A stretch of DNA of 64,000 nucleotides from an uncultured Collinsella sp. (GTDB lineage: Bacteria; Actinomycetota; Coriobacteriia; Coriobacteriales; Coriobacteriaceae), in NCBI GenBank assembly GCA_958407995.1, contig CATYJU010000007.1, positions 1,005 through 65,004 of the forward strand, given 5' to 3'. Both the position numbers and the translations under genes were made by a program. A model generated the notes under the pieces. The model was not told the DNA's origin and made no database searches. It was given only the letters and a program-made list of their open reading frames with translations. This document shows positions 1 through 64,000 of the stretch, in pieces; positions within the stretch are counted from its first letter, which is position 1, and each line of letters starts with the position of its first letter.

Positions 1-712
1 CGCTCACAGTATCGATGCGCTGCAGCACGATATCGTCCTCGCCCGCGTTCTTATCGACCACGTTGTTCTGCGCCAAGAAAATCATCCACGGCGCGATGGT
101 GGTACCGATCGTTGCGACCACGAGCGACACGTAGCTGGGGTCATTTTGAATGTTAGGCACGACCAGGTCGACCGCGACCTCACCCCAGTTGGGGCCAGCC
201 ATGAACGCGGCGACAATATAGGTCACGAACACGCAGCTCACCAGCAGCAGAATCTTCTCGATGCGCTGGAAACTACCCGACATGGTAAGCATCCACACCA
301 GCAGCGCCACCAACGGCACCGAGATGCTCGCCGGCACGCCAAAGAGGGCAAGGCCGCTCGCAATACCCGCAAACTCCGAAATGGTCACGGCTGTGTTGGC
401 GATCAACAGCGCCGCCATAGCAAGTACACTCTTGCGCACGCCAAAGCGCTCGCGAATGAGCGATGCCAGGCCCTTGCCCGTGACGCAGCCGCAGCGCGCC
501 GCGGTCTCCTGCGTCACGATGAGCAGCACAGTCATGACGGGAAGCATCCAGAGCATCTTGTAGCCATAGCTGGCGCCCGCGCTGGAATACGTTGCAATGC
601 CGCCGGCGTCATTGCCCGAAAGCGCCGCCAGCAGACCGGGACCCATAGCGCCAAAGATGGCCGCGATGGTCAACTTTTGCTTGGTGCCCGACTTTTGCTT
701 GGTATTTTGCAC
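1..712 (-). CDS. NRAMP/SLC11-family cation transporter, N-terminal ~237 codons (the gene runs off the window start). Binding-site residues look like the NRAMP-related Mg2+ transporter (NRMT) subtype.
   Basis: It is absent from the ORF track because the window edge truncates it. My reverse-strand translation from GTG 712 (AGGTGG at 717-722) reads VQNTKQKSGTKQKLTIAAIFGAMGPGLLAALSGNDAGGIATYSSAGASYGYKMLWMLPVM...VVATIGTTIAPWMIFLAQNNVVDK. This has the typical NRAMP TM1 and TM6 layout. Confidence 0.75.
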   Translation of the reverse strand, partial: MQNTKQKSGTKQKLTIAAIFGAMGPGLLAALSGNDAGGIATYSSAGASYGYKMLWMLPVMTVLLIVTQETAARCGCVTGKGLASLIRERFGVRKSVLAMAALLIANTAVTISEFAGIASGLALFGVPASISVPLVALLVWMLTMSGSFQRIEKILLLVSCVFVTYIVAAFMAGPNWGEVAVDLVVPNIQNDPSYVSLVVATIGTTIAPWMIFLAQNNVVDKNAGEDDIVLQRIDTVS

Positions 713-720
713 GCGACCAC

Positions 721-2565
721 CTAACCAATGACCGACATGGTGAGCAGCACCGCAGCGGCGCAGTACGCTACGCACGAGATCATGACGGCAATAACGTTCA
801 TGGCGGTGCCCGACGTGTTGAGGTCATGCTCGTCACGCCAGAACAGCACCATCAGGTAAATCACGGCGCTCATGTTGCCAACCAGGCAAATGATGGCAGC
901 GATATTAAAGGACCCGGTAAAGAGTTGCTCCTCAAACATGGGCGCATCGGGGAACGCGGCGGTGCGCACCAGCTGGGCGCACAGGTAGGTCACGAGTGAC
1001 AGAATCAGGCCCATGCCCGTGCTCTGGAAGAAGAACCCCAGATACGGCTTGGGCTCGTCGTCGTGACCGTCGTACTCGAGGAAGTAGTTCTTGACGAACG
1101 ACACCATGCGCGAGGCCGCCAGCAGCACGAGCGGCATGGCGCACATGGGGAACACCACCAGATGCGCGGAGCCCAGCGCCGTCCCCAGCACCGTCGCCAT
1201 AATGCACGAGGCGATGCCCCACACGACGACCCAGTACTGACGATGCACGAACCAGCTGAGCACGTTCGTCGAGTCGTCCGACGCGCTATCGCCCGAGCCG
1301 ACACCGGCGATCTGCAGGTCCTCCTGATGCTCCTCGGCGATAACGTCCATGGCGTCGTCGAAGGTCACGATGCCCAGGATATGACGGTTCTCGTCGCAGA
1401 CAGGGATGGCAACCAGGTCGTACTTGGTCATCTCGTCCGTCACGTCTTCCTGGTCCTCGTCGGGCGACACGTAGACCAGGTCGCGATAGGCGAGCTGGCC
1501 CAGCGTGGCATCGCGGTCGGCCACGATCAACGTGCGCAGCGAGAGCACGCCGGTGAGCATGCCGCTCGGATCCTCGGTATAGACGTAATAGACACTCTCG
1601 AAGTCCTCATCGAGTTTGCGAATCGCCTCGATGGCATCGCCGACCGTCGCCGTGGCGGGCAGCGAGACAAACTCCGAGGTCATGATGCGGCCGGCGGTGT
1701 TGTCCTCATAGCCCAGCAGGTTACGAATCGCCTTCTCCTCCTTGACGCCCATCAGGCGCAGGAGCTTCTCGGCCTTCTCGTAATCGAGCTCGTCGATCAG
1801 GTCGGCGGCGTCGTCCGGGTCCATCATGGCCAGCATCGACGATGCGTCCGTATCGGACAGGCCCTCGAGCATCTCGGTCATGAGCTCGTCATCATCGAAC
1901 TCCGAGATGGCCTCGGCGGCCTGGGCAGTATCGAGCTGCGCAAACACCTGCGCACGTAGGCGCGGGTCGAGCTGCTCGATAATGTCGGCGATGTCGGCAG
2001 GATGCAGCTCGCCAAGCGTCTTGTGCGACACCGAGAGTTGAATGTTCTTGGTCGAACGATCGAGCAGGTCCATGTAGGACCAAGCGATGATGTCCTCACT
2101 GAGCGGCTTGCCCAGGTGCTTCATAAAGCCCTCGACGATATGCTCGAGTGCGGGGCTGATCGCGCGTAGCAGACCGCGGGCGCCCACTTCGGCGCCCAGC
2201 AGGCGCAGCTGATTTTCGCCCGACATGGAAAACTTGATGTCGTTTACGCGCACGACCTTCATGCCCTGCGTGTCGACAATCTGCTTGTTGAGCACGTCGC
2301 GGGCAAGCAAGAGTTCGGTCGGCTGCAGGTACGAAAAACGGATTTCGGTGGCCGACGTCTTAAGGTGTACACCCGTCTCGTCGATACGGTCGACCCATTT
2401 GCGCCAGCTGATCATAAACGGCGTCTTGCCGGGACCGCGGAACGCGAGCGACGTCACGTGTGGAAAAACTTCGCCGGTAGCAATACCAAAATCGTTGACC
2501 ACGCCGAGCTTTTCGCCATCGACGTCCAAGACCGGCAATTTGAGCATCTCACTCAGATAATTCAA
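721..2565 (-). CDS. Membrane protein with a PRC-barrel-like N-terminus, an MgtE N-terminal domain, a CBS pair and a C-terminal multi-TM region that does not look like the canonical MgtE channel.
   Basis: 614-aa ORF with a TTG start and GGGGAG 5 nt upstream. It has an acidic MgtE_N-type helical region (HPADIADIIEQLDPRLRAQVFAQLD...DPDDAADLIDELD). The CBS pair reads AGRIMTSEFVSLPATATVGDAIEAIR...YYVYTEDPSGMLTGVLSLRTLI...VAIPVCDENRHILGIVTFDDAMDVI. There are 4-5 hydrophobic segments at the C-terminus. Confidence 0.8.
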   Translation of the reverse strand: MNYLSEMLKLPVLDVDGEKLGVVNDFGIATGEVFPHVTSLAFRGPGKTPFMISWRKWVDRIDETGVHLKTSATEIRFSYLQPTELLLARDVLNKQIVDTQGMKVVRVNDIKFSMSGENQLRLLGAEVGARGLLRAISPALEHIVEGFMKHLGKPLSEDIIAWSYMDLLDRSTKNIQLSVSHKTLGELHPADIADIIEQLDPRLRAQVFAQLDTAQAAEAISEFDDDELMTEMLEGLSDTDASSMLAMMDPDDAADLIDELDYEKAEKLLRLMGVKEEKAIRNLLGYEDNTAGRIMTSEFVSLPATATVGDAIEAIRKLDEDFESVYYVYTEDPSGMLTGVLSLRTLIVADRDATLGQLAYRDLVYVSPDEDQEDVTDEMTKYDLVAIPVCDENRHILGIVTFDDAMDVIAEEHQEDLQIAGVGSGDSASDDSTNVLSWFVHRQYWVVVWGIASCIMATVLGTALGSAHLVVFPMCAMPLVLLAASRMVSFVKNYFLEYDGHDDEPKPYLGFFFQSTGMGLILSLVTYLCAQLVRTAAFPDAPMFEEQLFTGSFNIAAIICLVGNMSAVIYLMVLFWRDEHDLNTSGTAMNVIAVMISCVAYCAAAVLLTMSVIG

Positions 2566-2856
2566 TGGTGCTCCCCATCATTATTCCTCCGAACGCGGCC
2601 GCGCGTGCGGCGTCCGGGGGCTTCTGGATATGTATACGCATGCGCGGGCGGCACGCCGCTCGACGCTTACACCCCGTGCATGCGCAAAAAGCACCTGCAT
2701 GGGGTCATCGACTGTATGGTCGAGGTTTGGATTTCACCTGTAACCTTTCTCTTGACCCTCATTAACCGCAGTAACTATAGCATCAGCATCGCCCTGCGGC
2801 ATCGAATTTATGCGCTGCACATTGCAGGCATACCAAACACTGACGCATCCGTGACA

Positions 2857-2896
2857 TAGTCATTGGGGACGTTCTTAAATGACTACCCAATGACTA
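2857..2896. repeat. Family A small palindromic repeat (TAGTCATTGGGGACGTTCTTAAATGACTA) plus an adjacent partial inverted copy (CCCAATGACTA).
   Basis: The 8-bp arms TAGTCATT/AATGACTA flank a 13-nt loop. The same unit recurs at 11252, 14761-14940 and 63184-63251. Confidence 0.85.
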
Positions 2897-4300
2897 CTCC
2901 GTGGTGTCGTCGTCCTCGGCAAGCTGGGGGAACACGGCGTCCTTGGGCATGGTGACCTTCGTCGGCGAGGTGAGCTTTTTGCTCAGCGACGTGTCCGTCT
3001 TGACCAGGTCGCTGAGCGTCACGATCTTGTAGCCGTCGGCGACAAGGCCATCGATAATCTGCGGCAGCGCCTCGAGCGTCTGCTCGGCGCATTCGTCTCT
3101 ATCGGTGAGCAGCACGATATTGCCCGGCGCCACCGAATCGAGCACCGTCGAGACCTGCTCGTCGGCACCGTTGAGCAGCCAGTCGCCCGAGTCAATATTC
3201 CACGAGACCACGGCGGAGACCAGGTCCATCGCATCAATCCAGTTTTGCTCGTCAAAGGCAGCGTAGGGAGCACGCAGCAGCATCGTCTTCACGCCGGTCG
3301 CCGACTTAATCGCATCGGTGCCTTTCGTGATCTGTTCGCGTACCGCCTCACGGTCCTGACCCTTGAGCGAATCGTCGCTGTAGCTGTTGGATCCGATCTC
3401 GCACCCGGCGTCGACAATCGCCTTGGCCGTGGCAGGCGAGGCCTCGGCCGCATCGCCCGAAAGGAAGAACGTCGCGGTGACGCCCTTTTCCTTGAGCACC
3501 TGCAAGATCTGTTTGGTGGCGCCGCTCGGACCCTCGTCAAACGTCAGTGCCACGTACTTTTTGTTGCCCTTGGGCGCCACGCTGGCGCACGCAACAACGC
3601 AATCGGTGGCGGGCACAACCTCGCCGCGGTCTTGCGTCTTGCCTGACTGCTCACCAACCCACACCTCGGATCGGCCCTGGACACCCCATGTCTGCACATA
3701 CTCGATAGCGCCCGTGCCCTCGACCTTGAGCTTGGGCTCGATAACCGTAGCCTGAACCTCGTGCTTCTCGTAAGTGTTACGGCCATCCTTGACCGTCACC
3801 TTCTCGCCGCCCTCGAGTTCGCGGCTATCCCATTTGCCCTGCTTCACGCGCTTGCCGTCGACCTTCACCGACAGCTTTTCGCCCCCATGGCGCTTGAGCA
3901 CGCTGTCATCGACGGCCAGCAGGTCGCCTGCGTCGTAGGTGTCAGTCAACTCCTGGTCGTCGATGAGGTTTTGTAGCGTAGAGCCCACGCGCACCGCGGT
4001 CTTCTGGCCGTTGAGCTCCACGTCCACGCTGCGGTTGACGTAGCCCACGACGGCAGCGATAAACAGCACGAGCGCGCAACCCACGGCGATGAGCGCGTAG
4101 GGCAGGCGAGACGAACGACGGGGCGTACGGCTGTTGCCGATGCGCGCACTGCGATCGCTAAACCCACGGCTATGGTTGAGGTACATCGCGCCGGGCTTAC
4201 GGTGACGCTTGCGCTGACCGCTGGGCAGCTGCCCCAGATCGCGGCGCGCCGTCGGACGCGCACCCGAACGCCCGTTTAAGTTGGATCCGTTTTGGCGCAT
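2894..4300 (-). CDS. Membrane-anchored polysaccharide deacetylase (NodB/CE4 domain) with a beta-rich extracytoplasmic linker region.
   Basis: 468 aa with a strong RBS (GGGGGAGGG) before ATG 4300. It has a basic N-terminus followed by a TM segment (LPYALIAVGCALVLFIAAVVGYV). The NodB motifs are YVALTFDEGPS and ATFFLSGD. Confidence 0.8.
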   Translation of the reverse strand: MRQNGSNLNGRSGARPTARRDLGQLPSGQRKRHRKPGAMYLNHSRGFSDRSARIGNSRTPRRSSRLPYALIAVGCALVLFIAAVVGYVNRSVDVELNGQKTAVRVGSTLQNLIDDQELTDTYDAGDLLAVDDSVLKRHGGEKLSVKVDGKRVKQGKWDSRELEGGEKVTVKDGRNTYEKHEVQATVIEPKLKVEGTGAIEYVQTWGVQGRSEVWVGEQSGKTQDRGEVVPATDCVVACASVAPKGNKKYVALTFDEGPSGATKQILQVLKEKGVTATFFLSGDAAEASPATAKAIVDAGCEIGSNSYSDDSLKGQDREAVREQITKGTDAIKSATGVKTMLLRAPYAAFDEQNWIDAMDLVSAVVSWNIDSGDWLLNGADEQVSTVLDSVAPGNIVLLTDRDECAEQTLEALPQIIDGLVADGYKIVTLSDLVKTDTSLSKKLTSPTKVTMPKDAVFPQLAEDDDTTE

Positions 4301-4372
4301 GTGCCCTCCCCCATAAACACAGCAAGCCGGAGCAACAGGTCTCCGGCTTGCCTCCCATCATTTGGTACGTCG

Positions 4373-5128
4373 CTATTTTGTAGCTTTTGACGAGCCTCCG
4401 CTCGCCTTTTGGTATTCGTCCTTAAAGGCCTTGAACATGCCGCGCGTCTTGCCGAGCTGCTTGCCCAGTGCGCGACTGCCCTTGTCCACGGCAACCGATC
4501 CCTTGTCGTCGAGCACCTTGGCGCCCTTTTTGACCTTGTCGCCCACCACGACGCTGGCCTCGGCGGCCTTGGCAGCCGCACCGCCCGAATACCCGAGCGA
4601 CTTGACCTCGTCCGAGACGACCATCGCGCCGTTCTCGTAGCCGCGCAGCATCGTCGGCGGCACCTGCGTGTCACCAACCAAAATACTCGAAGCAGCACCG
4701 GCGGTCACATAGAATGCCTGCACGATGCCCGAGCGTGGCTTGAACTCAACGTCCGAGCAATAGCCCACGACGTCGCCCGATTCCGTGCGCACGTCCATAC
4801 CGACCCAGATGATGCAATCGTCCAGGTTGATGTCGAGGCGCTTGGCAGCGGCGGCATCGTACGTGTCCTTGACGTCATCGACCGCAATGGCGCCCTCGTA
4901 GACACCAATGGCGTCGAGCGCTACGAATCGGTCGGGACGCTCGATCATGCCCGCGATATCGGACTGGCGGACCATAAAGCCGACCACGCGCGTACCGCCC
5001 GGGGTAAAGACCGGAAAGTGAATCTTTCCGAGCTTTTTAGGGCTGCGCGGCGTGCCGTCCTTTTTGGTGCGCTTGTCCTCGGTAGGCTTGCGATAGATCT
5101 TGGCGCCGACAAAATCCCCGGCGCGCAT
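4373..5128 (-). CDS. PRC-barrel domain protein (two PRC-like repeats) with a Lys/Gly/Ala-rich tail.
   Basis: 251 aa. PRC-like segments are GTRVVGFMVRQSD...FVALDAIGVYEGAIAV and GMDVRTESGDVVGYCSDVEFKPRSGIVQAFYV. The start overlaps the upstream stop (TAATG). Confidence 0.6.
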   Translation of the reverse strand: MRAGDFVGAKIYRKPTEDKRTKKDGTPRSPKKLGKIHFPVFTPGGTRVVGFMVRQSDIAGMIERPDRFVALDAIGVYEGAIAVDDVKDTYDAAAAKRLDINLDDCIIWVGMDVRTESGDVVGYCSDVEFKPRSGIVQAFYVTAGAASSILVGDTQVPPTMLRGYENGAMVVSDEVKSLGYSGGAAAKAAEASVVVGDKVKKGAKVLDDKGSVAVDKGSRALGKQLGKTRGMFKAFKDEYQKASGGSSKATK

Positions 5129-5517
5129 TATGCCTCGGTCGAGGGCTCCGCAGCCTCGGTATCAGCCTCGACGGCGTTCTCGACCACGACGTCGGCGGCA
5201 GGCGTCACGTTGCCGCCCGAAATGGCGTCGTTGAGCTGCTCGCGCAGCTGGTCCATGCGCTCGCGGGCCAGGTCGACCTTGGCGCGCAGGTCGTCGGTCT
5301 TGGCGTCGACCATCGGGCCAAAGTCATTCACCGCAGCACGGGCCTCCTCGGCGCTGTGCTCGTAGGTGTCGCGCATATTGTCCCAGGCGTCGTTGGCGAT
5401 ATCGGCAGCCATGGCGCGGGTCTCGGCGCCCGAGCGCGGGGCCAGAGCAACGCCGACAATAGCGCCGGCAGCGGCACCAAAAAGTGCGCCGGAGACAAAG
5501 CTGAAAGTCTTACCCAT
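5128..5517 (-). CDS. YtxH-domain general-stress-like protein.
   Basis: I chose the ATG at 5517 because GGAGAGG lies 7 nt upstream. The N-terminal helix reads GKTFSFVSGALFGAAAGAIVGVALAPRSGAETR and is followed by a coiled, acidic region. The track ORF extends to 5589. Confidence 0.7.
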   Translation of the reverse strand: MGKTFSFVSGALFGAAAGAIVGVALAPRSGAETRAMAADIANDAWDNMRDTYEHSAEEARAAVNDFGPMVDAKTDDLRAKVDLARERMDQLREQLNDAISGGNVTPAADVVVENAVEADTEAAEPSTEA

Positions 5518-5653
5518 GATCATTCCTCTCCTGCGGGCACGTCGGTGCCCACCGTTTGAATGCTGTCCATTATACCCGCAGCGCATCACTTGCCGCTCCG
5601 CTCATCTGCGTACGGCAAAGGCGCAGGTACGTGATGGTGATAAACGTGTAGGC

Positions 5654-6487
5654 CTACTCCTGAGGCATAGCCGGCATGGCCACCGTGGCACCCGGGTCCT
5701 CGCCGGCGCCGTCCACGAGCGGCAGGCCGCCCTCATGCGCAGGCCCTGCCGGAACCGTCGCCGCACCGCCAAAGACGGCAGCGGAGGCCTCGTGGTTCTC
5801 GGCAACCGCGCCCTCGGTATCAATCGCCACCTGGGGCTCGTCGTCAAAGTTGGGGACGCCCTGGGGCTCGGTGGGAACGGGCTCGGCGGTCGCATCGGCA
5901 ACGGGCTCGGTGTCGGCCGGCGCATCGCCCTCGTCAGCGCCCTCGTCCTCGGCAGCATCTTCGCCGTTCGCAGCGGCGACGGCCTCGTGAGGATCCTTGC
6001 CCTCGGCCTCGGCGCGCATGCCCAGCACCAGGTTGCGCAGGCCCGCGACCGTGCCTTCCACGTCAGGGGCAGGCTGGTCGGCGTGCAGGTACGCCCAATC
6101 CATCATAAAGGTCGCCGACGACAGCGCGCCGATGGCCAACGCGTCATCGGGACACGAAAGCTCAACCTCAAAGACACGCTCGTCATGCTCGCTCACGCGC
6201 GTGCGACCGCACGAAATGCTGCCGGCAAGACCGGTCTCGTTCATGAGCTCGACCGTCACGTGCTCCAGCAGGTGGCAGAGCTCGGTCTGGCCCATGCAGT
6301 CCTGGAACTCGCGACCGGAATCGCCCAGGCACAGATGCTTGGCAATCGCGGGCACCAGGTAGTACACGCGCGCCGTGGCCTCGATATCCTCCGAGGTCAT
6401 GAGCGGCATACCGGGGTTCACCAGCACGTGCGCGCAAATCTTGTCCTCGCTGACGGTGACCTTAAGGATGTTGAACAGGCCTGCCAT
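5654..6487 (-). CDS. Hypothetical protein with a globular N-terminal ~160 aa and an acidic Ala/Glu/Asp/Pro-rich tail.
   Basis: 277-aa ORF with protein-like composition. The segment HLCLGDSGREFQDCMGQTELCHLLEHVTVELMNETG vaguely resembles the cyanophycin-synthetase N-terminal-like fold; that resemblance is tentative. Confidence 0.55.
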   Translation of the reverse strand: MAGLFNILKVTVSEDKICAHVLVNPGMPLMTSEDIEATARVYYLVPAIAKHLCLGDSGREFQDCMGQTELCHLLEHVTVELMNETGLAGSISCGRTRVSEHDERVFEVELSCPDDALAIGALSSATFMMDWAYLHADQPAPDVEGTVAGLRNLVLGMRAEAEGKDPHEAVAAANGEDAAEDEGADEGDAPADTEPVADATAEPVPTEPQGVPNFDDEPQVAIDTEGAVAENHEASAAVFGGAATVPAGPAHEGGLPLVDGAGEDPGATVAMPAMPQE

Positions 6488-6511
6488 AACTCTCCCCTAC
6501 TCGTCCTTGCC

Positions 6512-7885
6512 CTACTCGTCGCCATCGTGCGGATCCACAGAGCCCGCACCCGACGCCGCCGGCTTCTCTGCCGAAGACTCGGAATCCTTCTTATCGGTTT
6601 CGGCCGGAGCGATCACGCGAATGAGCGAGATGCGCTGGCCACGCATCGACTGTACCTTGAACTTGTACCCTGCGACCTCAAACACCTCTCCGATGTCGGG
6701 CACCGAGTCGCAAAGCTCCAAAATCCAGCCGGCGATGGTCTCATAATCATCGCTTTCCTCGAGCGGCCAACCAAGCTCAATCGCGTCATCGCACGAAAAA
6801 CGCCCATCGACGAGCCACTCGCGACGCGAAAGACGCGTGAGGTACTTGTTGTCGGGGTCGAACTCGTCCTCGATTTCGCCGACGATCTCCTCGACGATGT
6901 CCTCGATGGTGATGATGCCGGCCGTGCCGCCGTACTCGTCCACGACGACCACGATCTGGTCGTGCGAGGTCTGCATCTCGGACAGCAGCGGCAGGATGTC
7001 CTTGGTATCGGGCACAAAGGTGGCGTCGCGCAAAAAGCCGGCGATGGGCTGGTCGCCCTTGCCGTCGAGCGCGGGCTGGATCAGGTCCTTGATGTGCGCA
7101 ATGCCCGCGACATTGTCGGGGTCCTCGTGATAGACGGGGATGCGGCTGAAGCCGGTCTGGCGCATGGTGGACAGCACGTCGGCGACCGTCTCGTCGTCCT
7201 CGCACATGGTGGTGTCCACGCGCGGGACCATGACCTCGCGGGCAACAGTGTCGCCCAGGTCGAAGATCTCGTGGATCATGCGCTTTTCCTCGTCGAGCAG
7301 GTCGTCCTGCTCCGAGACCATGTACTTGATCTCTTCCTCCGAGACGTTTTGGCGGTCGTCGGCGCTCTTGATGCGCAGGATGCGGGCCAGGCCATCGGAG
7401 CAGGCGCCGGTCAGCCACACGAGCGGGCGGGCGATCTTTTGGAACACGGAGAGCGGCCCCACAACCTGCTTGGATACGCCCTCGGCGTTAGCGAGGCCGA
7501 TGCGCTTGGGCACGAGCTCGCCGATCACGATGGACACAAAGGCGACGGCGACGGTGATGATGACCGGCGCCAGGCCGCGCGCGATGGCGGAAAGCGGCGC
7601 GATGCCAAAGCTTATGAGCCACGTGGCAAGCGGGTCGGACAGGCTCGTCGAGGCGACGGCGGACGAGGCGAAGCCCACGAGCGTGATGGCGACCTGGATG
7701 GTGGCGAGCAGCTGGTCGGAGTCGGCGGCCAGCTTAATGGCACGCTCGGCGCGCTTGTCGCCTTCCTCGGCCTCATGCTCCAGCACGGCGCGCTTGGCCG
7801 TGGTGAGCGCCATCTCGGACATAGAGAAGTAGCCGTTGATGAGGGTCAAAACGAGGGTAGTGATAAGGGAGATGGTTATGTCCAT
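6512..7885 (-). CDS. CNNM/CorB-family putative Mg2+/Co2+ efflux protein (DUF21 TM domain, CBS pair and CorC_HlyC domain); 'hemolysin family protein'.
   Basis: 457 aa. The DUF21 start reads LINGYFSMSEMAL. The CBS pair reads VAREVMVPRVD...GFSRIPVY and HDQIVVVVDEYGGTAGIITIEDIVEEIVGEIEDEFD. The CorC_HlyC tail reads WLVDGRFS...GYKFKVQSMRGQRISLIRV. Confidence 0.85.
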   Translation of the reverse strand: MDITISLITTLVLTLINGYFSMSEMALTTAKRAVLEHEAEEGDKRAERAIKLAADSDQLLATIQVAITLVGFASSAVASTSLSDPLATWLISFGIAPLSAIARGLAPVIITVAVAFVSIVIGELVPKRIGLANAEGVSKQVVGPLSVFQKIARPLVWLTGACSDGLARILRIKSADDRQNVSEEEIKYMVSEQDDLLDEEKRMIHEIFDLGDTVAREVMVPRVDTTMCEDDETVADVLSTMRQTGFSRIPVYHEDPDNVAGIAHIKDLIQPALDGKGDQPIAGFLRDATFVPDTKDILPLLSEMQTSHDQIVVVVDEYGGTAGIITIEDIVEEIVGEIEDEFDPDNKYLTRLSRREWLVDGRFSCDDAIELGWPLEESDDYETIAGWILELCDSVPDIGEVFEVAGYKFKVQSMRGQRISLIRVIAPAETDKKDSESSAEKPAASGAGSVDPHDGDE

Positions 7886-7995
7886 CGGGAGTTTCTCGAA
7901 CCTCCAAGATTCGGGACGTCAGGTCAAAACGTTGATGACGGATACGGCAATTGCACCGGCGCCCAAACGAGGACGCGGGCGCGCAGGCGCGGTCG

Positions 7996-8679
7996 CTAGA
8001 TTACGAAGAGAATCACCGCCATGAACTGGAAGATGCTGCCGGCGAGCACCCACAAGTGGAAAACACTGTGCAGATAGCGCACGTTTTTGGCGATATAGAA
8101 CGGCACGCCCACGGTGTAGCACACGCCGCCGACGGCGAGCAGGGCAAGCGCCACGGGGTTCAGCAGCGCCACGAGTGCGGGCAGTTTAAAGACAACGAGC
8201 CAGCCCATCAGCAGATAGACCAGGCCGCTTACCCAGTGCGGCTGGCGCTCGCGCATAAAGCACTCGAGGGCAATGCCGATAATGGCGATGGCCCATACGG
8301 CGAAGAACAGCGCAGCGCCGCCGTCGTTTGCGAGCGTGATGAGGCAAAACGGCGTATAGCTGCCGGCTATGAGCAGGTAGATGCAGCTGTGGTCGATGAT
8401 GCGGAACACGCGCTTGGCGCGCGCGGGTTGAATCGCATGGTAGAGCGTGGAGGCTAGGTACTCGAGGATGATGCTGACGCCATAGACAATTGCCGCGGCC
8501 ATGTGGGCCGGGCCACCGCCGCGCAGGGCAGCGAATACGATCAGGAGCACCAGGCCCGCGATACCCAGCAGACAGCCGACACCATGGGTGACGGAGTTCA
8601 TGATCTCCTCGCCCACCGTGTAGTGCGGAACGGCCGCGGCCTTGGGTCGCGGCTTGGAACTGTCGCTCGAATCGGACAT
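7996..8679 (-). CDS. Hemolysin III / PAQR-family 7-TM protein.
   Basis: Diagnostic segments are HYTVGEEIMNSVTHGVG, FRIIDHSCIYLLIAGSYTPF and YLHSVFHLWVLAGS. The track ORF starts at 8697; the internal Met at 8679 is preferred only weakly. Confidence 0.85.
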   Translation of the reverse strand: MSDSSDSSKPRPKAAAVPHYTVGEEIMNSVTHGVGCLLGIAGLVLLIVFAALRGGGPAHMAAAIVYGVSIILEYLASTLYHAIQPARAKRVFRIIDHSCIYLLIAGSYTPFCLITLANDGGAALFFAVWAIAIIGIALECFMRERQPHWVSGLVYLLMGWLVVFKLPALVALLNPVALALLAVGGVCYTVGVPFYIAKNVRYLHSVFHLWVLAGSIFQFMAVILFVI

Positions 8680-8865
8680 GCCGGTTACATCCTCCAACGT
8701 AAAGAGTTCTCAACACTATATCAAAGCGTCTGGGTGCGTGCGAAATTTGCACCATACGTGACCCTTTGTTTACCCATTCTTTGCCTGTTGACGCATCAAC
8801 GGCGAACGTCCATAATGCGCTTGCATTAAATGTTGATGCATTAACATCTTATAGGAGAATACCGC

Positions 8866-9831
8866 ATGGCTCAAAACGCACATTCCCATCGAAAGCTCAA
8901 GATAGCCGGCATCGTTGCACTGGTGGTTGTCATTGCGCTGCTCGGATTTGCCGGCAACTTTCTGTTTGACTTCGCGCTGAATCCCCGCGCGCCATACACC
9001 ATGAAGATGATGCAGGACGGCAAGGACGACAAAGAAAGTGAGCAGCTGGATGCCGAGGGAACCGAGGCGCGGGCATGGTTTAAAGAGAACCGCGAGAGCA
9101 GCAGCCTCACCGCAGATGACGGAACCGAACTTGCCGCTTGGTATTTTGCCGCCCCAGAGAGCACGCACAATTACGCTATCTGCCTACACGGATACACCGA
9201 TGAGCCCATCGGCATGGCCCGATACGTCAAACGATTCCACGACCGCGGCATGAACGTACTCGCACCCGCCGCCCGCGCCCACGAGCGCTCCGGCGGCGAC
9301 TATATCGGCATGGGTTGGCCCGAGCGGCTCGATGTCGTTGCATGGATTGGGCGGATCGTTCAGGCTGACCCCGAGGCGCGCATCCTGGTCTTTGGCGAGT
9401 CGATGGGTGCGGCAACCGCCATGGACGTCGCGGGGGAATCTCTGCCCGCAAACGTGAAATGCATTATCGAGGACTGTGGTTATACGAGTGTTTGGGACGA
9501 GTTTTCTCTGCAGCTCAAGGACGTGTTCGGGCTGCCCAGCTTTCCCTTGCTCGATGTAGCAAACTTGGTGTGCAACGTGCGCGCGGGCTACGACTTTCAT
9601 AAGGCGAGCAGTGTGGAGCAACTCAAACACGCGACGGTTCCCATGCTGTTTATCCACGGCGACCAGGACACCTTTGTGCCGTACGACATGCTCGACCAAA
9701 ACTACGACGCGTGCGCCAGCAAGGTCAAGCAAAAGCTCACCATCCATGGCGCCACCCACGCCAAGAGTGCGCAAGTTAACCCCGAGCTCTACTGGAACAC
9801 GGTCGACGACTTCCTCGACGAGTATTTTTAG
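8866..9831 (+). CDS. Membrane-anchored alpha/beta hydrolase (S9/BAAT-like).
   Basis: 321 aa with an N-terminal TM segment (IAGIVALVVVIALLGFAGNFLF). The nucleophile elbow is GESMGAA, and the late acidic and His motifs are IHGDQDTFVP and HGATHA. Confidence 0.8.
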   Translation: MAQNAHSHRKLKIAGIVALVVVIALLGFAGNFLFDFALNPRAPYTMKMMQDGKDDKESEQLDAEGTEARAWFKENRESSSLTADDGTELAAWYFAAPESTHNYAICLHGYTDEPIGMARYVKRFHDRGMNVLAPAARAHERSGGDYIGMGWPERLDVVAWIGRIVQADPEARILVFGESMGAATAMDVAGESLPANVKCIIEDCGYTSVWDEFSLQLKDVFGLPSFPLLDVANLVCNVRAGYDFHKASSVEQLKHATVPMLFIHGDQDTFVPYDMLDQNYDACASKVKQKLTIHGATHAKSAQVNPELYWNTVDDFLDEYF

Positions 9832-9876
9832 GCAAATAGTACGGTTTACTGGTCTATCTGACCCCTAGCACTTCCG

Positions 9877-9915
9877 AAAATCCGCCCGCGAGCGCTGTGC
9901 TCGCGGGCGGATTTT
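9877..9915. terminator. Bidirectional intrinsic terminator between convergent genes.
   Basis: AAAATCCGCCCGCGAGC-gctgt-GCTCGCGGGCGGATTTT forms a 17-bp perfect stem flanked by an A-tract and a T-tract. Confidence 0.75.
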
Positions 9916-9962
9916 GCTTGAATTAAGCCACGAATGCGCTTGATATGTCCAATAACTAGGTG

Positions 9963-11168
9963 CTATTTGACCTCGATGAGCTCGTACTTGCTCGTGCCCA
10001 GGCCGATCTTCTCGGCATGCGCGATGCACGCGCGCCAGTCGGTGTCGGGATGCGTGATGCAGAAGGGATCCTTGGCCTGCTCGCCCTCCAGATGCTCGTG
10101 GTTGTGCTCCATCTTGGCCGCGCTGTCGGTAAGCTCGGTGTTGGGCAGCGGCTCGGATGCCAGGACGGCATCGGCACAGGCCTGGTCGATGGCGACCGGG
10201 TCGAAGCTCGCGAACATGCCGATATCGTTGACGATAGGCGTGTCGTTTTCGGGATGGCAGTCGCAGTTGGGGCTGATATCCATGGCAAGCGAGATGTGGA
10301 AGCTCGGGCGGCCGTCGACGACGGCTTTGGTGTACTCGGCGATCTTGTAGTTGAGTACGTCGGCCGCGGCATCATAGTCGGGCTTGATGCAGTCCTGGTT
10401 GCACGCCGCAATGCAGCGTCCGCAGCCCACGCAGCGATCATGGTCGATGGCGGCCACGTGCACCGTGCGAGTAGCGCCGCTGGCAAGCTCGCGCTCGCGG
10501 GTGTCGTCAAACGAGATAGCGTTGTGCGCGCAGATCCTCTCGCAGGCACGGCAGCCAATGCAGTGCTCGGTCGCGACGTTCGGTTTGCCGGCGGCATGCT
10601 GCTCCATCTTGCCGGCACGGCTGCCGCCTCCCATGCCCAGGTTCTTCATGGCACCGCCAAAGCCGGCCTGCTCATGACCCTTAAAGTGGGTGAGGCTGAT
10701 CACAATGTCGGCGTCCATGAGTGCCTGACCGATCTTGGCCTCGCGCACGTACTCGCCGCCCTCGACCGGGACGAGCGCCTCGTCGGTGCCCTTGAGGCCG
10801 TCGGCGATGATGATCTGGCAACCCGTGGCATACGGGGTAAAGCCGTTCTGGTAGGCGGTGTCGATGTGCTCGAGCGCGTTTTTGCGGCTACCGACGTAGA
10901 GCGTATTGCAGTCGGTGAGGAAGGGCTTGCCGCCCAGCTCCTTCACGACATCCGCGACGGCGCGGGCGTAGTTGGGGCGCAAAAAGCTCAGGTTACCCAA
11001 CTCGCCAAAGTGAATCTTGATGGCGACGAACTTGTTCTCAAAGTCGATCTGCTCGATACCGGCGTGACGGATGAGGCGCTTGAGCTTGTCGAGCTGGCTC
11101 TCGCGAGCATGCGTGCGCAGGTTGGTAAAGTACACCTTAGCGGGTGCTGCGGGTGCAGTTGCGGTCAT
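9963..11168 (-). CDS. DUF362-domain protein with a 4Fe-4S dicluster ferredoxin insert.
   Basis: 401 aa with a DUF362-like N-terminus (KVYFTNLR...VAIKIHFGELGN). Two CxxCxxCxxxC motifs are present (CIGCRACERIC, CVGCGRCIAAC). Confidence 0.8.
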   Translation of the reverse strand: MTATAPAAPAKVYFTNLRTHARESQLDKLKRLIRHAGIEQIDFENKFVAIKIHFGELGNLSFLRPNYARAVADVVKELGGKPFLTDCNTLYVGSRKNALEHIDTAYQNGFTPYATGCQIIIADGLKGTDEALVPVEGGEYVREAKIGQALMDADIVISLTHFKGHEQAGFGGAMKNLGMGGGSRAGKMEQHAAGKPNVATEHCIGCRACERICAHNAISFDDTRERELASGATRTVHVAAIDHDRCVGCGRCIAACNQDCIKPDYDAAADVLNYKIAEYTKAVVDGRPSFHISLAMDISPNCDCHPENDTPIVNDIGMFASFDPVAIDQACADAVLASEPLPNTELTDSAAKMEHNHEHLEGEQAKDPFCITHPDTDWRACIAHAEKIGLGTSKYELIEVK

Positions 11169-11251
11169 AGATCTATCCCCTCGGTCTATATGGCGTTACA
11201 GACATAGAGGATGGTACCAGTTAAAGCAGAGTTAAAGTCAAGTACGGCACC

Positions 11252-11280
11252 TAGTCATTGGGGACAGACTTAAATGACTA
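11252..11280. repeat. Family A small palindromic repeat (TAGTCATTGGGGACAGACTTAAATGACTA).
   Basis: It has the same arms and core as the 2857 copy. It overlaps the TAG stop of the permease gene. Confidence 0.85.
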
Positions 11281-13959
11281 CTCCTGCACCTTCAGCGCCT
11301 CGGCCAGGCTGACGCGCTTGATAGAGCGCGTGTGTAGCAGCGCCACGACCAGGTAGGTCGCAAAGCCAATGCCGACGCATGCAGCCATGGACCAAGCGGG
11401 CACGTAGATCTCGATATTGCCGTTGTAGGCGAGCAGCATCGAGCGGAAGATGGCCGTGAGCGAGCCAATAATGACCGGCAGGCTCAGCACGAGCGACGCC
11501 GCCACGCACAGCGTGATCGAGCGGATGTACAGATGCGAGATCTCGCTATCTCGATAGCCAAAGACTTTCATATAGCTAATCGAACGGGCGCTGTGGTCGA
11601 TCACCGCCTTGGTCAGCAGGTACATAAACAGCAGGAAGATAAACACCGCGAGCCCGACCATCATGCCGATCATTTTGCTCATCATGCCGATGAACTGGTC
11701 GCCCACGGCGCGCATGTCGTCGGGCGTGGTGTCGCCGGCAAAGTAGCGCGCGTCGAGGTCGAGCTTCTCGTCGCTCACATAGCCGTTAAAGTAGGCGGCA
11801 TCGTTGTCGAACAGCTCGTTAAAGTCATCGATACTCATATAGATATTCATGTCCGACTTGGAGCCCCAGGCACAGTCCTTGCCCGCGTACTTAAGAGAAT
11901 AATCCCGAGCCTCGTACTTGTCGCGAAGCTCGACCTTCTGGCCCTCGCTCCAGCCAAACTTATCGAGCAGACCGCCGCCAAAGACGACGCGCCCGTCGCC
12001 GACGTTGAGGTCTTTCCAATAGCGCGAATGAGATGAAATGCCGTAGACGGAAATCGTCTCCTCGCCATTACCATCGCCGCGGTCGTATTGCAGCTGGTAA
12101 ACGGCATATTTCTCGGCCTGCGCGATTGCGCCCGCGCCGTTGTCGGTCGTATTGACCGGGTGGATATCGTCGTTGTCAGTGTCGATCTTAGAGGCCTTGT
12201 CGATCAGATCGATGGCCTCATCGCGGTTGCAGCCGAGGGCGTCGGCAAGATCGTCAAGGCGCGCGTAGAGCGCATCCTTCTTGTCCTGGACCTTGGCAAG
12301 CGCATCCTGCGCTGCGGTCAGGCTCTCGGCAGACGGAGATGCGGTCGCGGCATCGGCTGCCGTCTGCGCCGCATCGGCCGCGCCGTCAAGCTCGTCATCG
12401 GCATCCTGGGCGGCAGAAAGCAGCGCGCCGTCAACCGACTGCAAGCGCTCGAGTGCCGACCACTGCTCGCGCTCCTCGGCAGTGCCCTCGAGCTCCAGCG
12501 GCGCCTTGAGTGTGTACTGATGCTCGGCGACCAGGCTCGTCTCGAGGTTGTCCGCATAGTGCGTCATCGTGGGCAGGATCGCCAGACCAAAGAGCAAAAG
12601 CAGCGACCCAAACGCGATGCCCACGAAGAGCGTGGCGAAGTTGCCCAGGTTGCGCAGGAAGACGCGCAGGCGGAAGCGGGAGACAAAGCCCATGCGCTCC
12701 GGCAGCTGCAGACCGCGCTTGGTGCCCGATTTGCCGCTCGCCTCGTGGCGAAGGAACTGCAGCGGCGTCTTGCCCATTTTGCGGAGCAGACCCACCAGCG
12801 TGATAAGGATGAGCGCGGCGGCGGGGACCACGGCGCACTTCACAAAGATCTCCCAGCTCCAGTACACCTGGAAGGGAGGCAGGCTATACGAACCGTAATA
12901 GAGGCCGCGCATGGGCTCGGTAAAGAACGCGACGCCGAGCGCGGTGCCCAAAAGCGCCGCGAGCACGCCCACGATGGCGGGAAGCGCGAGGTAGTGCAGC
13001 ACGATCTCGCGGCGGCGATAGCCGCTGGCGAGCAGCGTGCCGATGATGGCGCTCTCCTCCTCGATGGTGGCGTCGGTAAGGACCACAAAGACGAACGCCA
13101 TGATCACGATGATGATGTCGAGCAGCGTCATCCACATCATAGAGTCGCCGTCCACGTCATCGCGCGCATAGCCAATGCCTTGATTGGAATCGGCGTCGAT
13201 CAGATCGTCCACGCGCGCATCGACGTCGGTCAGTGCCTCAACCATATCCTGCTCCGCATCGATGCGGTCCGCGGTGGGGAGGTCGCGATCGGTAAAGGTG
13301 AAGGAGTAGGTGTAGGCGGGCGCGCCGCCGGCATCTTCGAGCGCGGCAAAGCCGCCATCGGTGACCTCGGCCACGCCGTACGTGATGGTGTTCACCGTAA
13401 AGTCCGAATTGTTGAGAAACAGCGCCTGACTGTCGGGCTGGGTCATGATGCCGCAGATGATGTAGGTGCGCCCCTCAAGCTCAACCTTATCGCCCACGGC
13501 GAGGTCGTTGTTGGTGGCGAAGACACGGTCGATTGCCACCTCATCGTCCGTTTTGGGCTCCTTGCCCTCACAGTAGGACGCGATATCGACCTTGGTGCGG
13601 TGCGCATAGGTGCGCAGCGTGCGCTTGGTGCCGTCGTCGCCGGCGGTCTTTTTGATGATGGCGTCGATGGAGAAATTCTTGTAGAGCGTGACGCCGCCGA
13701 CATCGCCGGCCGCGTCCTCGGCAGCCTTGAGCTGGTCTTTGGTGGCCTCGAAGGAGGTGGTCACGCGGCCGTCCTCAATCGTGTACGCATCGCGCATGTC
13801 GTCGATAAGGCAACCGATGGAGTGGGCCGCGAGCAAAAAGCCCGAGGTAAGGGCGATGCTTCCGCACATAAGAAGAAAGATGCCCAGGTACTTGCCGATA
13901 TTGCGGCGCAGCTCGCGCGGGAGACGTTTTGCGAGAGGTGTCATGGCGCCGCCTACCAA
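11278..13959 (-). CDS. ABC transporter permease with two FtsX-type TM bundles (MacB-like).
   Basis: 893 aa. FtsX-like 4-TM blocks sit around residues ~270-400 and ~770-890, separated by large soluble regions. The gene overlaps the upstream ATPase gene by 7 nt. Confidence 0.85.
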   Translation of the reverse strand: MVGGAMTPLAKRLPRELRRNIGKYLGIFLLMCGSIALTSGFLLAAHSIGCLIDDMRDAYTIEDGRVTTSFEATKDQLKAAEDAAGDVGGVTLYKNFSIDAIIKKTAGDDGTKRTLRTYAHRTKVDIASYCEGKEPKTDDEVAIDRVFATNNDLAVGDKVELEGRTYIICGIMTQPDSQALFLNNSDFTVNTITYGVAEVTDGGFAALEDAGGAPAYTYSFTFTDRDLPTADRIDAEQDMVEALTDVDARVDDLIDADSNQGIGYARDDVDGDSMMWMTLLDIIIVIMAFVFVVLTDATIEEESAIIGTLLASGYRRREIVLHYLALPAIVGVLAALLGTALGVAFFTEPMRGLYYGSYSLPPFQVYWSWEIFVKCAVVPAAALILITLVGLLRKMGKTPLQFLRHEASGKSGTKRGLQLPERMGFVSRFRLRVFLRNLGNFATLFVGIAFGSLLLLFGLAILPTMTHYADNLETSLVAEHQYTLKAPLELEGTAEEREQWSALERLQSVDGALLSAAQDADDELDGAADAAQTAADAATASPSAESLTAAQDALAKVQDKKDALYARLDDLADALGCNRDEAIDLIDKASKIDTDNDDIHPVNTTDNGAGAIAQAEKYAVYQLQYDRGDGNGEETISVYGISSHSRYWKDLNVGDGRVVFGGGLLDKFGWSEGQKVELRDKYEARDYSLKYAGKDCAWGSKSDMNIYMSIDDFNELFDNDAAYFNGYVSDEKLDLDARYFAGDTTPDDMRAVGDQFIGMMSKMIGMMVGLAVFIFLLFMYLLTKAVIDHSARSISYMKVFGYRDSEISHLYIRSITLCVAASLVLSLPVIIGSLTAIFRSMLLAYNGNIEIYVPAWSMAACVGIGFATYLVVALLHTRSIKRVSLAEALKVQE

Positions 13960-14678
13960 TCGAGCTCGGCGGCCGCAACGGGCGACTCGTTGAGCTCATC
14001 CTCGACGATGTGCCCGTCGCGCAGGCGCAGCACGCGATTGGCCATGTGCGCGATGGCGGCATTGTGGGTGACAATGATGATGGTGCAGCCGTAGGTGCGG
14101 TTGACATCCTCCATGAGCTGCAGGATTTCCTTGGACGTCTTGTAGTCAAGCGCGCCGGTGGGCTCGTCGCACAGCAGCAGGCCCGGGTTTTTGACGAGCG
14201 CACGGCCGATGGCACAGCGCTGCTGCTGGCCGCCCGAGACCTGGCGCGGGAACTTGTTGCGGTGCTCGTAGAGGCCCAGCGAACGCAGCAGGTCGTCGAC
14301 ATTGAGCGGGTTTTTGGACAGGTGCGCCGTGACCTCGATGTTCTCCTTGATGGTGAGATCGGGCACCAGGTTGTAGAACTGGAAGACAAAACCCAGCTCA
14401 CGGCGGCGATACTCGCCCAGGTCGGTAGGCTTGAGCACCGTGAGGTCGCAGCCGTCCACCATGATGGAGCCGCCGTCGGCATCCTCCAGGCCGCCGATCA
14501 GGTTAAGAAACGTCGACTTGCCCGAACCCGAAGGCCCCAGCATGACGCAGATCTCTCCGCGGTTGATGGACGTGTCGATGCCGTCGAGCACCGTCAGGCG
14601 TGCATCTCCATCGCCGTAGTGCTTTTTGAGATCCTTAACCTGGACGTAGGCCTCCCGCGTTGCCATGATATCCCCCAT
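13953..14678 (-). CDS. ABC transporter ATP-binding protein (MacB/LolD-like).
   Basis: Walker A is GPSGSGKST, the signature is VSGGQQQR and Walker B is LLLCDEPT. Confidence 0.9.
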
Positions 14679-14760
14679 TGTTAGCCTTGTACTACTTTAT
14701 GAACATAATAGTAAACCTTGGCGAACTATTTTTGGGCGAGGCCTGGATTTTATTTCAGAC

Positions 14761-14940
14761 TAGTCATTGGGGACGTTCTAAAATGACTAGCTGTTGGGGA
14801 CACTCTTTCGCCACCCGCCAGTTAGGGACGTTCCCTTTCTGCCGGCAGCTGAGGACAGTCCTTGGCAACCCGGCGGTTCGGCAAAGACTGTCCCCAATGA
14901 CTAGTCGTTTAAGTCTGTCCCCAATGAGTACGATGACTAG
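14761..14940. repeat. A ~180-bp imperfect palindrome built from inverted 52-bp family A units. It contains six GGGGAC/GTCCCC-type motifs.
   Basis: The left unit is TAGTCATTGGGGACGTTCTAAAATGACTAGCTGTTGGGGACACTCTTTCGCC. The reverse complement of the right end is TACTCATTGGGGACAGACTTAAACGACTAGTCATTGGGGACAGTCTTTGCC. Confidence 0.8.
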
Positions 14941-14944
14941 GTGG

Positions 14945-16150
14945 CTAGGCGCGGGATTTGGTGCGCGAGAGCGCGAGGCCTGCGGCGGCAATGGCCACGG
15001 CGAAGAGCACGGTGACGCCCAGGTCGCAGGCGATGTCGCCCAGCACGGTGGACGTCAGGTCCGCGGCGAGCGCCTTGCCGATCGCGTCGTTCACCCAATA
15101 TGTCGGCACAAAGTGCGCCACGGTCTGCACGGCCGAACCCATGAGCGACAGCGGCATCCAGGCGCCGCCCAAAAACGTCATGAGCATGCCAAGCAGGTTG
15201 CCCACACCGTTGAGCAGCTCCTCACGTGCACCCAGACTCGACAGCATAAAGCCAACGGCCAGCGGCGTCAGCGCTAGGGCAAACGTTGCCGCCAGCGCCA
15301 GGCACACGCGGCCCACGCCGACCTCGGCAACCGCGCCGGCAAAGCCCACGACGCCCATCATGCTCGACACAAACCAAATGCAGACGGTGAGCACGGCGGC
15401 GGCCGCAAACACGGCAAGCGAACGCCGGCGCTCGGAAATTGGACCGGCATCCATACGACGCACGCGCTCGGGCTCGTTCATGCCCGAAAACACCAAGCCC
15501 ACCGACACGATGACCGACGAAATGATCGCGTACGCGCCAAAGTTGAAGTACGACTCGAGCGTGGCGGCGGCAGTCGAGTCGACCTTGACCTGCTCGATCT
15601 CGACCTTGGCACGCTTCGCGGCCGCATGTTCGGCGGCCTTGGCAACGTCGCCGTTAGAAGCAGCGGGCTCAAGCGCCGCCGCAGCGCCCGCGAGCGAGAT
15701 CCAGCGCGAGGCCTCGGCAGACGAAAGCGCCGCCGTCATGGTACCGGCACCGTAAGTCACATCGAGCTTGGGCAGGGACTCCCCCGCGCGGGCAGCCGCG
15801 ACCAGGTCGTCCTCGAACCCCTCCGGGATAAAGAACACGCAGTCGGCGCTGCCCTTGGCGCTGTTGCTCTTGGAGAGCGCGTCCGCAAGGTCGTACGTGT
15901 CATCGCCGACGCCCGTGACCAGGTCAAACCGCGAACCTAGGTGCTTGGTGAGCGCAAGTGAAAGATCACTGCCATCGCGGTCGACCACGATCACGTTGGC
16001 GTCGTAGGGCTTGTACTCGGTGAGCTGCGACGAGTTCCAGCTCACAGATGCCGCGATGAATACGCCCATCAGCGAAATGAACACCGTATAGATGAGCAGG
16101 TAGAACGGGTGCGCCAGCGCCATGCGAAGCGCGGTCTTAAAGGTGCTCAT
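14945..16150 (-). CDS. ABC-2 type transporter permease.
   Basis: ~400 aa with an N-terminal TM segment, a large external loop and a C-terminal 5-TM bundle. It lies in an operon with the 16137 and 17334 genes. The start is uncertain (16150 or 16165). Confidence 0.7.
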   Translation of the reverse strand: MSTFKTALRMALAHPFYLLIYTVFISLMGVFIAASVSWNSSQLTEYKPYDANVIVVDRDGSDLSLALTKHLGSRFDLVTGVGDDTYDLADALSKSNSAKGSADCVFFIPEGFEDDLVAAARAGESLPKLDVTYGAGTMTAALSSAEASRWISLAGAAAALEPAASNGDVAKAAEHAAAKRAKVEIEQVKVDSTAAATLESYFNFGAYAIISSVIVSVGLVFSGMNEPERVRRMDAGPISERRRSLAVFAAAAVLTVCIWFVSSMMGVVGFAGAVAEVGVGRVCLALAATFALALTPLAVGFMLSSLGAREELLNGVGNLLGMLMTFLGGAWMPLSLMGSAVQTVAHFVPTYWVNDAIGKALAADLTSTVLGDIACDLGVTVLFAVAIAAAGLALSRTKSRA

Positions 16151-17324
16151 AGCGGCTCCTTCCAAAAATCAGCGTGGCGGCGGCAACAAACACCAGCGTC
16201 ATGAGGACCAGCACGCCCGCGCGAACGGCAAAAGGCCCCAAGTCTTCAAAGAAATACAGGCGGTTGAACATGTCGCAGATAAGCTTGACGGGGTTGAGCC
16301 AGCACTCGGCCGGGCAGGCGCGGGCGACGTCGTCGGCAAGCGCCATCGCTGGCTCGCCGTAGAGGCCGGCGAACAGGGCGCACGTAGTGGCAAAGCCCGT
16401 GAGGATGCCAGACTTGGACGCCTTGCCGCCCTTAACGGGAAGCGTGCCCACAAAGAGTCCCAAGCCCGTGGCGGCAAGCGCGGAAGCGGCGCCGCCCACC
16501 AAACACAGCCCCTCGCGCCCGCCAAAGTCGACGCCCACGACCAGACGCACGTAGCCGATCGCGATCGCCATCGAGGCAAAGGAGACCAGCCACGAGCCCA
16601 CAAAGATACCGGCCAGCGACGCCGTTTTGGAAAGACCGCCCACGCAGCGACGCGCGCCAAGACCCGACAGATTGGGCTGCAGGTCGATGACGCTCAAGGC
16701 GGCAAACTCGGCAGACATCATCGCGACCAGGCCAAAGAGCGCGTAATAGTAGATGACCGTGCCGTCGGGTGTGGTGCGTGTCAGGCTTACGCGGCGGGTG
16801 CCGCCCTCGAGCGACAGGGCGCGCGCAACCGCCTCGGGGTCGGCGAGCGCCGCCGGGTTGTCCTGGGCAATCTGGGACATGAGCTCGGCATTTTGTGTAT
16901 ACGAGCTTGCCACCGTCTCCAGGATGCTGCGATCGGTGAGCACCGATGATGCGCGCGAGCTGTCGTAGCTCGATAGCAGTGTGAGCTTGGGCGTGCCCGC
17001 AGCGTCGACCGTATAGATACCCGCGACCTCACCGGCCTTGAGCGCACGGTTCGCATCGGCTGCGTCGTCGAGCTCGTGGATCTCGAGCAGCTGGTCGTCG
17101 CCTTCCTTGGCAAGCGACGTCGCCACATCCTTAAAGGTCGAAGCGTCCCAGACCTTGTCCGCCACGACGGCAACCGGCACCGGGTCGACCGTGCCGTCGG
17201 AGCTCAGGTTCGCAAACATAAACATGAACATCGTGGAAAGCGCGATGGGAAAGAGGGCGCCCCAGACCCACGTGCTCGGCCGGCGCAGCAGCGTTTTGAC
17301 CGTGATGATAATGGTGTTGAACAT
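16137..17324 (-). CDS. ABC-2 type transporter permease.
   Basis: 395 aa with the same architecture as its paralogous neighbour. It follows the ATPase gene after 9 nt. Confidence 0.7.
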   Translation of the reverse strand: MFNTIIITVKTLLRRPSTWVWGALFPIALSTMFMFMFANLSSDGTVDPVPVAVVADKVWDASTFKDVATSLAKEGDDQLLEIHELDDAADANRALKAGEVAGIYTVDAAGTPKLTLLSSYDSSRASSVLTDRSILETVASSYTQNAELMSQIAQDNPAALADPEAVARALSLEGGTRRVSLTRTTPDGTVIYYYALFGLVAMMSAEFAALSVIDLQPNLSGLGARRCVGGLSKTASLAGIFVGSWLVSFASMAIAIGYVRLVVGVDFGGREGLCLVGGAASALAATGLGLFVGTLPVKGGKASKSGILTGFATTCALFAGLYGEPAMALADDVARACPAECWLNPVKLICDMFNRLYFFEDLGPFAVRAGVLVLMTLVFVAAATLIFGRSRYEHL

Positions 17325-17333
17325 GGCTGCCCC

Positions 17334-18272
17334 CTAGTCGCGCAGCTCGCGGCCGGTGATCTCGAGGAACACGTCGTTGAGGGTCGGCGGCTCGCTCCAC
17401 ACGCGGCCGAGCGCCACATCGGCGGCGCGCAGCGTGTCGAGGATGTCGACCAAATTGTGCGGGCTCGCTTCGCAGGTGCAGACGAGCTCGCCGCCGGACA
17501 ACTCAACCGAAAGCACGTGCTCGAGGGCGCGCAGCCGCTCGACCGTGGCGGTCTCTACGGCGCTGACCTCGACTGTCAAGCGCTCGCCCATTTGAATCAT
17601 GCGTTTGAGCTCGTCATTGGTGCCCTGCGCCAGCACACGTCCGCCGTCCATGATCATGATGCGGCTGCAAATCTGCTCGACTTCCTCCATGTAATGGCTG
17701 GTATACACCACCGTGGCGCCCTCGTCGCGCAGGCGGCAGATGCCCTCCAGGATGGCGTTGCGGCTCTGCGGGTCGACCGCCACCGTGGGCTCGTCAAAGA
17801 AGATGAGCTCGGGCTTGTGCGCGATACCGCAGGCGATGTTGAGGCGACGCGCCAGGCCGCCCGAGAGCTTGCCGGGGCGAAACTTGGTAAAGTCGCCCAG
17901 CCCGACAAAGTCGATCGCCTCGTCCACCAGCGCGCGGCGGCGCTTGCGGTCGTTGACGTAAAGGCTGCAGAAATAGTCGATGTTCTCGCGCACCGTAAGC
18001 TCGTCAAACACCGCCACCTGCTGCGGCACCACACCGATGCGGCGCTTGAGGTCGTAGCGGGCGGGCGTCATGGGCTCGCCGAACAGCTCGATGGTGCCTT
18101 TGTCGTAGGCGAGCAGCTGCAGAATGCAGTTGATGGACGTGGTCTTGCCCGAGCCGTTGGGGCCCAGCAGGCCAAAGATCTCGCCGGGGGCGATGCTCAG
18201 GCTAAAGTGGTCGAGCGCGATAAGGTCGTCGTAGCGCTTGACGAGGTTTTCGACGTGGACGATGTCTGTCAT
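17334..18272 (-). CDS. ABC transporter ATP-binding protein (ABC-2/DrrA-like).
   Basis: I chose the start at MTDIVHVENL (18272). Walker A is GPNGSGKTT, the signature is LSGGLARR and Walker B is LIFFDEPT. Confidence 0.9.
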   Translation of the reverse strand: MTDIVHVENLVKRYDDLIALDHFSLSIAPGEIFGLLGPNGSGKTTSINCILQLLAYDKGTIELFGEPMTPARYDLKRRIGVVPQQVAVFDELTVRENIDYFCSLYVNDRKRRRALVDEAIDFVGLGDFTKFRPGKLSGGLARRLNIACGIAHKPELIFFDEPTVAVDPQSRNAILEGICRLRDEGATVVYTSHYMEEVEQICSRIMIMDGGRVLAQGTNDELKRMIQMGERLTVEVSAVETATVERLRALEHVLSVELSGGELVCTCEASPHNLVDILDTLRAADVALGRVWSEPPTLNDVFLEITGRELRD

Positions 18273-18457
18273 GAGGCGGCCCTTCTGTTGATTGCGGCCC
18301 GGTACGATTGCATCATCGCAGGAGCGAGCGGCGCGCACCAGTGAGCTTTGTCACGAGTGCGGAGCTTGGCCGTGCGGCCTGCCGACGTCCCCGCTTTGCC
18401 GCGTGGGAGGAATGTCACGGTTGCGCAGGCGGTCCCTCCACCACGCGCGGCTTCGCG

Positions 18458-18463
18458 TACAAT
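18458..18463 (+). promoter_or_regulatory. Candidate -10 box (TACAAT) positioned for a leaderless transcript of the histidine kinase gene.
   Basis: TACAAT ends 7 nt before the A of ATG 18470, and no RBS lies in between. Confidence 0.4.
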
Positions 18464-18469
18464 ACCCGT

Positions 18470-19615
18470 ATGAACAGGCTTTTCGACAAATCGATCGTGC
18501 TGGCGTGCTGTATTGCGGCCGCCATGGGTCTTGCTGTGGACGCTCGCCTGGTCGTGGCGTTTTGCCTTGGCGTTATTGCCACCTCGCTGGCCGAGGTCGT
18601 ACAGGGAAACCGCGCCCGCCGTGTGAGCGAGGCCGCGAGCTACGCCTGCATCATCGCGGCTGTCTTCGTGCCGCCGTTTGTGCCGTTTGCGCCTCTCGCT
18701 CTCTATGACATCGCGCGACGCGTTCGCCGTGAACGAATCTGGCCCGCGCTGGCGATTGGCGCCGTGTTTGTCTGCGCGCTTGTCGCGGACCTTCGTGGTG
18801 GCGTGCTCACCACCCGAACGCTGCTGTTAACCGCCATCCTTTCGGTTGCTGCCACCTTGCTATCGCTACGTACCGCCCAGCTGGAGCGCGAGCAACAGCG
18901 CATGCGCCGTACCCGCGACGAGCTGCAAGAACGCGCCCTGGCACTCGAGGCACGCAACCGCGACCTCGCCGACCGCCAGGACTACGAAGTCGAGCTCGCG
19001 ACGCTCGCCGAACGCGCCCGCATCGCGCGCGAGATCCACGATAACGTCGGGCACCAGCTCACGCGCGCCTCACTGCAGGCCGAAGCCCTGCGCGTGGTTC
19101 ACGCCGACGAGCCCGGCGTCGCCGCCGATTTCGCCGACGTCAAACGCACGGTTGACGAGGCGCTCCAGCTTGTGCGCACCAGCGTCCACGCGCTCAACGA
19201 CAACGCCGTCGACCTTTCCGTGCAGCTCGAACGCATTGTTGAAGGCGCGCGTTCGGACAGCGGCCCGCAGATTGAGCTTGAATTTTTGGCCGAGCATGCG
19301 CCCGCAAACGTCGCCAACTGCTTTGCGGCGGTCCTGCGCGAGGCGCTCTCCAATACCATGCGCCACGCATGCGCCCAGACCGTCACTGTACGATGCATGG
19401 AGCATCCGTCGTTTTACCAGCTCATCGTTACCGACGATGGCGCGGGCGGGGTCCAAGCAAGCGGCCGCGGCGCTGCGGAGGGCATGGGGCTCGCCTCCAT
19501 GCGCGAGCGCATCGAGGCGCTTGGCGGCACCTTCACCGCCGGCCCGCGTGCCAGCGCCGGCGGCTGGCGCGTGTTTGCCACCGTTCCCAAACAGCAAGGA
19601 GATGAGGACCGATGA
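18470..19615 (+). CDS. Sensor histidine kinase, HisKA_3 (DesK/LiaS/NarX-like) class.
   Basis: The start is taken at MNRLFDKSIV. There are 4-5 N-terminal TM segments. The H-box is REIHDNVGHQL and the HATPase_c motifs are LREALSNTMRH, DDGAGG and GMGLASMRERI. Confidence 0.85.
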   Translation: MNRLFDKSIVLACCIAAAMGLAVDARLVVAFCLGVIATSLAEVVQGNRARRVSEAASYACIIAAVFVPPFVPFAPLALYDIARRVRRERIWPALAIGAVFVCALVADLRGGVLTTRTLLLTAILSVAATLLSLRTAQLEREQQRMRRTRDELQERALALEARNRDLADRQDYEVELATLAERARIAREIHDNVGHQLTRASLQAEALRVVHADEPGVAADFADVKRTVDEALQLVRTSVHALNDNAVDLSVQLERIVEGARSDSGPQIELEFLAEHAPANVANCFAAVLREALSNTMRHACAQTVTVRCMEHPSFYQLIVTDDGAGGVQASGRGAAEGMGLASMRERIEALGGTFTAGPRASAGGWRVFATVPKQQGDEDR

Positions 19616-20241
19616 GGCTCATCGTTGTCGACGACGACCGCTTAGTGGTCGATTCGCTCAAGATTATCCTGGGCGCCCAGCCGCAGATCGAAGTGGCGGG
19701 CACCGGCGCCAATGGCGACGAGGCGGTCGCGCTCTACAGCGAGCACGCGCCCGACATCGCGCTGCTCGACATTCAGATGCCGGGACGCGACGGCCTTTCG
19801 GCGGCACGCGAAATCCTTGAGCGCGACCCCACGGCGCGCGTGGTGTTTCTGACGACATTCTCGGATGACGAGTACATTGTGTCGGCGCTTAAACTGGGCG
19901 CCCGCGGCTACCTGATCAAGACCGATGTCGCCGCCATTCCGCCGGCGTTGGCACAGGTTATGGATGGCAAACGCGTGCTCGAGGGCAAGGCGATCGAGGA
20001 TATCGATTTTAATGGGGCGGGCACCGAAGCCGACGCGCCCCGCCGGCCCACAGCCTTTGCCGGCCTAACCGACCGCGAGTTCGAAGTCGCCGAGCTCATC
20101 GCCCGCGGCCTCGACAACAAGGAGATCGTCGCCACCGCCTACATGGGCGAAGGCACCGTGCGCAACCACATCAGCTCGATCCTTGCAAAGATGGGCCTGC
20201 GCAACCGCACGCAGATCGCCATCGCCTACCTGCGAGGGTAG
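19612..20241 (+). CDS. LuxR/NarL-family response regulator.
   Basis: The receiver domain reads MRLIVVDDD...LLDIQMPGRDG. The LuxR HTH reads TDREFEVAELIARGLDNKEIV...TVRNHISSILAKMG. A 4-nt overlap (ATGA) joins it to the kinase gene. Confidence 0.9.
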   Translation: MRLIVVDDDRLVVDSLKIILGAQPQIEVAGTGANGDEAVALYSEHAPDIALLDIQMPGRDGLSAAREILERDPTARVVFLTTFSDDEYIVSALKLGARGYLIKTDVAAIPPALAQVMDGKRVLEGKAIEDIDFNGAGTEADAPRRPTAFAGLTDREFEVAELIARGLDNKEIVATAYMGEGTVRNHISSILAKMGLRNRTQIAIAYLRG

Positions 20242-20301
20242 TTGCCCAACGACTGACCGCCCCGGCATAGCAAAATGGCTGTCACCGATTTAATACCATT
20301 T

Positions 20302-20455
20302 CAAAACTATGCCGGTTTACGGGGCTAAACTCAGGACCCCCATCCATACCCGCGTTTTCTGCAAAATGACGGCTCGTCTACCTGCGATTTTATTTTCACG
20401 GATATCGGCATGGTTGGGAGCGCGTGACTTAGCCCCGTAAACCGGCATAGTTTTG
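20302..20455. repeat. MITE-like palindromic element, family B (terminal IR CAAAACTATGCCGGTTTACGGGGCT).
   Basis: Perfect 25-bp terminal inverted repeats lie at 20302-20326 and 20431-20455. The central hairpin is degenerate. Confidence 0.8.
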
Positions 20456-20546
20456 TCCGAGCGGCTCTGCACGAGCGCCTCCGCAAGCCTCGCGGGACCA
20501 AAATGATCCGTTTTCCTCCGTCCCCAAGGAATCACCCGGAACCGCT

Positions 20547-20708
20547 CGCCACGAAACCTGCCCATCTACTACGTTTGACTCGATACCCTTGACCATACCC
20601 CCGTTTTCCAGAAAACCGCAGGCGTTCTACCTGCGGTTTTCTTTTCGCATTTTTTGCCGTGGTTGAGGGCCACCGCCCAAACGTAGTAGATAGGCCCATT
20701 TCATGGCG
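20547..20708. repeat. MITE-like palindromic element, family C (IR CCCATCTACTACGTTT) with the central hairpin AAAACCGCAGG-N7-CCTGCGGTTTT.
   Basis: The arms are at 20560-20576 and 20679-20695. It is flanked by ~46-bp direct repeats (20488-20533 and 20727-20773). Confidence 0.8.
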
Positions 20709-20800
20709 AACGGGCCACACGGATGTCCTCGCGAGGCCAAAATGATCCGTTTCCCTCTGTCCACGGGAGATCAAGTGCTGTTACGAATATGGTGTCATTT

Positions 20801-20954
20801 CAAAACTATGCCGGTTTACTACGATAAAAACGAGATTCCCGACCACGCGTGATTTTTTCGCAAAACTACAAGCCGTCTACCTGCGGTTTTGATTTTGCCA
20901 AATGCGGTGTGGTTGGAGGTGGGCGATTTATCGTAGTAATCCGGCATAGTTTTG
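20801..20954. repeat. MITE-like palindromic element, a B/C hybrid (IR CAAAACTATGCCGGTTTACTACGATA).
   Basis: The left arm starts at 20801 and the right arm TATCGTAGTAATCCGGCATAGTTTTG ends at 20954. The centre carries CTACCTGCGGTTTT. Confidence 0.75.
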
Positions 20955-20985
20955 TTCGCGACGGCACAACCGCGCGTTTAAGCGC

Positions 20986-21019
20986 GGGGCCGGTGGGGCA
21001 AAATTGCCCCACCGGCCCC
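20986..21019. terminator. Strong hairpin downstream of the hydrogenase operon (terminator-like, no clear U-tract).
   Basis: GGGGCCGGTGGGGCA-aaat-TGCCCCACCGGCCCC forms a 15-bp perfect stem. Confidence 0.5.
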
Positions 21020-21040
21020 TATTCCAGTTCTATCCCAGCG

Positions 21041-21382
21041 TTACTCCGGCTTGGTTTCTACCGTGGGAGTCTTATTCGCCGCAACTGGAGTACGAGCGGT
21101 GTCCATAGTCAGGCAATGCTTGGGGCAGCTCTCGATGCACTCACCGCACACCACGCAGGCATACGGGTCGATCGACCACGTTCCACCCTTGCGATCGACC
21201 GCGAGCGCGCCCGCCGGGCAGCGGCGTACGCACATGCCGCAGCAGATGCACACGTCCATGTCGTTGACGATGTGCCCGCGCAGGCGCTTGGGCGCCGCGA
21301 GCTTCTCCTGCGGATAGCACACCGTGACCGGCTGCTTGACCATAGAGCCCAAGGCCGTCTTGGCAAATGTCAGCAAACTCAT
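21041..21382 (-). CDS. Group 4 [NiFe]-hydrogenase 2x[4Fe-4S] subunit (EchF/HycF/NuoI-like).
   Basis: CICCGMCVRRCP and CVVCGECIESCP are present. The start is taken at MSLLTF (21382), 7 nt after the large-subunit stop. Confidence 0.8.
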   Translation of the reverse strand: MSLLTFAKTALGSMVKQPVTVCYPQEKLAAPKRLRGHIVNDMDVCICCGMCVRRCPAGALAVDRKGGTWSIDPYACVVCGECIESCPKHCLTMDTARTPVAANKTPTVETKPE

Positions 21383-21389
21383 GCCGCGC

Positions 21390-22478
21390 CTACCTTTCCG
21401 TGCAGCTAATGCAGGGATCAATGGTCAGGATAATCATGGGCACGTTGGCAATGAGCACGCCCTGCAGCGCATGCGTCAGACCTGCCAGGTTTTGCGACGT
21501 CGGCGTGCGCACGCGAAAACGGTCCAGATTCTTGGTGCCGTTGCCGCGCACATAGTAATACGCCTCGCCGCGCGGCTGCTCAATCACAACCTCGCCGCGC
21601 GCGCCGTCGGCCGGTGTAAGCTTGGTGCGCCCGCCGATCCCGTCGTGCGGAATCTTGCCCACAAGCTCCTTAATGATGTCCATGGCCTGCGTGACCTCGG
21701 CACAGCGCACCTGGCAGCGGGCATAGCAGTCGCCATCGCTAGCAACGATAGGCCCAAACGCGGCCAGATCAGCATAGGCGCCGTCGCCAAACATGCGCAC
21801 GTCGTAATCCACGCCCGAGGCGCGACCGAACGGGCCGACCATCGACAGATCCAGCGCGTCCTTCTTGCTGATCACGCCCACGCCGTGCAGGCGCTCGCCG
21901 CAGCTATTGTCGTCCAAAAACGTATGCACCAAGGCCTCGTAGTCAGGACGCATGGCATCGAGCGTCTGGACAATGCCCGCCAGTTCGGAGTCCTCAATGT
22001 CGTGTTTAAGGCCGCCGATCTCGTTAATCGAAAGGATCACGCGGCCGCCGCAGGTGCTCTCAAAGATCTTAAGAATCTGCTCGCGTAGGGTCCACGAACG
22101 ATAGAACAGTGCCTCGAAACCAAAGGCATCGGCGAGCAGGCCCAGCCACAGCAGATGCGAGTGAATGCGCGAAAGCTCGTGCAAAATGGTGCGGATATAC
22201 TGCACGCGGTCGGGCACCTCGATTTCGAGCATGCGCTCGCAGGCGCTGGCATAGCCGTAGCTGTGGCCCACGGCGCAAATGCCGCAGATGCGCTCGGCGA
22301 TGTAGCCAAACTGATGCATGTCGCGCTTTTCGGTGAGCTTCTCGAGCCCGCGGTGCACAAAGCCGATCTGCGGAATTGCCTCGATGACGCGGTCGTCCTC
22401 GATCACCAGGTCCAGATGAAGCGGCTCGGGCAGCACCGGGTGCTGCGGGCCAAACGGAATAACGGAGCGATGTGCCAT
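21390..22478 (-). CDS. Group 4 [NiFe]-hydrogenase large subunit (EchE/HycE/NuoD-like).
   Basis: 362 aa. The N-terminal Ni-Fe ligand motif is RICGICAVGHS and the C-terminal motif is DPCISCTER. Confidence 0.9.
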   Translation of the reverse strand: MAHRSVIPFGPQHPVLPEPLHLDLVIEDDRVIEAIPQIGFVHRGLEKLTEKRDMHQFGYIAERICGICAVGHSYGYASACERMLEIEVPDRVQYIRTILHELSRIHSHLLWLGLLADAFGFEALFYRSWTLREQILKIFESTCGGRVILSINEIGGLKHDIEDSELAGIVQTLDAMRPDYEALVHTFLDDNSCGERLHGVGVISKKDALDLSMVGPFGRASGVDYDVRMFGDGAYADLAAFGPIVASDGDCYARCQVRCAEVTQAMDIIKELVGKIPHDGIGGRTKLTPADGARGEVVIEQPRGEAYYYVRGNGTKNLDRFRVRTPTSQNLAGLTHALQGVLIANVPMIILTIDPCISCTER

Positions 22479-22483
22479 GGACC

Positions 22484-23203
22484 TTACGCCTCCTTTTTCT
22501 GCTTGTCGCTGGCGGCCTTGGCGGCAAGCGCCGCGCGGACCTTGGCCGCTTTCTCGGGATCCATGGCGGCGGGCTTTGCCTCCATCTCGGCAGCCTTGAG
22601 CGCGGCCTTCGCAGCAGTTTCATCGTGCTGAGCATCGGAGCCGGCAGCCGCAGCGGGCTGAGCGACGGCAGCGCCCGCAGCATCGCCAGCGCCCGCAGTG
22701 CCCTCCCCCGCAGCGGCCGTGGCAGTAGCAGCCTTCTCGGCCGCGGCCTTGCGCGCCTTGGCCTCGGCAGCGGCACGGACCTTCATGGCTTTCTCGCGCG
22801 CGGCCTTCACCTCGGGCGTGATAACGCTCATGGGCTCGGCAGTCGAGACCTGGTAGAAAAAGCCCTTAAAGTCAATCTGCATATCGGTGATGGCAAGACC
22901 AAACAGGTCGTGCGCTTCGTTTTCAAACGGGAATACTGCCGGATAGTACGAGCTGATGGACGGAATCTCCTGGTACTGATTAATTCCCTCAACCACCAGG
23001 TTCTCGATCGCATAGCTGCCGTCCTGCGCAATATGCTCCTGAGCAGCACGAACGTTGATAAACGTATAGACCAAGCGATACGAGCCGTCGTCGACGTTGC
23101 GTTCAGCGTGCATTTGCACAAAGCGCGCGCCGACGCCCTTAAGCGCCTGGACATGCGACAGGAGCTCTTCGATCCCGACGGTGGTATAGATTGCCTTTTG
23201 CAT
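22484..23203 (-). CDS. Hydrogenase NuoC-like subunit (EchD-like) with a ~110-aa Ala/Lys/Glu-rich C-terminal tail.
   Basis: The NuoC-like core is residues 1-125 (RLVYTFIN...FPFENEAHDLFG). The tail is AAREKAMKVRAAAEAKARKAAAEKAA... Confidence 0.8.
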   Translation of the reverse strand: MQKAIYTTVGIEELLSHVQALKGVGARFVQMHAERNVDDGSYRLVYTFINVRAAQEHIAQDGSYAIENLVVEGINQYQEIPSISSYYPAVFPFENEAHDLFGLAITDMQIDFKGFFYQVSTAEPMSVITPEVKAAREKAMKVRAAAEAKARKAAAEKAATATAAAGEGTAGAGDAAGAAVAQPAAAAGSDAQHDETAAKAALKAAEMEAKPAAMDPEKAAKVRAALAAKAASDKQKKEA

Positions 23204-23757
23204 TACTCGGCCTCCCTTGCAGCGGCGGTCGCGTCGCCGGCCTCCGCAGCAGCCACAAACCCGTCCTCGCCCAGCTCAACGCCACCGTCCCAGGTTGCGG
23301 CGCCGCCCACGGTAAGCGGGTCGCCGCCGGCGCGCATCACGGCCTCCTTCTGGTCCAGGATGCCACACGCCTCCACGATGGCATCGATCACCGTCTCGGG
23401 GCGAATGGCGCACCCGGGCGCGTACACGTCCACGGGAATCGCGCGGTCCACGCCGCCGATCACGTTATAGGCATCGCGGAATACGCCGCCCGAACACGCG
23501 CAGATACCGCAGGCCACCACGCACTTGGGCTCGAGCATCTGGTTGTAGATCTGGCGCACGACGGGCAGGTTCTGGGCATTGACCGACCCCGTCACCAAAA
23601 AGATATCCGCATGCTTGGGGTTGCCGGTGTTGACCACGCCAAAGCGCTCCGCATCGAACAGCGGCGTGAGCGAGGCCAGCACCTCGATATCGCATCCGTT
23701 GCAGCTCGAGCCGTCGTAATGAATAACCCACGGCGAGCGCGACATTTTATGATCCAT
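23203..23757 (-). CDS. Hydrogenase small subunit (EchC/HycG/NuoB-like).
   Basis: The Cys ligands are SCNGCDIE, ACGICACSGG and APGCAIRPE. An acidic Ala-rich C-terminal extension is present. Confidence 0.9.
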   Translation of the reverse strand: MDHKMSRSPWVIHYDGSSCNGCDIEVLASLTPLFDAERFGVVNTGNPKHADIFLVTGSVNAQNLPVVRQIYNQMLEPKCVVACGICACSGGVFRDAYNVIGGVDRAIPVDVYAPGCAIRPETVIDAIVEACGILDQKEAVMRAGGDPLTVGGAATWDGGVELGEDGFVAAAEAGDATAAAREAE

Positions 23758-23769
23758 GGATGCCGCCTC

Positions 23770-26652
23770 CTAAATAAATACGTCGACGAGGATGGGCATA
23801 AGGTTGAGCAGGCCAAACACCAGCGCCACGCCCCAGCCGAGCTTAACGCAGCTGCGCCAGGTGCTACGGGCGAAGGTGTTGTCGATCAGGACCTCGACAA
23901 AATACGTCGCGGCCATCACGACCAGGGCTACAACCCAGCTCACGGGGTTGTCCCAGACAAAGAACATGCCCACCCACATCAAAAACAGCACGGTCTCGCA
24001 CCAGTGCATAAGGGTCATCTTGGCCAGCGTGCCGCCGCTCATCTCGGTGGCGACGCCCTGGACGATCTCCTGATGCGCATGATGCGAGTACGAAAGGTCA
24101 AACGGCGACTTGCGCAGCTTGATGGTGAGCACCGCGAGCAGCGCAAGGAAAATGGGCGCGCTGTACACGATGATGGGAGCCGACTGCCCCGTTACGGCGA
24201 TGGAATCGAAGCTGTCGGTGGCAAGATACAGGCCCACACTCATCAGCAAAACGGCGGGCTCGTAACTCATAACCTGCAGCAACTCACGATCGGCGCCGAC
24301 CTGGGCAAACGGACTTTGCGTCGAGGCGGACGCCAGCACCACAAAGATCGCGGCGAGCGTCACCATAAAAGCGCACAGCAGCGTGTTGGAACCCGACACA
24401 AAGATGCCGCCGCCCACCACGGTAAAGATGAGCGCGCACGCCATGTAGGTATCGTCCATGGTGTTTACGCTGGCAGGGGCTTTGCGCAGGAGCTTGGCAA
24501 CGTCGTAGAAGGGCTGCAGCAGGCGCGGGCCCACGCGGCCCTGCATGCGGGCCGAAAGCTTACGGTCAAGACCGTCGATCAGACCGCCCACAAGCGGCGC
24601 CAGCAAGGCAAACGCCACGGTGCCAATAAAAATGCCCACGACGCCCGAACCTTCAAAATACTTGCCGCGCAGCACCGAGGGCGCGCTCATGGCAAGTCTC
24701 TCGGGCCCAATCCACGCGCAACACAGCAGCGCAAACAAGATAATGCTGCAGCACACGACGCTACCCGCGGGGCCAATACGCTTCTCGCCAAGGGCGTCCT
24801 CCGAGTACCAATTGCGCTTTTCGGCCTTCACCTCGTGTCCCATCGAGCCGCGGAAATGGCGATATTTGTCGGTTCCCACACCCGAAAGGTACACGTTGAC
24901 GTGCGGCTTGTTGCTCACGCGGAATGAAGTCAGCAGCACCACGGCGATAAACGCCACGATAACCACCATCAGATACATAGCGTCCTTGCCGATAACGTAC
25001 GGCACGCGGCCAAACACCATGGCCAAGTAAGGCGACACCAGACCGCTCGAGATAATCGGAAACGCCACGCAGCACAGAATCAGCAACGCGGCGATGGTGT
25101 TGAGCGCCATCCATTCGGTCTTATGGACATTGACCTCAACGTTTTGAGCCGTGGGGTCGACGCCCGAAAGCTTGGCAAGCCACTTGCCCCAGAAGTAAAA
25201 CGTCGCGGCCGAGCCAAAGGCCAGAACCATGATCATGAGCACGTTGCCGGTCTGCGCGAACGCCACCAGGGCGCCCCACTTGGACACGAGCATGCCAAAC
25301 GGCGCCACAAACATGCCCATGATGCCCAGCATCATCAGGCGCGTCAGGTGCGGCATGCGGCTGAACATACCGTCCATGTCCTCGATATTGCGGCTGCCGA
25401 TATGATGCTCGGCCGTGCCCACGCACAGGAACAGCAACGACTTTGCCACCGTGTGGAACAGGATCAGGAAGATGGCCGCCCATACGGCCTCGGGCGCGCC
25501 GACACCCAAGCAGGCACTGATGAGGCCCAAGTTGGAAATGGTGGAGTACGCGAGCACACGCTTGGCGTTGCTCTGCGAGATGGCCATGAGGGCAGCGAGC
25601 AAAAACGTGATGGCACCCACACTCGTGACCATAAAGCCGGTCACGGGATAGATGGCATAGAGCGGGCTCAGCTTGACCATCAGGAACACGCCGGCTTTGA
25701 CCATGGTTGACGAGTGCAGCAGGGCGCTCGTGGGCGTGGGGGCAACCATGGCGCCCAGCAGCCAAGTGTGGAACGGCATCTGTGCGGCCTTGGTAAGGGC
25801 GGCGAGCGATAGCAGGACGACCGGCATCACCAGCAGTGCGGACTGCGCGGTACCGGCGCCGGAAAGCTCGATCATGCCCGAGATGGTCAGCGGTATGCCG
25901 TTGACGTGCAGAAACATAAGGCCCGCCAAAAACGCGATGCCGCCCAGCATGTTGAGGATGATCTGGGTGAAGGCGTTTTTGATGGCCTCGGGCGTGCGCG
26001 TGTAGCCAATCATGAGGAACGAGCACACGGTGGTGATTTCCCAGCCGCAGAACAGCCACTCAAGGTTGTCGCTCGTCACGATGACGAACATGGCCGAGAG
26101 GAACAGGAACATGAGCGCCAGGAACTGCGGGCGACGGTCGGGCGCGGTCTGCCCGCGCAGCGCGGCCTCGTGCTCGTCATGGGCCTGGAAGTCCTTCATG
26201 TAGCCCAGGGCATACACGCAGATAAGGCTGCCGACAATGCCAACGGCGAGCACCATGATCACACTCATGTAGTCCAGGTAGAGCGGGGTTGCGGTGACGG
26301 CTTCGGTCGCGGGCAGCGTCATGGCTGCAAAGGCGAGCGAGCCCACCAGTTGGACTATGCCGAGCACCGTGGTGAGCGCGTTCCTATATTTGTACGCGTT
26401 GTACAGGATGACGGCGCACAGGATGACGTCGATGACGGAGCTGATGATCGAGAGCACATGCGAGGTACCGGGGGCAACCTCAAAGCTCTGCGGACCCGTG
26501 CCAAAAAACATGACGGCGACTACAACTGTCACCGCCATAATAATGCCGGAACCTATGAGCCCCACCGCATCGCGGGCGCGGTCACCGCGCGCGAGCAGCA
26601 TGCCCAGCGCCGGTACCAGCGGAAACAGGGTAAGGAAATACAGTAGCGTCAT
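23770..26652 (-). CDS. Fused membrane subunit: an NuoL/HyfB/EchA-like antiporter module plus an NuoH/HycD/EchB-like module.
   Basis: 960 aa. The N-terminal ~620 aa resembles a proton-conducting antiporter (WLFCGWEITTVCSFLMIGY, AAQMPFHTWLLGAMVAPTPTSALLHSSTMVKAG). The C-terminal ~320 aa has the NuoH-like motifs RKLSARMQGRVGPRLLQPFYDVAKLLRK and SPFDL...HQEIVQGVATEMSG. Confidence 0.85.
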   Translation of the reverse strand: MTLLYFLTLFPLVPALGMLLARGDRARDAVGLIGSGIIMAVTVVVAVMFFGTGPQSFEVAPGTSHVLSIISSVIDVILCAVILYNAYKYRNALTTVLGIVQLVGSLAFAAMTLPATEAVTATPLYLDYMSVIMVLAVGIVGSLICVYALGYMKDFQAHDEHEAALRGQTAPDRRPQFLALMFLFLSAMFVIVTSDNLEWLFCGWEITTVCSFLMIGYTRTPEAIKNAFTQIILNMLGGIAFLAGLMFLHVNGIPLTISGMIELSGAGTAQSALLVMPVVLLSLAALTKAAQMPFHTWLLGAMVAPTPTSALLHSSTMVKAGVFLMVKLSPLYAIYPVTGFMVTSVGAITFLLAALMAISQSNAKRVLAYSTISNLGLISACLGVGAPEAVWAAIFLILFHTVAKSLLFLCVGTAEHHIGSRNIEDMDGMFSRMPHLTRLMMLGIMGMFVAPFGMLVSKWGALVAFAQTGNVLMIMVLAFGSAATFYFWGKWLAKLSGVDPTAQNVEVNVHKTEWMALNTIAALLILCCVAFPIISSGLVSPYLAMVFGRVPYVIGKDAMYLMVVIVAFIAVVLLTSFRVSNKPHVNVYLSGVGTDKYRHFRGSMGHEVKAEKRNWYSEDALGEKRIGPAGSVVCCSIILFALLCCAWIGPERLAMSAPSVLRGKYFEGSGVVGIFIGTVAFALLAPLVGGLIDGLDRKLSARMQGRVGPRLLQPFYDVAKLLRKAPASVNTMDDTYMACALIFTVVGGGIFVSGSNTLLCAFMVTLAAIFVVLASASTQSPFAQVGADRELLQVMSYEPAVLLMSVGLYLATDSFDSIAVTGQSAPIIVYSAPIFLALLAVLTIKLRKSPFDLSYSHHAHQEIVQGVATEMSGGTLAKMTLMHWCETVLFLMWVGMFFVWDNPVSWVVALVVMAATYFVEVLIDNTFARSTWRSCVKLGWGVALVFGLLNLMPILVDVFI

Positions 26653-26902
26653 ACCATCACTCCCCCATGCAAAAACGCTGCAATTGTTTAACGTTATAGC
26701 TCAATTGAGGAGCAGCGGCGGCAGGTTTTCGGTCAACTGGGGAGTTTTAGGCGTACGGGGTAAGGGCACGTCCGCTTTGGAGCAGCGGGGCGACGCTCCC
26801 CTATCGCAGCGACAGGCGCGCGGGCCACTGCGCGCAGTTTATTGGCCACTTTGGAGGATGTCCCGACAGGCTCGCGCCGGTCCAAAAAGTTGGCGCGGCA
26901 AG

Positions 26903-26926
26903 AAAAATGCGCCCCTGTGGGCGCAC
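26903..26926 (-). terminator. Intrinsic terminator after the HTH gene.
   Basis: On the minus strand, GTGCGCCCACAGGGGCGCAT is followed by TTTTC. Confidence 0.6.
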
Positions 26927-26937
26927 CATCCCGTTTG

Positions 26938-27342
26938 CTATTCCGCCTTTTTAACGCGTGGCTTGCGGCCGCGCGGCTTATCGACCAGTGCGGACTCACC
27001 GCTCTCGCGGTACTGACGGCACCAAGCCTTGACCGAAGACTCGCTGGGAATCTTGTGCTTGATCATGGCCTCGCGAACCGTCAAGCCGTTTTCCAGACGG
27101 TCCTTAACCACAGCGAGCTTTACGTCGTACGAATAGGTGTGATGATGCGAACCGGCATTGAGAACGGCGTCGGCACCGCCCACGGCATACGCGCGGGCCC
27201 ACTGACGAGCCGTGGCCTGGGGAATGCCAAGCTCCGCGGCGAGGGCGCGATGGCCGACCCCCTCTTGGAGGATCTCGACGGCGCGCTGCCTAACCTCGGG
27301 CGCATGCGTGCGAGTCCTAGTTGCTTCCGACATACCTGCCAC
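26938..27342 (-). CDS. IS3-family OrfA-like double helix-turn-helix protein (orphan; no OrfB/DDE gene adjacent).
   Basis: 134 aa containing PEVRQRAVEILQEGVGHRALAAELGIPQATARQWARAY...LTVREAMIKHKIPSESSVKAWCRQYRESG...KPRGRKPRVKK. It is a paralog of the 35317-35832 product. Confidence 0.65.
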   Translation of the reverse strand: MAGMSEATRTRTHAPEVRQRAVEILQEGVGHRALAAELGIPQATARQWARAYAVGGADAVLNAGSHHHTYSYDVKLAVVKDRLENGLTVREAMIKHKIPSESSVKAWCRQYRESGESALVDKPRGRKPRVKKAE

Positions 27343-27663
27343 TTCTTAGCCTTAACCGTTAATCTGCTTTCTTACGTGCAAGTTAGATAGTAGCATTTTA
27401 CTGTTTGCTCAAAGCAGTTAATTAAAATAGACGCGGCGTTATCTGGGCATTTGGCACCAAATTACGACATTTCTTTATCGATTATTTACGCTGGTAGCTG
27501 ACTCGCAGCTAATCGTCATTCGCTTGTCAACAAAATTGACATCTCTTTATGTCCTTTGGTATAGAGGATATAGTTATTAACCCCTCCCCCAATAATTTTG
27601 AGTGATCTGCAAGGCAGTAGACGTCCTCACTCCTCATGATTACCTCGCATTGCCATCCACCGG

Positions 27664-27707
27664 AGCAAAACAAAAAGGGCGGGACCTGCTGCCCTTGCAG
27701 GCCCCGC
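27664..27707 (-). terminator. Intrinsic terminator after the OYE/FAD oxidoreductase gene.
   Basis: The stem is GCGGGACCTGC/GCAGGCCCCGC with one mismatch. On the minus strand it is followed by a T-rich tract (CCCTTTTTGTTTTGC). Confidence 0.6.
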
Positions 27708-27782
27708 ACCGGTTGACACCCGACGGGACACAGCCGGGCGAGACGGATCCGTGCTACCGCCCCGCCTGGCCGCGATGTTCAA

Positions 27783-29819
27783 CTACAGCTCGTTGGCCGC
27801 GTGATATGCCGTGCGAATGGCGCTCGCGATGTCGGCGGTGTACTCGCCCGAGCAGTCTCCCACGTAGGTCACGGGCACCGTCACGCCATCCAGGTCAAAC
27901 GCGTTGGCCTTGGAGCCCACGGCCATCACCACGTAATCGCAGGCGATCTTCACCGGCTCCTCGGCGCCGTCCTCGGTGGTGCGAACAGCCTCCACGCCCT
28001 CGTCGGTAATGGCGGTCAGGCGGGTCTTCACGTGCTGCTCCACGTTGTGCTCGGCAAAGTCGCTCATAATCAGCGGCAGAATGGTCTCGGACTCGCCCGC
28101 GGCAATCTTGTCGAGCATCTCCACGATCGCCACCTCGCAGCCGTGCTGCAGCAGGTACTCGGCAGTCTCGGTGCCCACCAGGCCGCCGCCAATGACGGCG
28201 ACGCGGCCCGTAAGCTCCACCTTGCCGGCCAGCACGTCCCAGCTCGAGACGACCTTGTCCGAGTCGGCACCCGGAACGGGGATGACCACGTCGTGCGCGC
28301 CCACAGCCACAATCGCGGCATCGGCGGCGTTGAGGTCCTCTGCCGTAGCGACGTGGCTGAGCTCAACCTTCACGCCAAGGCCAGGCAGAATCTTCTCGTA
28401 GTACTCGACCGAGCGCATGATCTCGTCCTTGCGCGGAGGCGCAGCCGCCAGCACAATCTGGCCGCCCAGATGATCGCTCGCCTCGTAGACGGTCACGTCG
28501 TAGCCGCGCTTGGCCGCCACGCGCGCGGCCTCCAGGCCGGCAATACCGCCGCCCACCACGGCGATCTTCTTGTCGCCCTCGCCCGGCTTGATGGCGATGG
28601 TCGCCTCGTCGCCGTTCTCGGCATTGAGCACGCACGAGATGTACTTGCGGTTTTGAATCGCGTCGACGCAACCCTTGTTGCAGTTGAGGCACTCGCGGAT
28701 GGGCTCGCCCGTGGCGGCCTTCAGCGCAATGTCGGGGTCGCACATGAGCGAGCGGCCGTAGGCGATGATGTCGGCGGCGCCGTCTTCCAGAATCTTCTCG
28801 CCGGCCTCGACCGAGACCACGCGGCCGACGGTTGCCACCGGCACGGAGACCAGGGCCTTGACGCGCTCGGCCACGGGCAGCGTCCAGTTGTAGGGCATGG
28901 CGCCCATGGGCGGAATGGTGTCGCCCATGTTGCCGGTGTGGTTTGCCTGTGCGACCTGGATCATGTCGATGCCCGCACCCTCGAGCAGCTTGGCGAACCC
29001 GCATGCCTCGTCGGGCTGCAAGCCACCCTTGCCGCGCGGCGTGCCGTCGGGGTTCTCCATAATCACGGGGAGTTTGTACTCCACCATCAGCTGCGGCGCG
29101 GCTTCCTTAATGGCAGCGACGACCTCCAGCGCGTAGCGAACGCGGTTCTCGAACGAACCACCGTACTCGTCGGTGCGCTGGTTGAGGATGGCCGAGCACA
29201 GCGAACCCACCAAGCGGTCGCCGTGGACCTCGATGGCGTCGATGCCGGCCTGCTGTGCGCGAGCGGCCGAGGCAGCGATGGCCTCCTTAATCTGGGTGAG
29301 CTGCTCTACGCTCGCCTCGTTCACAAAGTGCTGCATGTCGTGATGCAGCTTGGCGTAGGCCTGGTTGCGGATCTCGTTGGACTCGGCCATCTTGGCGGCA
29401 AAGGTCTCCTCGTCGCCGGCGGCCTTGGCCTCCTGCGCGGCCTTGGCGGCAGCCATGGATCCCATGACCATGCGGCCGACACCGGGCACGTCGTACTCGG
29501 GGTGGAACAGCTGCAGCGCGACCTTGGCGCCGTGTTTGTGGACGGCGTCGGCCAGGGCCTTAAACGTGGGGATCTGAGCGTCGGTCGCCAGCTTGGGCGT
29601 GGGGCTTGCGGTCATGACGGGAGCGACGTCGCCGATGACGATGTAGCTCACGCCGCCACGAGCCAGACGCTCGTAAAAAGCCAGGCTGCGCTCGCCAATG
29701 GAACCGTCGCGCTCCTCGTAGCCGGTGGTCAGCGGCGGGAACATAATGCGGTTTTTGAGCTCAAGGGGGCCAACCGTAATGGGCTGGAGCAGCTTGGGTG
29801 CAGGTGCGGTCATGGACAT
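27783..29819 (-). CDS. NADH:flavin oxidoreductase (Old Yellow Enzyme TIM barrel) fused to an FAD/NAD(P)-binding domain (2,4-dienoyl-CoA reductase / enoate reductase family).
   Basis: 678 aa with an OYE-like N-terminus (LKNRIMFPPLTTGY...IEVHGDRLVGSLCSAILNQRTDEYGG). The Cys cluster is CLNCNKGC. Two Rossmann motifs are present (VVGGGIAGLEAA, VIGGGLVGTETA). Confidence 0.85.
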   Translation of the reverse strand: MSMTAPAPKLLQPITVGPLELKNRIMFPPLTTGYEERDGSIGERSLAFYERLARGGVSYIVIGDVAPVMTASPTPKLATDAQIPTFKALADAVHKHGAKVALQLFHPEYDVPGVGRMVMGSMAAAKAAQEAKAAGDEETFAAKMAESNEIRNQAYAKLHHDMQHFVNEASVEQLTQIKEAIAASAARAQQAGIDAIEVHGDRLVGSLCSAILNQRTDEYGGSFENRVRYALEVVAAIKEAAPQLMVEYKLPVIMENPDGTPRGKGGLQPDEACGFAKLLEGAGIDMIQVAQANHTGNMGDTIPPMGAMPYNWTLPVAERVKALVSVPVATVGRVVSVEAGEKILEDGAADIIAYGRSLMCDPDIALKAATGEPIRECLNCNKGCVDAIQNRKYISCVLNAENGDEATIAIKPGEGDKKIAVVGGGIAGLEAARVAAKRGYDVTVYEASDHLGGQIVLAAAPPRKDEIMRSVEYYEKILPGLGVKVELSHVATAEDLNAADAAIVAVGAHDVVIPVPGADSDKVVSSWDVLAGKVELTGRVAVIGGGLVGTETAEYLLQHGCEVAIVEMLDKIAAGESETILPLIMSDFAEHNVEQHVKTRLTAITDEGVEAVRTTEDGAEEPVKIACDYVVMAVGSKANAFDLDGVTVPVTYVGDCSGEYTADIASAIRTAYHAANEL

Positions 29820-29960
29820 TCCTCTCTTGTAGGCGCGGCGGCGATGATGCCGCGTAGTTGTCTAGAGGATATGGCATGGGAATACAGCAGCGCAACGGAA
29901 ATCGGCGGACGGCAGGTAGCGGCAGGTGGATGGGGATGGGCGGGGCGGCCCGTCGGTTTA

Positions 29961-30257
29961 TCTCAATCTGTAACAGTTACGCGGCAAAACCGGGTCTTAC
30001 TGTTACAGATCGAGACATTCCTCTCGGCCCATCCTCAACAATCTAGATCTGTAACAGCTAGGCCCACTTTTGGCCCCTATCTGTTACAGATCGAGACAAA
30101 CCAAACCCGCCTGCTAGAAAATCTAAATCTGTAACAGTTACTCGGCAAAATCCGTCCCTCGTGTTACAGATTTAGACAAACACGACCCAACCCACCGGTA
30201 TATCTCGATCTGTAACACCTAGCCGCCCAAATCGGATCTAGATGTTACAGATTGAGA
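29961..30257. repeat. Family D tandem array: 4 units of a 55-bp hairpin (TCTNNATCTGTAACAG - 23 nt - CTGTTACAGATNNAGA) at an 80-81-bp period.
   Basis: The units are at 29961-30015, 30042-30096, 30122-30176 and 30203-30257. The same family recurs at 59137-59272. Confidence 0.85.
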
Positions 30258-30305
30258 TTTTGTTTGGGAAGTTGAGAGCTGGGTCGAAAACATTGACCCG
30301 CAATA

Positions 30306-30337
30306 ACAAAAAAGCTCGTCGGCTAGGCCGACGAGCT
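30306..30337 (-). terminator. Intrinsic terminator just downstream of the partial tRNA copy (the ancestral tRNA terminator).
   Basis: On the minus strand, AGCTCGTCGGC-cta-GCCGACGAGCT is followed by TTTTTTG. Confidence 0.7.
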
Positions 30338-30343
30338 GCAAGT

Positions 30344-30394
30344 TCTTGGTCGCGGGGGCAGGATTTGAACCTACGACCTCCGGGTTATGAGCCC
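30344..30394. repeat. Island attachment-site direct repeat: a duplicated 3' 48 nt of tRNA-Met plus 3 nt (a partial, non-functional tRNA copy).
   Basis: This 51-bp stretch is identical base for base to 41861-41911. The sequences diverge immediately outside the repeat. Confidence 0.9.
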
Positions 30395-30684
30395 TTTCCC
30401 GATGAGTAAAGCATATTATTCCGATTATAACGCTTGTGTTTCTTTTGTGGCTCTGACCTGCGGCTTTTAGTCAATCTCGATAAATCTCGCACAACCACGC
30501 GAAACCGCGTAGCCCTGCCGATTCCCCCCGATTTCCCCCATTTCCGTTCGCCCCGTCTAACAAATCCCCCCCCTGATACAATTCGCGCTAGAAGGGGGCT
30601 CCGAGCAGCCCCCTCGACACCGGGCCGCGCGGCCCCTCTTCCACACCACGGGCCGCGCGGGATACGTGAGGGAAAAGGGAGGCC

Positions 30685-32233
30685 ATGCCGAAGGTCACGG
30701 GCTGCGGCGAGATCGAGGAGATCGAGCGGGGCAAGGTCCACAGGATCAGGCACCATCTGGGTAAGGACCCCGCCACGAGGAAGTACATCCGCTCCCCGAA
30801 GAGGACGGTGCACGGCACCAAGTCGGACGTGAGGCGGGCGCTCGAGGAGTACCGCCGCGAGCTGGAGAGTGGGTTCGCCAACCCCGACAAGGTGACGGCG
30901 CCCGAGCTCGGGTGGAGGTGGCACGAGCAGCGCAAGCTCCTCAAGAACCTCTCGCCGCTCACGCACAAGACCGACGAGTGCGAGCTCAAGAAGGCGGAGC
31001 GGTGGTTCGCGGGAGTGCTCGTGAGCGACCTGTCGCTGCTCAACATGGTCTACGCGGACCCGCGCGAGGAGCACGGCATGTCGCAGCGCGGCGTCCACAA
31101 GCTCAACGCCGTCATGTTCAGGTGATGGACCTCGCCGTGAAGGAGCACCTGACCGAGCACAACCCCTGCCGCGACGTCGAGGTCTCGCGCCCGCGCTCGG
31201 CTGAGAGGACCCCGCTCACGCTCGAGGAGGCGATCTCGCTCTGTCAGGCGCTCCACGGCGACGAGCTCGACGACAGGCGCGTCGCCATCTGGCTCGCGCT
31301 CGCGACCAGCGTGAGGCGTGGCGAGGCGCTCGGCCTCACGTGGCGCTACGTGGACTTCGACAACATGCGGGTGTTCATCAAGTACCAGTACACCGAGAAC
31401 AAGGCGCTGCGCGAGACCAAGAACCGCCGGTCGCGCTGGATCGCGATCGACGACGGGACGGCGCGGTGTACCTGCGCACCTGGAAGGCCGTGCAGGTGAG
31501 GCGGATGCAGGTTCAGGGCCTCTCCCAGACCCCGAACACCCCGATGTGCTCGGACGGCGACTTCGGCTTCCACGACCCCGACAACTTCTCGACGTGGCAG
31601 AGGGGCTACTTGATCGAGCACGGCCTCGGCAGGATGGAGGAGGCCGAGGAGGGCGGCCGCAAGCGGAGGCGCTACGTCGGCTACGACTTCCACGAGCTGA
31701 GGCACACGCAGGCCACCTTCCTGATCGGCAACGGCATCGACCCGAGGAGCGCGCAGGGGAGACTCGGCCACGAAGTGTCGAGCATGACGATGGACGTGTA
31801 CGCGCACATGATGGGAGGGAACGACCGCGAAGCCGCCGATCTCATGGGGAGGCTGCTGCGAACCGGAGGCGGCGGGCAGGAGGCCCCGGGCGAGGAGGCG
31901 CGCGCCAATCAGGCGGCCGGGGAGCCGGTGAGGCTCACCGTCGTCGGGCCGAACCCGGACCTCTGCCCCTGTCCCGGCGCGAAGCTCGTCGAGCGCGAGG
32001 TCGTGCGCGACGGCCGCGCCGCCTGGGTCGAGGAGTGGCGGATCACGGCGTCCTCGGCCGCCGATCTCCTGGAGATCCAGCGCGGGGCGGGCGCGCCCAT
32101 CACCATCGACGGGAGCCGGATCACCGTCATGGCGAGGAAGGCTTGGGGCCGACGTCGCCACGACGAAGCACACTCCCTCCCTAACGTCAGAGGTCATCGC
32201 CGCTGGACCGGCAGGCGACAAAGCTCAGGATGA
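30685..32233 (+). pseudogene. Tyrosine recombinase/integrase split over three reading frames (two apparent frameshifts).
   Basis: Frame 1 covers 30685-31125 and ends ...HKLNAVMFR*. The frame starting at 30912 continues with VMDLAVKEHLTEHNP...SVRRGEALGLTWRYVDF...RWIAIDDGTA. The frame starting at 31340 continues with AVYLRTWK...HELRHTQATFLIGNGIDPRSAQGRLGHEVSSMTMDVYAH. The catalytic R, H-x-x-R and Y are all present but lie in different frames. Confidence 0.8.
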
Positions 32234-32266
32234 TAAAATGCTTTCGACGCAGGAGCGTCCCCATCT

Positions 32267-33238
32267 TTGAATCGAGGAACCATGAGCGATTTTGATGCCG
32301 AGAACGAATCGGTCGAAACGAGCGCGCCGATAGCCCTGGTCGATTCCGCAAACATAGAGACCCTAATCCATACCGTCCGTGGGCAGCAAATCATGCTCGA
32401 CACCGATCTCGCTCGGTTATACGAGGTAGAGACAAAGAATCTCAACCGCGCCGCCGCACGCAACGCCGACAGATTCCCCGAGGACTTCCGTTTTCAACTG
32501 ACCAAGGAGGAGGACGAGTCTTTGAGGTGCCAAATTGGAACCTCAAAGACCATGGAGGGCCGCGGCGGGCGGCGTTACCTCCCCTATGCCTATACCGAGC
32601 AGGGCATAGCCATGCTGTCCGGCGTGCTACGCAGCGAAGTGGCGGTGCAGACCAGTATCAGTATCATGAGGGCGTTTGTCGCCATGCGCCACTTCCTCGC
32701 CGAAAATGCCACCCTGTTTGAGCGGCTGCGCGGTGTCGAGTTGAGTCAGGCGGCGTTTCAGCAATCGACCGACGAGCGTTTCAACCAGGTGTTCCGCCTG
32801 CTCGAAGGCAAGGTAGAGAAACCCCAGCGGATCTTCTTCGCCGGGCAGATGTTCGACGCCTTCAGCCTGCTGACAGATCTCGTGGGCCGCGCCGAGCGCG
32901 AAATCTCCCTCGTGGATGGCTACGTAGATGTCCACACCCTGAACGTCCTCGCAAAGAAGCGCAAGGGCGTCGCGGTGACCGTCTACACGTCCGGCAACCG
33001 GCTCACGCAAGGCGACGTCGACGTGTTCAACGCACAGTACCCGCAGCTCACCGTCCGCCGCACCAGAACGTTCCACGACCGCTTCCTTATCCTCGACAGT
33101 GCGACCGCATATCACATCGGTGCATCCCTCAAGGACGCGGGAAAGAAATGCTTCGGCATAGACCTCATCCAAGACGAGGAGCTGACGAAGATGCTCATCG
33201 AGAAACTAAAGCTCCTCGATGAGCATCAAACGGCTTGA
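32267..33238 (+). CDS. ORF6N (KilA-N-like DNA-binding) domain protein with a C-terminal PLD/HKD-like domain.
   Basis: 323 aa. The N-terminus reads IHTVRGQQIMLDTDLARLYEVETKNLNRAAARNADRFPEDFRFQLTKEE...YAYTEQGIAMLSGVLRS. The C-terminus carries an HKD-like motif, FHDRFLILDSATAYHIGASLKD, with Arg in the Lys position. Confidence 0.75.
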   Translation: MNRGTMSDFDAENESVETSAPIALVDSANIETLIHTVRGQQIMLDTDLARLYEVETKNLNRAAARNADRFPEDFRFQLTKEEDESLRCQIGTSKTMEGRGGRRYLPYAYTEQGIAMLSGVLRSEVAVQTSISIMRAFVAMRHFLAENATLFERLRGVELSQAAFQQSTDERFNQVFRLLEGKVEKPQRIFFAGQMFDAFSLLTDLVGRAEREISLVDGYVDVHTLNVLAKKRKGVAVTVYTSGNRLTQGDVDVFNAQYPQLTVRRTRTFHDRFLILDSATAYHIGASLKDAGKKCFGIDLIQDEELTKMLIEKLKLLDEHQTA

Positions 33239-33309
33239 GCGTTATCCGACCTCTAGCCACAAGCCCTAAAGTTTGAGCATGATCGCTGAAAGCCTCGTTA
33301 GTCAACATG

Positions 33310-34299
33310 TCAAAGCAGGCCCTGGTCCGCAAGCCTTCGATAATGCTTGCCGAGGAGCGTCAACCGGCAGGACTTGCTCTCCATCGCCGCGTTCCACATA
33401 TGGTCGGCGCCAACTGGAACCAGAAGACCATGCCGGTTGTATTTCTGGAGCAGAGAGAACACCAGGTTGTTCCTGGGCTCTGCTGGAGGCATAGCGTCTG
33501 TTCTTCCCTCGTCCCTTGGCTCATACGACGGATCCAGCCTGTATTCATAGTCCTCTGTTGGGAAGAGCTTTTTCAGCTTCCGCAAATCATCGAGTGAGAT
33601 TGCGGGATCGACTTCGCGCAGCGACACGAAGCTGTCCGTGTTCGTTTTGAAAACGGGTCTTTGGTCCCACATGCCAAGCGATTGATCGATGTGCGCATAG
33701 ACGCTGCCCGGCGTGATGCTGCCCGTCAGGTTCGCCGCAGCACCCTCTAGGGCGTTTATGAGGAGACTTGTAAAAACGCCATGCCCCTTACGCTCAAGCG
33801 AGGGCTGATCGCTTCGCGAGGCGGTGAGTATGGTGACGCCCTCCGAGATTGCGGCATGGTTCTCCATGCCCGGGACCGACCCTGCCGCCCCCGAATAGCA
33901 GCTGTCAAGGATAACGATTCTGTGGCGCGCGCTCGAGCCGTTCGCCAGATCAACGAGTTCCCTCAGAGAGAGCCCCTCGTCTCCCCGAGTGGAATCAGAC
34001 CCATTGATAAACCCGCCGGTTGACTCGATATACCCGTGTCCAGAAAAGTAGAAGAGCGCTATTTCGGCTTTTGACTGAAACAGCCTGCGCGCCTCATCTT
34101 TGATTGCAGCGCGATTCACGACATGGTCTGGGCCGGTTGCATACAGCTCCTTGCAGTCAAAGTTTCTGCTCCGAGAGGAATCCCCGTTGCGCTTGAGGAG
34201 GCGCGCGACCTCCTCGGCATCGTTCACGCAACCCGAAAGATTTGGTATGCGCTTGTCAGAATAGTAGTTAACTCCAACTACTAGGGCCATTCTGTCCAT
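33310..34299 (-). CDS. Caspase-like peptidase (C14 family) with a ~100-aa C-terminal domain of unknown function.
   Basis: The start is taken at MDRMALVVGVNYY (ATG 34299, with AGGAG 7 nt upstream). The catalytic His sits in FYFSGHGY and the catalytic Cys in VILDSCYSGAA. The longer track ORF (to 34461) overlaps the upstream gene. Confidence 0.85.
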   Translation of the reverse strand: MDRMALVVGVNYYSDKRIPNLSGCVNDAEEVARLLKRNGDSSRSRNFDCKELYATGPDHVVNRAAIKDEARRLFQSKAEIALFYFSGHGYIESTGGFINGSDSTRGDEGLSLRELVDLANGSSARHRIVILDSCYSGAAGSVPGMENHAAISEGVTILTASRSDQPSLERKGHGVFTSLLINALEGAAANLTGSITPGSVYAHIDQSLGMWDQRPVFKTNTDSFVSLREVDPAISLDDLRKLKKLFPTEDYEYRLDPSYEPRDEGRTDAMPPAEPRNNLVFSLLQKYNRHGLLVPVGADHMWNAAMESKSCRLTLLGKHYRRLADQGLL

Positions 34300-34309
34300 C
34301 GCCCAGCTC

Positions 34310-34678
34310 CTACAGACTGTCGATGAAATCTTCGATATGGCTCCAGGTCCATGAAACCGTGCGTACACCGGGAAGATCAGTTCGGTCATCGCTATACGCC
34401 CAGATTCCCAGCACCTTCTTCCCCTCCTCGCGCGCGCAGCCGATTTCCCACTTTTCCCCACTTGAGCTCAACGAGTTCTTGCTTACGAGCGCAATCACGC
34501 CGTCGGAGCGCTTGATGCGAGTGCGGACCTTCTCCTTCCAGGCGGTTGCGTACGGCTCCTTGACCGACATATCGATATACTCGAAGGGCGACTTCGTGTT
34601 GAGCGACTGACCCTTCAGAAAATCGCGTTGACGTTCGTCCTCGATTGCAAACGCAACGAATACCGTCTTCTTTTCCAT
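34310..34678 (-). CDS. Stand-alone TIR-like domain protein (ThsB/DUF1863-like), 122 aa.
   Basis: The start is taken at MEKKTVFVAFAIEDERQRDFL (ATG 34678, RBS GAAAGGTGAG). The motifs VFVAFAIED and SSSGEKWEIGCAREEGKKVLGIWAY are present. The track ORF extension to 34909 has non-protein-like composition. Confidence 0.8.
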   Translation of the reverse strand: MEKKTVFVAFAIEDERQRDFLKGQSLNTKSPFEYIDMSVKEPYATAWKEKVRTRIKRSDGVIALVSKNSLSSSGEKWEIGCAREEGKKVLGIWAYSDDRTDLPGVRTVSWTWSHIEDFIDSL

Positions 34679-34836
34679 AAATCTCACCTTTCGCATATAA
34701 AAACAGCTCCTTATCAGTATAAACCTGACCGGTTGCGATTCTCCACCGGAGCGATCCACCTCATTACCGCGCCCATCTGCACGTCGCAAGGATCCCACCT
34801 CCAGCGGGCTCCGATAAAAGTGGGGAGTGGAAAATA

Positions 34837-34884
34837 CTACGACATCCCATGTCGCAGTAAATGTCGTAGCAACGTCGTAGTAAA
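34837..34884. promoter_or_regulatory. Three tandem 12-mers (ATGTCGCAGTAA ATGTCGTAGCAA CGTCGTAGTAAA) preceded by an inverted copy (CTACGACAT), ~170-205 nt upstream of the TIR-like gene.
   Basis: Read directly from the sequence at 34837-34845 and 34849-34884. The function is unknown. Confidence 0.4.
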
Positions 34885-35316
34885 CCAGCCACGCCGTCCT
34901 AAGACCCAACTTCGTGGCAGCCCATGCCCGAGATACGGCGGTGGCCTTCGGGTGGCGTCTTGATTCGAGACACCGTTGCCGCAGGCTTAGTCAAGCCCGT
35001 CGACCCCAACACGGCGCCGCGCCATATGCGCTACGTCCCATACTGGGCCTAAGGGGCAGCCTAACTTTCCGTAACTTTCCAAAAGAGGAGAATTGCCCCT
35101 CTTTTTTTGATGGGCGGGGTTTCGAGCTGCGGATACGCATCTCTTCAAGTCGCCTCTAACTTTCCTTAACTTCCCATCCGTCCCATTCCCACGTGTTGCG
35201 CCTCAGCTGCGCGGCGTCAAGGGCGCTCGCGGAACCCCGCGCAAATCTGCGCTCCGCTCCGATTGGTGGGGGTTGCCGCGAACAACCCCTGACCCCCTTC
35301 GCCTCGGCGCGGCGCT

Positions 35317-35832
35317 TCAGGGAGCAAAGCGCAAGGCGCCGCAGGGCAAGCGCCTTCCGCTTTGCCCGCAGGCAGAGATTCTACGGGCCGGAAGGCCGGA
35401 AGGGAGCGGGACATGAAGGCGAGCGAGGTCATCGTGGAGCCGGAGGGGCGCAGGGACCGCAGCGCATGGGACAGGGGCTCCCGGCTCGAGCGCCTCCGGC
35501 CCGCCCTCGCGGTACAGCCTGCACCAGCGGTCGAGCGATGTAGCGGCGGCGATGCCGAAGCGGGCCATCGCCTCCGACCGCGGCATCCCCTCGTCCACGA
35601 CGGCCCTCGCGACGGCGAGCTTGGCCTCCATGTCGTAGGTCCTGCGGCTCTCGCCCATCCCGATCAGCCCCTTCCTCCCGGTTGCCCGGTACGCGTAGAG
35701 CCATTTTCTCACCGCCGGGGCGGGAACGTCGAGCTTCTTGGCCGCGAGTTCGAAGCCGAGGCCAGCCTCGAACAGGTCGGCGGCGCGTGCCCTCATCTCG
35801 CGACCGTATCTTGCCTTCTTCCTGCGGGACAT
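35317..35832 (-). CDS. IS3-family OrfA-like helix-turn-helix protein, probably a remnant (degenerate C-terminus, no OrfB).
   Basis: The start is taken at MSRRKKARYGREMRARAADLFEAGLGFELAAKKLDVPAPAVRKWLYAYRATG...MPRSEAMARFGIAAATSLDRWCRLYREGG. It has the same layout as the 26938-27342 product. Confidence 0.55.
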   Translation of the reverse strand: MSRRKKARYGREMRARAADLFEAGLGFELAAKKLDVPAPAVRKWLYAYRATGRKGLIGMGESRRTYDMEAKLAVARAVVDEGMPRSEAMARFGIAAATSLDRWCRLYREGGPEALEPGAPVPCAAVPAPLRLHDDLARLHVPLPSGLPARRISACGQSGRRLPCGALRFAP

Positions 35833-35883
35833 TTCCGATGCCTCCCTTTTCTCGAACCTTAATTTCAAAGTCCAAGAAATGGG

Positions 35884-36273
35884 ATGCAGTTCACCGTCGG
35901 GGCGTTCCTCGAGTACTGCGAGCTGCGGGGGTTCCGCTCCCCGGACAACGACCCCCACGGCTGGGCGCGCGTCTGCCAGGCGGTGGCGAACTTCATGGGT
36001 GCCGACGGCCTCAGCGTGGGCATCTCGCGCTACGAGGGCGACGCGCGCATGGACCCGGGCGACAACGGGATCTACGTCATCGAGGGGTGGCACATCGCCG
36101 AGCGCCTGCGGGCGGAGTACGACCCCGGCTGGGAGCCCACCGGGATACGGGATGTCCGCCCCGAGGATGAGCAGCGGGCCCACGACCGCGCCGAGATGCT
36201 GCGCGCCATCGACGCCTCGCGGCCCGAGGGCCAGAGGCTCGGGGCCTACCTCGATGCCGAGTGTTTTCCGTAA
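35884..36273 (+). CDS. Hypothetical 129-aa protein, divergent from the HTH gene.
   Basis: The composition is protein-like (MQFTVGAFLEYCELRGFRSPDNDPHGWARVCQAVANFMG...). The overlapping minus-strand ORF looks like antisense junk. Confidence 0.45.
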   Translation: MQFTVGAFLEYCELRGFRSPDNDPHGWARVCQAVANFMGADGLSVGISRYEGDARMDPGDNGIYVIEGWHIAERLRAEYDPGWEPTGIRDVRPEDEQRAHDRAEMLRAIDASRPEGQRLGAYLDAECFP

Positions 36274-36392
36274 CATCTAAATCGACAAAAACGGCAGCAT
36301 AAAGTCGAAACTTCCCGCAAGGGGCATGCTGACCAGATCGCAGGGCCATCTTGGTGGTGCTTCGTATCTACCAAAGGAGGCCCGGAGAGGAA

Positions 36393-36650
36393 ATGATCGG
36401 CATGACCGACAAGAATTCTATACGCCTGCTGTGGCGGCAGGGGGACAGCGTCGCCGAGGTCGAGCGCAAGACCGGCGTGAGCCGGGACACCGTCTACAAG
36501 TACCGCAACATGGACGACTTCAGCCCCGAGCCGCCCGCGAGGCGGGCGCAGGGCTCAAAGCTCGACCCGTACAGGCCCCTGATCGAGTCCTAGCTCAACG
36601 ACAACATGCGCAGCGGGCGCAAGCAGCTACGGCACGCGGGGCGCGTATGA
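36393..36650 (+). pseudogene. IS21-family transposase (IstA) N-terminal fragment interrupted by a stop codon.
   Basis: MIGMTDKNSIRLLWRQGDSVAEVERKTGVSRDTVYKYRNMDDFSPEPP...SKLDPYRPLIES is followed by TAG. An IstA-like continuation (LNDNMRSGRKQLRHA) then ends. There is no DDE domain and no istB. Confidence 0.65.
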
Positions 36651-37133
36651 CGCCGGGCCTTGACGGCCTTCCGGTTTATCTGACCACGCTACCAGTGGAA
36701 ACGAACTCGGCACGCCGAGTTGCGCCGCAAAATCCCGGGCGCACGTAGTGCGCCCTTATCCGGCTCCTCCTCCTTTCCTCCAGGATGCCCGGACGGCAAG
36801 ATTCGGAACGTCCCCTCAATATCCAAACTTCACGCAAGCCTAATGCGAATAGAGACAGACCTGGCAAATCAAGACACGGCTAGCCGCTCGCACCCAAAGC
36901 CATTTGCCTAAAAATGAATACCGTTGACCGAAATGGAAATACGGTAACAACGAAAAAGACTAGTCAAGCTCGTTTTAAGCACCGTTTGTTCCAGCCCGCC
37001 CCAATTGCAGACATCCCAACTATCATGAATCCAGTAAACAGAGGCGGACATCAACATCCAACGCCGGCAAGCATGCGGGTGCCTCCTCTGCCTAAGGGGC
37101 AAACCCCCGAGATTAGTTAGGAGAGGGGAAGAG

Positions 37134-38696
37134 ATGGATAAAGTCAAAACGGCCTTCCAGAACTTTGGCCGCGTTATCGTCGACCCTATTTTGTACCTTT
37201 CGGTAACGGGCATCATTTTGGCCATCGCCACGGTATGCTCGCTCGGCAGCGGAGTTGTCGCGGATCTGGGCACGCTGCTCTCCGCGGCAACCAACTCCGC
37301 GGTGATCGGCAACCTGCCGGTGATTTTCGCAGTCGGCCTAACGGCAGGCTTCGCAAAGAAGCAAAAATCCAACGCGGCAGTGTTTGGACTTATTAGTTAC
37401 CTCATGTTCCTGTATGTCAACAACGCCTACCTGACGCTCACCGATCAGCTGGCAAAAGCCGGCGCGATGGGTCTGTATGGCACTGGCCAGGCAACGGTAC
37501 TGGGTCTTCAAGTTACCGATGTCAACGTCTTCGGCGGCGTACTCATCGGATGTTTCTGCGGTTGGCTCTATAACAAACTGATCGATGTAAAGGTATCGGA
37601 CTATATCCGGATTTACGGCGGACCCCGCCTGGCACTTCTGGCGATGATCCCGCTGAGCATTGTCTTTGGCATCGGAGCGACTGTCGTGTGGCCCCCTATC
37701 GCCAACGCCATCAGCAACGCGTCTTCATTCATCGCAGCCTCGGGCGGTCTGGGCGTTTTCATTTACGGCTTCCTGAACCGCGTCCTCGTACCTCTCGGCA
37801 TGCACCACTTTATGTGGATGCCGTTTGACTACTCCGCGATTGGCGGCACGGCGGTCGTCGCCGGCCAGAGCGTTTCCGGCGCAGCAAACATCTTCTATGC
37901 CGAGCTTCCCCATATCGCCGACGGATCCCTCACCACAGTCGACCCCTCTGTCCGCTTTGCCATGTTCGGCTTTGGCAAGGAATTCGTAACCCTTGGCACC
38001 GTGCTCGCAATGATTGCAACTTCCCGTCCGGAGAATCGAAAAGCCGTCGCAGCCATGCTGGTGCCAATTTACATCACCGCCATGCTCTCCGGCATCACTG
38101 AGCCGCTCGACTTCATGATCCTGTTCGCGTCTCCGATTCTCTGGGTTGCCTACAGCCTGTTCTACGGACTGGGCGAGATGCTCCTGTTTGTCCTGGGAGT
38201 CCGCTTGCTTAACATGTACGGTGGCATCGAGCTGCTCACGCTCAGCCTGCCTTTGCCAATGGGCGTCACCAAGTTCCCGATTTACATCGTCTTGGGCATC
38301 GTGTTTGCCGCCGTTTCGTTCGTCGTGCTGGCGATGGTGATCAAGAAACTCAACCTCATGACGCCCGGTCGTTCTGCAGAGTGGTCTGCCGAGGTCTCTG
38401 GCGATGCCAACGCTCTCGAGTCTTCCGGAACGCCGGAAGTCGACGCAAAACAGCAGGAGATGGTGCAAAACATCATCGACGGCCTTGGCGGTAAGGACAA
38501 TATCAACACCATGGGCTGCTGTATGACTCGCCTCCGTGTCGAGGTCAAGGATCCCAACAAGGTCAACGAAGAGATCATCAAGAAGGCTATTGACAAGGGC
38601 TTATTTAAGAACGGCACTAATGTCCAAATTATCGTGGGAACCAACGTGCACTCCGTCTACGACCTGCTTCGTCCCATCCTTAATCTGGAAGATTAA
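37134..38696 (+). CDS. PTS glucose/maltose-family EIICB component (alpha-glucoside type, GlvC/MalP-like).
   Basis: 520 aa with a ~10-TM EIIC domain followed by an EIIB domain carrying NINTMGCCMTRLRVEVKD. Confidence 0.9.
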   Translation: MDKVKTAFQNFGRVIVDPILYLSVTGIILAIATVCSLGSGVVADLGTLLSAATNSAVIGNLPVIFAVGLTAGFAKKQKSNAAVFGLISYLMFLYVNNAYLTLTDQLAKAGAMGLYGTGQATVLGLQVTDVNVFGGVLIGCFCGWLYNKLIDVKVSDYIRIYGGPRLALLAMIPLSIVFGIGATVVWPPIANAISNASSFIAASGGLGVFIYGFLNRVLVPLGMHHFMWMPFDYSAIGGTAVVAGQSVSGAANIFYAELPHIADGSLTTVDPSVRFAMFGFGKEFVTLGTVLAMIATSRPENRKAVAAMLVPIYITAMLSGITEPLDFMILFASPILWVAYSLFYGLGEMLLFVLGVRLLNMYGGIELLTLSLPLPMGVTKFPIYIVLGIVFAAVSFVVLAMVIKKLNLMTPGRSAEWSAEVSGDANALESSGTPEVDAKQQEMVQNIIDGLGGKDNINTMGCCMTRLRVEVKDPNKVNEEIIKKAIDKGLFKNGTNVQIIVGTNVHSVYDLLRPILNLED

Positions 38697-38734
38697 CAGT
38701 CGCCTGATCGACAGACGACAAGCAAGGAGACCTC

Positions 38735-39004
38735 ATGTTGACCAAAACGTTACATTCAATCCGAGGCATGTTCGAACGCTTGCTCAACATGTACAAAGAA
38801 AAGTCGACAAGGGGTCTTCTCGCTCTGATGGCTGCATTCGTATGCGGTTTTATCTGGCCACTCCTTGGTCTACTCGCTGCGGTTTGGACCCGGCATTCAG
38901 GAAAGCACGCGGATGCGGGCAGCGTTGCGGGCATGGCGGCCGTTATCAACATCGTTACTTACTTCATACAGATAGCGACCAGGATTGTCTGCGGCTCGAT
39001 TTGA
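38735..39004 (+). CDS. Small hypothetical membrane protein.
   Basis: 89 aa with two hydrophobic segments, located between the PTS and GH4 genes. There is no other support. Confidence 0.4.
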   Translation: MLTKTLHSIRGMFERLLNMYKEKSTRGLLALMAAFVCGFIWPLLGLLAAVWTRHSGKHADAGSVAGMAAVINIVTYFIQIATRIVCGSI

Positions 39005-39014
39005 TTTGAAAGGC

Positions 39015-40352
39015 ATGAACAACATGAACGGATACAAGATTGTAATCTGCGGCGGCGGCAGCACCTATACCGCCGGTATCGTCAAAGACCTGATTGATCA
39101 AAAGGACGAACTGGGGATTCGTGAGCTTTGGCTCTATGACATCGACAAGGAACGCCAGGACACGGTCGCTGTGGTGGTTAAGGCAGTTATCGATGACCTT
39201 GCTCCCGAGATTCCCCTGCATGTAACTGTCGACCCCAAAGAAGCATTTACAGATGCGAACTTTGTTATGGCGCAGATGCGCGTGGGCGGGCTCAAGATGC
39301 GTATCCAAGATGAGCAGATCAGCCTGCGCCATGACGTAGTCGGCCAGGAGACCTGCGGAGCAGGTGGCATGGCCTATGGCATGAGGACCATCTTCCCCAT
39401 GTGCGAGCTTGTCGATTTCTGCGAGGAGTACGCCTGCAAGGACTACTGGATCGTCAACTACTCCAACCCCGCTGCCATCGTAGCCAAGGCGATGCACAAG
39501 CTACGTCCAAACGCTCGCATTCTCGACATCTGCGATATGCCAGTAGAGATTGAAGCCCGCATGGCGGAGATTTTGGGCTGCGAACTCAGCGACATTGAAG
39601 TCGACTACTTCGGCCTCAACCACTTTGGGTGGTTTACCAACGTGCGTTGCAAGGGCGTCGACGTTACAGACAAGCTCAAAGAGCATGTGCGTAAATTCGG
39701 CTACATTTCCGAGGCAAGCCTCAATGACGCCTTGGTAAAGGACCCCGATTGGGCCCATACCTTCAAGAATGCGGCGACGATTTCCACGCTATTCCAGGAT
39801 TACCTCCCCAACACCTATTACCAGTACTACCTGTTGCCCGATGCCTGCGTGGAATACATGGACATCAATAACACGCGTGGCATGCAGGTCGTAAACGGCC
39901 GCGAAAAGCGGATCTTTGATGCTTCTGCGGCGCTTAAGCGCGGTGAAAAGGTCGATCTCACGCAATTCTATGTAGGCGTCCACGGCAGATTCATTGTCGA
40001 TGTCGTCAAGTCTCTAGCGCATGACCTGCGACATCGCCAGCTGGTAATTGTGCCCAATAATGGCGCAATCGAGAATCTCTCGGACGACGCGACCGTCGAG
40101 ATTCCGGCGTACATCACCGATCGAGGAGCCGAACCGGTCCGCGTCGGGAAGATCCCCCGCTTCTACAAGGGCCTTATCGAACAGCAGGATGCCTGCGAAG
40201 GCCTTGTGGTCGAAGCCGTTATCGAAGGCTCCTACCAGAAGGCACTCGAGGCCTTCACCCTCAATCGCACGATCCCCTCAGCGCGCGTGGCTAAGGAAGT
40301 CTTGGACGACATGATTGAGGCGAACAAGGGCTATTGGCCTGAACTGAAGTAG
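39015..40352 (+). CDS. Glycoside hydrolase family 4 6-phospho-alpha-glucosidase (GlvA/MalH-like).
   Basis: The start is at MNNMNGYKIVICGGGSTYTAGIV (NAD-binding motif). The GH4 motif is ILDICDMPVEIE. The RBS GAAAGG lies upstream. Confidence 0.9.
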   Translation: MNNMNGYKIVICGGGSTYTAGIVKDLIDQKDELGIRELWLYDIDKERQDTVAVVVKAVIDDLAPEIPLHVTVDPKEAFTDANFVMAQMRVGGLKMRIQDEQISLRHDVVGQETCGAGGMAYGMRTIFPMCELVDFCEEYACKDYWIVNYSNPAAIVAKAMHKLRPNARILDICDMPVEIEARMAEILGCELSDIEVDYFGLNHFGWFTNVRCKGVDVTDKLKEHVRKFGYISEASLNDALVKDPDWAHTFKNAATISTLFQDYLPNTYYQYYLLPDACVEYMDINNTRGMQVVNGREKRIFDASAALKRGEKVDLTQFYVGVHGRFIVDVVKSLAHDLRHRQLVIVPNNGAIENLSDDATVEIPAYITDRGAEPVRVGKIPRFYKGLIEQQDACEGLVVEAVIEGSYQKALEAFTLNRTIPSARVAKEVLDDMIEANKGYWPELK

Positions 40353-40426
40353 AGAAACCATCCAAATAGCAAAAGCACAAAAGGTGGCCTCAAGGCAAAA
40401 ATGCTTTGGGGTCACCTTTTGTATGA

Positions 40427-41284
40427 CTAAATCTCCGCAAAACTCGTAAAGATGAACGAATCGGCCTCGTGTTTTACACGATAGTTCTCTTGATAATCCT
40501 GATTGAATATAAGCGAATAAATAACCTGAAGCGTATACGTGAGCGAGATCATGGAAGAGTAATTGGCAACCTTTCCAATCACGCGCTCTGATTTTGGAAT
40601 GAGCAGGACAGTATCGCATTGCCTGGCGAGCGCCGAATCAGAAAACGCCGTGATTAAACACGGCTTGATTCCGCGCTCGGAAAGAGCGGCGGCGTATTTG
40701 GAATAATCATAGTGAATGCCGCTGTAGCTTAGGAATAAAAACAGGTCTCCGGGCCTACCGTTCTTAACGTGCAGTGTCTGCAGGCCCCCGTCGTCTGCCA
40801 TGGTGACATGACGATCGAGCTTGAGAAGATTGTTGCGAAAGATACATCCCGCCAGATAGCTTTCCCCTTTAGCAAAGATGTAAATTCGCGGGGCGCTAAG
40901 AACTGCCTTGGCGATTATGCTCAATTTGGCGCTATCGAGCTCAATTTTCGTTTGATCTATGACGCCCTTCAAGAGATTTGCAAGGTTGCCCTCGATGGCC
41001 TCAATTGAATCGGTACTGCCAAAAGGACGATTGTGATCGACAGTGGCAGCCAGAAGATAGTCTCCGCTTATCTCCTGGATGAGCTGCATGATCAACTCTC
41101 GATAGCCGCTTAGGCCCAATTTCTTACAAAAGCGGATGATAGTCGCGTTCGAAGTGTAAGTCTCCTGTGCGAGCTTTGCCATAGTGAGGGTCTTAAGGTC
41201 GCCGGTATGATTGAGCAGATAGGTAGCAATGGCTCGGTCGGTTTCATTAAAAGACGCGCTGTTACGCAGGCTGTCAAGAATCAT
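40427..41284 (-). CDS. RpiR/MurR-family transcriptional regulator (HTH_6 + SIS).
   Basis: 285 aa with the HTH MAKLAQETYTSNATIIRFCKKLGLSGYRELIMQL followed by a SIS domain. Confidence 0.9.
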   Translation of the reverse strand: MILDSLRNSASFNETDRAIATYLLNHTGDLKTLTMAKLAQETYTSNATIIRFCKKLGLSGYRELIMQLIQEISGDYLLAATVDHNRPFGSTDSIEAIEGNLANLLKGVIDQTKIELDSAKLSIIAKAVLSAPRIYIFAKGESYLAGCIFRNNLLKLDRHVTMADDGGLQTLHVKNGRPGDLFLFLSYSGIHYDYSKYAAALSERGIKPCLITAFSDSALARQCDTVLLIPKSERVIGKVANYSSMISLTYTLQVIYSLIFNQDYQENYRVKHEADSFIFTSFAEI

Positions 41285-41819
41285 GGTCGCTCCGATCGCT
41301 TTAGTTTGTCACTTAATTATGTCATTATCAAAACGACGGGCAGCTCTTCATACGCTGACTTACGCCCTGCAATCTCTCTTCTGATATTCCGCATGCTTCG
41401 ACAACATTATTTGTGCGGAGCACATCGCTCAAGTCTCAGCGAACAGATACGAAGAAGTTCGATTGCCAGAATTCACTGCCCGCCTTGAGACGCAGAGACG
41501 GCCTCCGAACAAGCTACATGCGGACTTGAGACAGCATAGCGCTCGCCCGTCGGCATCCTACGACCTGTATCCCCCTCTCCCCTGTTTCCGTGTTGAGAGC
41601 AGTAGACGGGGCTCCAAGGGGACTTGTCCCTTTGGAGCGCAGGGTCCGGGGATGGCGCGGTCCATCCCCGGCACTATTATTAGCTAAGGACCGCCGGAAC
41701 TCCTCCCAATTGGAGTTTATCGGTCGATAAGTCAAGCCGACCGGCCCGCGATTATCAATGGTTTATTTGCTTCACATAATAAATTGACTCAGGATTCACC
41801 CGCAAAGTAAACCGATAAA

Positions 41820-41852
41820 GAAAAAGCTCGGAAGCAATTTTGCTTCCGAGCT
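41820..41852 (-). terminator. Intrinsic terminator immediately downstream of the intact tRNA-Met (island-borne).
   Basis: On the minus strand, AGCTCGGAAGCA-aaat-TGCTTCCGAGCT is followed by TTTTT. Confidence 0.7.
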
Positions 41853-41860
41853 GCTAAAAG

Positions 41861-41911
41861 TCTTGGTCGCGGGGGCAGGATTTGAACCTACGACCTCCGG
41901 GTTATGAGCCC
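41861..41911. repeat. Island attachment-site direct repeat (the copy inside the intact tRNA-Met).
   Basis: Identical to 30344-30394. Confidence 0.9.
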
Positions 41912-41940
41912 GGCGAGCTACCAGACTGCTCCACCCCGCA
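41864..41940 (-). tRNA. tRNA-Met (anticodon CAT), initiator type.
   Basis: The 77-nt sequence reads TGCGGGGTGGAGCAGTCTGGTAGCTCGCCGGGCTCATAACCCGGAGGTCGTAGGTTCAAATCCTGCCCCCGCGACCA. It is very close to the E. coli tRNA-fMet sequence as I remember it. The anticodon stem has three consecutive G-C pairs, the 1:72 pair is weak (U-G), and CCA is encoded. Confidence 0.9.
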
Positions 41941-42136
41941 ATGTCTGGGCGCCTCATGTGCGCAAGAAAGAATATTACGCGGGAGTTCGGTAAACGGCAA
42001 GGAAAATCTCGTAGAGCATAATTCCTTCATATTTAAACCCCTCAGCCCCTATCACCGTAAACGAATCGCAGCCGAGCGCCGTCGACGGCACGTATACAAT
42101 GGTGCGCGTCCTTTTATGCCGACACCGGGAGTAGAC

Positions 42137-42910
42137 ATGCTGCTCGCTATCGATATGGGAAACACGCAGACGGCCATGGGCCTGTTTGACGGAGACGAGC
42201 TGGTGCAGTCGTGGCGCATGCCCACCGACCGCTCCTATACCGCCGACGAGATCCATGTGCGCCTGATGGGTTTCTTTAAGATGTACGGCCTTTCGCTCGA
42301 TGCGGTCGACGCGATCGCCTTTGCGGGCGTGGTGCCGCAGCTCTCGCGCGAGTGGCACGCCGTGGCCGACCGCATTGCCGCGGACGCCATCGTCATCGGG
42401 CCGCAGACGGCCGCCGTAACCAAGCTGCGGGCGGCGCGCCCCCAGGCCGTTGGTGCCGACCGCATCGCCAACGCCGTCGCTGCCGAAACCTTCTATGGCG
42501 CGCCGGCGATCGTGGTGGACTTTGGCACCGCGACCAATATCGACGTCATCGATGAGGACGGTTATTACATTGGCGGAGCGATCGCGCCGGGCATTCGCAT
42601 CTCCATGGACGCGCTTGCCGCCCGTGCCGCCAAGCTCGCCAGCGTGCCGCTCGAGGCGCCCGAGCACGCCATCGGCCGCGATACCGAGGAGTGCATCAAG
42701 GTCGGCGCCGTGATGGGCGCCGCCGCCATGGCCGAAGGCCTGGTCGCGCGCATGAAGCGCGAGCTGGGCCGCGACGATGCCACCGTTATCGCCACGGGCG
42801 GCCTCGCCGGCATCGTCGCCGGCTCGACCGATGCCTTCGACGTGGTAGACGGCCAACTCACCATCAAGGGCATCTGCGAAATCTACCGCCGCATGCAGAA
42901 GCTGGGATAG
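42137..42910 (+). CDS. coaX: Type III pantothenate kinase.
   Basis: The start is at MLLAIDMGNTQT. The motifs VVDFGTATNIDV and ATGGLAG are present. The track ORF start at 41882 overlaps the tRNA and is rejected. Confidence 0.9.
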   Translation: MLLAIDMGNTQTAMGLFDGDELVQSWRMPTDRSYTADEIHVRLMGFFKMYGLSLDAVDAIAFAGVVPQLSREWHAVADRIAADAIVIGPQTAAVTKLRAARPQAVGADRIANAVAAETFYGAPAIVVDFGTATNIDVIDEDGYYIGGAIAPGIRISMDALAARAAKLASVPLEAPEHAIGRDTEECIKVGAVMGAAAMAEGLVARMKRELGRDDATVIATGGLAGIVAGSTDAFDVVDGQLTIKGICEIYRRMQKLG

Positions 42911-43055
42911 AGCAGGGGCTTAAGTCGAGCGCGCCCGATGCCACAGTCCCCGCAAATGCTCGCCAAGCCTATTCCTCAGACAGGCGAAACCCTCCCCGGC
43001 ACAGGCCGAGGAGGGTCTTGTTGTCATGTCTATCTTTGGGCGCGAACGCCCCGCG

Positions 43056-43757
43056 CTACAGCCCGCGAATTCGTACGGCCTCGGGCGGAAACTCCTGCTC
43101 GCCGGCATCGGTCTTAATGGTCGCGCGGCCCCAGATGTCCAGGCCTGCAAACACACCGACCGCAAGCGGCAGGCCGTTGGGCGACACCGCCGCAACTTGG
43201 CGGCCCAGCAGCGGCACCATGTCGAAGTACTCGCCCAGCACGGGAGCCAGCGGCCCTGCGGCGCCTTGCGGCGTGTTGGCAACAACCGCCCAAGCGCCCA
43301 CGCGGGCCAGCACGGCGGCGGCCAGCGTCTCGACCAGCGCTTCGTCAGCCACGTCCACACCAAGCTCGCCCAGCGCCGAACGCTCAATATCCACCGTCAC
43401 GGCACCGAACATGCCCGCAGCAGCGGCACCGCCGTTCACGGCAACACGCGCGAGCGACGTCTCAAACGCAGGCGCACCGCACACGATATCGCTCGGCCAC
43501 TGGATACCCACCTTACCGGCAAGGCCCAACCCCGGCGTCGAAGCCGTGCCCACGAGCGCGTCCATCATGCCCATCGCAGCCACAAACGGCAGGCCGTGGA
43601 AGGCATGCATGTTCACGTCCGGGCGCACGATCAGCGAAAACGTCAGCGAGGCATCGCCCGCGCTCCATGCGCACCAGCCCGCGGACGCACCCTCGCGGCC
43701 CGCGTCACGTGCCGAGTCGAGCTCGGCGCCGGCGGCAACAGCATTCATCTCGATCAT
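43056..43757 (-). CDS. Biotin/lipoate protein ligase family protein (BirA catalytic-domain-like, no N-terminal HTH).
   Basis: 233 aa with a KWPND-like motif (GIQWPSDIV) and a C-terminal SH3-like end (GRATIKTDAGEQEF). It sits immediately downstream of folP-folK. Confidence 0.65.
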   Translation of the reverse strand: MIEMNAVAAGAELDSARDAGREGASAGWCAWSAGDASLTFSLIVRPDVNMHAFHGLPFVAAMGMMDALVGTASTPGLGLAGKVGIQWPSDIVCGAPAFETSLARVAVNGGAAAAGMFGAVTVDIERSALGELGVDVADEALVETLAAAVLARVGAWAVVANTPQGAAGPLAPVLGEYFDMVPLLGRQVAAVSPNGLPLAVGVFAGLDIWGRATIKTDAGEQEFPPEAVRIRGL

Positions 43758-45506
43758 CTACATACGCCCCAATTCGCCCACGATATGACCCACGCGGTCC
43801 TCGGGCTCCTTGACCTCGACACCGTTGTAGCGGAAGAACCGCGCCGGGTCGTGCATCAGGTCCTCGAGCGGCACCAGCACAAAGTCGCGCTCGCCAATGA
43901 GAGGATGCGGCAGGCGCAGCTTTTTGCCGCCGTGGGTCTCGCCATCCATCCACAGCAGGTCCAGGTCGATGGTGCGCGGGCCGTTGGCCTTGGCCTTTTT
44001 GGAGCGGTCGCGCCCCAGCTCAGCCTCGATCTTCATAAGCTCGTCGAGCAGCACCAACGGCGCCAGCTCGGTCTTGATCTCGATGACGGCGTTGGCAAAC
44101 GCGTCCTGGCGCGTCTCGTAGGCAGGCTCGCTCTCGTAGATCTTGGAGGAGTTGGACACGCAGGTGAGTGGAATCTCGGCGATCATCTCGCGTGCAGCGC
44201 GGATGTTGTCGCAGCGATGCCCCAGGTTGGAGCCCACAGCCACAAACGCGCGGCGCGGCTGCGGCTTGGCAACCGCCCAGTAACCGTTCAGGAACTGCGC
44301 AAAACCCGCGGCGTCGTGCACGCGCACGATGTTGGCACCGGCCTGGATGGCGCCCAGGCACACGCCAAACGTGGCGGCATCGCGCTCGGCAGCCTCGGTC
44401 ACGCCCGAGACGGCGCCCACAAAGCGCTTGCGCGACACGGCGCACATGAGCGGATAGCCCATCGACGCCATCTTGGCAGTCTCGCGCTGGATGACGATGT
44501 CTTCGTTAGCCGACTTACCAAAGCCCGGGCCAGGATCGATGCAGATGCGGTCGCGCGACACGCCGGCATGGATGAGCGTGCGGGCCTGGTCGGACAGAAA
44601 GCCCATGACGCGGCGCATGATGGGCGCCGAATCGGGCAGGGTGAAGCGGCGGAGCTGCGAGGTGGGCACGTAGGCTTCCTCGCGGCGGGCGCTGCGGCGC
44701 ATCATGGCGGCCAGTCGGTCATTGGACTCCGATGCGGCCTCGGTGGCCTCGGGCGCGGCCTCGGGCGCGGGCGCGACGGTCTCGGCGGCAGCAGCCTGCT
44801 CGGCGGCCGGCGTCTCCTGCTCGCTTGAAGGCTCGGACGTGGGCTCCGGTTCGCCAAACGGCAACGAGGGCTGCACCACGCCGCCCGGAAGCTTGGCCTC
44901 CGGCTTAGGCTCGCCCAGCAACTTGCCGCGACGGCGGCGAGCCGGCTTCTCGGCCTCACGCGCGGCCTCGGCAGCCGCCTCGCGCGCCTTCTCGGCAACA
45001 AACGCCGCTGCCGAGGTATCGAGCTGCACCGTTGCGTGCGTGCGTGCGGGCGCGGCGACCTCGCCGGCATGCATCACGATGACGCCGCAGGTACTCGTCT
45101 TAACAAACTCGACCATCTTGGGATCGGTGAAGCCCGTCACGTCGTTGACGATTGAGGCGCCGCAGCGCACGGCCGCCTTGGCAACCGCCACATGACGCGT
45201 GTCGATCGAGACGATGGCGCCCTCCTTGGCCAGCGCGCGCACCACGGGCAGCACGCGGCGAGCCTCCTCGTCGGGGTTGACCGGGGTAAAGCCGGGGCGC
45301 GTGGACTCGCCGCCCACGTCGATGATGTCGGCGCCGGCGTCGAGCATCGCCAGGCCGTACTCGATGGCGGCATCGGGGTCGAAGTGCTCCCCGCCATCGC
45401 TAAACGAATCGGGCGTCACGTTGAGGACGCCCATGATGCGCGGACGGTCAAAGCTGAGCTCGTACTTTCCGCACCGCCATGTCTTGCTGTCGTTCGCCAT
45501 GAACAT
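43758..45506 (-). CDS. Fusion of dihydropteroate synthase (FolP) and 6-hydroxymethyl-7,8-dihydropterin pyrophosphokinase (FolK). FolP is interrupted by a ~140-aa low-complexity insert.
   Basis: The FolP motifs are IMGVLNVTPDSFSDGG, DVGGESTRPG and ICIDPGPGFGK. The FolK part reads AFVAVGSNLG...YESEPAY...RTIDLDLL...LPHPLIGERDFVLVPL. Confidence 0.85.
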   Translation of the reverse strand: MFMANDSKTWRCGKYELSFDRPRIMGVLNVTPDSFSDGGEHFDPDAAIEYGLAMLDAGADIIDVGGESTRPGFTPVNPDEEARRVLPVVRALAKEGAIVSIDTRHVAVAKAAVRCGASIVNDVTGFTDPKMVEFVKTSTCGVIVMHAGEVAAPARTHATVQLDTSAAAFVAEKAREAAAEAAREAEKPARRRRGKLLGEPKPEAKLPGGVVQPSLPFGEPEPTSEPSSEQETPAAEQAAAAETVAPAPEAAPEATEAASESNDRLAAMMRRSARREEAYVPTSQLRRFTLPDSAPIMRRVMGFLSDQARTLIHAGVSRDRICIDPGPGFGKSANEDIVIQRETAKMASMGYPLMCAVSRKRFVGAVSGVTEAAERDAATFGVCLGAIQAGANIVRVHDAAGFAQFLNGYWAVAKPQPRRAFVAVGSNLGHRCDNIRAAREMIAEIPLTCVSNSSKIYESEPAYETRQDAFANAVIEIKTELAPLVLLDELMKIEAELGRDRSKKAKANGPRTIDLDLLWMDGETHGGKKLRLPHPLIGERDFVLVPLEDLMHDPARFFRYNGVEVKEPEDRVGHIVGELGRM

Positions 45507-45595
45507 CCTCCTAAAATGCCCACGCCGCCGAGCTTAGAGAGCTGGCGGCGGGGTCGCTTTGCACTCAGTCTTTCTATTGTATCCGCGCACACGGG

Positions 45596-46348
45596 CTAGA
45601 ACGCAAACGCGGCCGCGATGTCGCAAGAAATCAGCAGGTCGGCATTTGCATCCTGATCGGTGGGAGCAAGGTTGCATATGGCCAGCGTATCGCCGGTAAA
45701 GTAACGCGTAAGGCCTGCCGCCGGATACACCACGAGCGAGGTCCCACCCACAATGAGGGCATCGGCCGCGGCGATGGCGGCAACGGCACCGGTCAGCACA
45801 TGCTCATCGAGCGGCTCCTCGTAGAGCACCACATCGGGCTTAATGCGCCCGCCGCACGCGGGGCACGCGGGCACGCCCGCGGCATCCTCGTGCTCGCGCG
45901 AGCAAATCCACTCGGCGCTATAGACCGCGCCGCACGACTGGCAAATGTTGCGATGGACCGACCCGTGCAGCTCAAACACGCGCTGCGAGCCCGCCATCTG
46001 ATGCAAGCCGTCGATGTTTTGCGTCACCACGGCATCGAGCTTGCCGACTCGCTCCAGCTCGGCCAGCTTGGTGTGGCGGCGGTTGGGCTTGGCGCCAAGC
46101 GCAATCATCTTGGTGCGGTAGAAGTCGAAGAACTCGGCCGGATGCGCCTCGTAAAAGCTATGCGAGAGCATAGTCTCGGGCGGGTAGGCAAACTGCTGGT
46201 GATACAGGCCGTCCACGCTGCGGAAATCGGGGATGCCACTTGCCGTGGAAACACCCGCGCCGCCAAGGAAGACCACGCGCTTGTGGGTGTCAAACAGATC
46301 CGCCAGCGCGGCGGAGGCCTGCCTGGGGTCCGATATTGCCTGCGTCAT
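45596..46348 (-). CDS. cobB: NAD-dependent protein deacylase (Sir2/CobB family).
   Basis: The start is at MTQAISD (GGAGG upstream). The motifs GAGVSTASGIPDFRS, QNIDGLH and HGS are present. The Zn-ribbon Cys pairs are CQSCG and CPACGG. Confidence 0.9.
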   Translation of the reverse strand: MTQAISDPRQASAALADLFDTHKRVVFLGGAGVSTASGIPDFRSVDGLYHQQFAYPPETMLSHSFYEAHPAEFFDFYRTKMIALGAKPNRRHTKLAELERVGKLDAVVTQNIDGLHQMAGSQRVFELHGSVHRNICQSCGAVYSAEWICSREHEDAAGVPACPACGGRIKPDVVLYEEPLDEHVLTGAVAAIAAADALIVGGTSLVVYPAAGLTRYFTGDTLAICNLAPTDQDANADLLISCDIAAAFAF

Positions 46349-46484
46349 ATGAGTCCTCCGTCCTTGGTTAGCCGGGCAGCGTTGAGCGACGTCCCAGCAT
46401 GCGGCCTTTAAGTCAGCATGCGCGGATCCCACCCCGCCCCTGTTGCGCTAATCTTAAGCCTGCCAACCCCGTCGAAAGGACACC

Positions 46485-47303
46485 ATGCCTCAGACTTACA
46501 CTTTCGCCTCGTGGAACGTCAACGGCCTGCGCGCCGTGCTCAAAAAGGACCCGAGCTTTATCCAGATCGCGCAAGAACTCGACGTCGATATCCTGGCGCT
46601 GCAAGAGACCAAGCTGCAAGAAGGCCAGGTCGATATTGACCTGCCCGGCTATCGCCAAACCTGGAGCTACGCCGAGCGTAAAGGCTATTCGGGCACTGCG
46701 GTCTTTAGCCGCCAGGAACCGCTGCGCGTGCTGCACGCCGACGCGCTGTTACCCTACGCCGGCGAGGGCGAGGCCGCCGAGCTCGTTGCCCAAGCCGCAA
46801 CCGAGGGCCGCGTCTGTGCGCTCGAGTTCGACAAGTTTTGGTTTGTGGATGTCTACACGCCCAACGCGCAAAACGAACTCGCGCGCATCGATGTGCGCAT
46901 GGCCTGGGACGATGCCTACCGCGGCTTTTTGAGCGCGCTTGAGCACGAGACCAACAAACCCGTCGTAACCTGCGGCGACTTTAACGTGGCGCACGAGGAA
47001 ATCGACCTTAAGAACCCCAAGTCCAACCGCGGCAACGCCGGCTTTTCGGACGAGGAGCGCGGCAAGTTTACCGAGCTGCTCAACGCCGGCTTTACCGATA
47101 CCTGGCGCGCGGCAAACCCCGACGTCGAGGGCGTCTACAGCTGGTGGAGCTACCGCTTTAATGCTCGCAAGAACAACGCCGGCTGGCGCATCGATTATTT
47201 CCTGGTGAGCGACGCAATCGCCGACAACGTACGCGACACCGGTATCCGTGGCGATATCTTCGGCAGCGACCACTGCCCCGTCACCCTCACGCTAGAACTC
47301 TAG
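46485..47303 (+). CDS. xth: Exodeoxyribonuclease III (AP endonuclease).
   Basis: The motifs are SWNVNGLRA, LALQETK, CGDFNVAH, YSWWSYR and SDHCPV. Confidence 0.9.
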   Translation: MPQTYTFASWNVNGLRAVLKKDPSFIQIAQELDVDILALQETKLQEGQVDIDLPGYRQTWSYAERKGYSGTAVFSRQEPLRVLHADALLPYAGEGEAAELVAQAATEGRVCALEFDKFWFVDVYTPNAQNELARIDVRMAWDDAYRGFLSALEHETNKPVVTCGDFNVAHEEIDLKNPKSNRGNAGFSDEERGKFTELLNAGFTDTWRAANPDVEGVYSWWSYRFNARKNNAGWRIDYFLVSDAIADNVRDTGIRGDIFGSDHCPVTLTLEL

Positions 47304-47375
47304 CCCCAATTGATCCCCTGGGGACGGAGGAAAAGGGATCATTTTCACCTCGCGAGGGAACCCACGCGGCCCTCC

Positions 47376-47536
47376 CGCCACGGAACTGACCCATCTACTA
47401 CGTTTAAGCCACTACCCTCAACCACAGCGAACAACGCAAAAAGAAAACCGCAGGTAGAAAGCCTGCGGTTTTTCATAAAACGCGGTCATGGTCGGGGGTA
47501 TCAAGCTAAACGTAGTAGATGGGCCAGTTTCGTGGC
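47376..47536. repeat. Family C MITE-like palindrome, in inverted orientation relative to the 20547 copy.
   Basis: The arms are GACCCATCTACTACGTTT (47388-47405) and AAACGTAGTAGATGGGCC (47508-47525). The central hairpin is AAAACCGCAGGTAGAAAGCCTGCGGTTTTT. Confidence 0.8.
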
Positions 47537-47638
47537 AAGCGCCGCCAACTGATTCCCCGGGAACGTCTGGAGACGGAGGAAAACGGATCGATTTGGCTCT
47601 CTGAGGGCCACGATGCCCGTCATATCAGCCGGCCATTC

Positions 47639-47792
47639 CAAAACTATGCCGGTTTACGGGGCTGAATCGCGAACCCCCAACCATACGCAATTCCGAAATA
47701 ATAAAACCTCAGGTAAACGGCTTGCTCTATTTTGAAAAAAGCCGGTATGGTCGGCCTACGCTAATCTAGCCCCGTAAACCGGCATAGTTTTG
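47639..47792. repeat. Family B MITE-like palindrome.
   Basis: The terminal IRs are CAAAACTATGCCGGTTTACGGGGCT and AGCCCCGTAAACCGGCATAGTTTTG. Confidence 0.8.
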
Positions 47793-47838
47793 AAATGGTA
47801 CTTCGGAAGTATTGATTCACGCCCCGGCGCAACCAGCC

Positions 47839-48552
47839 CTACAGCCCGTATTTCACGACAACGCGGTTGATCCGTCGACACCAAGGCTTGTAGAGGGCGG
47901 CCAAGAACACGCAGGTCGCGAGGCCGTGTGTGATATCGAACGGCACTGCCGTGGCAAGACGCGCCACGACGCCCGCCCACGTGAGCGGTTGTACAAAACC
48001 GATAATGTCGTACGCGTTGATCACCACGCCGTACAGCAGACCCGAAGCAAAGCCGTACGCCATCAGCGCCGGCATGCGCACGGTTCCATCCGCACGGTCG
48101 AACGCACCGGCATGCGCCAGCGCACCGCCAACATAGCCAACCAGGCCCCAGGCATACATCTGCCATGGCGTCCACATGCCCTGCCCAAAAAAGAAATTGC
48201 TGGTCAGTGCTGCCAACGCGCCGACCATGAAGCCGTTGCGACGCCCGAGCGTCGCCCCGGCGATGATGGCGATGGCGCTCACGGGTTTAAAGTCGGGAAT
48301 GGGGCCGAACAAGATGCGGCCCGCCGCCGCCAGCGCCGCCAGCACCAGCGTGGGCATAATCTGGCGCAGGCCCGGTCGCGACGCCTCGTAGCCTGCAAAG
48401 AACAGCGCAAGCACCAGCGCCACCACGACAAGCATGGCGAGCGCCGCCTGCTCAACGCCCGCCAGCAACGCCGTTGCCATCACCGCCGGCACCGCCAACA
48501 ACAGCGGAATCTCCAGTTTTGTGAGTAAACGCGAGAAACGACAGTCCGTCAT
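47839..48552 (-). CDS. Polytopic membrane protein, probably the ECF-transporter substrate-capture (S) component; substrate unknown.
   Basis: ~237 aa with ~6 TM segments. The start is taken at MTDCRF, 4 nt after the ATPase stop. The assignment is based on position in the ecfT-ecfA operon. Confidence 0.55.
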   Translation of the reverse strand: MTDCRFSRLLTKLEIPLLLAVPAVMATALLAGVEQAALAMLVVVALVLALFFAGYEASRPGLRQIMPTLVLAALAAAGRILFGPIPDFKPVSAIAIIAGATLGRRNGFMVGALAALTSNFFFGQGMWTPWQMYAWGLVGYVGGALAHAGAFDRADGTVRMPALMAYGFASGLLYGVVINAYDIIGFVQPLTWAGVVARLATAVPFDITHGLATCVFLAALYKPWCRRINRVVVKYGL

Positions 48553-48556
48553 CCCA

Positions 48557-50200
48557 TCACGCCCTATAGAACACGTTGTCGGCAAAGAAGTCGGCCGGGG
48601 GCTCCACGCAGGCAATCTCGCCGTCAAACATCATGGCGACGTCGTCGGCTACCTGCTCGGCAAAGTCCAAATCGTGCGTAGCCATGATGACGGTGCCGCC
48701 AGCCTTCGCATGGTCACGCAGGGCACGGGCGATGATGCGGCGGCTGGCCAGGTCCAAACCCTTGGTGGGCTCATCGAGCAATAGCAGCTCGGGGCCAATC
48801 AACAGCAGCTTTGCCAACGCAAGCAGCTGGCACTGACCGCCCGAAAGATCGTACGGGTGACGCGCCTCCAAGCCCGCCAGACCCAGGCGCGCTGTCTGCT
48901 CCCGTGCTGCGGCCTCGTCGTATCCGCAGGTCGAGGCCCATTCCATCAGCTCATCGCGAACCGTCTCGGCAACCAGCAATGCCTTGGGATTCTGTGGCAG
49001 CAGCGCCGCCGAGGCCGCTTCGCGCACCATGCGGCCGCGCTGCAGCTTGGCGGTCTTCGCCAGCACCGAGAGCATCGTCGACTTACCGCATCCGTTGCCG
49101 CCCACGATTGCATGCACCGCGCCAGCCGAAAACGAAGCATCGAGCCCGCGCAGCACCCAGCCGGACGCTCGATCGTAGCGAAACCAGCCTTCCGACAGGA
49201 TGGTAGCCGACCCGCCGTGCATTTTTTGGAGTATTCTGCTTCCATCCGTGCGCGGGAAGGCTTCCGAGCCGTTCTCGAGCGACGTTTGCGCCACAAATTC
49301 GGACGATTTGTCCAATTCTGAACTTTTTTTCGCGCTCGATACGTCCCCGGGCGGCCCCAGAGAGCCCAAATTGTCCTCGCGCCTGCTGAATACTCCTTTA
49401 TTTGCACATCGGATGGCACCCCACCCCAACATGTCATCGGAAAACAGCGATTCTCGGCGTCCCAAAGAAGCCATATCCGCCACCTCGCGCACGCGACCGT
49501 TCTCAATCCGGTACGCACACGTCGCGTATTCGAGCATTGGGCGCGGCTGATGCGTAGCCACAACAACCGTGCAGCCCAGCTCACGGTTCACGCGAAACAG
49601 CGCGTGCAGAAAATTCTTCTCGGCAACGGGATCGAGCTGAGACGTGGGCTCGTCGAGTAGCAGCACACGCGGACGCAGCGCCAGGACGGCGGCAAGCGAC
49701 AGCAGCTGCTTGCGGCCACCCGAAAGCGTGTCGGTATCGCGATGAAGCCAGTCCTCCAGACCAAAGAAATAGCTGGTCTCGGCAACACGGCGGCGCATCT
49801 CGTCGCGCGACACGCCCAGATTCTCTAGGCCAAACGCCATCTCGTGCCACACGGTCTCGCACACAATCTGGTTCTCGGGATCCTGGAACACATAGCCCAC
49901 GCGCTCCGCCGATGCCCGCGCGTCCATGTCGGCAACGTTCTCGCCCAGCACGCGCAGTTCGCCAGTGCGCTCGCCCGCCGGCGCGATCTCGGGCTTGAGC
50001 AGCGACAGCAGCGTCGACTTACCCGATCCGGTACCGCCAACAAGCAACGCAAATGCACCTTGGGGAACAGACCAGTCGAGCCCCTCGAGCACCGCAGCAT
50101 CAGCATCGGGGTAGGCAAAGCTCAGGCTCCGCACCTCAATCGCCGGCATATCCGGGCCGCACGCCGCGCCCGACACCGGGCCCCTATCCAACCGAGCCAT
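48557..50200 (-). CDS. ECF/cobalt-type transporter ATPase with two fused ABC domains (EcfA1-EcfA2-like).
   Basis: There are two Walker A motifs (GGTGSGKST, GGNGCGKST), two signature motifs (LSGGRKQ, LSGGQCQ) and two Walker B motifs (LLLDEPT twice). A ~90-aa linker joins the domains. Confidence 0.85.
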   Translation of the reverse strand: MARLDRGPVSGAACGPDMPAIEVRSLSFAYPDADAAVLEGLDWSVPQGAFALLVGGTGSGKSTLLSLLKPEIAPAGERTGELRVLGENVADMDARASAERVGYVFQDPENQIVCETVWHEMAFGLENLGVSRDEMRRRVAETSYFFGLEDWLHRDTDTLSGGRKQLLSLAAVLALRPRVLLLDEPTSQLDPVAEKNFLHALFRVNRELGCTVVVATHQPRPMLEYATCAYRIENGRVREVADMASLGRRESLFSDDMLGWGAIRCANKGVFSRREDNLGSLGPPGDVSSAKKSSELDKSSEFVAQTSLENGSEAFPRTDGSRILQKMHGGSATILSEGWFRYDRASGWVLRGLDASFSAGAVHAIVGGNGCGKSTMLSVLAKTAKLQRGRMVREAASAALLPQNPKALLVAETVRDELMEWASTCGYDEAAAREQTARLGLAGLEARHPYDLSGGQCQLLALAKLLLIGPELLLLDEPTKGLDLASRRIIARALRDHAKAGGTVIMATHDLDFAEQVADDVAMMFDGEIACVEPPADFFADNVFYRA

Positions 50201-51111
50201 CAGCCAAACCTCTTCTCATCAATCGCGTGCAACGCGCAAGGCAGCACCATCCAGGCAGCGTACACGACATAGCCCAGCCACGGCGCCGGCACCGAGAGCT
50301 GCGGATAAAACGAATACTGCGTCGTCGCGGTCCACGCCACTGCCGCCGTGGCCACGCCAAACAGCGCAAGCCCAACCAGCGCGGCAACGTCGCTGAGTCC
50401 CAGTCGATACCGCGCATACGTCGTACGACGCGTCGCGGCACCCCACCCGCGTGAGCGCATCGCGTCCGCGCGATCCAGCGAATCTTCCATGCCCCAGCCC
50501 ATCAACACGCTTGACGCCCGCAGACGCGAGCGCACGGGATCGGCCGGCGCGCGCCCCGGCACGTCAATCGCATCCTGCACCGCCAGCACCGTACGACCGC
50601 GGCGCAAAAACTGCGGGATAAGCCTCATGCACATCGAGATCATGAGCGCGATCACCGGTGCGGCATTACCCAGCAGCGCGAGCACCTTGTCGTATTCGAG
50701 CATCGACGCCGCGGCCTCAAACCACAGCACGCTCGCCACAAACAGCCCACCCATGCACAGGCCATATACCATGCTCTCCAGATACACCGCGCGCATGCCA
50801 ATGCGGAACAGCTCCGTCGAGCCCGAGGTGCCAAACAGTGGATTGACCAGCGCGATAATCAAAATCACCGGCAGCTGCCAGCGAAGCGCGCCCAGCGTGC
50901 GGGCAGCCCCACGCGTCGCAAATCCATACGCCAGCCCGCCCGCAAGTGACAGCGCGATCAGCACCGGCTGCATAGAGAACATGGTGAGCCCCAACGTCAG
51001 CACCATGTAGAGCGCCGGCACCGCCGGATGCGACATCGAAAATGCCGCGACGGGTTCGTTGCCCGATTCCTCTCGCATGGTGTCCACGGGCATCCCCATC
51101 CCCTCGCTCAA
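50200..51111 (-). CDS. ECF transporter transmembrane (T) component (CbiQ/EcfT family).
   Basis: A ~300-aa polytopic protein immediately upstream of, and overlapping, the ATPase gene. The exact start is uncertain. Confidence 0.75.
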   Translation of the reverse strand: MSEGMGMPVDTMREESGNEPVAAFSMSHPAVPALYMVLTLGLTMFSMQPVLIALSLAGGLAYGFATRGAARTLGALRWQLPVILIIALVNPLFGTSGSTELFRIGMRAVYLESMVYGLCMGGLFVASVLWFEAAASMLEYDKVLALLGNAAPVIALMISMCMRLIPQFLRRGRTVLAVQDAIDVPGRAPADPVRSRLRASSVLMGWGMEDSLDRADAMRSRGWGAATRRTTYARYRLGLSDVAALVGLALFGVATAAVAWTATTQYSFYPQLSVPAPWLGYVVYAAWMVLPCALHAIDEKRFG

Positions 51112-51283
51112 ACGTCAACGCCGCAGCGTCGCCACCATACACAACCAGCGCAAACGCCGTACCGCCGGCCCAAGCCTCAGCTGCCGCGCATCAATCGTTA
51201 CGCGCTCATCATATGCCTGCGGTATCATATTGCGCCGTGTATCGTTTCCAAACACACGTCTCTATAACGTAACAGGAGATCAC

Positions 51284-52696
51284 ATGGACGCAACCGCAAT
51301 TATCCTCGCTGCCGGCGAGGGCACCCGCATGAAGTCGAACCACTGCAAGGTTTCGCACAAGATCCTGGGCAAGCCCATGGTCCAGTGGATCGTCGACGCT
51401 ACCATCAAGGCCGGCTGCAGCCGCGTCGTGGTCGTCATCGGCAGCCACGCCGACGAGATGCGCGCCCTGATCGACGGCGCCTACGCCAGCAGCGCCACCA
51501 AGGTCGAGTGCGTCGAGCAGACCGAGCGCCTTGGCACCGGTCACGCCGCGAAGGTCGCACTCGAGGCCTGCGGCATCACCGAGGGCCCGGTCGTCGTGCT
51601 CAACGGCGACTTGCCGCTCATCACCGCCGACACCGTCGCCAAGTTCGCGCAGACCGTCGCCACCGGCGAGCTCGCCTGCACCGTCATGACCATGACCCCG
51701 CCCGATCCTTTTGGCTACGGCCGCATCAAGCTGGGCGCCGATGGTCAGATCGAGCGCATCATCGAGCAGAAGGACTGCACGCCCGAGCAGGCCGCCACGC
51801 TGCTGGAGTGCAACGCCGGCTGCTACGCCTTCGACGGCGCGCAGCTTGCCGCCCACATTAACGAGATCGGCAACGACAACGCGCAGTCCGAGTACTACCT
51901 GCCCGACATGCTCGAAATCCTCAAGGGTCACGGCCAGGCAGTCTCCATCTTCCACTGCGACGACTACCGCGACGGCCTGGGCGTCAACAGCCGCATCCAG
52001 CTCGCGCAGCTCACCGCCATCGCGCGCGACCGCATCAACGAGCACTGGATGGCAGAAGGCGTCACGTTCATCGACCCCACGCAGGCCTGGATCGGTCCCG
52101 ACGCCACCATCGGCCGCGACACCGTCGTGTGGCCGCAGACGCATCTGATCGGTCACGTCACCGTGGGCGAGGAGTGCCAGCTCGGCCCCAACAGCCGCCT
52201 CACCGACACCACCGTCGGCAGCGGCTGCATCATCGATGAGACCATCGCCATCGAGGCCGTCATCGAGAACGGCGTCGACTGCGGCCCGCGCGCCTACCTG
52301 CGCCCGGGCACCCACATGCTCGACGGCTCCAAGGCCGGTACGCACGTGGAAATCAAGAAGTCCACGATCGGCGAGGGTTCCAAGGTGCCCCACCTGTCCT
52401 ACATCGGCGACACCACCATGGGCTCCGGCGTCAACGTAGGCGCGGGCTCTATCACCTGCAACTACGACGGCGTCCACAAGCACAAGACCGTCATCGGCAA
52501 GGATGCCTTCATCGGTTCTGACACCATGATGGTCGCGCCCGCCCAGATTGGCGACGGTGCGCTCGTGGCCGCCGGCTCCGTCATCACCGAGCCGGTCCCG
52601 GCCGACGCACTCGGTCTGGGCCGCGCCCGTCAGGTAAATATTGAGGGCTGGGCCGCCGATTATCGCCGTCGTCTGCACGAGGACGACGAGGCATAA
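51284..52696 (+). CDS. glmU: Bifunctional UDP-N-acetylglucosamine pyrophosphorylase / glucosamine-1-phosphate N-acetyltransferase.
   Basis: The start is at MDATAIILAAGEGTRMKS (AGGAG at 51274-51278). The C-terminus has left-handed beta-helix hexapeptide repeats. Confidence 0.95.
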   Translation: MDATAIILAAGEGTRMKSNHCKVSHKILGKPMVQWIVDATIKAGCSRVVVVIGSHADEMRALIDGAYASSATKVECVEQTERLGTGHAAKVALEACGITEGPVVVLNGDLPLITADTVAKFAQTVATGELACTVMTMTPPDPFGYGRIKLGADGQIERIIEQKDCTPEQAATLLECNAGCYAFDGAQLAAHINEIGNDNAQSEYYLPDMLEILKGHGQAVSIFHCDDYRDGLGVNSRIQLAQLTAIARDRINEHWMAEGVTFIDPTQAWIGPDATIGRDTVVWPQTHLIGHVTVGEECQLGPNSRLTDTTVGSGCIIDETIAIEAVIENGVDCGPRAYLRPGTHMLDGSKAGTHVEIKKSTIGEGSKVPHLSYIGDTTMGSGVNVGAGSITCNYDGVHKHKTVIGKDAFIGSDTMMVAPAQIGDGALVAAGSVITEPVPADALGLGRARQVNIEGWAADYRRRLHEDDEA

Positions 52697-52888
52697 CGTT
52701 TCACCAAGCACAAAAGGAGCTGTTCCATGGGGACGGCTCCTTTTTCTATCGTGACCTGCGCGACCGGATGAGTGGTCGGTTCGTGTCCGTTGACGGTAAA
52801 GACGTTATCAAGACCCGATTAACCCCGCCGCACGGTTACAATGCAAAAAGGCATCTATATGGCATTCGATGTATAAAGGAGAAGGGTA

Positions 52889-53875
52889 ATGCCGATTAAT
52901 GATCCCGAGAAGTCGGAGAATATGCGCAAGTCCATCCGCGTGTATTCCGGTTCCTCCAACCGTCCCCTCGCTCAGAAGATCGCTGAGTACCTTGGGGTCG
53001 AGCTTTCGGGCCTTACGCTAAAGCAGTTCGCCAACGGTGAGATTTACGCCCGCTACGACGAGACCGTCCGCGGCGCCGACGTCTTCCTGATTCAGTCCGT
53101 GGCCGGCGGCAACGTCAACGACATGCTCATGGAGCTGCTCATCGCCACCGACGCTGCCAAGCGCGCATCCGCCCGCTCCATCACCGCCGTCATCACCCAC
53201 TACGGCTATGCCCGCCAGGACCGCAAGGCCGGCCCGCGCGAGCCCATCACCGCCCGCCTCGTCGCCAACCTGCTCGAGCGCGCCGGCGTCGACCGCATCA
53301 TCACCCTCGACCTGCACCAGGGTCAGATCCAGGGCTTCTTTGATATCCCGGTCAACCACCTGTCCGCACTGCCGCTGTTTGGCCAGTACTACAACGCCAT
53401 GAACTTCGACACCGACAACCTGGTTGTCGTCTCCCCCGACGTGGGCCGCGCCAAGGCCGCCAAGAAGCTGTCCGACATGCTCGGCTGCGACCTGGCCATC
53501 GCCCACAAGGGCCGTCCGCGCCACAACGCCGCCGAGGTCATGGGCATCATCGGTGACATCAAGGGCAAGACCTGCATCATCAACGACGACATGATCGACA
53601 CCGCTGGCACCCTGTGCGCCAACGTCAAGGAGCTCAAGGCTATGGGCGCTGGCGACATCTACGTCTGCGCCACCCACGGCATCTTCTCCGGTCCGGCCAT
53701 CGAGCGTCTGAACGACGCCCCGATCGTCGAGTGCCTCGTCACCGACGCCATTCCCGTCGAGGTCGGCGGCAAGATCAAGACCATCTCGGTCGCCGAGGAG
53801 TTCGCTCAGGCCATCTCCGCCGTTTACCACGAGGAGCCCGTCTCCACGCTCGTCGGCGGCGACTTCGCGCTGTAG
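52889..53875 (+). CDS. prs: Ribose-phosphate pyrophosphokinase.
   Basis: The sequence includes IRVYSGSSNRPLAQKIAEYLG, YARQDRK, DLHQGQIQGFF and DDMIDTAGT. Confidence 0.95.
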   Translation: MPINDPEKSENMRKSIRVYSGSSNRPLAQKIAEYLGVELSGLTLKQFANGEIYARYDETVRGADVFLIQSVAGGNVNDMLMELLIATDAAKRASARSITAVITHYGYARQDRKAGPREPITARLVANLLERAGVDRIITLDLHQGQIQGFFDIPVNHLSALPLFGQYYNAMNFDTDNLVVVSPDVGRAKAAKKLSDMLGCDLAIAHKGRPRHNAAEVMGIIGDIKGKTCIINDDMIDTAGTLCANVKELKAMGAGDIYVCATHGIFSGPAIERLNDAPIVECLVTDAIPVEVGGKIKTISVAEEFAQAISAVYHEEPVSTLVGGDFAL

Positions 53876-53960
53876 TCCAACGCGCATCGCATCATCTTTG
53901 ATGCTTTTAAAGGGTCGGAAGCTCGCTTCCGGCCCTTTTTCTATCCCTCGCCAACCTTCC

Positions 53961-54164
53961 CTGGACAATTGGTTCAGATACGTATTTTTTAAAGCCCCAA
54001 AGGGCCGTTCGGAGCCTTCTGAGCTCCCCGGCGGATGCCATGCCGCCCAAAGCTCATCGTTTTCGAGTACAACCGCCGCATATTTACCCTCAAATCACCC
54101 TCGAAGGCCCTTAGAAACGCCTCGAATGCCCGTCGCCTTATACGTATCTGAACTAACTGTCCAG
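53961..54164. mobile_element. MITE-like element F1 (204 bp) with 25-bp terminal inverted repeats CTGGACAATTGGTTCAGATACGTAT / ATACGTATCTGAACTAACTGTCCAG.
   Basis: The TIRs were read directly at 53961-53985 and 54140-54164. The same TIRs bound element F2. Confidence 0.75.
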
Positions 54165-54326
54165 TAGCTATCGTCAACCTTCGCGGCAGAGCTCAATTTC
54201 CTGCAATCCCCTCAACCGATTCCATCGATTTCATAACACCCAGCCGTTCATGGCGCACAGCGCCCCGCTGAGCGAAAAGAACGGTATGGCGGTCGCATTC
54301 TGCCGCCAACTTAGTACGTTATAGCT

Positions 54327-55454
54327 ATGACGACCGTGATTTCACATTTCTCCGCCCTCCGCGCAATTCGTCGCGCACGACGGGCGTACTCTGCCCTACC
54401 CTGGGACTCCGTTGATAGTGAACAGCAAGCACAGGCCTTGGCTAGCTGCATTCCCAATAATGACGCGATAGACTTTGGCGCACTTTCGATACTCGACGCC
54501 TGGAATGAAGATGATTCCGAACTACTCGATCTTCTCGTTTCAAACGAAGACAACAGACGCCCCGACAAGCGACTTCTTCAGCATATTCTCTCCGCTCCGC
54601 TTCCTGAAGGTGCAATTATGCACGTCGAGGCCGACATCTACGCAACGTCTCCTGCCATGACAGCCATGCTTTGTTCTAAAAATGAATCGGTCGCCAAAAC
54701 CTTGATGCTCCTTATGGAGCTGCTCGGAACCTACTCCCTTCCGCCCGAGGCAACCTACCCCATCGCCTATGACGACATCTGGCCCAAGGGCGATAGCTGC
54801 GCAGCGACGGGCGATCTTGATTGCCTGGGCGGCCAGTCGGCAGCCAAACAGCAGAACGAAACCCGCTACGAACAGGCGCACTACAAATGCGAGCCCGCCA
54901 CGACCATCGAAGATCTCGAGGCGGTCGCGCGCTTCGCCAAAAGTAGCTCATACACCTCGTTTCGCACGGCAGTCAAGCTTGCCCGACCCGGATCTTCATC
55001 CCCAGCCGAATCCCTAATGTTAGCCGTTCTCGGAGCGCCCATGCGCTTTGGCGGATTCGGATGTTGCAGCCTGCCCATGGGAGGCCTGCTACTCAACTAT
55101 CGAATCGACTTCGACACTCTTGCGGTTAACATGTCCTCCGGCATCCCTTACGCCATCTGCGACCTATATTGCCCGGCCGCCGGAGTCGACAACGAATACA
55201 ACGGAATTGGGCATGAGCTTCAAAACGCTCGCATCCACGATGGCAATCGAAATAATGGCCTCAAGGCAATGGGCATCCACGTCCTGGTTATCAATCGCGA
55301 CCAAATGAAAGACCTTGTTGCACTCGAAGCCTTCGCCCAAACGATGCATCGACTCGCAGGAGTCCGATTCCGATATCGCATCAAGGGCTATCGCAAGCGT
55401 CAGGCCGCTTGGCTCAACGCTCTGCGGGCCGGAATCGGCCTTGCGCCGGTCTAA
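54327..55454 (+). CDS. Hypothetical protein with a C-terminal DUF559/Vsr-like (restriction-endonuclease-fold) region.
   Basis: 375 aa. The C-terminus reads YAICDLYCPAAGVDNEYNGIGHELQNARIHDGNRNNGLKAMGIHVLVINRDQM, which follows the D...E.xG..H...D..R...L...G pattern. GC is lower than in the flanks. Confidence 0.6.
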   Translation: MTTVISHFSALRAIRRARRAYSALPWDSVDSEQQAQALASCIPNNDAIDFGALSILDAWNEDDSELLDLLVSNEDNRRPDKRLLQHILSAPLPEGAIMHVEADIYATSPAMTAMLCSKNESVAKTLMLLMELLGTYSLPPEATYPIAYDDIWPKGDSCAATGDLDCLGGQSAAKQQNETRYEQAHYKCEPATTIEDLEAVARFAKSSSYTSFRTAVKLARPGSSSPAESLMLAVLGAPMRFGGFGCCSLPMGGLLLNYRIDFDTLAVNMSSGIPYAICDLYCPAAGVDNEYNGIGHELQNARIHDGNRNNGLKAMGIHVLVINRDQMKDLVALEAFAQTMHRLAGVRFRYRIKGYRKRQAAWLNALRAGIGLAPV

Positions 55455-55486
55455 ACGGCGAATCACCCGTGCGCCGTCGAACAGGG

Positions 55487-55691
55487 CTGGACAGTTAGTT
55501 CAAATACGTATAAATAGACACATTGAATTAGGCTGTTTTGCAGCTATCTCTATACCATTCGCCCTATTTGAAAGCGGGGTAGACTTCAAAACAGCGTCAT
55601 ATGGACTAACTAAAGTTCCAAAACAACGTATCGGCATTGAATTGAGCAATTCGAGTCCTCAGAACTTATACGTATCTGAACTAACTGTCCA
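55487..55691. mobile_element. MITE-like element F2 (205 bp) with the same TIRs as F1 but an unrelated interior.
   Basis: CTGGACAGTTAGTTCAAATACGTATA lies at 55487-55512 and TATACGTATCTGAACTAACTGTCCA at 55667-55691. Confidence 0.75.
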
Positions 55692-55805
55692 CCTCGGATT
55701 TTGACGGCCGTCCAAACGCCCCCAAACAACCTCAATTGCCCTCCATTTGACAGCGGCAACAGGGTCGCTCACCATAGCAGGCGACAAACCAACGAAAGGA
55801 TGAAC

Positions 55806-56435
55806 ATGGCAGCTGCACAGCCGCTTAAGATTCGCATGGTTGCCGGACTTGGCAACCCTGGCGATGAGTATGCCGAGACCCGCCACAACGCCGGTTTTAA
55901 GGCGATCGACGAGCTGGCCCGTCAGGCCGGCGTCACGTACTGGAAAAACCAAGCAGGCGCCGAGGTCGCGCTCATCAATATCAACGATGCCGAGGAAGAG
56001 GGCGGCAAGCGCCAGATCGTGCTGGTCAAGCCGCAGTCGTACATGAATACCTCGGGTGGCCCCATCTCCAAGCTTTGCCGCGAATACAAAATCAAGGCCG
56101 AGGAGCTACTCGTAATCCACGACGAGCTCGATATTCCCGCCGGCGACGTGCGTGTTAAGGTGGGCGGCGGCCATGCTGGCCATAACGGCCTGCGCTCCAT
56201 CATCGACAAGATGGGCAGCCGCGACTTTAGTCGCATCCGCACCGGCATTGGCAACCCTCCCGGCAAGATGGCCGTGGCAGACTATGTGCTCAAGCAGCTG
56301 CGCGCCCGCGAGGCCGAGGACTTCCAGGACACCTGCGCCCGCGCCGCAGACGCCGCCGGTCTGGCCATCGTCCACGGCGTAATCTACGCCCGCGATCACG
56401 TAAACGGCGCCGCTTCCGCCAACGGCAAGCACTAA
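55806..56435 (+). CDS. pth: Peptidyl-tRNA hydrolase.
   Basis: MAAAQPLKIRMVAGLGNPGDEYAETRHNAGF...HDELD...GGHAGHNGLRS. AAAGGA lies 5 nt upstream. An alternative ATG is at 55800. Confidence 0.9.
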   Translation: MAAAQPLKIRMVAGLGNPGDEYAETRHNAGFKAIDELARQAGVTYWKNQAGAEVALININDAEEEGGKRQIVLVKPQSYMNTSGGPISKLCREYKIKAEELLVIHDELDIPAGDVRVKVGGGHAGHNGLRSIIDKMGSRDFSRIRTGIGNPPGKMAVADYVLKQLRAREAEDFQDTCARAADAAGLAIVHGVIYARDHVNGAASANGKH

Positions 56436-56444
56436 AACCTACCA

Positions 56445-56626
56445 AAAAGGGATGTTTATTTTGGCAGGTTTTATCTACGAAAACGCCCCAGTGGCCGCAT
56501 CGCAATAAACCCCGCACTGCCATACACACATAGCGCCCCAAAGGGGGCCGGCCTCATCACAACCTGAGGCCGGCCCTCTTTGCCGTTTTGCCTGATAAAA
56601 CTTGCCAAAATAAACCTGTCCCTATT
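56445..56626. repeat. A ~180-bp palindromic element (IR AAAAGGGATGTTTATTTTGGCAGGTTTT / AAAACTTGCCAAAATAAACCTGTCCCTATTT) enclosing the pth terminator.
   Basis: The arms are at 56445-56472 and 56597-56626. The central hairpin is at 56545-56576. Confidence 0.6.
56545..56590 (+). terminator. Intrinsic terminator after pth.
   Basis: GGGCCGGCCTCA-tcacaacc-TGAGGCCGGCCC forms a 12-bp stem and is followed by TCTTTGCCGTTTTG. Confidence 0.7.
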
Positions 56627-56807
56627 TGGCAGGCCAAAGTGGATAAACCCTGCTCCCGCCTGCCAAAGATACACGTAAACAGCATGTCCATGAGGGTATA
56701 ATTTGCACCGTATGTCTGCACAACGCCTGTGCGCGTACGGTTTTATTCGGGCTACCGTCCATTTCCGTGGAGGCACGGTTCGGCAGCCCTAACAAGAGAG
56801 GGGTTCT

Positions 56808-57647
56808 ATGTATAAGATCCTGGAGAAGACGCAGTTCTCGGAGAAGGTGTTCAAGTTCCGCATTGAGGCGCCTGCAATCGCCAAACATGCGCACGCTGGA
56901 CAGTTCCTCATGGTTCGCGCCAACGAGACGGGCGAGCGTGTCCCGTTTACCCTGGCCGGCTGGAACGGTGACGAGGGCTGGGTCGAGTTCATCTTCATGG
57001 TGATCGGCAAGACCACCGAGATGCTTTCCACCTACGAGGCCGGCGAGTCGCTGCGCGACGTCGTGGGCCCGCTGGGCGTTCCCACCGAGATGGCTGAGGG
57101 CCCCTGCGCCGTCATTGGCGGCGGCGTCGGCCTGGCAATTGCCTTCCCGGTCGCCAAGCACCTGGTCGAGACCGGCCACGAGGTGCACGCCATCATGGGC
57201 GCCCGCACCAAGGACCTCCTGCTTATGGAGGACCAGTTCCGCGAGCTCCTCGACGAGGACCACATCCACATCACCACTGACGACGGCTCCTACGGCGAGC
57301 AGGGCGTTGTCACCGCTCCGCTGGAGCGCCTGCTGCAGGACAAGGCCGTGAGCCAGGTCTTCTGCGTCGGCCCCGTTCCGATGATGAAGTTCTCGACCCT
57401 CACCGCCCAGAAGTACGACACCCCCATCACCGCGTCGCTCAACCCCATCATGGTTGACGGCACCGGCATGTGCGGCTGCTGCCGCGTCGAGGTGGGCGGC
57501 GTGACCAAGTTCGCTTGCGTCGACGGCCCCGACTTCGATGCCACCCTGGTCGACTGGGATGACCTTCGTGCCCGCCAGGCCGCTTACCGTTCCGAAGAGG
57601 GCGAGTCCCTCAAGGCCTATGAGGAAAAGAGATGCGCATGCCACTAG
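56808..57647 (+). CDS. Ferredoxin-NADP+ oxidoreductase-like FAD/NAD-binding subunit with a C-terminal 2Fe-2S site (NfnA/SudB/PyrK-like).
   Basis: 279 aa. The sequence includes FKFRIEAPAIAKHAHAGQFLMV, IGGGVGLA and the C-terminal Cys cluster MCGCCRV...FACVDGP. Confidence 0.85.
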   Translation: MYKILEKTQFSEKVFKFRIEAPAIAKHAHAGQFLMVRANETGERVPFTLAGWNGDEGWVEFIFMVIGKTTEMLSTYEAGESLRDVVGPLGVPTEMAEGPCAVIGGGVGLAIAFPVAKHLVETGHEVHAIMGARTKDLLLMEDQFRELLDEDHIHITTDDGSYGEQGVVTAPLERLLQDKAVSQVFCVGPVPMMKFSTLTAQKYDTPITASLNPIMVDGTGMCGCCRVEVGGVTKFACVDGPDFDATLVDWDDLRARQAAYRSEEGESLKAYEEKRCACH

Positions 57648-59047
57648 TTAACGGTCGTTTCGTTGCCGATATGAAGTCGCCCCGCACCCCCGATAACGAG
57701 GAGCCGGCTGCCGAGCGCGCCTGCGACTTCCGCCCCGTCGACAAGGGCTTCACCGAGGAGATGGCGCTGGCCGAGGCCGAGCGCTGCCTCAACTGCAAGA
57801 AGCCGTTCTGTGTTGAGGGCTGCCCCGTCAACATCAACATCCCCCGCTTTATCGAGCAGATCCGCGCGAAGGACTTCGGCGGCGCCCTCGATACTATCCG
57901 CGAGGACTCCATGCTTCCCGCTATCTGCGGCCGCGTCTGCCCGCAGGAGAACCAGTGCGAGGGCAAGTGCATCCGTGGTAAGAAGTCCGAGCCCGTGGCC
58001 ATCGGCCAGCTCGAGCGCTTCCTGGGTGATCGCCCCGAGCTCGCCTCCACGCCCAAGATGGCCCCCAAGAACGGCAAGAAGGTCGCCGTCGTCGGCTCCG
58101 GCCCGTCCGGCATCACCTGCGCCGGCGAGCTCGCCCGTAACGGCTTTGACGTCACCGTCTTCGAGGCATTCTTCACCGGCGGCGGCGTGCTGGTCTACGG
58201 CATCCCCGAGTTCCGTCTGCCCAAGGCAGTCGTCAAGCGCGAGATTGACGGCCTGGAGGACATGGGCGTCAAGTTTGAGTACAACTCCGTCGTGGGCAAC
58301 ATGGCCACGGCCGAGGAGCTGTTCGAGCAGGGCTTCGACGCCATCTACGTGGCGACTGGCGCCGGCCTGCCCAAGTTCCTCAACGTCCCCGGCGAGAACC
58401 TGCCCAACGTCTTCTTCGCGAACGAGTACCTCACCCGCGTGAACCTGATGAAGGCCAACAAGTTCCCCGAGTACGACACCCCCACCAAGCACGGCAAGAA
58501 CGTCGTCGTCTTTGGTGGCGGCAACGTGGCTATGGACGCCGTCCGTACCGCCAAGCGCCTGGGCGCCGAGCACGCCATCATCGCCTATCGTCGTACCGAG
58601 GATGAGATGCCCTGCCGTCGCGCTGAGCTGCACCATGCCAAGGCCGAGGGCGTCGAGGTTCTACCGCTCGTCTCCCCGCTCGAGTTTGTCGCTGGCGAGG
58701 ACGGCTCCGTGTGCGCCGTCAAGGTCCAGAAGATGGAGCTCGGCGAGCCCGACGAGTCCGGCCGCCGTCGCCCGGTGCCCATCGAGGGCGCCATCGAGGA
58801 GATCCCCTGCGACGTCGCGATCTCGGCTATCGGCACCAACGCCAACCCCTTCGCTGCCAAGATCGGCGGCAAGATGGAGCTCAACAAGTGGGGCTACATC
58901 GTCGCCGACGAGGAGACCGGCCAGACCACCGATCCCCGCATCTGGGCCGGCGGCGACATCGTCACCGGTGCCGCTACGGTCATTCTGGCGATGGGCGCCG
59001 GCAAGAAGGCCGCCGCTTCGATCACCAAGAGCCTGCTGGGCGAGTAA
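57632..59047 (+). CDS. NADPH-dependent glutamate-synthase-beta-like oxidoreductase (NfnB/SudA/GltD-like).
   Basis: The 2x[4Fe-4S] Cys motifs are CLNCKKPFCVEGCP and CGRVCPQENQCEGKC. The Rossmann motifs are VVGSGPSG and VFGGGNVAMD. It overlaps the preceding gene. Confidence 0.9.
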   Translation: MRMPLVNGRFVADMKSPRTPDNEEPAAERACDFRPVDKGFTEEMALAEAERCLNCKKPFCVEGCPVNINIPRFIEQIRAKDFGGALDTIREDSMLPAICGRVCPQENQCEGKCIRGKKSEPVAIGQLERFLGDRPELASTPKMAPKNGKKVAVVGSGPSGITCAGELARNGFDVTVFEAFFTGGGVLVYGIPEFRLPKAVVKREIDGLEDMGVKFEYNSVVGNMATAEELFEQGFDAIYVATGAGLPKFLNVPGENLPNVFFANEYLTRVNLMKANKFPEYDTPTKHGKNVVVFGGGNVAMDAVRTAKRLGAEHAIIAYRRTEDEMPCRRAELHHAKAEGVEVLPLVSPLEFVAGEDGSVCAVKVQKMELGEPDESGRRRPVPIEGAIEEIPCDVAISAIGTNANPFAAKIGGKMELNKWGYIVADEETGQTTDPRIWAGGDIVTGAATVILAMGAGKKAAASITKSLLGE

Positions 59048-59076
59048 TCACCTGCAGCGCTAGCCACCAAACGGCA

Positions 59077-59114
59077 AAGTCCCCGTCGAGCACGCGCCCG
59101 GCGGGGACTTTTTC
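59077..59114 (+). terminator. Intrinsic terminator after the NfnB-like gene.
   Basis: AAGTCCCCG...CGGGGACTT is followed by TTTTC. Confidence 0.6.
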
Positions 59115-59136
59115 TATGCCGGCCGTCCACGCTGCA

Positions 59137-59272
59137 TCTCAATCTGCAACAGTTAGAGACCAAATATGCCGCCTGGTGTTACAGATCAAGACGTTGGGCT
59201 GACGGCCGAACGGGTCATCTAAATCTGTAACAGTTAGAGCCATTTTCGCTGGCTTGGTGTTACAGATCGAGA
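59137..59272. repeat. Family D hairpin array with 2 units at an 81-bp period.
   Basis: The units are at 59137-59191 and 59218-59272. They have the same arms as the 29961-30257 array. Confidence 0.85.
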
Positions 59273-59326
59273 TTTTGCAAAAGCCGAGGATAGGCACTGC
59301 CGCCAAAGCCTTCCCCTCGGCCTAAA

Positions 59327-59372
59327 ACAAAAACCACCACAAAGGTGCCTGTCCCCTTTGTGGTGGTTTTGG
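59327..59372. terminator. Bidirectional intrinsic terminator between convergent genes.
   Basis: AAACCACCACAAAGG-tgcctgtcc-CCTTTGTGGTGGTTT forms a 15-bp stem with an A-tract before it and a T-tract after it. Confidence 0.75.
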
Positions 59373-59376
59373 TTGG

Positions 59377-60000
59377 CTAGCCTTCGAGCTGCGCCACCTT
59401 GTAGCGGTAGGCAGCGGCGATAACGTCTTTACAACCCTCGCGGCCCAGCTTGGCGCGGTTGACGACGATGTCCTTGCCACTCGTCATCTTCCACTTTCCG
59501 GCACTGTAGCGCTTATAGAACGCCTCGCGCGCCTTCTGCTGCTGCTTGACCAGCTTGGCGCCCTTCTTTTTGTTGAGGCCGCGCTTCTTGCGCACGATCT
59601 CGACGCGGTCCTCAAAGGGCGCAGTCACCAGCACGGCGATATGGTTGGGGTTGTTGCGCAGCAGGTAATCGGACAGGCGGCCTTCGATAATGCAGCTCTC
59701 GGTCTCGCCCAGATCCAAAATCACCTGGCTCATCTTTTGGAACAACTTATCCGAGTACGAACGGGCGTCGTAGCGGTCGGGCAGAAACGCCATGTTCTCC
59801 ACAGCCAGACGCTCGTCGTAGGCGGCCATCTTATCGAGCGACTCGCCCGCACGCAGCGACGCGCGCACCAGCAGCTCGTTATCGTACAGCGGAATCCCCA
59901 GCTCATTGGCGAGGATACGGCCAATCTCGTGGCCCTCGGCACCAAAGTCGCGCGCGATGGTAATGACCACAGGACTCTTCTTGTTCACCAGATCGCTCAT
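59377..60000 (-). CDS. Cytidylate-kinase-like family (AAA/P-loop-like) protein.
   Basis: The start is taken at MSDLVNKKSPVVITIARDFGAEGHEIGRILANELGIPLYDNELL, which is typical of this family. Confidence 0.75.
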   Translation of the reverse strand: MSDLVNKKSPVVITIARDFGAEGHEIGRILANELGIPLYDNELLVRASLRAGESLDKMAAYDERLAVENMAFLPDRYDARSYSDKLFQKMSQVILDLGETESCIIEGRLSDYLLRNNPNHIAVLVTAPFEDRVEIVRKKRGLNKKKGAKLVKQQQKAREAFYKRYSAGKWKMTSGKDIVVNRAKLGREGCKDVIAAAYRYKVAQLEG

Positions 60001-60016
60001 CGCGATTCCTTTCTCT

Positions 60017-60047
60017 ATGTGACAAAGGGACTGTCCCTTTGTCACAT
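60017..60047. repeat. Perfect 31-bp palindrome ATGTGACAAAGGGAC-T-GTCCCTTTGTCACAT in a 48-nt intercistronic gap.
   Basis: Read directly from the sequence. The arms are 60017-60031 and 60033-60047. Confidence 0.85.
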
Positions 60048-60048
60048 T

Positions 60049-60687
60049 CTACGCTGCCACCATTCGCCTCTGATATGTCCTCACCAGCAACGAGATACCA
60101 AAGTTGAGCACAAAGTACATCGCAAACACCAGGCCGTAGAGCATAAGCACCTGCGACAGGTCGATCGCATGGGCCATCACGACGTTTGCCGTGTACATGA
60201 GCTCGGCCACGTTAATGCCCGAAAGATACGAGCTGTCCTTAATGACGGTCGTGCATTGGCTAAACAGCGCCGGAATGATCGTCTTAAACGTCTGCGGCAG
60301 AATGATGTAGCGCATGGTGGCAAAGAAGCCGAAGCCCTGGCTCTGCGCTGCCTCAAACTGGCCGCGCGGAATCGAGTTGAGGCCGCCGCGCACAATCTCG
60401 GCCATAACAGCACTGGTAAACAGCGTAAAGGCGATGGTCGAAATCACAATGTCCAAACCCTGCACCGTAAAGTAGATAAACAGGATCCACAGCAGGTTCG
60501 GCGTGCAGCGGAACAGCTCGATATAGGCGCTCACCAAAATACGGAACGGGCGGGGCGCATAGCTTTTAACGAGCGCCAGCACCGTGCCAAAGATGAGCGA
60601 GAAAAAGATCGACAGCGCCGAGATCTCTATGGTCTTAACAAAGCCGCCCCAAATGTAGAGCAGGTTGGTCGCGTTGAAGATTTCCAT
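60049..60687 (-). CDS. Amino-acid ABC transporter permease (HisM/GlnP-like).
   Basis: 212 aa. The sequence includes SAVMAEIVRGGLNSIPRGQFEAAQSQGF...ILPQTFKTIIP. Confidence 0.9.
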   Translation of the reverse strand: MEIFNATNLLYIWGGFVKTIEISALSIFFSLIFGTVLALVKSYAPRPFRILVSAYIELFRCTPNLLWILFIYFTVQGLDIVISTIAFTLFTSAVMAEIVRGGLNSIPRGQFEAAQSQGFGFFATMRYIILPQTFKTIIPALFSQCTTVIKDSSYLSGINVAELMYTANVVMAHAIDLSQVLMLYGLVFAMYFVLNFGISLLVRTYQRRMVAA

Positions 60688-60690
60688 GCG

Positions 60691-61437
60691 CTAGGCCTCC
60701 TCTACGTTGTCGAGCCCCAGCTCGGCCAGGTTCACGCCGCGCGGACGCTCCTTGGAGCGACGCTCGAGCCACTGCACCAGCATGGCGAGCGGAAAGCAGA
60801 TGATGAAGTACATAAGGCAGCAGACGATGTATCCCTGCAGGTAACCGTACAGACTCACAAAGTTGTCGGAACGGTACATAAGGTCGCCGCCGGCCACAAG
60901 CGCCAGTACCGACGTGTTCTTGACCAGGTTGAGCGCCTGGTTACACAGCGGCGGCAAAATGATCTTGAACGTCTGGGGCAGCACGATGTACCAGTACGCC
61001 TGCGCACGGGTAAAGCCCTGGCTCTGGGCCGCCTCCATCTGACCGCGCGGGACCGCCTCGATACCGGTGCGGATGACCTCCGAAATGTAGGCCGCGTGAT
61101 ACAGGCCCACGCCCAAGAAGCCCAGCACGAACGGCGCGATGCGCACCGGCTGGTCGGCACCGGTTATGGCCTGCAAAAACTGCGGACCGGCCATGTACAT
61201 AAAGAGCACCTGTACGGGCAGCGGGGTGTTCTGGTAAAACTCCACGTACACGCGGCTTATGGCGCGCAGCACGCGTGAGCGAGTGGTAGAGAACACGCCC
61301 AGCAGCGTGCCCAGCACCAGCGACAGCAGCAGACCGGCAACGACCACTTGCAGCGTCACGCCAAAGCCCTCCCAGAAGGGCCCCATGTTTTGAAATGTCG
61401 TCGACCAACGGTCGGCGTCAAATAATCCTTCGAGCAT
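60691..61437 (-). CDS. Amino-acid ABC transporter permease.
   Basis: The start is taken at MLEGLFD (AAGGAAGGA upstream). The sequence includes AAYISEVIRTGIEAVPRGQMEAAQSQGF...VLPQTFKIILP. Confidence 0.9.
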   Translation of the reverse strand: MLEGLFDADRWSTTFQNMGPFWEGFGVTLQVVVAGLLLSLVLGTLLGVFSTTRSRVLRAISRVYVEFYQNTPLPVQVLFMYMAGPQFLQAITGADQPVRIAPFVLGFLGVGLYHAAYISEVIRTGIEAVPRGQMEAAQSQGFTRAQAYWYIVLPQTFKIILPPLCNQALNLVKNTSVLALVAGGDLMYRSDNFVSLYGYLQGYIVCCLMYFIICFPLAMLVQWLERRSKERPRGVNLAELGLDNVEEA

Positions 61438-61462
61438 TTGATTCCTTCCTTGGACGATGCGT

Positions 61463-62341
61463 CTACACAAGACCCCAGGTCTTGACCTCTTGGTCGAGCC
61501 AGCCATCGGCCAGGCGATCGCAAATCACCTGATCGACCACGGCCGAAAGGTCGCAGCCCTTCTTGGTCGCCACGCCGTAGCCCTGCTCGCCAAACTTGAC
61601 CTCGGGCTGCAGCAGCTCAACGGTCTCGTTCATGTAACCGGCCAGCGTGGAGCGGTCCATGGCAAAGACGTCGATATTGCCGGCGTCGAGCGAACTCTTG
61701 ATGATGGGGTAGCCGCTAAAGGCCCTAAACTCGGGCTTGCAGCTAAAGCCGTTGTCCTTGATCATCTGCTCGATCAGGCCCTGCGTGGTAGCACCCTGGC
61801 TCACACCAATGACCTTGCCGTCCAGGTCCTCAATCGAGGCAAAACCCGAACGCTTCTTGACCATGAGTCCCACGTAGTCGGTGCGGTACGGCGTCGAGAA
61901 ATCCCAACTCTTCTTGCGCTCGTCGGTGATGGTGTAAGTCGCCGCGACCACGTCGAGTTGGCCATTATCGATCAGCGGCCCGCGCGTCTTGGGCGTTACA
62001 TCGGTAAACTCGACTAGCTCCTGGGCGCGAGCATCCTTGTAGCTCACACCAAAGACGGCAGCGGCGATCTGGTAGCACAAATCGACTTCCATGCCCTCAA
62101 AGCGGCCCTTAGCGGTGTCGTAATAGCCATAGCCGGGAACGTCCTTCTTAACGCCGGCATTCAGATGGCCACGCGACTTGATGGCCGCAAGCTTGGACCC
62201 CTTGTCGGAGCCCTCGCCGCTGGTGGAGTTGCCGCAACCGGTAAGCGCAGTCCCCGTCAGCGCGAGCATGCCGGCGCCAGCCAGCTGCAAAAAGCGACGG
62301 CGCGACACGGCCGCCCTCGTCATATCCGTCATGTCCATCAC
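61463..62341 (-). CDS. Amino-acid ABC transporter substrate-binding lipoprotein.
   Basis: It has a Tat-like signal plus lipobox (SRRRFLQLAGAGMLALTGTALTGCGN) followed by a type 3 SBP fold. Confidence 0.85.
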   Translation of the reverse strand: MMDMTDMTRAAVSRRRFLQLAGAGMLALTGTALTGCGNSTSGEGSDKGSKLAAIKSRGHLNAGVKKDVPGYGYYDTAKGRFEGMEVDLCYQIAAAVFGVSYKDARAQELVEFTDVTPKTRGPLIDNGQLDVVAATYTITDERKKSWDFSTPYRTDYVGLMVKKRSGFASIEDLDGKVIGVSQGATTQGLIEQMIKDNGFSCKPEFRAFSGYPIIKSSLDAGNIDVFAMDRSTLAGYMNETVELLQPEVKFGEQGYGVATKKGCDLSAVVDQVICDRLADGWLDQEVKTWGLV

Positions 62342-62346
62342 CGAGC

Positions 62347-63078
62347 CTAGTGCAGAATCTTGGACAGGAACTCGCGGCAGCGCGGGTTCTCGGGGTTATC
62401 GAAGAAGTGCTCGGGCGTGCCCTCCTCCAGAATGCGGCCGTCCTCCATAAAGATGACGCGGTCGGCCACCTGGCGCGCAAAGCCCATCTCGTGCGTCACG
62501 CAGATCATGGTGATATCCTCCTGCGCAAGCTCAATCATAACGTCAAGGACTTCCTGGACCATCTCGGGGTCGAGCGCCGAGGTCGGCTCGTCAAACAGGA
62601 TGATGGGCTGCTTGGTGCACAGGGCACGGGCGATGGCGATGCGCTGTTGCTGACCACCCGAGAGATTCTGCGGATACTCGCCAGCCTTATGAGCCATGCC
62701 GACGCGCTTGAGCGCGGCGATGGCGATCTCGGTCGCCTCCTCCTTGCTCTTCTTTTGCAGCTTGATGGGCGCGAGCGTCAGGTTGCCGAGCACCGTCATG
62801 TTGGGATACAGGTTGAACTGCTGAAACACCATGGAACTATACTTGCGAGCCATCTCCAGGTGATTCTTCTTGGTGAGCGGCGTACCGTCGATGACGACCT
62901 CGCCCGACGTGGGCTCCTCCAGATAATCGACGCAACGGATGAGCGTCGACTTACCCGAACCGGAAGGCCCGATCATTACGAGCTTCTCGCCGCGCTTAAC
63001 GGTGAGATTGATATCTTTGAGCACATGCAGGTCGCCAAAGTACTTGTTGAGATGCTTGATCTCGATCATGTCTGCCAT
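62347..63078 (-). CDS. Amino-acid ABC transporter ATP-binding protein (GlnQ-like).
   Basis: Walker A is GPSGSGKST, the signature is LSGGQQQR and Walker B is ILFDEPT. Confidence 0.92.
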
Positions 63079-63183
63079 GAATGTCCCTTCCCTGCGTTTA
63101 CACGAGTTGCACTATTGTACGGAAAGAACCACGTTTCCGCAGCCCACACTACATTCCCGTAAAGAACCCGCAACCTTCCACCC

Positions 63184-63251
63184 ACTCATTGGGGACAGAC
63201 TTAAATGAGTACCCGCTCATTGGGCACTCATTTAAGTCTGTCCCCAATGAG
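63184..63251. repeat. Family A repeat present as an inverted pair.
   Basis: ACTCATTGGGGACAGACTTAAATGAGT is followed by acccg and then CTCATTGGGCAC TCATTTAAGTCTGTCCCCAATGAG. Confidence 0.8.
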
Positions 63252-63295
63252 CGCCGAAAATAATACAACCGCCCTTGTTGAGCATAAGTCAGCGA

Positions 63296-63394
63296 AAACC
63301 CGTACACGCGAGCAAGGTGACGTGAAATGAAAGGGCGCAGACCTTATGGTCGCGCCCTTGAAATTGAACGTCAGATTGCCGCGTGTACGGGTTT
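63296..63394. repeat. A ~100-bp near-complete palindrome with a central GC hairpin.
   Basis: The outer arms are AAACCCGTACACGC / GCGTGTACGGGTTT (perfect 14 bp). The centre is AGGGCGCAGACC-ttat-GGTCGCGCCCT. Confidence 0.7.
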
Positions 63395-63407
63395 GCAGCG
63401 TCGAGCC

Positions 63408-63435
63408 GTTACGCGGTTTGGTAAAACCGCGTAAC
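63408..63435 (-). terminator. Hairpin directly after the YqeY-like gene (terminator-like, no U-tract).
   Basis: GTTACGCGGTTT-ggta-AAACCGCGTAAC forms a 12-bp perfect stem 3 nt from the stop codon. Confidence 0.45.
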
Positions 63436-63438
63436 AAA

Positions 63439-63888
63439 TTACGCAAGTTTGGCGCCAACGATCTTTGCCGCGGCAGGCTTATCGAAATTGCCACCGGTGG
63501 CCTTGCCGAGTGCTCCCATGACCTGGCCCATCTGCTTCTTGGACGTGGCGCCCAGCTCAGCGATGACCTGCTCGATCAGAGCCTCGAGCTCCTCGCCCGA
63601 AACCTGCGCGGGCAGCAGGCTCTCCAGAATCTTGACCTGCTCGGTCAGGTTGTCGGTACGCTCCTGGTCGGTACCGGCCTTAATGGACATCTCCAGCGTC
63701 TCGCTCGTCTGCTTAATCAGACGCTTGATCATGCTGTTGACGTCTTCCTCGGTCACGTCGCGGCGCTCGTTAACCTCGATATTCTTCACCTCGGCCTTGA
63801 CCTGGCGAATGATAGACAGGCGAACCTTGTCCTTGGCCTTCATGGCCGCAATCATTTCCTTCTGCAGTTCTTCGTTAGTCATCTGCAA
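63439..63888 (-). CDS. GatB/YqeY-domain protein.
   Basis: 149 aa. The sequence includes LQKEMIAAMKAKDKVRLSIIRQVKAEVKNIEV...LPAQVSGEELEALIEQVIAELGATSKKQMGQVMGAL. Confidence 0.85.
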   Translation of the reverse strand: MQMTNEELQKEMIAAMKAKDKVRLSIIRQVKAEVKNIEVNERRDVTEEDVNSMIKRLIKQTSETLEMSIKAGTDQERTDNLTEQVKILESLLPAQVSGEELEALIEQVIAELGATSKKQMGQVMGALGKATGGNFDKPAAAKIVGAKLA

Positions 63889-63936
63889 ATCCTCCTCAAT
63901 AGTGCGGGCGGCACTCGCACGAGCGCCGCCCCATGA

Positions 63937-64000
63937 TTACTCAGTCGTCGACGAATCGTCGGTCGAACTCTTGGTGACGCCCTTCAGGCTGACGTTGTAC
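63937..64000 (-). CDS. 3' end of an unidentified gene running off the window.
   Basis: The open minus-strand frame ends ...NVSLKGVTKSSTDDSSTTE with a TAA stop at 63937-63939. It is too short to identify. Confidence 0.3.
   Translation of the reverse strand, partial: YNVSLKGVTKSSTDDSSTTE

Follow-up and report, generated by a model that had tools for sequence, protein, structure and literature searches.

The window, that is, the whole stretch of 64,000 nucleotides that was analysed, contains two intact, neighbouring genes on the reverse strand, which encode a 122-aa TIR protein and a 329-aa caspase-like peptidase of the C14 family. The pair and the features that surround it are as follows:

30344..30394, no strand: distal att repeat, which duplicates the 3' part of tRNA-Met and marks one end of the island
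30685..32233, plus strand: tyrosine integrase, frameshifted, with PF00589 matches split over two frames
32282..33238, plus strand: ORF6N / PDC-S05 candidate defence gene (PF10543, E 5e-32; PADLOC PDC-S05, E 2e-123)
33310..33627, minus strand: C-terminal domain of the effector, ~105 aa, residues 225-329 plus stop; presumed N7-cADPR sensor
33628..34299, minus strand: caspase-like (C14) protease domain, residues 1-224 of the 329-aa effector
34300..34312, minus strand: gene junction, with the TAG stop of the TIR gene, AGGAG and the 10-nt spacer to the caspase ATG
34310..34678, minus strand: thsB-like TIR gene, 122 aa plus stop; putative signal synthase of type IV Thoeris, PsTIR subtype (by orthology)
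35317-36600: transposase-type HTH fragments
41861..41940, minus strand: tRNA-Met (41864-41940) with att repeat (41861-41911), the integration site (ARAGORN and direct repeat)

The TIR ORF spans 34313-34678(-) and is closed by a TAG stop at 34310-34312. A spacer of 10 nt (gagctgggcg) separates this stop from the caspase ORF, which begins with the ATG at 34299-34297 and stops at 33310-33312. The TAG stop and the bases that follow it form tAGGAG, which is placed 7 nt upstream of the caspase ATG. This layout had been described in the original prediction, together with the sizes of the two products, and was read directly in the DNA. An alternative TIR start at 34696 would give a protein of 128 aa, but the homologues favour the 122-aa start. 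The segment is also richer in A+T than its surroundings, as had been noted; its G+C content is 0.53-0.60 across 32.2-35.2 kb, compared with 0.65-0.73 on either flank. A promoter scan of the locus revealed a single weak sigma-70-like site that was not above chance, the result of the combined promoter and terminator scan was matched by shuffled sequence, and the Rfam search of 29.7-35.4 kb gave no match.

A perfect 51-nt direct repeat (30344-30394, identical to 41861-41911) bounds an island of ~11.5 kb. Within it we found the tyrosine integrase, the ORF6N/PDC-S05 gene, the TIR-caspase pair, the transposase-type HTH fragments, and a PTS EIICB, GH4 glycosidase and RpiR cassette. The proposal that the pair sits on an integrase-bearing tRNA-Met island was therefore upheld by the repeat and by the integrase at 30685-32233, with the correction that 7 kb separate the tRNA-Met gene from the pair. 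The window integrase carries a 2-bp insertion (GT, ~31466-31467) when compared with a metagenome contig (L011) that is otherwise identical and has an intact 368-aa integrase ORF, and the island is therefore probably immobile in the window genome. The island was present at 95-99.9% DNA identity in several Collinsella genomes and species, in some of them as deletion variants. The IS debris proposed beside the pair was recovered as the HTH fragments at 35317-36600, while the neighbour that had been called KilA-N/PLD-like was identified more sharply as an ORF6N protein matching PDC-S05. This gene is convergent with the caspase gene and does not adjoin the pair in more distant relatives; it is context and lies outside the TIR-caspase system.

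Type IV Thoeris, an anti-phage system composed of a TIR protein and a caspase, was named by Rousset et al. (bioRxiv 10.1101/2024.10.24.620036; cited by a later preprint as Science 387:510, 2025). Rousset et al. validated the systems of Pseudomonas sp. 1-7 and E. coli 328, the second of which was also used by Chen et al. (Nat Commun 2026, PMC13243611). In the Pseudomonas system, the substitutions PsTIR E79Q and PsCaspase C129A (PsCaspase is also written ThsE) each abolish defence (Rousset et al.). For comparison with the window proteins, the PsTIR reference was taken from the cloned Pseudomonas sp. 1-7 DNA given in Table S2 of Rousset et al., which translates to 123 aa, and a protein search verified that it is JF55_15340 (P0121) of Pseudomonas sp. 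1-7. The PsCaspase sequence was obtained from the Pseudomonas sp. 1-7 assembly as the 328-aa Peptidase_C14 gene that overlaps the PsTIR stop (L010), and EcCaspase was located by searching the E. coli genomes of RefSeq with the EcTIR DNA.

The original prediction had pointed to the Pfam models PF08937 and PF13676 for the TIR protein and PF00656 for the caspase, and two of the three were matched above their cutoffs. The TIR protein matched PF08937 (ThsB_TIR) with 32.7 bits against a cutoff of 21.2 (E 1e-7), while its PF13676 score fell under the cutoff; the best ThsB model of PADLOC was PDLC00418 (E 3e-7). A match to nucleoside 2-deoxyribosyltransferase (PF05014) also fell under the cutoff and is accounted for by the shared fold, and this assignment was rejected. 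A sequence search of the PDB with the TIR protein gave no match. Upon alignment with PsTIR, the window TIR revealed 69% identity without gaps (residues 2-122 against residues 3-123, E 3e-63). The catalytic Glu, which had been recognised in its KWEI context, is E78 (codon 34445-34447); it aligns with PsTIR E79 and was invariant across 14 TIRs with identities down to 30%.

The protease matched PF00656 (Peptidase_C14) with 56.3 bits (E 4.8e-15) and the PADLOC 'caspase' model PDLC02987 (E 3e-20). Both catalytic contexts were as originally quoted, with H88 in FYFSGHGY (codon 34036-34038) and C134 in VILDSCYSG (codon 33898-33900). The protein showed 52% identity to PsCaspase (residues 3-329 against residues 2-328, E 5e-123), in which C134 aligns with C129, and 43% identity to EcCaspase over the full length (E 5e-88). 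The protease domain alone was 53% identical to that of PsCaspase and 42% identical to that of EcCaspase. We aligned 82 family members (the window protein, PsCaspase, EcCaspase and 79 genome copies) and found H88, C134, D27 and D132 to be invariant.

The AF2 model of the effector had a pLDDT of 89.9 and a pTM of 0.85. The top PDB folds for the protease domain were MALT1 paracaspase, caspases and metacaspases (Foldseek E ~1e-11 to 1e-9, TM ~0.5), and the fold search with the whole effector likewise gave no more than the generic folds of caspases, paracaspases and metacaspases. By sequence, the PDB gave only marginal metacaspase matches (E >= 0.2), and neither the sequence search nor the fold search of the PDB gave a solved structure of the type IV effector. 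The invariant Asp27 lies in a GCxND motif that aligns with the same motif of the T. brucei metacaspase MCA2. In Arg/Lys-specific metacaspases, the Asp of this motif lines the S1 pocket.

The effector has, as had been noticed, an extra C-terminal region, which comprises ~105 aa (residues 225-329). The comparison of this region with the published type IV Thoeris proteases, which had been suggested as a check, revealed 53% identity to PsCaspase and 52% to EcCaspase. Since the corresponding values for the protease domain are 53% and 42%, the C-terminal domain is no less constrained than the protease domain. Among the 82 members, the residues R228, L239, F246, L255, E260, Q285, L292, H300, M301, A304, A305, T314, G317 and L323 were invariant in this region. 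Modelled alone (AF2), the domain had a pLDDT of 92.8. Comparison with PDB folds gave nothing at E <= 0.001 and only weak winged-helix-like matches, the best with an E of 0.05 and a TM of ~0.48; this TM is too weak to claim membership of the MarR/PadR-type winged-helix proteins, and the assignment was not adopted.

The C-terminal domain was also used for an exhaustive HMMER search, which retrieved 461 representative clusters, nearly all of them caspases of 310-345 aa or short fragments. It thus seems to be confined to this family of effectors, and among the 461 representatives there was no sign of it as a sensor domain fused to other effectors. The sole odd architecture was a leucine-rich-repeat protein of 1155 aa (P0283), which looks like a compositional false positive and was set aside. 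A ligand-sensor role for this domain is a hypothesis of Rousset et al. (bioRxiv 10.1101/2024.10.24.620036), and by analogy the domain of the window effector is presumed to act as the N7-cADPR sensor.

The overall organisation of the Collinsella pair and the Pseudomonas sp. 1-7 system was found to be very similar but not identical. Both have the same gene order, TIR proteins of nearly the same length (123 aa in Pseudomonas and 122 aa in Collinsella) and caspases of 328 and 329 aa, respectively, and the catalytic Glu, His and Cys as well as the C-terminal domain are kept. In contrast, the hosts are a Pseudomonas and a gut anaerobe of the genus Collinsella (Actinomycetota), and the caspase of the Collinsella pair, which is known from its sequence, carries 13 substitutions at otherwise conserved positions. 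The genes also differ at their junction; in Pseudomonas sp. 1-7, the TIR and caspase genes overlap by 4 nt (ATGA), whereas the Collinsella genes are separated by the 10-nt spacer. The E. coli 328 system has an effector of the same family (EcCaspase), but its EcTIR is of another TIR subtype, with 133 aa and a BLASTP E value of 1.8 against the window TIR, and the E. coli copy is prophage-borne. It has been published that the N7-cADPR produced by EcTIR serves to activate PsCaspase. Because the signal made by EcTIR activates PsCaspase although EcTIR has no significant BLASTP similarity to the window TIR and can barely be aligned with TIRs of the PsTIR type, N7-cADPR is shared across a divergence far above that between the Collinsella and Pseudomonas pairs.

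These comparisons bear on whether the Collinsella clade is a functionally shifted variant, with another ADPR-derived signal or another cleavage specificity than the Pseudomonas and E. coli systems. The window caspase differs from the family consensus (residues shared by at least 90% of members) at 13 positions, and the most notable departures are Y135, which adjoins the catalytic Cys (His in 96%), P166 (Tyr in 97%) and N182 (Asp in 99%). The distant phylum of the host and the length of the caspase, which is 329 aa in the Collinsella/Curtanaerobium clade and 324 aa in most of the closest homologues, point in the same direction. However, most of the 13 changes are conservative, position 135 is Tyr or Phe in other members as well (Dyella P0065, P0017), all invariant C-terminal residues are kept, and the TIR is 69% identical to PsTIR, while even the sequence-unrelated EcTIR still makes a signal that activates PsCaspase. 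We therefore consider a shifted variant very unlikely. The particular form in which a winged-helix-like C-terminal domain would read a modified signal, or cleavage specificity would be altered, in connection with the Y135, P166 and N182 substitutions, likewise seems improbable; if it were true, the Collinsella effector would be a useful contrast case for N7-cADPR sensing.

Other known systems share parts of this architecture. In type I and type II Thoeris, a ThsB-type TIR likewise makes an NAD-derived signal that switches on a partner effector, and the window TIR matches the PF08937 and PADLOC ThsB models. The effectors are different, being SIR2-SLOG in type I and Macro/TM in type II, whereas the window effector is a protease without SIR2, SLOG or Macro domains; it matched PF00656 only, besides a sub-cutoff match to CDC4_D (E 0.007). 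A type I or type II assignment was rejected, as neither SIR2-SLOG nor Macro plus transmembrane regions are present in the effector and the flanking genes are the ORF6N/PDC-S05 gene and IS fragments. The signals of these types are 3'cADPR or His-ADPR, whereas N7-cADPR would be expected here by orthology.

The gasdermin-activating caspase-like proteases, the SAVED-CHAT and PCaspase proteins of type III CRISPR systems, and caspase_w_EACC1 have the C14 fold and the His/Cys dyad in common with the window effector, and for PCaspase, too, a role as a promiscuous executioner directed at Arg has been suggested. The annotated flanking genes included no gasdermin, CRISPR or SAVED-CHAT gene, and the EACC1-associated caspase model (NCBIfam NF047832, caspase_w_EACC1) was rejected, as it scored 100.4 bits against a cutoff of 140 bits. 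MALT1 paracaspase, metacaspases and caspases were only 12-19% identical to the effector and do not have its C-terminal domain.

The association of the two genes extends well beyond the window. The rule by which Rousset et al. detect the system asks for a PF08937/PF13676 TIR gene within one gene of a caspase-like gene on the same strand, and the window pair falls under it with adjacent genes on the same strand, a 10-nt spacer and a PF08937 score above the cutoff. Among 8000 candidates scored, 7978 matched as relatives of the caspase, and full-length relatives at ~58% identity were found in Pseudomonas, Legionella, Aeromonas, Alcaligenes, Dickeya and others. A ThsB_TIR gene of 122-123 aa was located directly upstream in all eight metagenome or genome places inspected around two relatives.

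We then scanned one genome per species, which gave 314 caspase relatives, and the best 80 of these 314 loci were examined for a TIR gene. Conservation of the neighbourhood, which had been proposed as a further check, was evident; a TIR gene adjoins the caspase relative in 78 of the 80 loci. The TIR is of the PsTIR type and on the same strand in 60 loci, and in 18 more a TIR of the EcTIR type lies upstream. In about half of the 60 PsTIR-type loci, a gap of only 8-40 nt lies between the end of the TIR match and the caspase match; most of the remaining loci have the TIR at a distance of 420-720 nt upstream, and an EcTIR-type gene often lies between the two. The two loci of the 80 without a TIR gene are a truncated caspase of Collinsella acetigenes (L023) and a Ginsengibacter MAG (L028). 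Table S1 of Rousset et al. lists six of the 80 genomes as type IV Thoeris, namely Arthrobacter sp. Soil762, A. subterraneus NP_1H, Tessaracoccus SIT6, Tetrasphaera/Nostocoides australiense Ben110, Flavobacterium fontis and Flavobacterium sp. CF108.

Taken with the aligned catalytic residues, the gene order and the identities of 69% and 52%, the pair is, with high confidence, a clear type IV Thoeris orthologue of the Pseudomonas sp. 1-7 subtype that is carried as island cargo in Collinsella. The neighbouring PDC-S05 candidate defence gene and the prophage location of the E. coli copy also speak for this reading. Of the two options originally offered, a member of the class or a divergent relative of it, the first is borne out, and the second does not suit a plain orthologue. 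As a clear orthologue of a characterised system, the pair is a routine family member and not a new kind of system. The novelty that had been implied did not hold, as the family is published and has been catalogued in hundreds of genomes from several phyla, including Actinobacteria (Rousset et al.), and a DefenseFinder HMM profile exists for it (Thoeris_IV__ThsA_Casp4, used in PMC13069673). Judged by its sequence, the pair is thus neither divergent nor a new system but an ordinary orthologue of a published, catalogued family.

By orthology, the pair would operate as follows. Phage infection would trigger the 122-aa TIR, which, at 69% identity to PsTIR, would be expected to convert NAD+ to N7-cADPR. 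For T6 in E. coli, triggering of the TIR has been reported to require the capsid vertex protein Gp224, although Gp224 alone is insufficient and direct binding was not detected. N7-cADPR would then bind the caspase-like effector, probably at the C-terminal domain in a dimer, and the bound signal would turn on an arginine-specific, promiscuous protease with EF-Tu and many other proteins as its predicted targets. The infected cell would cease growth or die prior to phage release, as in abortive infection.

The location of the pair on a mobile island that is nearly unchanged across several Collinsella species would also suit a module that mainly addicts the host to the island and stabilises it, rather than one for phage defence, and the E. 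coli 328 operon is published to be slightly toxic on induction. An antitoxin-like partner is absent, however, and the validated orthologues need phage infection and TIR catalysis for their activation, as published. The pair was also found off mobile islands, among defence genes; an 80%-identical relative sits among AbiE, SocA_Panacea and RelA_SpoT genes. An addiction module is therefore regarded as extremely unlikely, and phage defence by a type IV Thoeris orthologue is the reading that we retain.

The host had been described as a Coriobacteriia-like gut anaerobe, and the closest caspase copies place it in Collinsella. Copies at 98-100% identity were found in six genomes, five of which are labelled Collinsella (uncultured Collinsella UMGS448 and UMGS989, Collinsella MAG2841, and Collinsella sp. 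AF33-16 and An7) and one Firmicutes (the MAG Firmicutes bacterium AF25-13AC). This conservation bears on whether the island is degraded and the pair on it a decaying remnant without function, as the frameshifted integrase of the window genome and the IS fragments adjoining the TIR gene might suggest. In Collinsella acetigenes, only caspase residues 135-329 remain and abut the tRNA, which would also suit this reading. In the window, on the other hand, both ORFs are intact with every catalytic and invariant residue present, and besides the six nearly identical copies, the 90%-identity cluster of the caspase has 644 member sequences. There is accordingly hardly any likelihood that the pair is a remnant.

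For this type IV Thoeris orthologue, only two points are mildly new: it occurs in Collinsella, and the tRNA-Met island that carries it is small and widely shared. Among the Actinobacteria listed in Table S1 of Rousset et al., Collinsella has no entry, and a literature search for Collinsella and Thoeris gave nothing relevant. Type IV Thoeris is thus placed in a human-gut genus that is missing from the original, 2017-era catalogue. The conceptual gain is small, and the C-terminal domain is a question for the family rather than for the Collinsella locus. The island is near-identical across several species and the pair is frequent in gut metagenomes, and both could bear on phage-host dynamics in Collinsella and on the use of phages to manipulate the gut microbiota. 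Outside Collinsella, copies of the caspase were observed in Candidatus Aphodovivens (94% identity) and in Curtanaerobium (64%).

The genome scan of the 80 best genome loci with a relative of the caspase-like protein (L012-L091) revealed that the caspase family has two TIR partner subtypes, the PsTIR type (~122 aa) and the EcTIR type (~133 aa), named after the validated type IV Thoeris TIRs of Pseudomonas sp. 1-7 and E. coli 328. Members of the two subtypes were barely alignable with each other. At many Bacteroidota and Chlorobiota loci, both subtypes were found in tandem upstream of the caspase gene, and these tandem loci match the 'additional TIR' column in Table S1 of Rousset et al. (bioRxiv 10.1101/2024.10.24.620036). 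The locus of E. coli strain 165 and the features on and around the Collinsella island are listed below.

Features discussed here (window coordinates unless an accession is given)
29960-30259: palindromic unit of ~58 nt, four tandem copies spaced 80-81 nt
30685-32233, plus strand: island integrase, broken by a 2-bp insertion
32282-33238, plus strand: ORF6N-domain protein gene, convergent with the caspase gene
37134-41284: sugar-utilisation cassette (PTS EIICB, family-4 glycoside hydrolase and RpiR regulator)
59224-59266: palindromic unit, fifth copy, in the intergenic gap at 59.2 kb
NZ_CP020509.1 3886579-3887956: type IV Thoeris pair of E. coli strain 165, inside a lambdoid prophage

The E. coli pair was flanked by a lysis cassette (holin, GH24 endolysin and Rz1-like) on one side and the antiterminator Q gene on the other, which is a typical prophage 'moron' position.

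In the Collinsella island, the integrase was disrupted by the insertion of GT at about 31466-31467, as judged against an otherwise identical metagenome contig (L011) in which the 368-aa ORF is intact. A separate 146-aa ORF lies upstream of the integrase ORF in both the window and this contig, with a stop/start overlap of GTGATGG. The neighbouring ORF6N protein matched PDC-S05, a candidate single-gene defence system in PADLOC, with an E-value of 2e-123; we read its C-terminal half as PLD-like from the motifs HDRFLILD...GASLKD. An 18-nt inverted repeat (33190-33227) is present in the 3' end of this gene, which travels with the TIR-caspase pair in close Collinsella relatives and not in more distant ones.

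The sugar cassette and the defence genes share one island, both being located within its att repeats, and the G+C content of the cassette (0.50-0.60) was lower than that of the core as well. Beside the tRNA, Collinsella acetigenes lacked both the cassette and the TIR gene, and its caspase gene was missing the 5' part.

The four-copy palindrome array sits immediately outside the distal att repeat. Each unit consists of the arms ATCTnnATCTGTAACAg ... cTGTTACAGATnnAGAt around a variable centre of 21-25 nt, and this pattern gave 5 matches versus 0 expected. No Rfam match to the unit was found in the 29.7-35.4 kb region searched, and its strong predicted fold (z -11.5) is a trivial consequence of the inverted repeats. 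Possible identities of the unit are a REP/MITE-like element and an operator array.
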